A DNA stretch of 63,856 nucleotides, counting the filler, from Platydemus manokwari (taxonomy: Eukaryota): NCBI GenBank assembly GCA_037951405.1. It is 6 parts of 6 records of this genome, joined end to end, with 100 filler letters (N's around TTAATTAATTAA, not from the genome) between each part and the next. Parts side by side here need not be neighbours in the genome. Positions count along the whole stretch, not along the records: positions 21,997 to 32,263 come from JBBMOY011151549.1; 5 more parts are not named here. The stretch is one strand, 5' to 3'. The translations under genes were made by a program, and so were the position numbers. This document shows positions 1 to 63,856 of the stretch, piece after piece (position 1 is the stretch's first letter; each line of letters starts with the position of its first letter). The notes under the pieces are model-generated. The model had not been told where the DNA came from. It made no database searches and worked only from the letters and a program-made list of their open reading frames with translations.

Positions 1-256
1 ATTATAAATTCTAAATATTTTTAAAGAATATAATTAAATAGAATATATATATTTGCAATACACTCAACAAATTAATAATTTTAACTTAACCACGCATTTA
101 TTTAAACAAATTAATATTTTATAAAAATCTGATTTTAAAATGTTCAATACAAATATTGCTTAAGATCATAATGTTGATTAACTTAAAAATAAAAATATCA
201 TTTTCTTAAATTCATCAAACTTTATCAATAATTAAGTTTTTTGTTCGCTATTTTAG

Positions 257-3200
257 TATGGCTGTTCAAATAAGAACGTTGGAAAGTGAACTTGCTAAAG
301 AAAGATTAGATAAGGAACATATCATGGAAATGTTAAATAATCCGAAAGATCGTTTGTATGATGATAGAGAGACTTTGAAAAAGGCTGCTAGAGCACAGAA
401 ACAAAGAGCTTTAAAAGCAGAAGAAACACTGCAGGAATTGACGGCTCTTCTCGCAGATAAAGACAGACAAATTGAACAATTGATGGTAAAAATTAATATA
501 TATTGCACCTTCTATTTTTTAATGACAATAGTAATGCAATGATAATTATATGCAGCCATCGATGCGTACTAGCAACCATACGTCCTCTCCACCTGATCAT
601 TGTCAGCATTGTCCAGAAAATAAACGCTGTCATTCTTTCGATGATTTGCCCCGCAAAAATACTTGGCGTTCGGTAAATTATGTTGTTCTTTGTCTCATGC
701 CAAAAAGATATTGTTACGATCGTCTTTGACGTGTGCTTGATTCTTATGCTTAGAGTGATATTTTATTTCAATACTATATATTATTTATAACTTCAATCTT
801 ATATAAATTAGTTCTTCGTAGTTCGTGAAATAGTTTGATTCCAAGAAATATAAGGACATCACGAAAATCGCATTTTACTTTTTTTGAATTACTAACTTAA
901 ATTTTTTTATTATAGCTTGGCATACAAATATGATTTAAATATCCATGATATTTTGATAACTTCTCAACATTGAGTGAATTATTGGTTTGTGAATTCGCTA
1001 ATACTTCATAATAAAAGCTTCTATTGTGAGTAGGGAATTAGCACAACAGTTTTTTAATTAAATAAAACTTTAATTTGTGATTAATTGTTATATTTCTTTC
1101 TCTATTATATTAAGTGACCTATATTAAGTGAAATTGTATATTCCATGTCCTAACTGATACTGATGAGTAGAAAGGACAATTTATCAAGCCTTATTATAAT
1201 CAATAATTTAATAACAAAACCTTTTTCTGTTTACTTTTTCTATTCTTTCACATTTCCATATCTCGAATAAGAACATGAAAACCAAAGTTACAATCCCCCA
1301 TTTTGGAATGATATTTTTGAAAATAATTTATTAAAACTGCTATTTTATAAATTTATAATTGATTTTATTGAAAGCAAATGTATTGGATACCAGATATTCA
1401 TTCGGTTATCTACACAAATACACTTCTATGTTTACTATATTCAAGTGATAAAGTCTTTTGTATTGCTAACCAGGTACATTTTGGAAATACGAAACCCACC
1501 AAACATCATTATCAGTCATACACTTATAATTCCGAGGACGAATTGTCTGAAAGTGATTCTTCTATGGTAAATGAATGCTGACATCATTTATGCATTGCCA
1601 TTTGCTGTTTTTGTTTGTTTGATTACAGAGCTATTTATAAAAAGAAAATTGATCTTATACTATTATGCATTGTGTATCATGCATTTGAACGTTTTTCGTC
1701 TCTTTTGTAGATCATTCTTCGATTTTGTACTTTCTCCTTGGAATCATTGTTATCATTGATAATTAATGTGTTTTTAATTTTTTCTTCTGATAAAATCATT
1801 TTAAACAAACAAAAATGAGAATTGTAACTGCTGAAGTTTGTTGATTAGTTCATTAAAGTTAATTCTCTTGCAGATATTCCCGATATGCTTCAGCTTAAAT
1901 TCCTAATAAATTATTATTCTTATCTTATCTCTCATTTCTATAATTATTATGCAAATCTAAACATTGATGTTATTCAATAATCAAACGGTTTTGTTTTAAT
2001 ATATCATTTATTGATTTTAACTTATCTTTGTACATGGTTTGACATTGTAAAACTTATCTTATTTGCTTTCCTTATTTGAATAATGCGTACTTTGAAGTAT
2101 TTTTCATTTATACGACGGACTTTATCAAACGATCGCTCATTTGTACAATGAATAATTTCCGAAATTGTACTTCAATTTGATTCGAATAAAAGTTGGATTT
2201 ATTTATTTGTCATATTTTGCATGAAAAATCATACCGTGATTAATTAAGAGATTTATTAAGTTATATTATGAATATAATAAGTAGTGCATTCTATAGATAG
2301 TGCATCATTTATAATGCTGTTATCCACTGTTAATGCTACTGAATGATAATTGATAAAATTCCGTTATTAGTTATATTATATGTATCGATTTGTTAATGAT
2401 TGCTGAATGATCTATTTTTGATCTCAGTCTAGTCCAAAAGACAATTCATTAGACGATTCTTCAAAATCCGAACATAAATATTTTACTAATCAACATACAC
2501 AGTGTCAGGTTAGTTTGTCAAAACTTACGACGTCCATCGTTATTAAAGGCTGAAATAAATTAAACCGTTATTTTAATCCAACTATCGATCATATTTTAAC
2601 TTCTATTTTAAATTGAAGTAACAAATTCGTGCATTATTTTGAAATTTTTTTCAGTGTAAAATATAGATTTCTTAATAACAAGTAAGCAACTACAGCAGAA
2701 TGATCACTAGCAATACATCCATTTAATTAGATTCTACATTACATTCCCGCATAATTAAGTCTTATTTCGCTTATAGTCGTTTGGATAGTTTTTAAGTACA
2801 TTGAGAAGTAGTATATACTTATCTTAAAGAGAAATTCTGGTACCATCAAATCACATGATCACAAAAAATCTCGGCAAATTGATGTCAGTAAAACACGAAT
2901 TAAGACGGTTAGATGATTTTCTGATGTGATAACTCAATCATTTTCATAATTGATGGTACTTAGTTCATCTACTTCATAATGTCCATAATTCAAATTGTGA
3001 GTACTAACCTAAGAAAATAATCGGCCAATATTGATTGATAGTACATCTAGAGTTACAGAAACATCATATTTATTTCAAATATATTGGTTTAATGAACAGT
3101 TTTTAGTTAGCTGATTTTAACTATAATATCAAAAATAATTTAAAAATAATGGTTTAATTTGTATTATCCTTTGCATTGCACGGGTTTTCGTTAGTAATTA

Positions 3201-6200
3201 TTTTTATTTTATTTACATAAAATGTTGTGGTTTGTTTTGTGAAAGAATAAGACTTTAATTCCATATTGAATTTGTTGCTCTTGCTTCTTCAGATGGACAA
3301 CCACGAAGACAAGGAAAATTTGAGACACATGGAAGCATTGGTTGATGAAAATGACCACTTGCAAAATCAGCGAATAATCAATGACAACCAAGAAGGAATC
3401 ATTATGACGCTAAAAAGGGTAAACCAGAATTTAAATAGAAATATTTTGTGTATTATCTAAAAATTATTAATATTAATTTTCGAAATTTCTTTTTCTTCTT
3501 CGATCTTTTAAAAATATCCAACTTTCATTTATTAATTTTTACTTATTTGTTATATCTATTTCTTTGTTTAGGTTTTTGATGAAATATTAGTAAATATTTA
3601 AACTTGAGACAAAGAGAGTGAAGACCTTCATTAGTATCTGGAGTCTTTTGTCTCCAAATGATCCAATAATCACAGGTTTTAGCACCGATAGTTTTACAAT
3701 TTATAGAATTCTCTACTATTTTATTGTTACAAAACTTTAGTATAGTAAAATTATTTTGAAATCTCCATGATTATCAAGAAAATACAGTATTTAACCCTTT
3801 CAATACGACTTTTGGCCAGTGACAATATTTTTGTATAACTGAACTATATGTGCTGCAAATAAATAAAGGAACATATTTACATAATTTCAGATTTTTAGAA
3901 AATATGGTTTCTCTGGGACTTATATATTCCCGTAGTATTGAAAGGGTTAACCAGAACATGGTTGCCGAAAATGAAGCCATTACTGATGGATCTATGAAAT
4001 AAGAAGAAAGTATTTACATAAATTTGGTTAAAAGTATTACAGCGCCCAATAGAATTTCACGCAGTAGAAGTATTTTTCAACAATTTGTCCAAGACATCAT
4101 GTCGAACAAATCAATCGAATTATGAATTGACAGAATTTCTCTAGTTCATTGTTCGGAATATACAAAATTAAATAAATTATTTGAAATTATGTTTCGGTCT
4201 TTCAAATGGAATTTTCTTGAAATCAAATTTTTATTTATTAAATTTGGCTTATTTGTTTTATGTTTTACAATGTTTTAATCTTGATAAATAATTAATTATT
4301 ATTTTTGCTTTTTATAAATAATTTTTTAATATTATGATTTTAAATTCCTAAAGTATATTAATAAATATTAAAAATGTAATTAATTGTTAAATTCTTTCAG
4401 TTAAATATAATAATGAATTTGATATTTCTTATAAAACAGTTCTAAAATTTTGAATTAGGTTGTAACAAAAGTTACCAACAAAATTGAGGAACACTGTTTA
4501 CAAATTTAAGTTGAAAAGATATTAATCTGAAATATGTAATTGTATTATTTCTTTGCATCCAATCCGGTACCAACGAAAGGCAGGAATTTACATTCACTAT
4601 TATACAAAACAAATTGTAATGGCCGACAATCAAATTGAAATTTTTTAAAATCCTTTTACGAACTTTACAGATCTGATATTTGTCTACTTGTATTTCTTTA
4701 GATAAACGCAGTACTTTAAGTTAATAAATCGAATACCGTGTCATTTCTTTAAAGTTTTACGGTGACCGTATAAAATAATATTTGAGTATTATTGTTATTT
4801 TTACTGTGTAAATTATTTTTAAAAGAAAATCAAACCTACCATGGCCAACGAATTAAAAATTGAATTCGGTTGATGTGATTTTTCATTGATGTCAATCGAG
4901 TCGGAAAACAATTAAAATTTACAATAAATTGAATTCTAACCATCAATTTACTGGATGATCAAATAACAATTAAATACGTTATTCATCAACAATTCGATTT
5001 TGGATTTCATAATAATAAATCAATTTTCCAATCAGGTCAGCTAGCATATAAAATTGATGATATGATGTACTGCAGTTTCATATTAATAATTTAATAAACA
5101 TTCGAAAATCATAAAATAGCCACCCTGAACTCCCTGTGTATATCTTCTTAAATTATTTTTAATTATTTGTTCTGCATATTTATCGCTTTTAGAAAATTTT
5201 TAAAACTTTGAATGTGATTTCCTACCTTAATGATAAAGGATATTTATTCTATCAGTAAACTATCAGCAAATATTAAAATTTAGTACCATTATATTCCATA
5301 TAGGAAAATGACAATCTTCGTTCAATAGCTGATCAATGTGAATCTCGACTTCGAGATGTGGAGAGAGAAATGAAATCACTTCGAAAAACGTTATCCGAAG
5401 AAAACGACGATACAAATGAAGACCAGATTGGCCGATTATCAAAACTGTTGGAAAAACTTGAGGTTAGAGTCGATTGTAAATTTGTTCGTTTATAAATAAT
5501 TTATTTATTTGTTAGACATCAGAGAAATGCAATCAAATTAGTCAAATGCGAATAGAAGAACTCGAAAAGAAAATCAAAAATCTGGAAAATCAAAACTTTG
5601 AAATGAAAAATGCGGTTCAACAAAAAGAAAGTAATGCACTGGATTCCCGATGCAAGGCAGAAGATTTGGTGCGAGAGAATGCTTCTTTGATGAGACAATT
5701 GGAAGCAGCTCTAACAGATTCTCGACGTAATGCAGATGTAAGATTAGATTTTCTTTAAGACAACCGTTTTGAAAAAAATTAGAATCCAAATGCTATTTGT
5801 ATGTTTGTTTTATTTCGGGATCATTGAAATTAGTGGTGACTGAATTTAGAGTATATTCCTTCTCGAGACTATATAATCATTTAATAATTCAATTAAAATG
5901 AATTTTATTCCAAAAGAAAATGATAATTTATTATAAATATTTATAAGCAACATCAAGTCTTAGAGGAATATTGGTTTTTTGTTGAGTTTTTTTATCCAGC
6001 AATCTTAGGTTTAACATTAACAAATTTATTAATTTTTCTGCTACCAGAATATATCGTTATTATTTATCCACTCATTAAGTTTATTCGTTCTTTCGATGTT
6101 CAGTTTTTATTGTTTCTACAATTCTTAATTTCATTTCTCCGGTTGTTATTTCTACATCTGCTTCAGTTGTAAGTCCGTGTTCATATACCACTTATATTCT

Positions 6201-7457
6201 TATTCGCATTCATTCTTGTCATTTGAACATAGGAAGGCTCTATTCTAAACAGAAAGGAAGATCTTCATTGATATCAAATGTCCATTTGATACTCTGAAGA
6301 GCATGTGATTTCGTAACACAAGGAGTATTCACTATTTTAGCTTCAGGAAAGAAATTGCGCTCAAAATTCCTCAATGGTAAATATTCCTTGAAACTATGGC
6401 CATTATAAGTCTCAGAACCTGGATGTAGAAAAATAATACCGTCTTGCAGGAAATCCAACTGAAGTACAATCAAATCAGAAAAATTGTAGTGAATTGCGTA
6501 GCTTCAAACATCAAATTGATTACGATCAATGGCAGTTCCGTGAAGATGCAAATAACACCAAAAACAATGCCTGAAGAATTTCAGGACAAAATTAAATAAC
6601 GATTACTGCATTATTAAGACTCAAATAACTTGGAAGAAATCAATGATTAATTTTAAACAGCTCTAGCGTTAATAGACGACGAATATCCAAAAAAGACTAC
6701 TGAAAGAAAAGATGGTGAGGCAAACTGCTATTGCAATGAAGAGCTCTTATGGGGAAAAAATGTATTTTAAAATAAATATTTAGTAAATGGATTAAAAAAT
6801 AATGCATTATTAAACGTTAGGTTTCTTATATAATATTTTGGTCATAATTTTATCCAAGGTGATTAGTTTTCTTAATATCTGCTATCAAGGTTAAAAACCA
6901 CTGCTATAAATGTTTAAATTTTTAAACAAATCTCTAGCTTACAATTCAAATTACACTCACTTATTAATGTGAATAGTTATTTGATATTGTTATTTATTAT
7001 GCACTTCAATTAAACAAAAATTATTTAGCATATTTATTTATTTTATTGAATTGAAGATATTATTTTCTAATTTTACATAATTCAGTATTTTAAGAGATGC
7101 TTTATTGATTTATTATGTTATTTCAATATTTAGAATGCTCGAGAAAAAAGTATCGGTAAAGATCGGCAGATTCAATCACGAGTTCATGAAATAGAGTCTC
7201 AATTAGCTCAACAACGAGCTGAAGTAACGAAGTGGCGTCGAAACTGCGACGAAATCGAGCGTAAATGCAATAGTAAAATGCAGGATTTGAAGACTCAATT
7301 GGAACAATCGGAAATAACAAATCGAAGCATGCAAACTTATGTTCAGTTTTTGAAAAAATCTTATGCCAATGTCTTTGGGGATATGCCTTTATCGAATGGA
7401 TTAAGCGGTCCTAATACAACTTATATGGGACAACCTTTGAATTTCGGAGGTTTTTAA
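257..7457 (+). CDS. ODF2: ODF2/cenexin-like coiled-coil centriolar protein, 3' portion; exons 257-485, 3293-3418, 5304-5462, 5516-5737, 7134-7457 (5' end outside window)
   Basis: All exons have AG/GT boundaries and join in frame (phase 0). The last exon reads ...MQDLKTQLEQSEITNRSMQTYVQFLKKSYANVFGD...GGF*, matching the cenexin C-terminal signature LEQSESTNRSMQNYVQFLKSSYANVFGD. Heptad coiled-coil composition throughout. Confidence 0.9.
3167..3194 (+). mobile_element. Helitron-like 3' terminus in an ODF2 intron
   Basis: Imperfect GC hairpin CCTTTGCATTGCACGGG followed 6 nt later by TTAG|T, resembling the hairpin + CTRR|T Helitron end. 5' end not located. Confidence 0.4.
3795..3946. mobile_element. 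piggyBac-type MITE (152 bp)
   Basis: TTAA on both sides (3791-3794, 3947-3950). Terminal inverted repeats CCCTTTCAATAC...GTATTGAAAGGG (14/15 match when extended). Confidence 0.9.
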
Positions 7458-9571
7458 TAGTGTCGACTTATTATACTTACTTTTTTTATAATATTTTATT
7501 TGTATTTATGAATAATATATTGAAGTTATGCCTCATGTCTCATATTCATATTTACAAGTTTTTTTTAATAATTTTTATTAATAGATTTTTGTAAACTATT
7601 TTTTATTTATAAAAGTATTTTTGTGAAATATCAATTTATTTTTTCTCAAGAACCTTCTCTTGACATTAAATGATTGTTTCCACTTCTTGTGAATTGCTTT
7701 GCTTGAAAAACGATATTAATTAAAGCTAAGAGAAGGAAATTCAATTAATAGAATTTAGACGTTTCATGAAAATATTCATAAACAATGCATAGTATAGAAT
7801 TCTGTCATCACACAATATCAATTAATAAAAATCTTTACAGATTCGGTGTTATTGTATTCTCACCGACATGAAACACAAAATTTTTTGAAACGTACATTAT
7901 ATATCGTAGTGCTTTTAAAAATTATTAGCTTAGCTTTCTATGAGTTAAATATTAAATAGAACTGAAAGAAAATTTTATAATGTATCATAAAGAATGAAAT
8001 AATAAATTAATGATAAATATGAAAGAAATTTATAACTTAATTTAGTAGTAAGAAAATAATTACATTAATTTAATTTTAGATTCAATACAAGATATTGTTA
8101 TTTGAAATAAAGCATTTTTCAAATGCCATATTATTAACATACTTTAAATATCTTTCGTAAATACTTTAACATGTGGTAGATTTTGCAATCTAATCAAATG
8201 TTTTTACTTAAAATTGCCGGAAATTAATCAGGTGATATACTTTTATTTAAATCAACAAGCTATTCTCGATTATTTAAACCTGTAATTAATGAATGTTAGT
8301 TAAAAGCTGATAATTTATGTTTCCAGTAGGTATCCGACTCTTAACAGAAAATTAGGTGCATGTTACTGTAGATAATAATCTGAAATAAATAAGAAAATAT
8401 GAACAATCTAATACTTATATTTAATAGATTAAAATATGCAATAATTTAAATGAGTAAGCGTTATGTTTTAAGCGAAAGAGGTTTTAAACAGTCGACGGAG
8501 GGTCTATGTGGCTCTTTTCTAAGAATATAAACTAAGAAAGATGAGTATTTTTTTTAATCATCTACAAACACTTAACGACTTCGTACGAATATAAATTAGA
8601 GGTTTCTAACTAATCTTCTATCAGGAATTGATGAAAATTTATTGATGACATGAATAAGTAAAATAATTACCATTTTTGCAATACAAAATCCTGAATAAAG
8701 TAATATCTAACGAATATGAACGAGTGAAATTCTAATTGACGAGAGTGAATTGACTGTATAAATCCTGACTAAAACTAGTATGTGAATATACGTTCACTGA
8801 AGACAAATTTTTTGTGTCCTTATTTTGTTAATTATGATGATTTATATAGTAACAAAACATTTTCTTGAGAGTGAATAAATTAATCAGCCGTTTCTCCTTG
8901 GAGATTTTCAGCGTTACCATAGTACCTCTGGTTTTTATTCTAATCGCGATACGTTTCTGTCAAAATAGAAATTTATCCTACCCATTTTGTGATATCTAAT
9001 TTATTTTCATTATGAATGTCATTAATCATTAGTTAATCTTGTGTCATGAAGCTTTGAAACTTGTTAAATAATAATATATTATGACTTAAATTTGTAACGT
9101 TAAAAGTGCTTGGTGAAACTTGACTTAATACCGATAAGCATTACTAGTTAACTGATTAATAATTTATTATTATCTTTATAAATCTCAAATCGGAGAATGA
9201 TTCGATAAAAATGCGACGATAAGTTAAATTTATAACATTATTCAAAAATAAAATATAATGTGTAATAAATCTAAATGCTATGACATTTAATAAATAAATA
9301 AATAAAATAACAAAAATAAATAATAGTCAAACAAATTATTAATAAATAAAGAAAATAAAAAAGATTAATAATTATTATAAAAGATCGAAATATTTCTATT
9401 CCTAGCTATTTCTTCAAAGGCATGGAATCTACAACTTTTGTTACTTAATAAATAATTTTGAATTCTTAGATTTATTTTAATAAAAATTACAAATATTTGC
9501 TAATTGTTGGTTTGCTTATGGGGTCATTTTGCTAATATACGTTTTGTGTGAGCCCTGTGCACTACAGATAC

Positions 9572-11137
9572 CTCATTTAGAATGTCAAAAAGAGACAAGA
9601 TCGAATGATTGATCCAATATCTTATTCCAATTCCGAAACTTCTTATTTATTTGTGGGATCTCCAACTGTATCAATTATTTGATTTGGATAAAAAATTTTT
9701 TCATTACACCATAACAGTATCCATACTTATTTTGAGATAAAACACAAGTACCTAGTTCCTGGCACTCCTCAATAATTGTCAAGTCATTAATTTTTGTTGG
9801 TGATCGGGCCAAGCAAGCTGAAAATAACAAAAAACATTTTAACAATATTTTATGTTTGAATTAATAATACTTTTATCCGTAGTAATTTATAATGTTTTAT
9901 TTGTAGTAATTCATATGAATGTATAGCGTAAATTGTAAAAGTGGTAATCTATAGAGGTTTTATGAATGTAGTTTTAATGTTTATGAATGTATAGTGTAAT
10001 ATTGATAATAGTAGTCAAATAATGTAACCTATTTTTGGTACACAGTTGAGGGAAAAAGTTTGTTACATTAAAAAGTAACAATATATTTTTAGAAACTTCG
10101 ACTGAATTTCGAAGCGATGTGTTTTATATTTCGATATATTTTTGAAACATTTTTAAATGTACCAATTTCTATGTGGAAGTAGATAATTCATGAGATAGGC
10201 GGGGGATTAAAGTGGATATATTACTAATAATAATAATATAATATTAACAATTTATATTTAATTCAAATCACTTGGTATTGGCATTGAAGGGAAATAATAA
10301 TAAAATAGCTTTAAAAGAGAATAGGGAAAATATTGAGATATGCTTCATAACAAATTTCCGATATTTTTAATAATAAAATTCTATAGCTAAGAGAAAATCA
10401 TTAAAAATATTTGGGAAACCCGTGGGAAATAAAATATAATGTCACAAGATAAAGCACTTAAGCGTAGCGAATAAAAATCCATATAAATAGGAATTCGAAA
10501 CTCGCCCATTAATTTACGGAACCACTAGACTATAGTGCGTTAGCCCATTTAACTTTTGAAACCACTGGGAAGAGTGTGTGAAGCCACAATTTATTATTCG
10601 ATTTGCTCGTCAACAGTACATACCAATACCATTTGCGATTACCAGGTAGTAAGTCAGATCATTTGTAAAGAACTGATTTATATTGATCGTACGTATCGTT
10701 TATCATCCGATTTTAAAGCTATGCTAACAAAAATCTTTGGTGATTGGTTTTAATCCAAGAGAAGGAGGTATTAACCGCTATTATCTGGAATTGTAAGCTT
10801 AGCAGTTGAACCAACATTTTTATTTGGTGTATATTATATTGTAAACTGTATTTTGACGTTATGTATTTAATAAACTTTTAATGTAGAAGGAGTTACGTTT
10901 TTGATCGAAAATTTGAGGCATAAAATAATTATAAAATAATTGAGACTTATAGGATTAAATTACCCATTTTGGATTATTTTTGCCAATCAATTCTATCATC
11001 ATATAGTTTTGATTTCAAGGTGAATATAGTTATAGGAATAAGGTTTAGTAGAGTGTACCTTGGGCTTGATTAGGACTCATCTGAGACTGATCAAGACAAC
11101 AGTGATCCGTGAGCAAAATCATAATAATTTGTTGAGA
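9572..11137 (-). CDS. Unidentified spliced gene fragment convergent with ODF2; exons 11137-11059, 9817-9727, 9665-9572 (in-frame TAA at 9649-9647)
   Basis: AG/GT-bounded exons join in phase (1 then 2): SQQIIMILLTDHCCLDQSQMSPNQAQACLARSPTKINDLTIIEECQELGTCVLSQNNWRSHK*. Includes a 61-nt intron. No family recognised. Confidence 0.45.
10172..10897 (+). mobile_element. Possible solo LTR
   Basis: TG start, GGCGGGGG box (~10198), TATA-like ATATAAATAG (~10481), more balanced base composition, AATAAA (~10869). No TSD found and boundaries are uncertain. Confidence 0.3.
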
Positions 11138-12184
11138 CTGATTAAAACAAAAAATAATAACAAGCCCGAAACACATTATTTTTTTTAAAAAACTATAAAA
11201 CTTAGATATAGTTCCATTTGCTTCTAATGTTAAAAAAGAGCCCTCGGTAATTTTCAATTACTTGCATTTTGACCGACTTTGACCATTTTTTCGAATAATT
11301 AATTTTTAGTAAATTTTAAAAATCCTGTGTATAAAGTGTATAATTATGAACAACTAAATTTTTTCTCAAGTACTTAAATTAAAAATTAAAAATTTTTAAA
11401 ATAATTTAATTAAATAAACTATATAGATTTTTGCAATCCACTCCAAAAATTAAAAAAAAATTTTCGGACATTTTTATTTTTAGTCCTAAAAACTAAGAAT
11501 AACAAAAATTTGAAACCGATAGAATTTAGAAATTGAAATAATAAAAACTAAACTAGATCAAACAGACTCAAGAACAGATTAAAATAGTAGAAAAAACAAG
11601 TGTCGGTTAAATCAAAGAAAATCAACGTCAATCAAATAATTAAGGCGAAGATTACTTAAGAAATCCAATGAGAATTGAAACCATATACTACGAACTCAAA
11701 TATATAAGGTGAGTGCAAATTACCAGTTATGAATTACCAGGAATGAATTTTTTGGTAATAACATAATTTAAGCCATAAAGAAACAATAAAAAATATTAAC
11801 AGCCAAACAAAATATTCCCATAAAATTTCTAGGTTTTCAATGTTAAATGAGAATGGAATATAAGTTTACATTAAAAATTATTTCAAATGACTTTTAATTA
11901 CTTTTAAGAGTACGAATTGCAAATAAATAACAAAACGTTGACATTCCAATAAAAAACCTCACTTTGAGATAGGTGATTAATTAAAATAAAAAATAATAAT
12001 AAATTAACTTCAATCGTCGCTTATCTAAATTTTACACCTGTAAACGTTGAAATGCAGCTTTAAATTAATTAGAGTTTACCCATTGTATGCTAAAATTTTG
12101 ATTTAATTTTAATATTCTTTGCCATAACCATTCATTGAAGGACAGTAATGAATTTTTCATGAATTTTCAATGAAAAAATATATA

Positions 12185-12284
12185 NNNNNNNNNNNNNNNN
12201 NNNNNNNNNNNNNNNNNNNNNNNNNNNNTTAATTAATTAANNNNNNNNNNNNNNNNNNNNNNNNNNNNNNNNNNNNNNNNNNNN
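12185..12284. other. Artificial contig-joining spacer (44N-TTAATTAATTAA-44N)
   Basis: Exactly 100 bp, with a 12-mer that gives stops in all six frames. The identical construct occurs five times. Confidence 0.97.
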
Positions 12285-13092
12285 ATATTCAATATAATAT
12301 AAATTGCTCGATTATAGAGGTAAATGACATGACCTCAAGACAATAACAAGAAGGATCTAAGTGGCACCCTACTTCGATATAAAACTACAGAAGTGATTTT
12401 GCTTCGACAAATCCCTTTAAGCTTTGTAGAAACTTGGTTTACTGAATTTAAACTAATTTCCATTTTAAGGGTGATATAATCTATAAAAAAATGCAATGAA
12501 TAATTTTTATCATGATCTAATTATAAAATTGAATAAAATATGATTTAGAAACGAATACGATTAATGTTCTCAATCTGATTAATATTATTAATATTCACAA
12601 GAGAATTATTGTCATGAATATGATAAAATCCCTGTTTGAGTTATAAACACGATAGAATTGATATCTACGAGAATAACTAAGATTCACTAGATACTTCAGA
12701 CATGAATGTGAAATTATTGTGTAATGCTTGTTCATACAATGCTAGCCTATGAATTTAAAGACGCATTTCTGATTTGTGTTGTCACTGTAATTCATCACAT
12801 TGTCATTGTGATATATTGTAAGGAACCACTCGGGAACGATACAAGACTAATAAATGACTTGAAAATAATAATAAAGTACAATATTACAAATTTTACAAAA
12901 ATAACTATCAAAAATTTTCTCAAATAAAATAAGAATTTTTTTCCTAAAGATAAAAACACATCATGCGATAAAAGCATCTAAAAGGCTATCAAAAACTAAC
13001 ATTTGTTTTATCACTTAAAATTATGGTTATTTAATCGACCTAAAAATTATTAGGAAAAAACAATTAAAATATAAAAATAGAATAATCATAAA

Positions 13093-13687
13093 TGTTACTA
13101 TAATTAATCACATTAGCCTAAAATAGTAACACTAAAAATAGCTACTTTATTCAAAAAACATATTTGGCATAGATTAAAAACGTATATAAACAATTGACAA
13201 TGGTCACTCGACGCACAATTTTCTAAGCACATTTCTGATTTACAGAATTTTTTAGTTGCAAATTTTATTACGAATGTATTCAGCTGCTTACCAATTTTCT
13301 ATTTTTGCAAGAAGCTATTTAATTATTTTCAAATTAGTATTACGAGAAGTGTTCCAATTTATTGTTACAAGAATCCATTTGATTTCCAAACCATACGCCA
13401 ATCAGTAGATTTTTTAGTGTTAATTTAATTAATCACACATCCACGGTTATTTATATCCGTGTGGTCTTTTAAAATCACACATCCGTATCCATCTTTGGTT
13501 CCTCCTTTTATTTTTGGTAAGATGCTTGTCCGGCAACCTAAGTGGTAAGCCTTACAATTTGTCTCGACTATTCAGCACTTGTAAATTACAATAGAAAGAT
13601 ATATGTTATCTAGAGTGTGTTCAAATTATTTTAATTAATCAAATAAATGCATTTTATTGACTTGTCATTATTCTATTGATTATAACA
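13093..13687 (+). mobile_element. Solo LTR (595 bp), probably Gypsy-type
   Basis: Inverted termini TGTTA...TAACA with a 4-bp TSD TAAA on both sides. TATA (TATATAAA ~13183) and AATAAA (~13642). Internal homology to the LTR at ~49680-50356. Confidence 0.8.
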
Positions 13688-15579
13688 TAAATATTAACTT
13701 ATATTTTAAATATTATTTTAATTATTACCGAGAATAAAATTTCAGCAAAAACCTTATCTGTTGGAATCCAGATAAGTTAGATTTTAAATATAACTCTTCT
13801 GGTCTACAGGGATTAATCAGTATCTTTTTCCAAATTGTTCATCTGTTATCATACAACAGAAAATCATATGTAAATTATCAAAATCTTTAACTATATATAA
13901 CATTTAAATTGCTATGCAACTTATTAAATAACGTGAGTTGATGTTTAATAAAAGTTGAAATTCTACTTTTACATTATTATTATTATAACTTATAATTCAT
14001 ATACTAATTTAGCTTCAGTTAATAATATTAACTAAAATATAAATACGCAATAGCCAAGATTAAATTCACTAGAGTGGTGTAAAAATTGATTAAGAAGCAA
14101 AGTATGAAGTTACTAGTGATCCTGGTAAGCCGAATGGTAATATAGTGAATGCATATAGCTCCATATGACCCACAAATGCTGTCTCACTTTTGTCATTCTC
14201 TTATTGCAAACTGTTAATTTCCTTTATTTAAGTCAACTATTGAAAATATTTCGGAATTTCCTATTTTACATCTAGAAGATTTACTAGTGCGTATCTTTGA
14301 TAATACAGGATGTAGCAAAAATCGTTTTAATTATTATATGGCAATATTTCGTTCAATAGCTATGAATGTTCACACAAAATCAAGAGAATCGTCCCTTAAT
14401 ACACCCAATGGGAAAAGGACAAAAAATAGAGATAAAGCAACAGAGAAGAGAGACAATAAAGGGGAAACTTCGACATTGATGTTGATTCTTAATCTCAAAC
14501 ATTCAGATCCAATTTCGAAAAGCCAGCGGATCCCAATTTGTCAATCCAATTGACTAGAATCTGATTGTAGATTCACGTAATCAATACTTTGACTTTGATA
14601 ATTTCATATTCTTGATTTCATAACAATATTCGTCTCAGATTTCATTATATTTATTTCATTATACGATAATATTTCGAAATAACAATTCTGAAAATCATTT
14701 GAATATTGATTATCGTTATTTCAATAATCAAACAGTAAATAATCACAATGAAAAACAAACGAAAATATGGAATCATAAATCATCGGAAGTGAAAAGCATA
14801 TAGTTTTGAAAACAATAATAATAATAGTAAAATAAATAAAAATAGGTTAAAACTAAACTTGAAATTAGAAAAACTATGTAAACAACAAATTCTTTTAGGA
14901 CTTTCTAGAATAGTTATTTATAAATTGGTAACTAATAACCTGGCGGAGATTGGTTCTTATTAATCAAATCGAAAATGTAAATAATTAATCATGTTTTATG
15001 AAATCCAGTAATGAAATAATTGATTAAAATACTTAAGGCTGAATTGCTAAACGAAAGATCGAATATGAGTTCGGTCGTCTTCTCTTAATGACAATGGAAT
15101 CGTTATGAGACAATTGATTGAAAAAATAATGTGATTCTAGTTTGTATACTATCACTAATTCCTGTTCTTTGCCTTAGCCATTAATTATGTTCAGAGCAAT
15201 TGATTCATATAGAATTATTGATTGAGAACTGTTGAGTGCAAACAATAATTTTTTCTAGAATGAACTGGACAAGACTATTTACCCTCCTTGAAGTTAATAC
15301 ACAAATTAGCTCAAAATCATTATTCCCTGTAATAACCAGCGATACTAAAATGAGCCAAAAATACCCTGTTACATTCCCTTTTAAACAATGTTTCTTCGCG
15401 CTGAAAACTTTTCTCAGTGCAATATAAATCTGTACAATAATCTATCCAAGAACGCAGTCTAAACAAATCAATATTTACAGTTCAGCATATCCTTTTATGA
15501 AAATTTTAACAATATTCTTATTTGCTGATTTTTTTTGCAAAATATGGATGGGTATAAAATACCATGCCACGTGTTATAT

Positions 15580-16600
15580 ACATGGCCGGCAAAAAAAAAT
15601 TTGTTTTTATCAGTAAGAAAATATCTGAAGATCAAAGTTAAAATTTTCTAGGTAGATCTTTCTTAGATATAATTTCTAGGATAGATCATGAACAAGATTG
15701 GAAAGGTCAAGATTTGAATTCCAATGAATCGATTAGAGTTGGTTAAATGATTTACCCTGAAAGATGAAGGCAAATCAATGCGACATAAATTTCTTCGTTG
15801 CAACTTTAAGACGAAATAACTTTTCTGCCACCGAAATCCGTCACTTTCTTATTGAAAGTTGGAGAGCAGAGAACGTCGTCAGCCTTCGAAAAGTACAGCA
15901 GATTACCAATGAGTTTACATGAAAAACATCGAACACATTTTGAGCGAAAAGAAGGTTCAGAAAGACCAAGAACAAGCACTGCAAAAGAGAATGTTATTAT
16001 TATGCGTGCAATGATTGAGGAAGATTGCTACTTAAGCTGTCCAGTCATTTCAAGAGTCACTGAAATTAAAGAAACGAGTGTTCGCCGCATATTGAAACAA
16101 GAACTTGGAAAGAAGTCACTTTGCAGCAAATGAGTTACTCACACTCTGACGGATAATAAGAAGAGAATCAGAGTCACTTGGTGTCAAGAAATGTTGTATG
16201 GTTATTCAGCAAGAAGGGCTAAGGAAAAGGTCATTGTGATCAATGAAAAATGGATTTACCTTCAAAAGAATGCAACCATGTTTGGGCTAGGTGGACAATA
16301 TCTGATCGCAAAGTTCTGCTTATTGTTGCCAACAACTATGCAAAATCATACAACTCACGTTTTTCGAAATTTTTCAAGACGGTAGATCCATCAACGCTGA
16401 GAGATACATAAAATTCCTGCAAAATATGATTTTAAACTTTTAAACAAGACTATCTGCTTGGGAAATGTTCATTCAACATGTCAATGCCAGACCTCACGCA
16501 GCACAGTTAATTCGACTTTGGCTTGAAGAACATCACGAGTCTCTATCAAAGCCGACGGCCTACTCACCCGACACAAACCCCATACATCGCTTAATCTTCA
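15580..16600 (+). mobile_element. Degenerate mariner element (transposase pseudogene)
   Basis: Broken frames read NFSATEIRHFLIESW...ERKEGSERPRTS...ELGKKSLCSK*VTHTL (WVPHxL motif)...VIVINEKWIY...QHVNARPH...AYSPDTNP. Stops and frameshifts present; ends at a (TA)n run. Confidence 0.88.
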
Positions 16601-18444
16601 TATATATATATATATATATGTGTGTTACATGAAAAAAAGACATTAAATGAACTATAATTATAATTTTGAACATCAATTAATATTAAAAGGTTGTCTAAGA
16701 AGTATTCATTAATAAGAGCGTCAAAATTAAAATTAAGGAAAATTATCGTTTTATTAAGAAAACTAATGACAGACAGTTTACTGAAAAATTAAATATAATA
16801 AATTCGATCGACATTAAAAGCAAAATTTAAGAAAATTTGAAATGCTAAAACAATAACTTTAGATATTTAAATGAGAAATAATAATAAAAAATGATTTTGA
16901 CCATCGATATGGTAAGACTTGTCGATGAGAGTTTGTCACAATCATTTCAATGAGAAATAACAAATCGCAACAAGCTATTCCTGAAGCAGATTCGAAAGAG
17001 CTAAGCAAAATATTTTTGATGAATTGTTGAGTGAATCGTTTGTTTATTTGCTGTCTTAAGCATATAGGCTATTTTTCTGACCCACGTATAAGTAATTGAT
17101 TTTCGATCGAGTTTAATTTATCTTAACGAGCATTATTTCGATATATTAAATGGAAAAATCGATAAATAAATCGGATTCTTTTCATATCGATAAGTTGTGA
17201 TTTGAAATTTTTTGATAATTTTTGAAATTGGAATTTTATGCTTCAATAAGGTCTATGACTAATAAATAATGTTTGAATCGGATTAGATAGAAAAAAATTT
17301 AAGTAAAATTAAGCAGACTCCAAATAAAGATGCTTTAACCTATCTAAACACACTGGAACAGTAGAAGACACAATAGAAGTTACCATATTAGAAATTAGCA
17401 ATTAGAACAGAATTTTTTCAGACACGAAAAACGTTATCAGGCCCACAAATATCTCGGTAAATCTTCGCATTGGTTTATGTTTTACAGAAGAAAGTCAATC
17501 AAATAACAACAATGTAAGTGTTGATGACCAGAAAACATTAACATTTTAAAGAAAAATTCAAGATTTATTCAATTATGTATTTTTGTGCCATTTGTGTGAA
17601 AAATAAAATTCAAAACTGGCCTACGTTATTTTTACCGAGTACTACCATAAGACCATGTTGCATTAAAATCAATCTTAATTTTCAAGATTTCGTCACTGTT
17701 TGTCGAGATTAACAATAAATATTTTTATTATAAGCAGCTATAACTACGAAGGAGACATTATATCACAGCCCATACAGTCTAATCTCAATGTTTTGATAAG
17801 CTCTTTGTTTCCATAAATTTTATCTGATTTATCTACCAATGGAAAACCTTTTTGGTAGAGATTACATACCAACGTGAAGAAGTTGCAAGAATCGAAAGAA
17901 TCACTCAATTTATGTCACTAAAATACAAATATAAGTGCCAGTATTCAGGGGTTTTTATTTTTCAAACCTATTTTTATAACCAGTAATATCTAGTAAATAG
18001 TTATGAAAATTACTTTTGTTATCTGAATCAGTCCCACGTGATGTAAACACATATATTAAAGTGGTTTATTTGAAGTACATTAATTTTTGAAAACAATTCT
18101 ATTTTAAAATTTCAAAGTTATTTCAGTAAAATGTAATAATTTAATCATCTCGATCAGTGTGATTCCAATTTTTTTAAGTTAACCTTTATAACGAAATAAT
18201 CCACTATTAATTATGGTGAATTGATTTTCGATTAAGGCGACATTAAACGAGGTCATACTAACCGAGTTATATTTCAATAATTTATTCTGCATTTTGAGAA
18301 AATGTTTTTGAATTTTTTCTACGCTTATTTGTTTCATCTCTGTCCGTAACCAAAGATGATGTTAATTATCGATTTATTGCAGAATGCCTTCAATAACTCC
18401 TTGACACCAATATTGATTCAAATAATTCAACCAATGCTATAAAT

Positions 18445-18770
18445 CAGTGGTCTTCACACTTTTTATGTTGTGACCCACTTTACAGGTCCAATTTTTTTCG
18501 CGACCCCTAGCGACTAAATAAAAATAAACAAGTAATTTTTTAATATTAAATATTTTTTAAAAATCAAAAAATTAAAATATATTTAATAATAACAACGATT
18601 TTGCATATTCTGGCATAAAACATCAAACTCTGACCCTATTTTGGTGATGGCTGGTCGATCGATATTTTGCCTAAATATAATTCAGTGTCAAAAATAAAAT
18701 TTCTCACGACCCCCAAAAAATTTTTCACTCATCAACTGGTGGGTCATAACCTTCTTTTTGAAGAACACTG
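18445..18770. mobile_element. hAT-type MITE (326 bp)
   Basis: TIRs CAGTGGTCTTCA...TGAAGAACACTG with subterminal GACCC/GGGTC motifs. 8-bp TSD CTATAAAT/GTATAAAT (7/8). Confidence 0.85.
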
Positions 18771-18939
18771 GTATAAATTATTATACATGCTTTATTTGTT
18801 TTAATAAAACCATTCCAATTTTAATGGTCAATCAAATATTTCTTGAAATCAATTTGTTTTTTTTATCAGTAGTATAAAATCATAATAACAAATCGAAATA
18901 AAAATTTGAATATATATTTACTAGTCATATCAAAAACAA

Positions 18940-20453
18940 TTATTTGTGTCTTTTCAAATGCCTAATGTACAAATCTATTTTACTACACCCAACATCACAA
19001 ACTGGACAATGATAATGATCGGCTTTTTTCAAATTGCAAAACAATCGTGCACATGTACCGAATTTATATAAATGCTTTTCTTCATCTTTGATATTCAACA
19101 CAACCGAATTTTCGATCTCATCCAAAACAATGGATTCTTGGAATTTCTGTTTTTTGGACGATGGATAATTAACTGTGGGGAAACCATTATTGTTATCTAA
19201 AGATTCGTTATTCAAATCTATAAATTGATTGTCGCAAGATCCCGACGATATGGGCGACAACTGACTCGGTAAATCTCTAATCGATAGAAAGCTGGTAAAC
19301 GTTTCTGGATTTTCTGTCACCACTCGTGACCGTTTGAGTGACGTTCCGTTTCGATTACTGTTACCATTCGCTCTTTTGAGCACTATGTTGCAATGAACGG
19401 ATTCTACATGGGCTAATCTATGAAGATTGGATAGATGTGATGATACAAATTCACAATTATTATATGAGCAATGGTAATGACTTTTTGCTTCTTCATAGTT
19501 GCACTTCAGGCATAATTTGAATTCTAAATTGGTCAATTCTTCTGCAACACTGTGACGTTTTCCATGTTGTCTCAATTGATCTTTGCCTTTCATCACTTCC
19601 AAACAATTCCCATTCTCTGCAAAACAATGATAGTGGTCCTTGTAAAGCATATGACACCGTGAATTACAGACATCGTTGGCAGTAAATCGTTTAACTTGTG
19701 TCGAAAAAAACTCATCGAAATCAAATGACTTTGGTTTCCAGAGTCGTTTCGGTAACGATTTTGGAATTAAATGTTGCTTTTTGGAAAGATCGAGCGGTTC
19801 ATTCTGAAGTGAAACTGATGGAGTTATGGTAGACAGTGGAGGGTTGGAGAGTAGAAATTTGATCAAATCCAAAATAACATCTAAAAAATTGGAAATCAAT
19901 AAAATAAATCATAATGGGATAAAATTATCCATTTTGTAAATCTAATTTTAATTAAAATTGTAAATCTATAATATAAATTTTATCTTCAATTAACTTTATG
20001 AGCTTTGTTTTCTGAAAGATTTAAGGAATTATTTTATTCATTTCTCAAGTAAGAATTTTAAAGTTCAAGGAAAATTTTATGAGTGGATATTTTACTGATT
20101 TAAAGATTTTTATGCGTATAAAATTTATGTTGAACAAAATAATCATTAATTAATTTATTTATTAAATATCGATTTAATAATATTTTATAATTTTTTAATT
20201 AAATAAAATAATAATTAAATAATCAATAAAATGGTTAAATTTATAAATATATCACGTGGTGACATTCACATTATTACCAAGAGTTAGTTTAATTCTCGAA
20301 ACATTTCTTACTTGAATTATTGATATTTCCTCCCACTGTATCTGTTGTTGTCGATATAATTTTATTCAAACCATTTTCGATCTGATTCAATTGATCATTT
20401 TGTTGGGTTTTGTCCAAATTACCATTCTCACAAAGCTTGACAATATTTTCCAT
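18940..20453 (-). CDS. Castor (CASZ1)-type zinc-finger protein, ~360 aa; exons 20453-20312 and 19880-18940
   Basis: ATG at 20453 with an upstream in-frame stop. Phase-1 GT/AG junction joins in frame to the 319-aa ORF. Three castor-type units (C..C...HYHC..C...H...H) and an EPLDLSKK motif. Confidence 0.82.
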
Positions 20454-21896
20454 GGATTACAATGAAGACTGGAATCGAAAAATCTGTGAACAAAAATCAA
20501 TCGATAATTTTCCGAAAATTGTTTCATGAATAAAATAATGAATTGATATATCCAGTTTTTGATAAGCTTAAATTCACAACAATGTCAGACAAAATAATGT
20601 TTTTACTAATCTACCAGAAAATTATACAATAGATTATAAAATGTATTGCAAAGGGTTTCTATAGATACCATTGTCAAAATGCAGCAAGATAGAATTATGG
20701 AAGAATACATACAAAAGATAGTTTTCCTTTGGATTGTATTTCCAATAACATTTACAGAAAATATGGATTCGGAACAATGAGATGCTTTTAATTTCAGATT
20801 TTTCTTTATAAATTATTGATCTTCAAAGTTGTTATTTTAATTACTATAAATATATCATTTAAAATTTTCAAATTGATCGCGCTTTAATGACATATGTACG
20901 TTGTTTGATATGAAAAAAATAAGCCTAATTTTATAAAAAAAAGATACCATTGTCATAAATTTTCAAAATAAAACAACAAAAATAGATTATATCAACCGAA
21001 TTTAATAGAATCCACAATATAACATGAATTGTTGGTGACCATAAATAACGCTGTAAACACTGGTGTTAAGTTAATGATATACGTCATAGTTGATTGACAT
21101 TGATTGGGATTATTGGAACATAAAACCCATCTTAAAATAAATCGGTATTCATTCCAATTTCAATTGAACATGTTAAATTTATTCCAACGTGTCACACGAA
21201 TTTTTTGATGCTAACGTAATTTATACGTCATACAATTGTCGAAATCAATCTATTACATCATCGTAATAATCATTTCACTATCTAGTATGATCAATGAGAC
21301 AAACAAACATATCTGATGAATTGCTAGACACAAATTTTTCATGTTGGATTTTTTCGTTCATCATTCCCGGTATAAACCGTGTTTTGTCATAAGAATATAC
21401 TCAAAAACGACAAGCGTTAAATATTCCTCAATATCATAAATACCATGATGAGATCACCAAATTTAAACACCAATTAATTCTAAAAATTGCTTTGTAATAA
21501 AAAATATAACCATAGTAATCTTATATTGGTTAAATTAATCTATAAATTATTAATAAATCCATTTTTTAAGCTTGACAATTACATTCTCAGCAACTAAGAA
21601 AGCTTTTTAGGTACTACTTGTAACATCAGCATGTTTATGAAATCAATAAAATATATTTCTGTGAAAAATGACGTCAGTGTGGTACGTGCTACTATTGCCA
21701 ACTGTGAATTTCTATATGTGTGACTTATCAGGGTGCAATATAAATCATGTTATTGATAATAATAAGTAGTGAAAAATTTAATTTATTTATATTCCTATGA
21801 ATATATTATAGTAATTTTGGTACACAATTAATGTCCAATTATTCGCCATTTTTAATCCTTAAACCCGAATTCTTAATATCATAATTATCAGAGTTA

Positions 21897-21996
21897 NNNN
21901 NNNNNNNNNNNNNNNNNNNNNNNNNNNNNNNNNNNNNNNNTTAATTAATTAANNNNNNNNNNNNNNNNNNNNNNNNNNNNNNNNNNNNNNNNNNNN
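21897..21996. other. Artificial contig-joining spacer
   Basis: 44N-TTAATTAATTAA-44N. Confidence 0.97.
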
Positions 21997-22075
21997 TAAC
22001 TATAAGCCATAAGAAAGATAGTTATTAAAATTTTCATTTCAAATAGCGAATTAGCTATTGAATTAGAAATCCTAC

Positions 22076-25000
22076 CCGAGGCCAGCATTTCGTTTTATTG
22101 GTATTATCGGAATCAATATCATTGTCGTATTGTCTCCACGTGTAATACACACTGCCCAACATTCCATTGATGAAAACAATATCGAAATCTTTGAAATGTG
22201 AAACAGATCTACAATCGATTTTTCCAATAATTGAAATTGAAAAACCACCAATTTACTTCTGATGATCTAGCAGGAAAATGTCTGGTGTGAATATGGTGAC
22301 CTGATTTGGAAGATCTTTCTTTAATTGTGATATGTTTGATATTACTTTGACAACGTTAAGATTGAGAACAATATTGTCATTAACAACCCACGATTTGAGC
22401 AATTTATTCACATCTGAAATATATTATATTGGTATATCAAAAATATAAAACATTATAATCTTCAAAATATATATTTAACAATGATATTTACAATGTTGAA
22501 GTAATTAGATCGAAATATGGAAACAATGAAAATAAAATCTTTATTCTTTTGGCTAATTCTTATAAATATAATTATTATATTTTGTCGAAAACCATATCTT
22601 ATTATTACTTATCGATTATGCACCCCCGCGAGATTCAATCCGTTCAACGGAAACTACGGTTAAAAAAAATATTTTCCCAACATTGATGAAGATGAAATAA
22701 TTATTTGCGTTCAATTTTTAATGAATTTTCATAAAAAGAACCTCGATAGGTAATCGCCATTGGTAATATAATCTAATCCGTAAACACGAACATGGGGTCA
22801 ATTAAGCCATAAAGCTTCAACAATAATCAAAGATAATATAGTTAATGTCATTCGAAATATATAAAATTAAATATGAAGATGACTTCCACCAATTTTGTCA
22901 TTTTTATACACCGAATTTGGATCTAGGTATCAGAACTGAAATGATACAAGTATGAATCCGATCGACTGACTTTAATAAATCTCACACCACTGGTAAATAA
23001 TTAATAAAACAATGTCTATCGATCTGTGACGGATATTATTAGTATTCATTCTATAAATAGTGATTGCGCAATAAAGCAATATCAAGAAAAGGTTAATTCA
23101 AGTGTCCATATTCTAATACAGATGATTTCGATATCAAATAAGATTTCAAAATTCAAAAAGGCCAGATGCTAGAAGAATCCTTCAACATTAATTAAACCTT
23201 GAAATGTTAATCATTGAGTGAATGAATCCAAATAAATAAAGTGACAGAGTTAAGACTAAATAACAAAAAAACCCATAAAATAAATAGATTATAATAACTA
23301 TTTGATAATTGGGAATGGTGAAAAATCTTTTAGGATCAAACAAAATTACCATCAAGCGGATTCATTTTAAATTTTACAAGGTAATAAATCCATGGATTGA
23401 CAGTTCTTTATCGAATAATTGTTATGGTGATAAGAAACCCCACAGATCATGGGTGAATAAAAAGTGATTCATTGATTGATTTGCTTCTAATTAATGTTCT
23501 CAGTGTTCTGAATCCATATCAATATGCGATATTAAACGAGTTCAATTGAATCTACCACCGATATTCTCACGACAATCGACGATATTTTCTAATAAACGGT
23601 AACTAATTATAACCCGGAAATACAAAAGACAGTCGAGAATATTTTATGTGCTTATGACGATGTGTGGTGTGTTTATTTCCTGCATATTCCAATAATCACG
23701 AATGACGACTATGTTGATCGACAAATAATTCAACTGAAAAATTATTTATGTGAAACTCACAATGTAATTTAAAATCTAAATCAATCGTTTGCGAATTTCG
23801 AAAGCACAAATTCTCAATCTATTCCAGATATTTTCATTCTGATAAATTACTCGAGTTTCCTTCTTTGTTGAGAGATTTCCCAATTCATTAATTCTAATGA
23901 TCAAAAATAAAAACAATGCTAACGCTATAATTGTTGACGTCACGGAAAATATAATAATTAAATTGGGAACAAATTATTTATCGATTATTTATTTCTCGAA
24001 ACCTAAAACTTCTATATTGGATATATTTGGCATATTTATTTATCAAATTGAGAAATCATCTCTGCCCGACTGGAGGAATGATAATTGACAATCGTAAGCC
24101 AATAAATCATTCATTAATGAAAATATGTCGTTGGGGTTTCAGATATAATAAATCAGATAATAATAATTATTATCAATATATTCACTTTTGCCAATAGATA
24201 ATCTCTCCAAAAATTCTTTTCTCGTCAATCAAAATGAATCAAGAATTCCTCAATCAAATATAGCTTCATTGTCAAGAGAAACATTATCTATACGTTTAAT
24301 AATATCGACCATCACATAGATTGCACTATCCTCTTTATTGGACGTTATATTATAATCAATAATTGAAAGAGAAAATTAAATTGTGAAGATACACAGATAT
24401 TCATGTATTGTTCGAGAAATTTTTCATTATTCTACACTATTTTCAATCCTTTACAAAGATTACAATCCAACATCATCATATCTAAATTCGATATGTTGAT
24501 AAATTATCCGATTCAATCAATAGAATATCAGAAAATATCCCCTTGAATATATTTTTTGTCTATAATTGTTCTAACAGTATTAATTTATTATGTTAACTAT
24601 TTCATTTTAGAGTTCATTGAAAGCCACAAAAGTATTATCATTTCAATCGATATTGAAAACTTGTATATTCATATTTATGTGTGACCTTGTCAATAACAGT
24701 GGGTAATAATCAATAATTAATTCACAATGAATAAAATATATTTCATATCTTGTCATCATAAAATTGGGAGAAACTTGAACTATCAGATTTATGGGTTTTT
24801 TATTGATCTATTTGAACAAGAACAATCAATATAGATATTTTCAAAAATATTTTATATAAAAATTTATTTGTATGTCAAATTGATACGAAAAAAAATATTA
24901 TTTAATTTGTTAATATTTCAATATAAATTGTGTATTATCAAAGTGAAAAATAAAATCATTAAATATCGAAAAAATTAATGAAATAATAATAATGACTATC

Positions 25001-26884
25001 ATTATTATTAAAAAATATTACACTAAAAATGTAAACATTTCATACCCAACATAAACAAAATTGGAATTATATTGATTCCAGATTTTAAACACGATTTTAT
25101 TGATTTACCATGGTAACAGTCCGATTATGGTGAATAATCTAATATCGTTGGCAACTAGAATGTTACAATGGATACGCTTTTAAGTTTAAAAATGATCACG
25201 TAGTGGTGGATTCAAATCAATCAAAGAATAACGCGCTAAATTCTGATATTTATAAATAAGAAATGCTACAGAGCAGTCCGATGAAGATTTGAAGGACTTG
25301 GTATTTAAAATAGAAAATCGATATTAAATGCTGCAATAAACGACTACCGGTAATTGAATGTTATGAATATTGAATAAATTTAAACTTCTAAAAACATATT
25401 GATATCCGAGAATATAAAATTCCTACCTAATACACTGATCAACCTGCATTTCATCTATTTATAAGATCTTAAAATATTAAATTATATCAATGAAGAGCTC
25501 ATTGCATTAAAAGATAGTGTGTCATTTACAAAACATTTTTAATTGACCTCAAATATCAAGTATCACCGTTTATTTTTAATTAATTTATTGATTTTTCATG
25601 AAATACATCAAGAATCTTATTAGAGCTCAGAATATATTTCTTTAAATAATTAACACAAATCAGCTGGTATTGGATTCCTTCACGAAATCAAATATCTCTA
25701 ATTTTCGGAAATTTTCAACAGAATTCACAGAAATCACAGAAATAACCCAAAACTACAATACAAAATCTACAGTGGAAATAATATGTCCAATAATTGGAGT
25801 GAATAATGATATCTACTTATTGGGTTCACATTCTAAATATAAAACTGCCATTGAAAATGAATTTATTAATCTATTATATTTTCAAATGTTACGGTAAATA
25901 TTTTATCAAAGAGATTATATAAATCACATAAAATTATTATGACATGGTTAAGAAAATAGCATAAAATTGATATCAACTCATTTTGTGAATATGATATAAA
26001 ACGTTCACTAATCCAGTTGAAGGACATTAAAATGTATATAAAGAGTAATGAGATCTTAGTCTTTTATTATTTGTTTATTAAATGCGTATAAATAATCGTC
26101 GATTTAATAAAAATATCTCATCAATTCTAATCGATATTTCTGTACTTATTTTTGAATTCGTTTTCAAAGGGGACACATTGATTTTGCGCGTTAATGAGGA
26201 AATCTTAAGATGATGAATCGGTTTTGTACTGCTATATTCATCAATATCGAGTAAGGACTTCGAGTCTAATATTTAATGTTTCATCACACTGACTATCACT
26301 CACAACTTATCCGTGAATACCTGGTGTAATTGCGCTTTGGCTACACACATCATAAAAAATCAATTCAGAAAATTCTATATTAAATAAATCAATAAAGGAA
26401 CACAATTAAAAAACCAGGCATTAATTAATTCAAATAAATACTACAGATTTATTAACATTTACAAAAATATTTATCTACCACAACTATAAATTCATTATAA
26501 TAATAATAATATAGCTGGCTTACATTCATTCTGAATCAGTTCTAATGATTCTTTCTTCTGAGAAATGTTTGCTAGAACCTCACTTAATGTCATGCTTGCA
26601 TCATCTGTCAACAGTGCATCAAAACCATAATACAAAATTAGATCTTGAAGCATAGATAAACCATTCTGTGAAACGAATTTACCCAGAAATAGTTCGTTCT
26701 TAAATCGATAATATGTTATCCCGTGGATTATTAATGTAAATAAGTTTACTTTTGTGTGAGCTGATAAATTGTTCAATGTTTCCTCGACATTCTTTCGAAA
26801 ATTTACTTTTCTATTATTTAATTTATCTAACAGAGTAAAAGAAATAGACTTTTTGAGAGTTTCTCTGGGATTTATGAGATTTAT
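22076..26884 (-). CDS. SERAC1: SERAC1 (serine active site-containing 1, alpha/beta hydrolase), internal exons 26884-26750, 26698-26524, 22413-22257, 22208-22076
   Basis: In-frame spliced product ...SQNGLSMLQDL...VLANIS...VISNIS...PDIFLL...FDIVFINGMLGSVYYTWRQYD...KCWPR follows the human motif order GGLQLLQ...ILANL...[20 protein letters not shown]...CWPK. Introns of 51, ~4100 and 48 nt, all GT-AG. Confidence 0.88.
23770..24360 (-). pseudogene. Decayed single-pass membrane protein, possibly cadherin-like, inside the SERAC1 intron
   Basis: One frame over ~195 codons with 7 stops: ...DNVSLDNEAIFD*...SIGKSEYIDN...IYYI*NPNDIFSL...NLIIIFSVTSTIIALALFLFLIIR (TM-like)... Confidence 0.35.
25104..25117. 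promoter_or_regulatory. RFX X-box-like palindrome
   Basis: GTTACCATGGTAAA on the - strand (13/14 to GTTNCCATGGNAAC), with a GGCAAC half-site ~35 bp downstream. Confidence 0.4.
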
Positions 26885-28984
26885 CTAGAAAAGAAGGTCG
26901 ATACATTATATGTATATATGATGAGCATAGTGATTATCGGTGTTAGATGATAATATAAGATGTAATGTAACAAATAATTCCTATAATAAACTGTCATAAA
27001 AATATTTTAAAAACATCTATCAAACCATCTTTTATGTGTTATAATCAATTACAGTACACAACGGTTAGTGAGTGAATCTTCAAATATTAAGACAAATTAT
27101 TCAATACCTGCTACTGGGAAAAAATATGTTTAAAAAGTATTGGACAAAAAAGTACACCACTGTTTATTGTCACACAATCAATGTTCCATAATATAATCTA
27201 GACAAAGAGTTTTTTTTGCTTTTGCTCAATACAGTTAATATAGTATTATGAACAGGATTATAGTTACATTTATGGTTTATCATAATCTTCACGTTCATTT
27301 AGATATTTTTTAAAGCTGATTTTGGTATTATTCAATATTCGTATCATATATAGTTGTTTGGTGTTTTCAGCCATTTCATTCTCGAAACATTTGTGACCGA
27401 TCAAAATAATATATAATAATTCCAACACAATTTTATAAATAAATTCAATTTGACAACGAAAATATATGCACCGATATTAATAATAAATCGCTTAATGAAA
27501 CATTCTACTCATAATTAACTTAAATCACTTATATTGTTCTCACAATCAGCTTATTTTAGTATATTCATTGGTGTAAAATTAAACCTTCGAAAAGAATATA
27601 CTATATTGCGTTACTTTGTATATTCTTAGTCATATAATAATCCACAGAATCAAACACAACAGTGAATATTTCATGGATTTTCTCTCATTATATCATTGAT
27701 TATACCAATCCAATATTTTCCATATTAATTAATAACGGTTATCGTGTTCAATACGAGATCGAACATCGAATCCAGTTATCTGCTTAGCTGTGAGATTTTA
27801 CCAGACACTTATATTACGAATATCCAGTGGGAAATGCTCATTTTTATGAAATACCTTTGGTAGAATAATAAAAGAAAATAAATTATAGGAAACCAGTAAC
27901 ACCTGTCGAAGAGAAAAATAGGAAATGAATCAATATTCTTGTTAGTTAGAATGGATTATAAATAGAAAGAAAATTAGACAGAACTAATAAATGGCCAATA
28001 TCTCAACTATGCTTCTGTAAAATTTTTTAAAAAACCCGATCTTCATTGTCAAATAAAGCCAAGACAATATATTTTTCGTAACTTCAATGTTCTCAATGAT
28101 TTATTGGAAATATCGTTTACATGATCGACAAACATGTATTTCGTAGAAAATTTCAAGTTAATAAAATAAGATACACAAAAGTATATTGAACACAGAAATT
28201 CTGCCATGGAATTGTTACTCCACACAAGTAAAGCTTTTAACGATTAAATCACCTATTTTATTAAATAGAATTAGCCAGCACGCTGTAACGCTGATGAAGG
28301 AGGAGTATAGAGATGTGTTCGAGTTGTTATGAAGCCAATCTTAACATTAATGAAAATAGCGACATTTAGAAAATTAATTTTCAAATCTTAAAATAGGGCT
28401 TATAAATGGGCATCTTATATACTGTTGAATGTAAAATAACATTGAAAAAAAACGAACTTTGGCACCTTAAACCCTTTAAAAATTTACATGCCCATTGACC
28501 AAAATTTTAATTCTATAAAGCACATGATCTTACAATGACGCAAGCCCGTCGATTGACCAATCCCATATCACAAAGATTAAAATTCTAGAAATATAGATCC
28601 CGAAGATCTAGTTAATATTTTGCTTTTGATGATTTCCAAATCTATTCATTGATTGATTTATATTATAAAATTCCGTCGACTTATTAGTATCAAATAGGAT
28701 CTCGAATCCATCATTCCACAATTCATCTATTCGCATATTCGAGCATACCTCATTACACAATTTCATTACATACAAGACTCACTCAAATTCAATTGATTAT
28801 ATTATACTAACAGTTCAATCATCGACATTCGTGAAAAAACACTATAATTTTCAATAAAGAAAAAATTGGAGACATTGTTGTTCATTATTGGAATCATGAT
28901 TTACATTCTATGTTGAAACAGTTGACGAGAAAATACTCAATCTATGAATTGTTTTTTAATATTTCGATGACATTGGAATGTTAT

Positions 28985-29176
28985 TGAATAAATATATTTT
29001 TTTGGAATATAATCACTAAACAGCACATTAATCCAATCGATAACACAGTTTACCTTTAATATTAATGAATAATCTAATGAATATATTTATTTTGAATAAA
29101 TTTTTAAATATAATCACTAAACAGCACATTAATCCAATCGATAACACAACCCACCTTTAATATAAATGAATAATCT
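28985..29176. repeat. Direct tandem duplication, ~100-bp period, 2 copies
   Basis: AATATAATCACTAAACAGCACATTAATCCAATCGATAACACA...CCTTTAATA..AATGAATAATCT occurs twice. Confidence 0.85.
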
Positions 29177-30205
29177 TCATCGGTATAAAATATTCATATA
29201 ATCTATTATTCATTCATTGTTAATTTTAGCATTATTCCCCCACATACTGGTTTTAACTTGTTTCACATTCTCGTGAATAATTTACAATACTTAATTTGAT
29301 CAGAGAATTTGAAAAATAAAATATTTTTTGAAAAATTGCAAATCGGGCGAATAAAATAATGTTCTAATCATTGGAAAATATATAATCAAAGATAATAATG
29401 GTTAATTATTTATTAATTCGTTACTTTTTAAACGAAGGTTCTCTCTAACATGATAAATAAAATTTTCAATTTCATAATATCGATATCATTTAACGAGTCC
29501 AGTTATTTCCACAAACATGAAATCACATGAAACCAATACTATTGAAGAACTTCAAACGGTATAAGGAAATATAAATAATATAAAATCAAATTGTCGGCAC
29601 TATTTAAAATTATCAGTCTGTTTTTTAATCAAATATATAAAACAATATTCACACAGTAGCATAAAAGCATTCGACCATATTCTGACTTGTAATCCACTCA
29701 TTAAATTTATCAAAAAATATATCAATTATCAATATATTTGAATAAAAATCCATTAAATTAAAATATTAATTAAAGTTTTAATTATGTATTTAATAACATT
29801 TTTCTTCAAATATCATTCATTCAAAATTCCTACAGACATTGGCAGCGCATTGTTGATAATGTGGGTGGTGAGAAATTTTGTTGCACATAAATAAAAAGTT
29901 ATGCTAGTACTGAAATAAAAGATGTGTTTTGAAAATCAGATTTTATAATAATATATTTCAACAGTTTTTGTAATAAAATAAATAAATTAGAAAGATACAA
30001 ATTCAACATGGTAATTATTATTAAAGATTATAATAAAATATATTTTGATTAAAGTAATCGGGATATCAAAATGAAAAAAACAATTCATTGCTGATACTAA
30101 TAGATCCTTTACGGTAAAAGAAAGAACCAATTATTAGATTGGCACATAAGCCAATTAAATTTTTAATTAAAATTTAATTAAATTTAACGGATTGTAATTA
30201 TAATA

Positions 30206-30418
30206 CAAGGTGGCCCAAAAATAGGTTTACAGTTATCACGTATTTGAAGTTCGACACTAGAAAAGCGGGAAATTCGTTATATCCGTTAACATAAACAATT
30301 CAGTCTCTCAGATGCTCAAAATAATCTCCTTCAACATTGCAACATCCTTCAAATCTCTCCAGGACATTCCGACACACACACACCTTAATAACTGTAAACC
30401 TACTTGTGGGACACCCTG
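30206..30418 (-). mobile_element. Internally deleted Tc1/mariner-superfamily element (MITE, 213 bp)
   Basis: TA flanks and ~31-bp TIRs (CAAGGTGGCCCAAAAATAGGTTTACAGTTAT / rc CAGGGTGTCCCACAAGTAGGTTTACAGTTAT). Retains the transposase C-terminus VCRNVLERFEGCCNVEGDYFEHLRD*. Confidence 0.88.
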
Positions 30419-31249
30419 TATAATGATAATTCTCATAATTATTGTTAGGCCTTAGCTGACATCATAATTTTATTTACAATATTATATTAAAAGTATTAGC
30501 TAATATTTGAATTAAATTTTTCATTTATTATCACTTAATCCGATCTGAGACTTTATTAAGAAAATTTTCTCAACCTTGAAATTCCTGGAACTTTTCTAAC
30601 TAGAAATAAAACCTCAAACGATAAATAAAATTGCTTTCGTTTCTCAAAATTCTTTATTGGAATATCCAAAGTAATTATTTTTATGAATATTTGTCATTTT
30701 TGATATATTAACTCGCTCCATACCATTGGATGTCTGAACTCTTCAAATGCTACAAACCTGGGCTGCACTTGAATTTTTAGGACTTTTCCCATAATTTCAA
30801 CACTAAAAAATCACTGACCAATCATAAGCAGGTTTTAGCTGCGGGAGAGGGGTTAAATTGAGTGTTCCAGTGCATTTGGAGTTTGGATAAAAACATATCA
30901 ATTTATAGATTATTTTTGTTTTATAGGAAATAAAATAATAAAATTTATCAGCAAAACACTTCCATAATGGATTAGATCGTGAAAAACTCTACTAATGTTG
31001 ACAGTACTGATGAAAATATAAAATTCACATATCTATACATATAGAAGTCCGTATATGTTCATACATAATCAAAATAAGGTAACCTATAGAGCTATTCGAG
31101 TTGAGCATTTATAAACATTGTCAGTGTTTTTTGGTATAAATAATCATATCTTGTTTTAATTGAATCAAATATTTGACCTCATAATATGATATAGATTAAT
31201 ATGATTATTGTTACTCGCTCCGATTTGATATGTTGATAAATAAAACCCG

Positions 31250-31703
31250 CACTTTTAACCTGTTTTAAAAATGGTAAATTTTCATATCTAGTATTTTTTA
31301 CAAAATTATATAAAGTTCTACCTTCATAAGAGGTTAAATGAATGCCAGCTTCTTCAGCATAAGTATTTTCTTGTAATATTTGTTTTTGTTTTGATTTGTT
31401 AACTCTTCTTTTATGTTCTCAGTCTCCACGCTAGTTTTCTTAGATTATTTTGCTTGATTCATTGCAGTTGCAACTCCTACAGCAATACTTCCTGATCCAC
31501 TTAAATACGCCATAATTGCTTGTAATGCACTTAATAACGAAAAAAACCCACCTTCTTTTTGTTTCTTATAGTCTTCTTTATTTACTATCAATTTGATTAA
31601 TTTGTCAATAATTTCTTTAGATATTTTTATTTTTTCCCATCATAGTTAAATGATTTAGGTTTCCCAGTTTTTATAATTTTTTTTTAAGTTTTTCATCATT
31701 CAT
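31250..31703 (-). pseudogene. Polinton/adintovirus pX-like (GGF-motif) small virion protein, disrupted
   Basis: MNDEKLKK/IIKTGKPKSF...YKKQKEGGFFSLLSALQAIMAYLSGSGSIAVGVATAMNQAK*: a basic N-terminus, a GGF site and an amphipathic Gly/Ala helix. Starts 30 nt after the capsid stop. Confidence 0.65.
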
Positions 31704-31732
31704 TTTTAAAAAAATAAAATTTAAAGAACTCA

Positions 31733-32263
31733 TTAGTTCCGGATTGAAACCATCTTGACACTCTTAATTGATATTTCAGCAGCTTTTTCTTCTAATATAC
31801 AAGAATAACCGTCACATTTAAATCAGGATCTTTTTCAATTTTTATTGATAAGGTACATTCATTTGTTATTAAGTTCTCATCTTGAGCACTAACATCAAAA
31901 CAAAACATTGAGTATGACCGTTAAGAATTTAAAATATTTAATTGAGGTTTCTTTCCAAATTCTTTATATAAATAAGCTAAATAAGGTTTTATTTGGTTAT
32001 TATTTGTGATATCAAATTGCATTTTATTCATTGGATAATTAGAGTTATTTAATTTTACTCTCAATGATTTAATTTTGTTATTACAAATTATCTCAACAAA
32101 TTTCGAGTCATTTTTATTATAACTAATATCAGATACTTTGAATCATACTAGTATATATTGGGGTCTATTTTTTAATAAACCTACTTACCAATTATATGTT
32201 GATCCCTTTAGAATACTAACAAAATTTAATAATCTATTTAAATAATTCACTTGAATGGGTTTA
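31733..32263 (-). pseudogene. Polinton/Maverick (adintovirus-like) major capsid protein, C-terminal part, disrupted
   Basis: ...TYNW*VGLLKNRPQYILV*FK...IKSLRVKLNNSNYPMNKMQFDITNN...PYLAY...YSMFCFDVSAQDENL...LSIKIE...GYSCILEEK... matches the recalled Polinton PY capsid pattern (KPRYIIVGFQ, V.LN..YP, PLFVFDVS.Q.E). Three stops and one frameshift; truncated by the contig end. Confidence 0.75.
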
Positions 32264-32363
32264 NNNNNNNNNNNNNNNNNNNNNNNNNNNNNNNNNNNNN
32301 NNNNNNNTTAATTAATTAANNNNNNNNNNNNNNNNNNNNNNNNNNNNNNNNNNNNNNNNNNNN
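32264..32363. other. Artificial contig-joining spacer
   Basis: 44N-TTAATTAATTAA-44N. Confidence 0.97.
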
Positions 32364-35300
32364 CTGGAAATTCAGAAATCTGAAATCCAATCTCTCGGAG
32401 TCAAGAAAACTTGTCGCTGACTCACCAAGGAAAAATTCTATACAAGAAATTTTAACATAAAATGTTTTAAAGTCGAGGTGAGGGATATCCCACCACCTCG
32501 TGAAGTCCACTGTATATGTCAAATATGTATTAGAATTTTTTTATGATTAATCGTACAACTATTGAAAATTAAAGTCAAAAGAAAATTTAAATTAGTGATT
32601 ATATATAACGGCAATTGTTTGTGAATAAACATATTATAGATATATAATTTATCTGTTCTCTGCATTCCCAATTTATTTTTTGCACAAATAATGATTAAAC
32701 AGACTACATTACTATATTTGAAAATTTTCTTTAGCAGTTGTAAACTTATAAAAGGTATTGTTAGAAAAATGAACTGACTTTGAATTGTTTTTATTAATAA
32801 ATTCACTGCTATTATAATTATAATTGGAATTTTATACAGATCCTATGTAGTACCAGCTAGGGAGCGTCCAATTTTCAAGAAATTTCCATTATTGTTACTA
32901 TTACCAATAATGAGATTAGCTTTTCTATTTATTTATGTTCAAAACAGTTAGTTCACAAATAATTTAACAACGTTAATCCACCAATAATTTTCCAATGTTA
33001 TCAATTTGATTCTATTGGATTTTGAAAGGTTGAACACTGACTGAAAAAGCTTCGCATAAATGTTTCCTGCCCTACGTATTTGTGTGTCAGCATAATGCAC
33101 ACATGTGTATCGCGATCAGCATATAAATAAATTACTGACAGCTAATTAATCATTTCATTTCATTAATGATTTAAAAATCACTTAGGTAAATTTGTTTCAT
33201 TTTTTTTCTTAATTTTTAGGTACATGAAATATGTTGGAGTAGCTTGTGTGGTTTAGTTATGAACCAAAAGTAGCCAAAGAAGATCAAAAAACACAGATCG
33301 ACTTATTTATGTAAAATTTTTACTATGCACGATTAGAGTCATTTAGAGTCGAGTAAAGTAAATATGGAATTACTATATAAGAAATCAACCAATGTCACAG
33401 AATCCCCTAAAAAGTAAATGCACAATTCAAGAAAAATTCTACCAGAAAAGCTTCCATAAACTTCAATTACATTCAAAACTCCAATATCTTTGACTTCGAC
33501 TTCGAAATATTATGAGTAAAATTTTATTTATTTATGCTACAATAAAGTTTGCAAGGCAATTATTAGGAATATGTTATGTACTAAACATTCCCAATTCGAT
33601 TCTCTTCTGATCACTTTTTTCTTCCAGAGTTGGGTTGCATTAGTTCCAACAGTGATTGTAAATCTCTTAATGGCACTACAGATATACATATCGGTACTGC
33701 TAAAAGTCAGATATTAGTGGAATCGATTTGTCTATATCTCAATTCTGAAAGTAAAGACAAAAATTAACAGCTCAAATTATCAGGAAGCAATTTCAGTTAA
33801 GTCAAGCAGTCACATCACTTAAATCTATCATATATGTAAAGCAGTCTATTCTTTATGAGCAACGTAATCATGTAATAGGTCATAATTTATCCATTGATAT
33901 AAAACTATTATGATCGGGCCTCATTGGTTGTTATTTTATTAAATTGGCCGTTATTCAGTTGATTAATTTTTATGGAAGTTATTAACGACTCAATCAGTCT
34001 CTGTGAGTATTGTTATAAGGCACAGTTAAAACTTATAATCTACAATGACATCTTATTGGTACCATTGTTACTCAATTTCATTGCTTTGGTTAGATTTGAT
34101 ATCTTCGATAGCTGATTTTATAATGTTGACACATTCCTATTACATCTAAAAAGATGGTGAAGTGACAGTGGATTTTTACCAATTATATTATAATCTGTAA
34201 TAATAAAATTAAACATATGATGTGGTGCTATTTAACAATTATTATTTTAATAATGAATTGAAAACCAAGTCCAATTAATAATAAAATATATTATAAGCAT
34301 ACAACTGTTGAGATAGAGACCCATTAAACCCATCTAAACCCTTATAAATAAATCCAAAAGAAGACTGACTTGACCATTGTGAATCAACGCAGTCAATCCA
34401 GTCAATAAACTTAATCAACAGAACAAATTCTTTTGAAAGAATTTTGATTTTTATGTAAAGGATGAGAAGGAATTAATGTGATGCAGATAAGTAAACATAT
34501 ATAAATATAAGAAAAATAGCTAATTAAAAAAGATACTTTACAAAAGTCTGCATAATTAAATCAAACTCCTGCTCAGCTGATTCAGGATAGATGGATAGAA
34601 GTCTATCAAAACCACAATAAACTAAATCCCCACGATCAACGCACTAAAAAGTCTCAGAAAAAAGTCAATAAACGAAAACTATTCAGGTTTCAGAGTTAGC
34701 CAAATCAATTGCTAGTGGAGTTAAACAAAATGGAATTTCAACAATCACCAAAGAAATTTAATAGAATATATTGTGTTGAGAATTTCGTCAATTGTGCGAA
34801 GCAAGATTTTTACAATTTCAGATGATATTAATGTGCACATGTTCATTAATTAAGTCAAATTTAAATATAACTTAAAATTGCCATTACATTTTCTTCATCT
34901 TCATCTCGTATGGATTCGTTATAATCCACTTTCGTGGTGCACTGGACATTGTCTTCTAAAATTTATTTGTTCATTCTTAATTTTTAAACACTGTATTTTA
35001 ATTATCTCAATGCAATTTAGTGGCATCGAAATATTTTCTTTCTCATAGCAAACTTCACATACATTTTTTAAATAAAATAAGAATTATAATTCGATTTATT
35101 CAGTAACGATATCGTTATACTCAGACAAATAAAATTCAACTTAAATTAATAGACATTAGACCTTTAGACGCTCAGTATTCCGATAGTGTCGTCCTCATAC
35201 TTGCTAACGAAGCCCTTTCGAATAAGCATCGAATGCAACTTCAAAGAAAAAGTTCATGATCTTTATCTCCTTCGTAGTGTCAAAGATGAATTCTATACCA

Positions 35301-38300
35301 AGGATGTTGACAATGTAAGAAATATAGGTTTATAAAGAAGATTTTATAAACAAGAAAATCATTTCAATATCATCCATCATTGTTGGACATACATCCACAA
35401 AGTAGCAAAAACACAAAACTTGCAAACTACTGATTGCTGAATCACGAACAACTGTCTACTGACACTTTAAACCAGTGTTTAAACACTAACTGACCGAGTC
35501 ATCGACCGGAAAACACTTAAAGCTTCTTTCACATTAATTTTCATGTGTTTAACTGCGATTTTTAAATTGTAATAATTATTTTAAATTTCAGGCAATTTAT
35601 TTCTCATAAATTTAATTGATACTGGGTTATTGATGCCAAATTTTATTGCAAGTTAATTTAAAGGTGCTGTTTTACTCTAAAGATAATTTACCACAAATTA
35701 ATACTGCTAGGTACTGAAATACTCTAAAATAAATAAAAATATAACTTTTTTTAAAATCCAGATACCAAAACTTTCTTAAAAATGGAAAATATATAAATGT
35801 AATTCAATAACTCCAAAAAACAGATGAAATAATTTCATAATTCCAAAAATAGAATCAAACATGCATAGGAAACTAAAAATTGGATAAGTAAAATACAATA
35901 ATAATAAAAAGGATGATTAGTTAAAAGCAAATAAGTTATGATTCATAAATACGCCTATAGTTATACGCCCCTAACTATTGTTCAAAAAACTTATTATTCT
36001 AGACAAATCTTATTATTGGAAAATTTCAGAATGGAAATTCAAATTTATTGATTTATTTTCTGAATCAAACAAATTACGTCCACAGATTAATCCACTTTAC
36101 TGAAAAGAAATTCTATTGACAATCAATCTAAGGACTCTATTTTAAGTAGTTCTTTCATAAGTTAATTACAGACGAAATAGGAGAAACTATTCGAAACTAT
36201 ACGACATTCGAAGTTCTAAGAGTAATATTATTATTCTTATCTTAAACATTTTCATGCATTTGTTTAAGTTACATAATATCATTATTGTAATTAAAAATAT
36301 CTTGAGCCTGGCCAAACTTCTCTTTCACTAAAGCCTAAAATCTCTCTAACCATTAATAGCCTATCTGAATAGTTGCCGGATTATTTAGGTATCAACTATC
36401 TCAAATTCATGGTAATAGACCTTGCCTGCCCTTCGCATAAGGACCTAATAAAATAAAACCAAAGCAAAATGGCAATTAAATAATTAATTCTAATTAATCT
36501 ACCTGATTATTTTTATCCAATATTTGATAGATGAATTTCATCATTGTTGACATATTATTGAACATTTATAATTTGATATTGACGTAATAATTATATATTC
36601 TTATAAATTATGTTGATTTATTTATTTGTATTTAAATTATTTTATCGTTTCTATACTTCGACTTTAGAGTCAGGCATAAGTTAAGTAAAACATGACGAGC
36701 TAAAATCCTTCATAAAATTAAATCACGATAAAACTAAATAATACACACACAAATTCAATACAATTTTTACACGGAAATGAAAAAAAATACAATTTTTCAA
36801 CTAAAATTAGAGACAAAATAAAAATCACCTTAATATTTTCCGATAATTAAAATTATAACATTGTTTTTGTTTTTAGTTAACTGATTATACTTTGTACATT
36901 GGAATAAATTTTTATACACCGAAAATAAAAATACATGAATAATATTGTTATTTTTTGTCAGGTTTTAAACAGTTCATAATTGATAGTTAACAAAATTAAT
37001 GGGTCCGAAACCCCAACAAAACCATCACGATCAAAGCTAACTGTTCACTGTCAAGCTTTAGTCATGCAATATAATTAGTTCCTTATCCATTACAATCGAA
37101 AAAAACAACATAAATTAAAAAAAATACTACATATTACATTTAATTATGGATATAATAAAAATTTACGTTTCGTAAAAAATATGTTCCGTAATCCTAAATT
37201 TATTTGAATAAATGACGATTTTCAGTGAGCATTGCTGATAAGAAATATTTGAAAAAACTATGGAAAAAACTTCAATCGCTATATCAAAGGTAAAGCTCCA
37301 AAATTTTAATATATGACCTGGATAAATGAAAAATGTAAGACTTAAATAAACAATTTTATTATCAAATCAATTAATCTGAAAAATTAGCTTTGAGTTTTGA
37401 AAGTTAACCAAATATTGCATCTCTGTGAACCAATGACTTTCCTCGGTAAACTATTGTGACCAAACCAGCTAAAATATACAATTTCAAATCGGCATGATAA
37501 ATTATTGGACAATTGAGTGTCAAAAAATATTTTTAAAATAATAATAAAAAATTCAAAAAATTATCAATAAAATATATTTAGTTTCATGTTCTTCAGTGGT
37601 TATTCCTATATTCACACTGAGGACAAAAAATAGTATGTCAGTGGAGGGAAAATAGCACCAAAGATCTGGAAGCTGTGACTAATTCCAAGAACTAGTGTTT
37701 TGTAAATAATAATAAAAGTATGTAAATCTAAAATTTTTTGTTTTAATCCGTAATATCATTAAGTTAACTAGGAATGTAAATATAAATGATCATAGGATAC
37801 AAATTAACAAAAAATAAATTCTATTGGAATGTTTTTAGCTCAGATTTAATGATTTTCCAAATGGCAATTGTTGTTTACGTGGAAGTTTCAATAATTTATA
37901 TTTCGATCAAAATGTATAATATTAATATTTACATAATAATTATTATTATTGTAAGTTATTATTAATTCATTTAAACATTTTTCAACCCCCTTTCTTTGAT
38001 ATCTATGATTTCATTTGCATTCTTAATCGTCTCTTTATTCACTACTCTGCATATTATCTAAATAAAAATCTCTAATTTTTCTTCTTTATATTCGTTTATT
38101 TTATCTCCTTTATATTTTCTTCACAGCTTCTTTGTTTATTTTCAATAGGTTTCCCCTTCTCTTCTATAAAGTTCAGTCTCTGATCTTCTCTTAATCAAAT
38201 CCACAAGATTGGTAGCTAAGTAACCTACTGTTACGTTCGGGCCTTATTGATTTTTTTTGTTTGAATAAGCTTAATCCTTCTTGACACCACTACTGACTTA

Positions 38301-38481
38301 ATCAATCTCTATGAGTTCCTGATTAAGGCCACATGTGTAATATATCTTATGTTGTTGTTTTTTCATCTCGCACAGCCTTATCGTATGAATACAATAGGTG
38401 TGGCAGTAGTGATACGTTTTACTTAACCTAATTATCAGTCTCAAATTTAATAAAACTATAACTATTTAAAACTATTATCTA

Positions 38482-39254
38482 TGTTAGTAACAATGAGTTA
38501 CAAATTTACAATTCCTATATGAATAAAAACTAAGATTTATTATTATAAATATTTATAAGCAATTAACATCAATACAATAAATGGTTAACAATTACAATGG
38601 ATTTTAAAACTACACTATACATCAAGTTATACTTATAAAAGAACCTTGCAAAAAGAACGGTTGCAAACTTCAACTCTAGAAGCCGAACCTTTATCTTCAA
38701 GATCTTTGAGCAAAAATTCTATAGTATGAAATACAAGATACGATATATAATATAGATCAGTTTTTTACAGGTACGGTCTTACTTTCGGTCTTCCAGCAAA
38801 TGTCAGGCATATACAGGAAAAATTGGTCTTCTGTACCAGATGATCTTCTTGAGTGCGTCGAATTTAAACGATGGTTCTTCTCCAATTAATGTAACGTCAG
38901 ACAGCGATAGTGACGGCAATAACAACGAAAAATTATGTCCTTAATTTGTGTTGGAAACTAAATGTCCGTGTTGATTGAAATCACTACCTTATATAGGCAG
39001 TGAATCACTCGCAAATATTGTCTGCGATTAAATTTAATGCCAGTGAATTTATTTATAGAATTTTCATGCGCAGAAACAGATGACAATTTATTTTTTGCGG
39101 TTAATGCGTGATATCTCATTACGTATTGGTATTTTATAAATTATTTTATTATTTTAGGAATTTTCGATGGATTTGGTATTGGTAATTTTATTGGTATAAA
39201 TAAATCATGATTACGTTTAAATAAATAATTATTATAAAAATCAATATTTCATAC
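38482..39254 (-). mobile_element. Possible solo LTR in reverse orientation
   Basis: TGT...ACA termini. On the - strand: CTATATAAGG TATA (~38990), then AATAAA near the far end (~38540). No TSD seen. Confidence 0.3.
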
Positions 39255-41601
39255 AGGTTTTTGCTCAAGAAAGCGAAGGTCATAAAAATGCACATTCATT
39301 AAATAAAAATTAATACAATAAAAATTAATACACATTATATACTCACTGTCATGCAAAAGTTATGCGCATATGTTTCAATGTAAATAAATTGTTTTTAAGT
39401 AACTATTTGGGCCAAAACCCCAAAAATTATATTAAATTCACTTTCTCGTTTTAATTTATTATTTTATTTTAATTTTATGATAATAAGTTTGATTTTATAA
39501 ATAATATATATTATATTATTTGAACAACTTAAGCAATCATTTTTACATACACCAATGAAATGCCAGTAATTATTCGAAATTATAAAATCATTTTTATACA
39601 GAATCATAAAAAATAAAATGTTCAATAAATGTTAAACAGAATCAGGTTTATAAAGGATAAATGTTCACAATGATAATTAATGTCAAATTATTGTATTGGA
39701 GCGAATTGGAATTCGAAGATTGAAATTTGAATTTAATAGTTTCTTCAGGCATCCAAATCTACATTCCAGTTTCTCATCTTATTTTTCTTCAATTCTTACT
39801 TGTCTTTTTTTCCGATTTGAGCTAGAGCCGCAACGTCTTTCAAGCTTTTGGCTCTCCTTATCTGTCAAACTGTACTTCCTTGAAGCCATCACATATCTGT
39901 CCGACCCTGTTTTGGCATTTTTCTTCTATCATTGTTCGTATGGTATAACTGTCATGTATGTTTAGTCATTATCTAGACACTGTCTGTTTCTTCGCTATCT
40001 GAATAGGTTACCAGCTTACTCACGTTATGATCTTCTTAACAGATATGAATCATATGTTTATTATACTGAAATTTACCGCGAAAGAAATAAATTCTCCGTA
40101 ATTAAATGAATGGTAATATATTTTATTTATTGCATGGATATTATTTTTATTCTAGGTGGATATTCAATTCATTATGCCCAATAACTCAATAAATAAATTC
40201 ATTATGTGTTTTGTTTTAATGAGTGAATTTATTATATGGTAATTTTAATGACTACGGTAATTTTAATTTTATTATATATATACCAGGTTTTTTTAAATAA
40301 TTAAGATGATTATTAATTGGAGTTTAAATTATATTATACTTCTCTTTGTCACAAAATCTCCCTGACTTTCTATTAAAATATTTAACATTAAAATTTCATG
40401 AAATAATTAATTTTATACACCCAATAAAAATTGTACATTGGCACATACAATTACTGCCTGATTAAACACTTATCAAAAGTTCATAAACACAACAATTTTG
40501 TTTAATAAATCTTTGATATTTTCATGCATTGTTGAAAAATAAAAACTTAAGAAAGTCATGCAACAATAGTTTATATAATAACATATGAAAATAAAAGTTG
40601 TAAAAATTTTATTGTTTCCTATTATTTGTGGTGCAAATTTTTAAATGAAATAACAGATAAACGTAAGTTATGAATCACGATGATTGATGAGAAAGAAAGT
40701 AAAAATGGCAACTCTTAGTGGCTTTAAATAAGTGAAATGAATGCTATAGATTATATTAGTAAAAAACTGTGTTACTCCGCAGCCTCATTCACATCAAAAA
40801 ACATAAATACAACGGACTCAACTCTAATTTGATTACGGCTGACAGTTGTTATCGGTGTAAATTTGATATAATAATAAACGTATTACAAAAAGTGTATAAT
40901 TTTGATTTATAGCAATCGCATTCTTAACGGTCATAATCCATTTGTAACAAAAATAATTACATTGTCACCTCATCACCTTTTTAGTGGTGGGAGTGTTGTT
41001 AACATTAAAATGACATTGATATCTGTTAATTTTTATGGTTGTTACAAGTGGTATTAATGCCCTTGTGTAGAGATATAATATTGTGATGATATCAACTGAT
41101 GCTAAATACTGAAAATTGTAATTAGAAATCACGATGAATTACAAAGTTCGATTCGTCACACAACACAAATAAAATCACAATAAATCAACAATAGATAATC
41201 GCGCAAACTGGGATCAGCACATGCAAATTAAACCGCAAAATCTGGTTGTCAGAAAAGTCACATAGAATAGAAGTTACAAACCAAAAAGACTGGAGGATGC
41301 TCGTGAAATTCAACTCCTTCATAGGCTTACCCAGTGTGTTCACTTGATGTCTGAGACCTTCATTTTTCATTTGATAGAGCAGCTCGCACATTGGTTCTGT
41401 GAGCAATCTTTATTGCATTTCTCGTGACATTGGGTATTTCAATGTTTATTGGTAACATGAGCCAATTGATTATTGAATTACAAATATGGATTGATATATA
41501 GGGGAATGTGACTGGCTTTGCTACTTGCGTTAGTCGAATCTGTGTGTGTGGACCCTTTAAAGGTTATTTCCATGGTTTCCATGAATACTTTTGTTGTCTT
41601 T

Positions 41602-41701
41602 NNNNNNNNNNNNNNNNNNNNNNNNNNNNNNNNNNNNNNNNNNNNTTAATTAATTAANNNNNNNNNNNNNNNNNNNNNNNNNNNNNNNNNNNNNNNNNNN
41701 N
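41602..41701. other. Artificial contig-joining spacer
   Basis: 44N-TTAATTAATTAA-44N. Confidence 0.97.
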
Positions 41702-41720
41702 AATCTTATTTTGTTAATGA

Positions 41721-41935
41721 ATATTTCTATAAATAGATCCCCCGTGGGAGACTTTTTATATATAACAATTCTTATATAAAAATTTGTTTATATTTTTTAG
41801 AATCATATTTCTATAAATAGATTCCCCCGCGGGAGACTTTTTCTATATAATAATTCTTATATAAAAATTTGTTTATATTTTTTAGAATCTTATTTCTTTA
41901 AATAGATTCCCCCGCGGGAGACTTTTTCATATAAT
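41721..41935. repeat. Tandem array, 84-85-bp unit, ~2.5 copies, with GC palindromic core
   Basis: Units start at 41721, 41805 and 41890. Each has AAATAGAT(T/C)CCCCG(C/T)GGGAGACTTTTT. Confidence 0.9.
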
Positions 41936-42004
41936 ATTTTTTTTCTTTTTATATAACAATTTCCATAACAATGTTCACATATTTTACTAATTTTTATTTT
42001 TCAG

Positions 42005-42556
42005 ATGAAAAGAACTTTATCCAAACAAGGACGAATTAACACAGCAAAAGGATTTGTGAATATGCTTCATGAAATTCGAAAAAATTTTGTGACTCAAGAA
42101 CATTTGGAACAATATGATTTATATTGTTTAACGAACATACAACAATACCCAAATGTTTTTGATGAAAATTATATAAGTAAGGAAATAGAAAATGTTAAAC
42201 GGGCAAGAAAAGAAGACGAAAGAAGAAAAAAAGAAGAAAATCAAAAGAAAAAAATATTGGAAATAGAAAATTATCTTAAGAAAAATATATTGGAATACCC
42301 CAACAATGAATCAGAAAATTTTAAGGAAATATTTTCGGAAAACAATGAAAAAACACTAAATATTTTAAAAAAAGTTTTGGATAGAGAAAAAATATTGACC
42401 TCTTCCAAAATTACAAACAAAATTTATATGGGGGAACTGCTTTTCCAATTAAAATCCCAAAACCATTTTGAGGATATTCAAGATTTTTTTATTTTATTTG
42501 AAATAGGCAAGTCCGAAGTTTATTTTTCAATAAATTTAATGAAATTATCTCTCTAA
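42005..42556 (+). CDS. 183-aa Lys/Glu-rich intronless ORF, probably a Polinton/virus accessory gene; possibly prematurely stopped
   Basis: ATG directly after TTTTTATTTTTCAG. Strongly A-rich coding strand. C-terminus MGELLFQLK...GKSEVYFSINLMKLSL*YPKL continues past the stop. Confidence 0.55.
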   Translation: MKRTLSKQGRINTAKGFVNMLHEIRKNFVTQEHLEQYDLYCLTNIQQYPNVFDENYISKEIENVKRARKEDERRKKEENQKKKILEIENYLKKNILEYPNNESENFKEIFSENNEKTLNILKKVLDREKILTSSKITNKIYMGELLFQLKSQNHFEDIQDFFILFEIGKSEVYFSINLMKLSL

Positions 42557-43559
42557 TATCCCAAAATTAGACTCGACTAATAAGAATTAGTCCAAGCCTT
42601 ATTCCGTGCATACTGCTACTGTCCCTGACTTAGAATCCAAAGTATCATCTGATCAATACAGTTTCTGTATTCGATCATCATTGAAGTGTCCATCAGTTTC
42701 GTTCGAGTATTTATAAGAAACCACAAATATCGTAAGGATATTATATTATTTAAAGAATAAGTAATTGCTAAACGATAATATTTAAATTTAATAATCGATA
42801 ATTATCGATTATAATCAATTTAAATTTTCCATTGGTAAACAGTAGCTTACATACTGTTCATTTATTGTGAGTATTGTACAATATATTTAACTTTAATATC
42901 GTATTAATATTAATATCGTATTGATATTAATACCGCACTATTAACTAAATGATAACTGATTATATTGAATCACTCAAGTCCACTACATACTGATTCTACA
43001 TTGAACCCAGTTCAACTAGAAGTAATCTTAAATTCAAAAAATCAACGCAAATACGGTTTGCGGGTTACGGTGCCAAGTAGGCCTAACCTCCAATAAATAA
43101 ATGTAGGGCTCTTACAGGATTACCCATAAGAGATCAGAAACAAACAGCTATATCGGAATAGAGTTTTCAATTTCTCTAATTAATCTAAAATCAATAATCC
43201 CTCCGACATTGCCTGGTTGTTTGTTAAAATAATTATTTGTAAAAAACCCATTTTTATCTAATTGTATTGATTGATTTGCCTTTAATGTTTTATTCTTATT
43301 GTTCAAGTTATAACATACACCTTCTGGAGTCAGGTATAATATTTATAGTAATATTAATAAAATACCATAGCTCGTATACGTTGGGAAAATAAAAACTACA
43401 TCATCACATCTTATAAAACCCAACACAAGATTTAAACAATAAAAAAGAAATTATCTAAAGAATCAAAGAATCGTTGGTAATCCAAAGCACTGTTGGATAA
43501 AGGATTTTAAAAATAAGGGTTAATATTTGAGATCACGTTCGTATATATTAATGTTTGCA

Positions 43560-45230
43560 ACTTTTTGTCTATGTGTCTGGATGAAACAACTGATATTAAG
43601 TCATCTGAACGATTATCAATTTTTACACAATCAAAATATAACAAGATTGAATTAATTATGAATTTTAATGACATTAAGAGCAAGTTAAATTTTCGTTATC
43701 GCTGAAATATTAAGCACATAAATAACATAAAGTTATGAAATTTACTTATAAACATAATTACATTTTATGATAAAGAATCGTTAAGAGAAAATTAGAACAA
43801 AATCACTAGTCAATAACAGCCAAGTAAGGTTAATAAAAATTTAGTATAATAGCAGTTATAAAATTATAGAAAATAGCACACGAAGTAAACTCAAGAAGAT
43901 TTTCATATCATTCAAATACTATGAAAATTAACTTCGTCCAAAACTGTACTATTTGACTTCGACAACAAATCTCTACGAAAACATGAGTAATCCTTGTTCG
44001 ATCTTATTCAATGTTGTAATAATTTTCTCGAAGTAATTCCTTGTAATATATTAGCACTGTCAAAGTTCGTACTGTACATTTGACATCTTTCTAAGCTTTC
44101 TCCTCCTCAGACCTATTTTCCTCCAGAGTCGTGACATTACAACTGCAACACAAAAATTTATCACATTACACATTTGTTATCAATACCTATCTAATTGTTG
44201 TAATTGTCGTGATTAACAAATTAATCTTATTATATTGTATTATTAGAAAACTAAACACGGAACTCATGCTTTGGCATTACTAAGAGTACAATTAGTTCAT
44301 CTATATCTCAGCTTAAGCAGCACAAATAAAAATATTCAACTTGTTTATCAGTAAGTCATTTTCGATAAATAATCACATCATAAAATTCTATAGCTGCATT
44401 ATTAATCAGTAGGTAATTTGTGCAAACGTTGGTAATAGCGATTTAAAAGCAATATCTAATAATGTAAATAGAATTGCAAATTTTATAATTGCATGTGACA
44501 TGTACAAAAGACAATTCAAAAAACTTACAAATGGAGTGAATTATTAAAGAACCTCTTTTGATATGCTGGGGTAAATTAACCACAAGGTATGTCTTTGAAA
44601 GGATATGCTGAAATAGGCCTATTTTAAAATGAATTTATTAAAAATTAAAGAAATTAAAGACACAATAGATCATTTAAGTTATTTTCGACAGATATGTTAT
44701 ATTACACGTTCGCATCAAACAAATTCAAGTACTTAGGAAGACGATTGAAGTTCCTTTTTGGGCTGATAAAGGTCTTTGTGATTAAAAATGATATCTTTTG
44801 TTAGATATATCGAATCAAGCCAATCAAAATATTTCTCAATGCTGAAAATATTTATTCTATGAAAATCAAATTATTGATAAAAACAAATTGGCACTTCAGT
44901 AATTACTTGGAAAATTAATAATATTATTAAACAACAGCTCTCACAATGATTTAGAGATTTTAAAAGAATAAAGAATTGTCCTGAAATACTTAATTATTAA
45001 ACCATAGATTAAAGATCAACGAATAAGAAAGCAAATTAAAAATCAATTATTACTAAACATTTCTGGTCATCCAGATAAACATTGTCAGAAGAAAAATTTT
45101 AACTTTCAAAATAATTCGAACATTATTAAAAAGAACTATCCCGATTCACAACGTCTCGTAAGCCATTGAATAGTAGATTGAGGAATCAAATCACCAAATT
45201 TTATCAGATAGAAGTTATATCTTGAAAATT
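43560..45230 (+). mobile_element. Highly decayed hAT transposase remnant
   Basis: SMCLDETTDIKSSERLSIF (first catalytic LDE(S/T)TD motif) at ~43568-43630, and NIIKKN...SRLR-like dimerisation-domain remnants at ~45120-45200. Confidence 0.5.
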
Positions 45231-48200
45231 TGTAAATTATTCATTTGATTGATTCTAAGGACTAAAAAACAGATGCGATTTGATCCTCAAAAATATGTAG
45301 AAAATATTCTGAGTTCTCATTAAAATCTGCACTTTTTATTGAGAATTCTTTACTTTATACGTATTTTCATTATTCGTACGTTTATAAAATTTCCAAAAAT
45401 AATCTTCGAAACAATGGAAAAGGTTAACCACTCAAAAGATGAGATGCTTTAAATTTTATCCGTGGAATTTTATTGTTATTTTTCATTCTCAAATAAACTA
45501 TCGATTTACTAATCAGTTAGAGCGTGTTCTTTATTTTTAAGGTTAATAGAGTTGATTAAACTAATTTTATTATTAAATTATTTTGAAATATTGTTTGATA
45601 TTTGCATTGAATTGTTGAGGGTACCAGCCACCCAAAAACTTACTTACACTTACTAAAAATTACTAAATCGCCCAACACACAAAAGCCTAGTGTATTGAAC
45701 TTATCAAGCCCAGCTTTGTATAAATAAATAATGCAAGCACCAACACAATAGACAGCACAATAATAAATGCCTTGATTATGGATAGCAAACCTGCTTAAGA
45801 CGTCGCTGAGCGAAGATGACATTAACATTGGTCAAGCCGTTGATATGAGACAAAAATCCCCTGAGTGATCACTTTAACACTAGCAATGATATTGTGTTTT
45901 ATTAATGTAGCTTTTTATGTAACTTTATATAATCATTATATCGTATGATCAATAATCTATGTAATCATTCTATTTTAATCAATAATGTATTATATATTCT
46001 TTCTCATTCACAATTATAAGTTAATCAGTGTACAAGACCTTTATTAAATTAATTAATTTTCCAGAAATTCGGTCTCCATGCAGGTTACTGATGCCCCTGC
46101 GAACCAAAACTTCAACTTTAAAAGACAAATTAAATAATTGTTTAATAGAATTATAACCCTTATTACACTTGTACCTTTTAAATCGAATTTAATTTCCTAA
46201 AACTGGTCCTTATATAATTTATCAAACCACTTTCATAATAACAATATAATTGGACTGATAATATTTAATCACGAAATATTTCAGTTATTGTAAAGAATTT
46301 GGGTTACCATTATCTTACTCGTTAATATTCAGATCTTTTGAGAGGCAATTCATTTTTCATAATTTATTTTTGTTAACTGTCCTCTTAGCAAAGACTGATC
46401 CAATTTAACAAATCTGACGAAAACAGAAGAATAAAAGATAAATAGGATAACAACAATATTATATATATATATAATTATGATAGCAAGACAACAAGTCAAA
46501 ATCAAGATAAATCAAAGCGTGTTAATTCGCAATGTCATTTTCAATTTGAACCATGATCAGACAACACCTAACCCCAATCAATCGAGATTCGAAGCCAATC
46601 ACCTGAAATGTGGATATGGATATTTGAAAAGATTTTTTATTATAACAATTACTATTTAATTTTAGGCTAGTTTAACTGGCAATAGATCTTGTAAATTTTG
46701 TAATATTTGTTTTGTAACGATATTTTATTGATATTGTTTGATAATTTCCCAAAAATTATAATAAAATTTATAAACAAAAATCATACAACAATATTTAAAT
46801 GAAGGCAAATTTTAAAATTATTTTAAGCTGATTAATGATTCGGAAAATTAAAATTTTAAAGGAACTATATTTTGAAGTAGATAGATTGGAATATCAAAAA
46901 TAGTTATTAATGATCACATGAGAAATAATCAATGATAATAGTAAAACTAAAACGAATAATTATTTTAAAAAATAATTATTCACGATAACCAGAAAAAAGT
47001 TCAATAAAAAGCAATTGGTAGTTGGGGAAAATCGCTCATGAAAACTTTCTAGCTTTCGCATATTATAGATTCGTGAATCGAGTAACAGTGAATCATGGAG
47101 CCCAAAAGAAAAAAATCTAATTAAATGCCAACATGAATTACGACGAGTCAATTGACATCAAATTATAAAGAAAAACTCATCTTGTATTAAATTTGTTTTA
47201 GTGAGATTATATGTCGTAAAATACATTGTTAGAGATATATTTATATATAAGCTATTGGGCATAAACAGGTATACATAAACATACATAAAAATAAACACAA
47301 TTAAATGATACACATATTATATAAAATGACTCAAAGCCAATATGGGCTAGAAATTATAAGATTAAAATTTTTAATCAGCAATGACAAATGTGAAAACCCA
47401 TTGCCATAGAATGCAATAGATTTTTAAATTTACACCTATCAACATGGTAAATCACTATGGTAAAAATGAAAATTCAAGTAGTTAGTCACAAATCAAACAA
47501 AGTATACACGACACAACTATCATTAAAATTCACACAAATTTCTCATAAAGGATTCCCATTAGTTACATCACTTATTCTCGCAAATAGGATTTTAAATATA
47601 CAACCATTACTCATGTGGGGATTTTTTATACTTATTCAAATATTCTAACTCATGAATCATCTTAATCACTAATCATTCAATTGCAAACTCAATTCGACTT
47701 TTGTGACTATGATCATTTCATTCGAATCACTTTTCGATAGGGTATTCGTTATGAAATAATAATTACCACCACCTGGGAAGTCCATTGAAATTTAGAGTTA
47801 ACTTAAATTCAACACTCCTATTTCTTTTTATATCGTACAATTCGTTCTCTTCGGTGATTGTTATTACGCCCAGGGCACTTCAATTATTCTGTTAAATTGT
47901 GAATTGAACATTTGTAAATTTTTTAATTTAGAAATTATCATTTTTATAAAAAATTATTGAATTTTAAATCGATTTAAAACAGCACTTAATTTGTCAATAG
48001 TTAATCAATTTTTAAAGATAATTTAACAATATTAATTTTAATTTCTGTTTGTTAGCTCAACACATAAATATCTATAATTATAGGCCAAACTATATCTTAA
48101 ACAAATATATAACACCATATTGTAATATATTTATCTTTTTTGGGACATTATCTAGTCAAATTCACTCCTCTTCATTGATTTTAGTTTCCAAAAGGGATTT

Positions 48201-49679
48201 TGTTGATTTTTATTATATTCAATAGATATTATTTTAGTTGTTATTTGCTGTTATCATAGCAGGAAACCTATTAATCTGTTAGCTATCAGATCTTTAGTGG
48301 AATCATCAACTATCTGCTCTAACTCATAATACTCATTTGTGGAACAAATCATCGATAAAATATTGTTGATTTAATCTTATTAATCATCAAATAAATAACC
48401 AACGAAAATTCCATCAATATATAAAATCAATATCAATACGAATGATGATCGTTATCTGAGCCATGTTAATAAATTTTCTAACGTGTCTGCTAGGTAAAAA
48501 AAAACATGCAGTCGACTAATTATAACAAATTGTTTAATAGCTTCTTTTAGAAGGGCAATATCATTATTGTTTGATATAAAATCTTAGTAAATTATAAAGT
48601 AAAACTAAATTTTTACAAATTGAAATTAATTTCTGTGTAGCATAAAAACTGAAATTTCAATAAATTAATTTCAATAAATGAAATAAAATAAGTAATACCA
48701 AAATTTGTGATATATATATAAAATATAAAATATAAAATAAAATAAATAATTTTAAATAATTGTTGCCGTGCAGCTTCAATGTAAACAAAATGATTCAAAA
48801 CGATTGGGCATGCATCTGATAAATTATTTTTGAAATTTTTAAACCATTTGTTCGTAGATAAACACGAGTAAGCAAACAAATGAATAAATAGGAAAAGAAA
48901 ATTTAAAAACTTAATTTAAATAATAATTAAGCAAATACCTGTCTTCGAGTTAATCAAACAACAAATTGATTAGCATAACAAACAGTAATTCAAAATGGAA
49001 ATTATGATAATAGATATCAAACAATTCCAAAACTTATAAGAATTGATTATTAAGCGAATTAAAAGTAAAATTTCAATTCAAATAAAATAAAGATAAAAAA
49101 ATGCAATAAATTTTCGTCTATTGTAATGCATCAGTCAATGTGCATTCTGTTCTTAGGGAAGAAACGAACAACAACATGTGAAATTTTTTGAAAATGATTA
49201 GGATTTGAATATTTGATTGTTATTGAATTTGATGTAAATGGATGTAAAAAAAATGATGTAAAAAAAAATCAGATTTAAGAAGCTTTGAATGAAAATGTCG
49301 AATTGAAAAAATTAAGTGTAATGCCTAACAATTAGTGTCCTCTATTTGAAACTTTTGATAATACAATTCCAGGTTTCCACGTTAGTTATATCACGAATTT
49401 AAAATTCTTAAGTTTTGCTTAAATTAATTTTTCAAATTTCTAAATCTGTGGGGAACTAACTGGGCAATTTTGACCCTACCAAAATAACAAAAAAAATAAA
49501 TATAAATCAATATAAAAATGTTTTTTCAAAATAATTTGCAAATTAAGAAAATAACAATGCCAGAAATTACAAAAATATTGATAAAATTTTTAAATTTGTT
49601 TTACCGCACCAAAACTAATCGACACTAAGATCATTAAGAAAAACCCGCATTGGAATCTAAATATAGAACCGACGATGTA

Positions 49680-51900
49680 TGTAAAACATAAATAGCGACA
49701 CTAGTTGCTAAAAATAGACACGAAACCTAAAAATAGTAACATATGCTAAAAATAGTAACATATGCAACTAAGCGTAGAATGACACCAAAAATAGCAACAA
49801 GATGCATGACTCACAATAATACACAAAATAGTATAAAAGCAGAGAACAACAAGCAAATATCGCACTTCGACTAACCAAAATTACGACTCGTTATAAAATT
49901 GTAGGAAAATTTTGACGAAGCTCAAATCTGAAGCTATTTTATTCATATTTTAATTTTATTGTATGCTAATTTTGATCCTCAAATTTTGAAGAATTTTATT
50001 ATACATTCTACGAGTAATTTTATTATCTGTTAAACTAAATTCCGACCCACGACTAGTCTTGGCCTTGTGGTCTATTAAAATTTATAACTTCCACTTAAAG
50101 TTCCCTACCTTCATTTTTGTCACAAGAGGCTTACCCGAGCACCTAAGCGGTACGCCCTTTACTGTTTTCTTGACTACACTCTTTGATCCCACAATAGCAA
50201 ACACCACCTTTAGTATTTTAAATTCATTGTACTCAGATTATTAATTTTTATTTATCAATGCGGTTCCATTTGTTGTGTTTTGCTTTTATTCATTATATTT
50301 TATTTGATCATTATATACTTTTAAATACTTAATAAAGTAAAATTTATTATATAACATAATAGGCTTCAATTTGCTGAGATCCGAGCAGTCATAGGAAGGC
50401 AGGTTTCATGACCTAAGGCAATATCTTTTCTAAGCTCAGGCTGGTCCAATCAAGAGGTTAGAGCGCTGACACTAGATGAGATTTTTTTATTAAATTAAAC
50501 GTGCGATAAAGCGACAACAACCTTTTATCTATTTAGAGTCCAAATAAGTTGAAGATTTTTGAGAGAATATAGTTATTTTGTTTAAATCCTTCTGATAATC
50601 AATACAGTATCAGTCACATCTTTTTACAAATTTACATTTGTAATTTGAATTTAAAATTACTATAAAACCATCTCGACAATCTTTAACAAATGGTTATTTC
50701 TTAAATCTATTTTTTGTAAACAATTTTTCGTAAACAAATTTGAATAATATAATAATTATTTATGGGGAAGAGTCGAATACCCACTCATTCGAAAATAAAA
50801 TGAAAATCTCCAATTGATATCGGAGATTTCTCTCCAATAAAAAGTTCTTTAAAAAACCATTGCAATTTAACGAAAATTTGGAAAACAATGACATGAAATT
50901 GAATCAAATTCCTGAAACAAAAATCTTAACGAAAATTAAACTTATTGAATAAGATCAATACCCTTCCAAAATCATCGATTAAACCTGGTCAGAGTTATGC
51001 ATCTTCTCGTAAACATCTATCTGAAGAGACTTTTCTGCTTTTATTAAATTTGAATTGAATGTAATAAACAAACGGTTTTAAATAAATCTGAAAATCCTGT
51101 AAATATTTAGCCTAACTATCGGCACATCAACAATATTGAATTATTCAAACCTAAAGAAAAATTGGAAACAAATGGAAAAAAAGTTCGTTATTTACGACAT
51201 GAATTTCAATATTTTCGCTTTCCATATGAAAAACCTAATGAAAAATCTAAAATGCCATCAAATGATCTAATCTGTAATTCCCTTGTGCTCTCTTATTTAT
51301 GAGCAAAAATAGATTAATTTTTAATGAAAATTCTCCCCATGATATATTCTAAATCACGTTTCAATATTCAATTATGGATTACTACCTAAACAACTATCTT
51401 AATTTTGATTACGAGATCCCCCCGCAATCCATAATCCGATGTCTTTTCTCAAATTTTTCTGAATTCAGCAATGCAAATAATATCATTGATATGTCAAAAA
51501 GAAATAACTTTCTCAACCAGCAATTGAATATCATATTAAAATCAAAAATAATGGAAAAACAATAATCGCAATTGTGGCTACACATTAAAAGAATTAATCA
51601 AGATAAACCATAATTAGTTGACTCAATTATCAATCGATGATGACCTATTTCGAGGAAGTAGACGACTTAAGTAATAATAACCTCACCGTGATCAACAAAC
51701 CTCAAGAGATTTATTTGAAAGATAGAAATAGAAAATACGAGTAACCATCTGTTACAGAGCAAGATCAAGCTTAACAATATCATCTTTATCTTCGGCATAT
51801 ACAACACCATCTTTATCTTCAGCATATCAGAAAATCAAACCCCAATCGTCTCAATCAACCTACTATCAAAGCTTACAATCCAGGTGGAAGGTCGACATGG
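49680..51900 (+). mobile_element. LTR (~49680-50356) with downstream decayed internal, possibly gag-like, sequence
   Basis: Homologous to solo LTR 13093-13687. TATAAAA 49832, AATAAA 50331, ends TAACA at 50356. Broken A/C-rich reading frames follow at ~50760-51900. Confidence 0.6.
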
Positions 51901-54040
51901 ACGAATGACAAATATTTGACTATATTTTACTTTTTGTGATTAATCTGACTCTTAACTTTTTGTGATTCTTGCACGATTTTGATTTATTAGTATCGATTTA
52001 TGTGTAAAGAAATTTTGAAATTGTTAATAAAAACAATAAACATTTTTAAAACTACAAAATATATATTTTTAAATAATATGTAACAAATTATTATGAGAAA
52101 TAATAATAATAAAACCATGAAAAAATAAATAAAATAAATAAAAAGGAAATAACTTTTTGACGAGATAATAAATAATAAAATAATTTCCATAAATAATAAT
52201 ATACATTATAATTTTGGGTAAAAATTAGTTAATTAAAATATGGGCGTATTTGTGGGCGAAAATTGGAATTTTAAATGTATGAGAAAAAGGAAAAACTCAA
52301 AAATAATACGAATAAAAAATAAATTAAAATTATTAATCTAGGCGAATTTATAAAATAATTTTAAAATCCAATAGGAAAAAAGAAAATATTAAACAAAAAC
52401 GATTATTCAGAATCCGTCCTAGAAAATACTATATAAGGAATGGCAAAATCACAAATTTCACCCTCAAAAACCCATAATATTACTAGACAATCTTGAAAGG
52501 ATTCAATAAAGGCATAAACGTTTAGACGTTAGATAAAAAAGGGATAAATTGAAATACCAAAAAGGTGTGATTTACCATTTGATAAAAGAAATAAATATCA
52601 TTATAGGGCCCATATTATAAAATCTACATTAATATAAAAATCATATATCAACGCAAAGGAGGTTCGGTATCTTGTGGAAAAATCTATCTTAATCTGTGCG
52701 TTGTGAAAATTTGAAATATTGTTAGTTTGTTTGAACAATTTAAAGTTAAAGGGATTTTTTAATACTTTAATTTTTGTAAATTTGTAGAACATAAATCACA
52801 ATTGTGTTTATTTAGTGTATTATTTGATTATAATCATAAGAGCACATACCTACGGGATTGACATTGTGCTTCAACCAGTAGTATCGAACTCCCAGATATA
52901 TAGTTATATTAAAAGGACCCTATAAACCTAACGGATCCATCGAATCGTTTAAGTATGCCCTCATACGTAGAGAATTATGAGGATACGAGACTTATTAAGT
53001 GAAGAATATCTAAAAGAACGCTGTTTAAAATCAAATAAGTAGTGCAGAAAATGTTAACTAAATATTATCTCAAGAAATTGCATAAACTCGAAACAAATTA
53101 TCATGAAGAACAAGTCCAATCCACAAAGGCATTAATCTACAATAAATAGATCGCACCAAAACAAAGCATTCTTGGCAATGAATTTATCAATCTCAGTTCC
53201 GCTTATCACAACTTAGAAGTGTAAAACAGAGGAATATCAACAAGTAATTGCTCTGCCAATCATGCATCAACCGTTTACAGTACAAATGGAATTGATGCAG
53301 CCCAAAAATACACATTTCGATAATTCTCTACACTTGGAAAGACGACTTGGATTAATTTGTTATTAATTTCAATAAAATCGGGATTTGCATTTCAAGTCAT
53401 TAAAAGGCTTTCCATGTTAAAGAAAGTTTATATTAAATCAATTATTTGATACATTAAATAGATCTCTGCCACAAAACAGTTGATATACTATCAAGGTACA
53501 AAAGGTTGAAAACTGACTACAAGGACCATAGTACACTTCCATAAGGTACCGGGTCACTTAGAAGAACCATGGTTTATCCAAGAACAATAAGAACACTCCC
53601 AGAAGCGAAGTTCAGAGTCGAAAACTTATAGCCAAAGCACCATTCCTGAAGAAACTATCAAAGAAGAAAACAAATCATACTACAATTAAATATTGATCTT
53701 AGAATGTACCCAATCCTATAAATAATAATAATACCACCCATGACACTCCTCAACAATGAATCACAGCCATTCAGTTTACAAAGACACAATAGAACAGTTC
53801 TTGCAGAGCAACAAATGCAATAATACAGTCTAGTAGCAATTAAGTAACTTTTGTATAAAAACTTTGAAAATTATTCTTATGAATATTGCTTGTAAAAATA
53901 TCTGATCGCATTCAAGTCCTGTATATGTGCTTCAATTTTGAAGAATGGCACTGTACTTTTATGTCTAAGTGGAATACAAACAAACCTAGGTAAATAAATA
54001 CATAATTACATCAAAAATGTTTCTCGGGGAATAGAAAAAT

Positions 54041-54279
54041 TAAAAGGGGGTTATGTTAATATATAATACAGCTCTTCACCATATCATTGAGCATTTACTA
54101 CGAGTTCAGTTACTAAAGCTTCGCAGATTCTATTTTCATATAGAGAATAAAGTCCAATCGAACATTTGTCTGTAATCATTTTAAGATTTGAATAACGTTT
54201 ATCATTCAATTGTCTTATGTGTTATTAATATTTACCTATTATTGAATTTTTTACCTAGAATTGTTGCTATAACTACACA
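54041..54279 (+). mobile_element. Polypurine tract plus short 3' LTR of a retrotransposon
   Basis: AAAAGGGGG-TTA immediately before TGTTAAT at 54054. AATAAA at ~54145 and ACACA end at ~54279. Decayed coding-like sequence upstream (~52900-54040). Confidence 0.5.
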
Positions 54280-54306
54280 TCTCTGAAATCAGATATAATT
54301 AAATAC

Positions 54307-54406
54307 NNNNNNNNNNNNNNNNNNNNNNNNNNNNNNNNNNNNNNNNNNNNTTAATTAATTAANNNNNNNNNNNNNNNNNNNNNNNNNNNNNNNNNNNNNN
54401 NNNNNN
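54307..54406. other. Artificial contig-joining spacer
   Basis: 44N-TTAATTAATTAA-44N. Confidence 0.97.
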
Positions 54407-55149
54407 ACTATATATTCATAAGAAATCTTCATAAATAATAATGAATTACAAATATTGATTTCATCTTCTTTTATAATAGAAGTCATCTTTTTTATCAGTT
54501 AAGAAACTCAAGAGGAAATTTTCTAGAAATAACACAGATTCTACTTGAATATTATCCATGATACAATTCAGTATAAAAACCCAAGTCATATTCTAGCAAA
54601 TTAGATACAAGATATTTGAAAATTAGAACAACAATTATGAGCAATTTCTCATTAGATCTGTCGACGAAAGTCTAGACAACATGACAGATGCTAAAGTTAA
54701 CCAAAATGGTAGCTTAGCCAGTTAATTTACAAATTACCCCCAATTAGTTAAAAAGATATTGATTAATTAATTAATTTGGTTGTTTAGTTTATTGAATTAA
54801 TTTGTTAGCTAACAACGTGTGGAGTGATTGTTTTGCTGTTCATTATTTTCTTATTCTCTGTTGTTATTATTATTTTTGTCGATAACATTTCACATTCAAA
54901 TCTCAATTTGTTATTGATTTTCGTTATTCATGATATTTTGGATTCAATTTGATCAGGAAAACCATATCTCAAATTTAAATATCTTTTCTATTTAAAGCGA
55001 TCATTTCATATTTATTTGTCTGAAAAATTTCCACGTCGCAATTTCTTTAAGATCTCCGATTTTCCAGAGAATCTCTGTCGTTGAACCCTCTGTTTATTGT
55101 CTATCTCTATTCTTGATCTTATATATATCTTTTAAATCATTGATATTCT

Positions 55150-56040
55150 CATATTTGAATGAAAATGCGTGCTCACCATGTTATTTTTTCACTGTTTAAT
55201 TAATTACGGATTACAAGCTCTCAACGTTTGTGTTATGTATGACGCGGGCACTATAGTTGATAGATCCACTCGTGATTGGTGTGCCAGGTTCAAAATAGGA
55301 AATTTTGACTTCAAAGAACACCTCGTTTTGGTTTCAGTTGAGTAGCATGTAAAGCAATTTAATCAACTTTTGCAAACGACAACGCAACTTGTCGAAAAAA
55401 TATAATAATCGCGTAATACTATAATGAAGGATAAAAAATGCAAAAAGTTCCGATTCGGATGACATGGGTTTTCCATGCCCAAAATGAGAATAACAAAAAT
55501 ACACTGCGATTTCTTTATCGAATACTTACTGTTGATGAAACATGGTACCTGTAAGTCTATATCGAACAGAGCAAGGAATGGCTTAGAGCTACGAAGAACA
55601 AGTGACATAGCAAGGGAAAATCTTCATTCTATTAAACGATTTTGTGAATATGGTCGGACTAGTAAGGGATTAGTAATTGCGAAGTGTTCGGATTAAAACA
55701 AGCGGTCAATACGGAATTCTTTGTTTAATAGATGAAACGAATCAATGTGGCTATTTAAGTGATAAGAAATAATCACGTTGTGGATATTTTTTGTTTATCA
55801 ACAACGCTCACTTCTCATATCTCCAAAATGACGAAGAAAGCCATTAGAACTCATCAATAGGAAGTGCTGCAACACCCAAACTACCTTCTGGAGTAAACAT
55901 ATACTGATTACTATCTCATTAGATAATTTTAAAATGCCATACAAGGAGTTTCGTTCAATACTGAAACAGAGTTGAGAGCGATGAATTGAGAGAGTTAAAA
56001 CCGGGTGATTTCTAACAACAAGGAATGATAGATCATCGAT
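55150..56040 (+). mobile_element. Degenerate mariner transposase pseudogene
   Basis: CVMYDAGTIVDRSTRDWCARFKIGNFDFKE (HTH), RILTVDETWY (first Asp), NNAH, EVLQHPNY...TDYYLIR...GVSFN. Many stops and frameshifts. Confidence 0.85.
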
Positions 56041-58254
56041 TTATTGAAAATAAAATTCTTAAAAATTTTAAAAACGACAACAATTTAGTTTCCAATCCAA
56101 TGAATGAGTTCCAGTAATATGAAACGATATAATTTATAAATAAAGAGATATTTGCTGTTATGGTTTCCACTAATTAATTAACTCGATCAGAAACAAGAAT
56201 TGAGCTTTGGAATTGTTCTAATTTTAAATTTTAAATAAATAATTAATAACTGTGCAGCTCGAAAGAGTCTCATGAACAGATGGAGTTGTTCTAAATTTAA
56301 TCAACGATCTCTAATATCGATATTTACGAAAAAGAAAAAATCGTATTAGAGAAATGCAAGACGAAATATATCACAAATTATAAAGCAATCTGACTGTATG
56401 TGACAAGCATCATTATATTTTGAAATAAACCGATTTCCAAAATTACGCTTTCAAGACAACTATTGTCGATGAAAAATAAAAAAAGGGGAATCAAAAAAGA
56501 TGAATTTTTGTCATTTGTGTTTGTTAATCGTGATAAATATCATTTTGGTGTATTAAAGGGATCCGGGAGTTGAAACAGAATTGTTTCGATTAACATAATA
56601 AATACTTTTATTATCATTTACACAACAAGCTAATAACAAAAGTCGTTGACATTCTTTGTTTCCTTTCCTTCGATCTTTTTATCCGGCAAGTTTCGTGTTT
56701 CTTGAACTTCGTTTCATTGTTATCACAATTATTTTCCCTTAATACACAATGCTCTGACTAGGTGAATGTTTAGCGCTTTCAAGTTCCTTTCAAAAGTTCT
56801 TAGTTTTTTCCCCTACTAGCAGATTCTTCTTAGCATGTGTAGTTTTCTGAAAATAGATTGAGTTCTTTTAAAGACATTTTTGATATGATCAATATATTGA
56901 CTGGTCTCATCGAACTAAATGCAAAAATACCGCTTTAAATAACTTGATAATTTTTGAAGATTATGACAGACATTTGGGAGTAAATCATTTTTTCTCAAAG
57001 TCTAATTTTCATGTTTGTTGGATATTAATGAACTTTCATCAAACGATCAGTGACATCAATATTGAGCCAGTAGATATTGAGTCAACGTGGTACGAATAGA
57101 TTATGAAAAAACTTATCCATTAAATTGTGATTGTAAATCATAGAACATTCACAAAATCCTTCGTATTGATTATCAGAATCGGCCTAAATATGAATTTATA
57201 TTTTATTTCAATATTCAGGACAATTTGTCCTAATATCAGATTGTGATGAAATCAAGATACGAGATAAAAAAAAATAAGAACTCAAGGTTAACTGTTCGAC
57301 ATCATCTAATTCATTTCAAAGAATAAAAAACGGAAAACATTCTATTAATCTCTTCTGTCTGTTCAGGAAGTGAGTAAAAACAAGTAGCAATTTATTTGTA
57401 AATACTTTATTGTACGAATTATTTCTTCTACTACTGCACTGATTCGATATTGTTTTTTGTTTTATTCGTCAAAACAAAGCTCATTTAGAAAAATAAATTG
57501 AATCACTGAATGATGTTGTTTGTGAGACGAGAAAAAACAAACTCGAATTAAAACTTCAAGAAACAAATAAAAAACAACAACAACAACATTCCACCGAGCA
57601 AATATGAAACGAAAACAAATCCTGAACATGATTTTATTCACGGTTTGTGTGTGAGCGCACATTTTATAGATATTTGATTTTCAAAACAAAAACATGTTCT
57701 AAAGCCGATAAAATTTTTAATTAGAATTCTTTCGTTTTCGTTTTCTGATGTCTTATTCATTCAATATTTTTTCAAGGAAAATGTTTTATTTGTCTTCGAC
57801 AAGTTCTTTTATCATTCGAAATTGAAGAAAGAAGATTGATTTATATTTGTGTGTGAGAGATCCATCCTTAATTAACAAACGATGTTATTATATTTATTGT
57901 TACTTCGTGCAAAGAGATATGGTTAAAATTATCAGTAAATTGTTTCAAAAAACTATATTATTATTTCACAAGTTAAGTAGAATTATTAGGAAAATGAGAG
58001 AGATAAAATTATAATAGTCCTGGAATTTTGCAGATTGAACCACATAGAATTTTAAGAAGTAATAAGTTAGTAAGCTTATCTTGAACTCATTTTTCATTAA
58101 TCAATATCGGCTAGCATAATTTTAGAATTCGAAATGGCAGCTATTTCATTCAAATTCATCTATTTGAAAGACCAGGAGTCATTTTGTATGAAACTTGTTT
58201 ATAGTAAGACAAAATAACAAACAGGGACATTAGAAAAAACAAATATCTCAGTCT

Positions 58255-58967
58255 CAATCTGTCATATATTCTCCGCCACAATCGATTACTTCTTTCCACC
58301 TTTCTGGCAGTTTGTCAATCCCACATTTGAAGAAGCTTGGTGATTTTTGGTTGAAAAAATTTCGTCAACCCACGTTGTTATTGCTTCTTCATTTTCAAAT
58401 CTGAGACCAGAAATATGGTTCGACGTAAAGCGGAAAAGATGAATTTCGGGCGAATATGGAGAATGGGGAAGAACTGTCCATCCAAACTCTTCAATAGCCA
58501 ACTTTGTCATTGTGGCGACATGAGATCGAGTATTGTCATGCTGTAAAATTATCTGCTTCTTATTGGTCCTCATGATGAATCAATTGGTGCCAACAGTCTT
58601 CATCAAAGTCAATAGGCCGGACTGACCGAGGTTCATTGTTTAAATCAAAATTTCCACTGTTAAATTTCGAAAACCATTTTTATGTTGTTCGTTCACTACC
58701 TGCCTTTTCTCAATAAACGCAACAATTCATTCTGGTGACTGCTTCAGCGTTTAAATGTTGATTAAAATAGGATAGGAGTACATGTCGAAATGTTCATTTT
58801 TATCTACCTGACACTCCGTTTTAATGAGGTTAATGAAAGTGAAAGTTAGTCTAGAATGATTCAAATCGATAATTGAATAGCTGAATGTATAATTCAAATC
58901 AGTTAAAACAAGAAGTTGGTGTTTCTTTGCAACAAATAAAACCCCACGAATTTATGCACCAACCCGA
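58255..58967 (-). mobile_element. Internally deleted mariner element with one intact TIR
   Basis: TA + TCGGGTTGGTGCATAAATTCGTGG TIR at the right end. N-terminal ECQVDKNEHF..KWFSKFNSGNFDLNNEPRS is fused directly to LQHDNTRSH...VLPHSPYSPE...KLPERWKKVIDCGGEY. Confidence 0.9.
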
Positions 58968-59344
58968 TATGGGAAGTCAAAACAGATAAATTCTATTTTA
59001 TTTAATGAACTGAAACTAAAATTTAAAATTTTCAAACATCATAATTATTTAACTGAATCAGTTTTGAATCCATTATATTAGATTAATTTATCAAAAATAT
59101 TTCTCAACAAAAACACTGAAAAATTCTTCAGAAAAATGGTGAATTAATTGAAAATTGCAAAAACGGTGAAAATCATTTTCGCTTTTTATGTCAGCGATAT
59201 GAATGATGTGGTCTTTGTTTTGAAAATATTGTTATAAGATTGGATAGGGAAAATGATTATTAATAATAATTAATATTATTATATTTATAATTATATATAG
59301 ATCAATAATAATATATTTGGTATTATTATAAATAATAATATGAA

Positions 59345-59657
59345 NNNNNNNNNNNNNNNNNNNNNNNNNNNNNNNNNNNNNNNNNNNNNNNNNNNNNNNN
59401 NNNNNNNNNNNNNNNNNNNNNNNNNNNNNNNNNNNNNNNNNNNNNNNNNNNNNNNNNNNNNNNNNNNNNNNNNNNNNNNNNNNNNNNNNNNNNNNNNNNN
59501 NNNNNNNNNNNNNNNNNNNNNNNNNNNNNNNNNNNNNNNNNNNNNNNNNNNNNNNNNNNNNNNNNNNNNNNNNNNNNNNNNNNNNNNNNNNNNNNNNNNN
59601 NNNNNNNNNNNNNNNNNNNNNNNNNNNNNNNNNNNNNNNNNNNNNNNNNNNNNNNNN
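59345..59657. other. Scaffold gap (N run; second gap at 60124-60251)
   Basis: N runs of variable length without the linker 12-mer. Confidence 0.95.
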
Positions 59658-60541
59658 AATAAAAATAAAAAATCGGGTATAAAACTAAATCTGACTTCGT
59701 TTCAAAACTTAGTAAATGCTCTTTGGATATCTAACAGTGTCTTATTCGGTTGATTATATATAATCAATATTACGTTCTTTACTTTTTAATAAAATATATT
59801 TTTACTTTCCTTTAGAGTAACAGACCCCAGAAATCAAATTCTAAAGGCACTTTTCGCACTGAATTCATTCAGAGATCTCAATACAGACAGTGCGAATGTT
59901 GATTATATCGATCAATAGCTGATAAATCAATATTTTAGTGCTATGATGTGCTATTCGAATCTAGGAAAAACCGGATCCGATTACGATTGAAGTCAAGATG
60001 ATCACTTTTATTGACCAAATTTCTTATCGATTATCAATTTGAAATAAATATCAATTTTATAAAATCTATAAAGTTAATGTTTCTTTCAAATTAAGGCATT
60101 ATTATTACTACAACAACCACAATNNNNNNNNNNNNNNNNNNNNNNNNNNNNNNNNNNNNNNNNNNNNNNNNNNNNNNNNNNNNNNNNNNNNNNNNNNNNN
60201 NNNNNNNNNNNNNNNNNNNNNNNNNNNNNNNNNNNNNNNNNNNNNNNNNNNGAATATAAAAATTTACCTTTGAATAACACAATCCATCGCAAATGGATAT
60301 ATTTTGACACTTATTTTCAACCCCATTCACAGATTTAATTCCTTTATCATGTTATATCTATTCAACTATATTGTGCGAAATCTACTAAAGATTGTGGATA
60401 AAAATAATAAGCATTTATAGGAAGGAGAAAAAATCATCTGCAACAAAATTTTCCAAAAATGTTGACGAAATAATCTGTTAATTAATTAACATTTTTCATC
60501 ATGATCGAATATCTGAAATGACCTTTATATTTTCTGATTGT

Positions 60542-60607
60542 CACACCACAAACAGACACACTCACACTCACACACTCACACACTCACACACTCACACACA
60601 TATATAT
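60542..60607. repeat. CA/CACACACT microsatellite
   Basis: cacactcacactcacacactcacacactcacacactcacacacatatatat. Confidence 0.9.
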
Positions 60608-61141
60608 CATTTTAAAAGCCCATTATTAATTGGATTGATCAATAAATACTGTTAAACACAACCCTTCTACTTAAAAAAAATACGAATTGAAAACACGTCT
60701 AAGTATTTCAACACACAAATGTATATTTAATCAAAATATTTAAACAAATGACATTGATCATTTATATATTTTGAAATAAATATATTTTAAATTTAAAATT
60801 ATCAATTAAATATTAATTGATTTTAAAATTGTCATATTCGATCAATGAATAACAATTAAAATAGCCATTTCAGCTGATTGTGAATAGAAAACAAAAAACC
60901 AGATTTTCGCGAAAACCAATTATTATTTTATACGTTTTCGAATGGTCTTGGAAGAAACTTTGATCCATAAAATAAAAATTTAGATTGTTTTTATCTCTCA
61001 ATTAATTAAATTCATTCTGTGTCATCTTACGACAGAGATTTCGTTGAAATACAAAAGTAAAACAAGAAAATCAAATTTGGTTAGATAAAATTTGATCGAC
61101 GGTTGATCGATAATATGAATAAAAATCTATTATTAAATTAC

Positions 61142-63779
61142 CTAATAATTCGCTCAGCCCCCGTCCGGCAGAATAGAAATAGATCAGAACGCACAGTACA
61201 ATTAGAAATATGATGAATACCACAGCAGCGAGACAATATAGAATTATTATGTAATTGGAATTGTAGGGTTTGATTTTCGAATCTTCACCATAACCTTTAT
61301 CTGGTGATTTCTTCGATGCTTTACTGTCACCGTTGAGATACGTGTTCACATAGCCTTTTGTCGGTAAAATATAGCGCAAAATCAAACTACCAACTTCCGA
61401 TTGTGGTGTTTCTTCACTTTGATCTGAAGCTCGAACTAATATTCGATCAGATTGAGTGATTCGAAGACCTCTTGATTTGATTGATTCTCTCAAAATCACA
61501 CGACCATCTCTTTCAACGGTAACAGGACTAAGGGACTCATTTCCAACTAATTCAAACACCACGCTGCCATTCAATCCAAAATCATGATCGACTGCTTCAA
61601 GTTTGGCGAGTAAAAATCCGATTTCGCTGTCACTGCTGATATTAACATAACTACCGCTTGCACTTGATGGAAACAAGAATACGGGTTTATGATCGTTCAG
61701 ATCCATCAATGTTACTGTTACTGTTGTTAGGCTAGTCAAAGGAGGTTTCCCATGATCTCGAGCAACGATATCAATGAAAATCGTACTTTGTTCTTCACGA
61801 TCTAGAACACCGTAAAGAGAGAGTTTGCCGTTTTTACTAATCTGGGCATTAAACTTTTTAGTTTTTTCCACTTCAGGATTGTCAATATATGGGCTGGTTG
61901 CACCAATCGAATACCAAACAAGACCATTTTCGTCCAAATCATCATCAGTAGCCTCTATGAATCCGAGGTGACTATGAATTGCCATGTGGCCATAGCTTTC
62001 AACAACATTAAAGTGATAATTTTTCTTGAAATTCGGTTTGCAATCGTTTTCATCGTGGATTTTCACTCGAACAGACGACGAAGAGGATTTTGGATGATCA
62101 CCATTGTCTGCAGCTGTCACCGTAAAATTATACATGCTTCTCACTTCTCGATCGAATTTATCCTTTGAATATATAACCCCATATATGTTTATGGAGAAGA
62201 ATTTGTTCCCAATTTCGTCAAGGTAAAATTTAATTTTAGAATTTTCCTGAGAATCCTTATCGGGAGCTGACACTGTTCCGATTTCTGAACTACCGATCGA
62301 ATTCTCCATAATTTCAAATTCATAAAGCGACTTGGTAAAGATTGGTGGATTGTCGTTTTCATCTAGAATAATGACGCTGAATTCTTGGTAGCTCGTCAAT
62401 TGTGGGGAACCTTTGTCAATGCAAATGATTTGTACGGAATAATAATCAACCTTTTCCCTATCAAATGACTGTTTCCCATTCGTTTGGATTTGATATATCG
62501 TCACCATTCCCCGTTTGGGTTTTTCGTTTTTGGTTGATAAAGACCGGCTCATTACCTCTTTCAAATGTAAGTAAGTAGTATCATTCAAGTGGCAGGTAAA
62601 TTCACAATTCAATTCTAAATCCTCATCTTTCACTGTCAACAATGTCAGTATTTCCAGACCACGTTTGTTTTCTTTGATTTTTGCTGATCGACTGGTGATG
62701 GAAATTTGCGGTGCATTGTCGTTGCAATCGGTAATGGTTATTATGAGATCGGTCGTGTTTTGTAATCCACCTCCATCGACGACTTTAAGTGGAACGACTA
62801 GCTTTGATTCAGCCATTCCTTTCATAGCTCCATCAATCAATATGATATTGTTGCTCGATATATACAACAACCGTGATAGCTTCCTTGAGTTTCCAAATTT
62901 CGCCGAGTCGATTTTGAAATCTAATTTACTATTTAGAGTATTCGAATCGTCCGCATCGATCGCTTTGAGGTTGAATATTTCTCTGGTTGTCGTACATTCT
63001 TTGATTGTCAATTCATATGGTAATCCAATCCATTGTGGGCTGTTATCATTGATATCTTTGATATTGAGAATGATATTTACATGACCTCTCTTTCCTTCCG
63101 TATCTATAGCAACCAATGTGAAGCTGTATTTGTCTCTCAATTCGCGATCAAGCTTTTTATAGACAATTAATTGTGGCTGGATGATTTTCAATTCATTATC
63201 TTTGATTATTTTAAATTGAAAATGGCTTTCAAATTTTTCATTCACCGTTTCAGATGATTTGAAAACATTTTCAATAATATAATTATAAATTCCGAATTTC
63301 TGGCTATCTAAATCTGATGCTACTGGCAAATCAATTATATAACCAACTTGGACGTCTTCTAAAACGGATAGTTCGATTTCCTGTTTAGAAAACGTCGGTA
63401 CTTCATCATTCATATCAATTATAGAAAATGTCAACTCGAAAATATAGCTATTGTATGAAATAATTATTATGTGTGAGCAGTCATTTTCTTTTTGTTGGCA
63501 TAATTCCTCTCTATCGACAGAAGAAATGAGATGTAATGACCCTGTAGCGGAATTAAGTTGAATTAAGTTACGTAACCGAGTATTGCCAGAAATGATTGTG
63601 AATCTGTGTTTGGTTTCGTTTAAATAAGGGGGTAATTTATCCCTCAGATTTATCAATGCCGAATGAACCTGATCGTTTTCTTTCAATTGAATTTCGATAG
63701 AATTCGACGATTTTTCAGTTCGAGTAAATAAGATTCCAAAATTCAGAACGATTATTATGACAATAGATTTACAGTGAAT
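61142..63779 (-). CDS. Protocadherin, 7 extracellular cadherin repeats + TM in one large exon; candidate next exon 60341-60268
   Basis: Six DxND(N/E/C/H)xP linkers, repeated (L/F/V)DRE and AxDxG motifs, EC1 DREELC...C motif, TM IIILYCLAAVVFIIFLIVLCVLIYFY. Hydrophobic signal-like segment upstream of the annotated TTG. Likely CAG acceptor before 63779 and G|GTAATT donor after 61142. Confidence 0.93.
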
Positions 63780-63795
63780 CTGAATATTTAATGAA

Positions 63796-63801
63796 TTATT
63801 A

Positions 63802-63856
<55 letters not shown>
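63796..63856. repeat. (ATT)n trinucleotide microsatellite
   Basis: Near-perfect ATT repeat running to the window edge. Confidence 0.95.

What the first reader, a model, noticed from the sequence alone, without database searches (positions are those of the whole stretch)
31250..32263. Endogenous Polinton/adintovirus-like structural module (major capsid + pX-like GGF gene) not shown in the ORF track
Seen: on the - strand, a mostly single-frame ~175-codon stretch with RPQYILV*F, VKLNNSNYP and MFCFDVSAQDE motifs, followed 30 nt later by a basic protein containing KEGGFFSLLSALQAIMAYLSGSGSIAVGVATA. Both lack introns and are tightly packed. Established: Polintons/adintoviruses encode a double-jelly-roll capsid and small proteins with protease-cleaved GGF sites and amphipathic helices. 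Inference: this is a decayed integrated dsDNA virus, which would imply a capsid-encoding Polinton lineage in this genome. The rest of the element is cut off by the contig end.
Basis: partly seen in the sequence, partly recalled or inferred. Interest (0 to 1): 0.75.

Follow-up and report, generated by a model that had tools for sequence, protein, structure and literature searches.

The report
Decayed Polinton virus capsid fragment
This is a broken 1-kb piece of a Polinton-type virus (half of its capsid gene plus a small adenovirus-protein-X-like gene) lying in what is likely an invertebrate animal genome, likely one of many related copies; such viral fossils are common, although its closest intact relatives are unnamed and arrange two accessory genes unusually.

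Summary
Observation confirmed. Minus-strand 32,262-31,735 is the C-terminal jelly roll of a Polinton-type double-jelly-roll major capsid protein: 70 relatives at E<=1e-3, best 6e-35; 24 of 27 tested match Pfam DJR-like; predicted folds match DJR capsids. About 30 nt later starts a pX-like gene matching a profile of 8 relatives (iE 4e-7, above all shuffles); 7 of those 8 hit Pfam Adeno_PX. Both genes carry stops and frameshifts. Metagenome relatives link this capsid to packaging ATPase, protease-like, pPolB and rve integrase genes; none is found in this contig. Corrections: only the upstream side is lost to the contig end; downstream the element stops inside the contig near 31,200-31,260; the GG site lacks the adenoviral M/L at P4. 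One run holds many related sequences. Verdict: a dead fragment of an endogenous Polinton/adintovirus, a known kind. Mild novelty lies in the relatives: stand-alone pX and a PLA2-integrase fusion. Host phylum is unresolved.

The parts
31735..32263 (-). C-terminal part (second jelly roll; profile positions ~240-417 of 418) of a Polinton-type double-jelly-roll major capsid gene; pseudogene with 4 in-frame stops and a frame change near 31,810; N-terminal part lost at the contig end
31281..31703 (-). pX-like (adenovirus protein X/mu precursor-like) gene: basic N-part, GG motif at ~31,550, hydrophobic segment, charged tail; pseudogene in three frames with several stops
31704..31732 (.). about 29-nt spacer between the capsid stop and the next ATG
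31180..31280 (.). approximate downstream edge of the element: summed contig depth in run X1 falls from thousands to 16 across this zone; no terminal repeat found
32264..32363 (.). N-spacer joining two contigs; the upstream part of the element is not in the window

Best explanation
This is a dead, two-gene fragment (capsid C-terminal half plus a pX-like gene) of a Polinton/adintovirus-type DNA virus that was likely inserted by its own integrase into an animal chromosome and has since decayed, likely as one of many related copies. Shown: the two homologies, the stops and frameshifts, the lack of other core genes in the contig, and that intact relatives carry this capsid beside ATPase, protease-like, pPolB and rve integrase genes. 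Inferred from established Polinton biology: the parent element replicated with a protein-primed polymerase, integrated through the rve integrase, and could build icosahedral particles from capsid trimers filled by the A32-type ATPase. Inferred by analogy with adenovirus: the pX-like protein is a core precursor whose basic N-part binds the genome and which the viral cysteine protease would cut after the conserved GG, freeing a hydrophobic segment. This copy makes no full-length product; its downstream part was likely removed by a deletion or rearrangement.
For: Capsid: 70 proteins at E<=1e-3 among 1.84 billion, best 5.9e-35 at 45% identity, mostly aligning to the C-terminal part of ~410-480-aa proteins or fragments; 24 of 27 tested pass the Pfam PF21738 cut-off; window fragment scores 158.8 bits on a profile without it, best of 927 reported shuffles 7.6. 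Model of relative P0004 (pLDDT 87.6) matches iridovirus, PBCV-1, mavirus and Sputnik capsids at E ~1e-13; the Atlas places relative P0074 with DJR-like eukaryotic clusters, TM 0.87. Model of the window fragment (pLDDT 82.4): top 12 VIA-align rows are all DJR capsid-type proteins, Z 8.7-6.2; top Foldseek rows PBCV-1 capsid, E 3e-4. pX: 27.0 bits against best of 996 reported shuffles 12.5; 7 of 8 relatives hit Adeno_PX at E<=0.05, 2 of 8 above the cut-off; best PDB hit of their profile is an adenovirus pX, E 0.01. A pX-like gene adjoins the capsid gene in 11 of 31 related loci, 7 directly downstream on the same strand as here (8 of the 11 built the profile). Core genes in relatives: Pox_A32 ATPase (L001, L016, L021), PF03175 polymerase (L004), rve (L001); L021 alone holds capsid, pX, ATPase, penton-like, protease-like and polymerase genes. 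Multi-copy hint: in run X1 the flank has depth 12-53 outside a MITE, the element 379-44,756 summed, with up to 73 contigs carrying another letter at one place.
Against: No pPolB, integrase, ATPase, protease, penton, TIR or TSD is seen in this contig, and no whole genome was available, so membership rests on relatives 35-50% identical. The window fragment alone hits no Pfam or PHROG family. Fold Z-scores of 8-9 for a half capsid are only middling by the tool's own note, and that model leans on an alignment of relatives. The pX match is short and below the Pfam cut-off in 6 of 8 relatives. X1 may be the sample the window came from, its depths are no copy number, and no listed contig bridges the flank-element junction. 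Cleavage, DNA binding and particle formation are untested; P4 does not fit the adenoviral consensus.
Confidence: 0.9

Rival explanations
1. The fragment comes from a non-integrating Polinton-like virus, virophage or giant virus that was endogenised by accident, not from a self-integrating Polinton.
For: Best structural hits are giant-virus and virophage capsids; no integrase or pPolB is attached to this copy.
Against: Those hits are only 7-15% identical; the close sequence relatives (42-46%) L001, L002 and L003 carry an rve-type integrase next to the capsid gene, and L004 and L021 a Polinton-type polymerase. Many related sequences in X1 fit self-amplification.
Confidence: 0.05
2. The viral stretch is not chromosomal: it is a contaminant or free virus mis-joined to host sequence at a contig end.
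For: It lies at the very end of a contig; some related contigs in X1 have far higher depth than the flank; no listed X1 record bridges the junction.
Against: Stops and frameshifts in both genes do not fit a replicating virus; the X1 record identical to part of the element (31,308-31,581) has depth 19.4, like identical flank records (9.8 and 16); GC is 25% against 27% in the flank.
Confidence: 0.03
3. A host-domesticated capsid-derived or membrane-peptide gene with a current function.
For: The 64-codon stretch holding the GG motif and hydrophobic segment is free of stops.
Against: It has no in-frame start before the motif and is one of three pieces in different frames; the proline invariant in 8 of 8 relatives is lost; the capsid frame has 4 stops.
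Confidence: 0.02

Closest known systems
Polintons/Mavericks = adintoviruses (Polintoviricetes, Orthopolintovirales); major capsid PY/Hexon, Pfam PF21738
   Same: DJR capsid of ~410-460 aa in relatives; neighbours A32 ATPase, cysteine-protease-like, penton-like, pPolB, rve integrase, the core set named in PMC4028283, PMC8502044, PMC8097293 (passages/sections). Degraded copies are the rule in animal genomes (PMC8097293; PMC8502044 section 3.3).
   Different: This copy is a 1-kb pseudogenised fragment. Its nearest capsids are unnamed environmental sequences, only ~20-29% identical to the relatives that fit PF21738 best.
Adintovirus PLA2X (Alpha module) and GasderminX (Beta module) genes (PMC8502044 section 3.2)
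   Same: A pX-like domain in a small gene of the virion module; a parvovirus-type PLA2 domain is present in relatives (PF08398).
   Different: The 8 relatives' pX genes (167-222 aa) show no PLA2 or gasdermin Pfam hit; PLA2 is instead in one ORF with the integrase in L001 and in the same frame, one stop apart, in L003.
Adenovirus protein X (mu precursor), Pfam PF05829
   Same: Basic stretch, GG, then a hydrophobic segment.
   Different: About twice as long; P4 is K/H/S/E/R, not M/L as in the adenoviral consensus (PMC7998265 passages); the capsid is a ~430-aa simple DJR, not a ~900-aa hexon (size recalled).
Planarian/flatworm Polintons
   Same: Polintons are reported as piRNA-silenced elements in Schmidtea mediterranea (PMC8532177 passages) and Orthopolintovirales insertions in flatworms (10.1101/2025.04.19.649669 passages).
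   Different: The host here is not shown to be a flatworm, and no sequence comparison with those elements could be made.

Membership tests
Polinton/adintovirus | Double-jelly-roll major capsid (PY/Hexon) | tested here: met
   (C-terminal half only in this copy)
Polinton/adintovirus | Protein-primed family B polymerase | tested here: inconclusive
   Not in the window, but the copy is a fragment cut by a contig end; present beside homologous capsids in 2 of 31 loci, L004 and L021, most loci being too short
Polinton/adintovirus | Retrovirus-like (rve) integrase | tested here: inconclusive
   Not in the window; in 4 of 31 loci, L001, L002, L003, L013
Polinton/adintovirus | A32/FtsK packaging ATPase | tested here: inconclusive
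   Not in the window; in 6 of 31 loci (4 built the profile), Pfam Pox_A32 in 3 of 3 tested
Polinton/adintovirus | Adenain-like cysteine protease and penton (minor capsid) | tested here: inconclusive
   Not in this contig. Relatives hold a conserved ~150-aa gene with H, D, Q, C columns (Peptidase_C5 only E 0.046 in L004) and a conserved ~255-aa gene called penton-like by size and position only (no Pfam hit)
Polinton/adintovirus | Terminal inverted repeats and 6-bp target-site duplication | tested here: inconclusive
   None found in contig 21,997-32,263 (end motifs recalled), but neither natural end of the element is present
Polinton/adintovirus | pX-like domain in the virion module | tested here: met
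   one search is a lead only (score 0.85)
Adintovirus Alpha (PLA2X) or Beta (GasderminX) virion module | pX-like domain fused behind PLA2 or a gasdermin C-terminal domain | tested here: not met
   0 of 8 relatives' pX genes hit PLA2 or gasdermin families in Pfam; the window gene aligns from near its start with these stand-alone genes; L018 has a ~100-aa extension of no known family; no HHpred run
Adintovirus Alpha versus Beta | Polymerase class | tested here: inconclusive
   L004 polymerase matches PF03175 weakly (41 bits), the partial L021 one not at E<=0.05; they are 35% identical. This leans to the divergent (Beta/group 1) class, but no reference sequences were compared
Adenovirus protein X | M/L-X-G-G protease consensus | tested here: not met
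   P4 is K in the window and K/H/S/E/R in 8 of 8 relatives; GG itself is invariant
Polinton/adintovirus | Expression, piRNA targeting or virion formation | not testable with these tools
   No RNA holder listed; the one laid run is contigs

The most novel reading that the evidence does not exclude
The fragment marks an undescribed, animal-infecting Polinton lineage, so far seen only as unnamed metagenome contigs, whose virion module differs from both adintovirus classes: protein X stands alone and the entry phospholipase A2 rides on the integrase. The lineage is massively amplified in this host, and a young, near-identical subfamily (or free viral DNA) is still present, which would make the host a place to look for real Polinton virions.
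Probability: 0.25. Interest if true: 0.55.

Novelty: new member of a known kind. Interest (0 to 1): 0.27.

Why it matters
By itself little: decayed Polinton copies are widespread in animal genomes. Its use is as a pointer. It ties a capsid clade known here only from unnamed environmental contigs to an animal genome, and run X1 hints at many related copies, some at far higher depth. If an intact, recently active family is confirmed with stand-alone pX and a PLA2-integrase fusion, it would add a third virion-module layout to the PLA2X/GasderminX scheme and give a host in which to seek Polinton particles, which PMC8097293 (2021; passages) says had not been observed.

Tried and rejected
Whole-genome search: no genome held. 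Window fragment against Pfam, PHROGs: no family; PDB sequences: 1 hit, a bacterial effector at E 0.0015 over 84 residues, rejected as chance given; word-index search of longer proteins: 0 of 251 candidates; profile A1 against PDB sequences: 0. Viral-contig scans with P0001, P0074, P0018 and A3: no relative in 4 scans; A1 and A4 were too divergent to scan. 122 further window ORFs of 58 aa or more: 0 Pfam hits at 1e-3. Seven core-gene profiles on the window: none at iE<=1 in the finding's contig; a penton-like hit on another contig (51,641-51,850, iE 0.0036, 14 bits, above 977 reported shuffles) had no tblastn support and is left as inconclusive. No second copy of the element in the window. No RNA holder listed. 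Host phylum: zinc-finger ORF gave 1 unnamed hit (78%), protocadherin 1 unnamed hit (81%) and named hits of 31% or less: animal, phylum unresolved; 'planarian-like' is only a guess from AT-richness. Motif searches in the adintovirus paper's supplement found nothing, but the one file held was cut when stored and may lack the protein sets, so this is uninformative. Searches for a described PLA2-integrase fusion (listings; passages of PMC3671162, PMC11071296, PMC10748475) found none; Repbase and most subscription papers are not covered, and bioRxiv supplements were closed. Earlier scan findings: none. The 195-aa ORF at 41,969 does not match the L004 accessory ORF it resembled by eye (E 34). A language-model look-up of the window's capsid fragment itself is not available; an intact relative was used.

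Full report
Setting. The window is a chain of contigs joined by N-spacers; the finding fills the last 1.1 kb of contig 21,997-32,263. GC is about 26%. Another contig carries a 927-codon protocadherin ORF (Pfam cadherin) whose best hit is an unnamed protein at 81% and whose named hits are animals at 31% or less, so the source is likely an animal; the phylum is unresolved and assumes all contigs come from one organism. No whole genome was held.

Observation. All quoted motifs are present. The capsid motifs share one minus-strand frame from 32,262 with 4 stops in 172 codons against 17.1 expected (P = 1e-4; other frames 8-26). The last ~30 residues continue in another frame to a stop near 31,735 and an ATG follows at 31,703. 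The second gene is in three pieces in three frames.

Gene 1 is a DJR major capsid. Read with X at the stops, it found 70 proteins at E<=1e-3 among 1.84 billion representatives, 24 at 1e-10 or better, best 5.9e-35 and 45% identical. Of 27 hits scanned, 24 pass the cut-off of Pfam PF21738 'double jelly roll-like'. On a profile of 35 hits that excludes the window, the fragment covers positions 241-408 of 418 at 158.8 bits; reversed -1.5, best of 927 reported shuffles 7.6. A model of the 448-aa relative P0004 (pLDDT 87.6) matches iridovirus, PBCV-1, mavirus and Sputnik capsids (E ~1e-13, TM 0.47-0.60) and predicted viral capsids including a MELD virus and adomavirus LO7. The Atlas places relative P0074 with eukaryote-dominated DJR-like clusters (0.98; TM 0.87). 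A model of the window fragment itself (pLDDT 82.4) gave DJR capsid-type proteins in the top 12 of 48,161 chains (Z 8.7-6.2, second barrel) and PBCV-1 capsid first in Foldseek (E 3e-4); these scores are middling and the model rests on relatives' alignment. Against this, the fragment alone hits no Pfam or PHROG family and four viral-contig scans were empty.

Context from relatives. One metagenome scan gave 31 loci. L021 (7.9 kb) holds capsid, pX-like, ATPase, PZ-like, penton-like, protease-like and polymerase genes; L001 (6.7 kb) holds penton-like, PZ-like, ATPase, pX-like, capsid and integrase genes; L004 a 1,403-aa polymerase, protease-like, penton-like and capsid. Pfam confirms Pox_A32 (3 of 3 tested), DNA_pol_B_2 (L004; not the partial L021 one), rve and Phospholip_A2_4 (both in one L001 ORF); 'penton-like', 'protease-like' and 'PZ-like' rest on conservation, size and position, with H/D/Q/C columns in the protease set. 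This is the Polinton/adintovirus core set (PMC4028283 passages; PMC8502044 section 3.1; PMC8097293 passages). In a tree of the capsid C-terminal part (59 of 85 candidates kept, 26 dropped for short cover), the window row is sister to the fragment P0009 (98/92) and next to P0003, P0074, L001 and L002 (83/83, not firm). DNA identity to L001 is 74% over 219 nt.

Gene 2 is pX-like. A profile from 8 relatives finds the window gene as its only significant hit among 852 window pieces (iE 4.4e-7) with two weak collinear pieces either side; 27.0 bits against best of 996 reported shuffles 12.5. Seven of the 8 relatives hit Pfam Adeno_PX at E<=0.05, 2 above the cut-off, and the profile's best PDB hit is an adenovirus pX (E 0.01). 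Such a gene adjoins the capsid gene in 11 of 31 loci: 7 downstream on the same strand, as here, and 4 upstream and divergent, including L001 and L002, so gene order is plastic (8 of the 11 built the profile; many loci are too short to tell). GG is invariant in the 8 relatives, but P4 is K/H/S/E/R rather than M/L of the adenoviral consensus (PMC7998265 passages), and the next 18 residues are hydrophobic (mean 0.54-0.82) with a low moment (0.16-0.25). Cleavage after GG is therefore plausible but inferred.

Extent and state. tblastn of 293 ORFs from the 31 loci gave 22 hits, all in 31,747-32,262; seven core-gene profiles found nothing at iE<=1 in this contig; no terminal repeat or recalled end motif was found. 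So the element is cut by the contig end upstream but ends inside the contig downstream, near 31,200-31,260. One run, X1, holds the stretch and may be the window's own source. Laid at 80% likeness, 1,790 contigs fit 29,000-32,263 (this count includes a MITE at 30,197-30,427); depth is 12-53 in most flank bins and 379-44,756 summed over the element, with up to 73 contigs showing another letter at one place, while records identical to this locus have depth 10-19 both in the flank and inside the element. The tool warns that summed depth is no copy number; I read it as a hint that this is one diverged, single-locus member of a large family, some members of which are much more abundant.

Mechanism. 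Most likely (0.9): a Polinton-type virus integrated through its rve integrase, amplified in the germline, and this copy decayed and lost its downstream genes. In the parent, capsid trimers, penton, ATPase and protease would build and mature a particle, with pX as a DNA-binding core precursor; these steps follow from family knowledge and analogy, not from tests here. Rivals (accidental insertion of another DJR virus, contaminant or mis-join, domestication) total about 0.1.

Comparison and novelty. It works like, and very probably derives from, a Polinton/adintovirus; strict membership of this copy is inconclusive for polymerase, integrase, ATPase, protease, penton and TIR/TSD because they are missing from the fragment. 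Degraded copies are common in animals, Polinton polymerases occur in most invertebrate phyla (PMC10748475 passages), and flatworm cases are published. The only unusual point lies in the relatives: PMC8502044 section 3.2 describes pX fused to PLA2 or a gasdermin domain, whereas here pX stands alone in 8 of 8 tested genes and PLA2 shares a frame with the integrase in L001 (one ORF) and L003 (one stop between). My searches (passages) found no description of that fusion, but Repbase, subscription papers and closed supplements were not seen, and it is not shown for this host's copies. Verdict: real, correctly read by the first stage, a new member of a known kind; interest 0.27.

Noticed in passing
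L001:5191-6513 (-); L003:1562-2356 (+): Zinc finger + parvovirus-type PLA2 + rve integrase in one ORF in L001; the same two domains in one frame with a single stop between them in L003.
   Followed up: partly
window 30,197-30,427: MITE-like element with 40-nt inverted repeats (85% complementary) and thousands-fold summed depth in run X1.
   Followed up: partly
window 41,721-42,556: 85-bp tandem repeat (2.5 copies, with a GC-rich palindromic core) at a contig start, followed by a 195-codon open frame with no Pfam/PHROG family; no blastp match to an L004 accessory ORF.
   Followed up: partly
window 51,000-52,700: Stretch with fragmentary coding character on both strands; weak penton-like profile hit at 51,641-51,850 (iE 0.0036) unsupported by tblastn; possibly a decayed mobile element.
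   Followed up: partly
window 18,940-19,908 (-): 322-codon exon-like ORF with several Cys/His zinc-finger-like motifs; no Pfam hit; one unnamed homolog at 78%.
   Followed up: partly
window 61,071-63,854 (-): 927-codon uninterrupted protocadherin-like ORF, 5 cadherin stretches.
   Followed up: partly
window 29,000-29,176: Two 76-nt direct repeats 101 nt apart, 91% identical.
   Followed up: no
window 26,495-26,884 (-): 129-codon open frame after an AG, possibly a host exon in the same contig as the finding; no Pfam hit.
   Followed up: no
L023:2974-11443: A distant Polinton-like virus with two tandem DJR capsid genes, ATPase, penton-like, protease-like and a tail-fibre-like gene.
   Followed up: no
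L003, L004, L006, L008, L014, L016, L021 next to the capsid gene: A second small gene (60-140 aa, starting MV/PI(I/V)F/L..., ending in a G-x-G-F-like motif) flanks the capsid gene in several relatives; no counterpart found in the window.
   Followed up: partly
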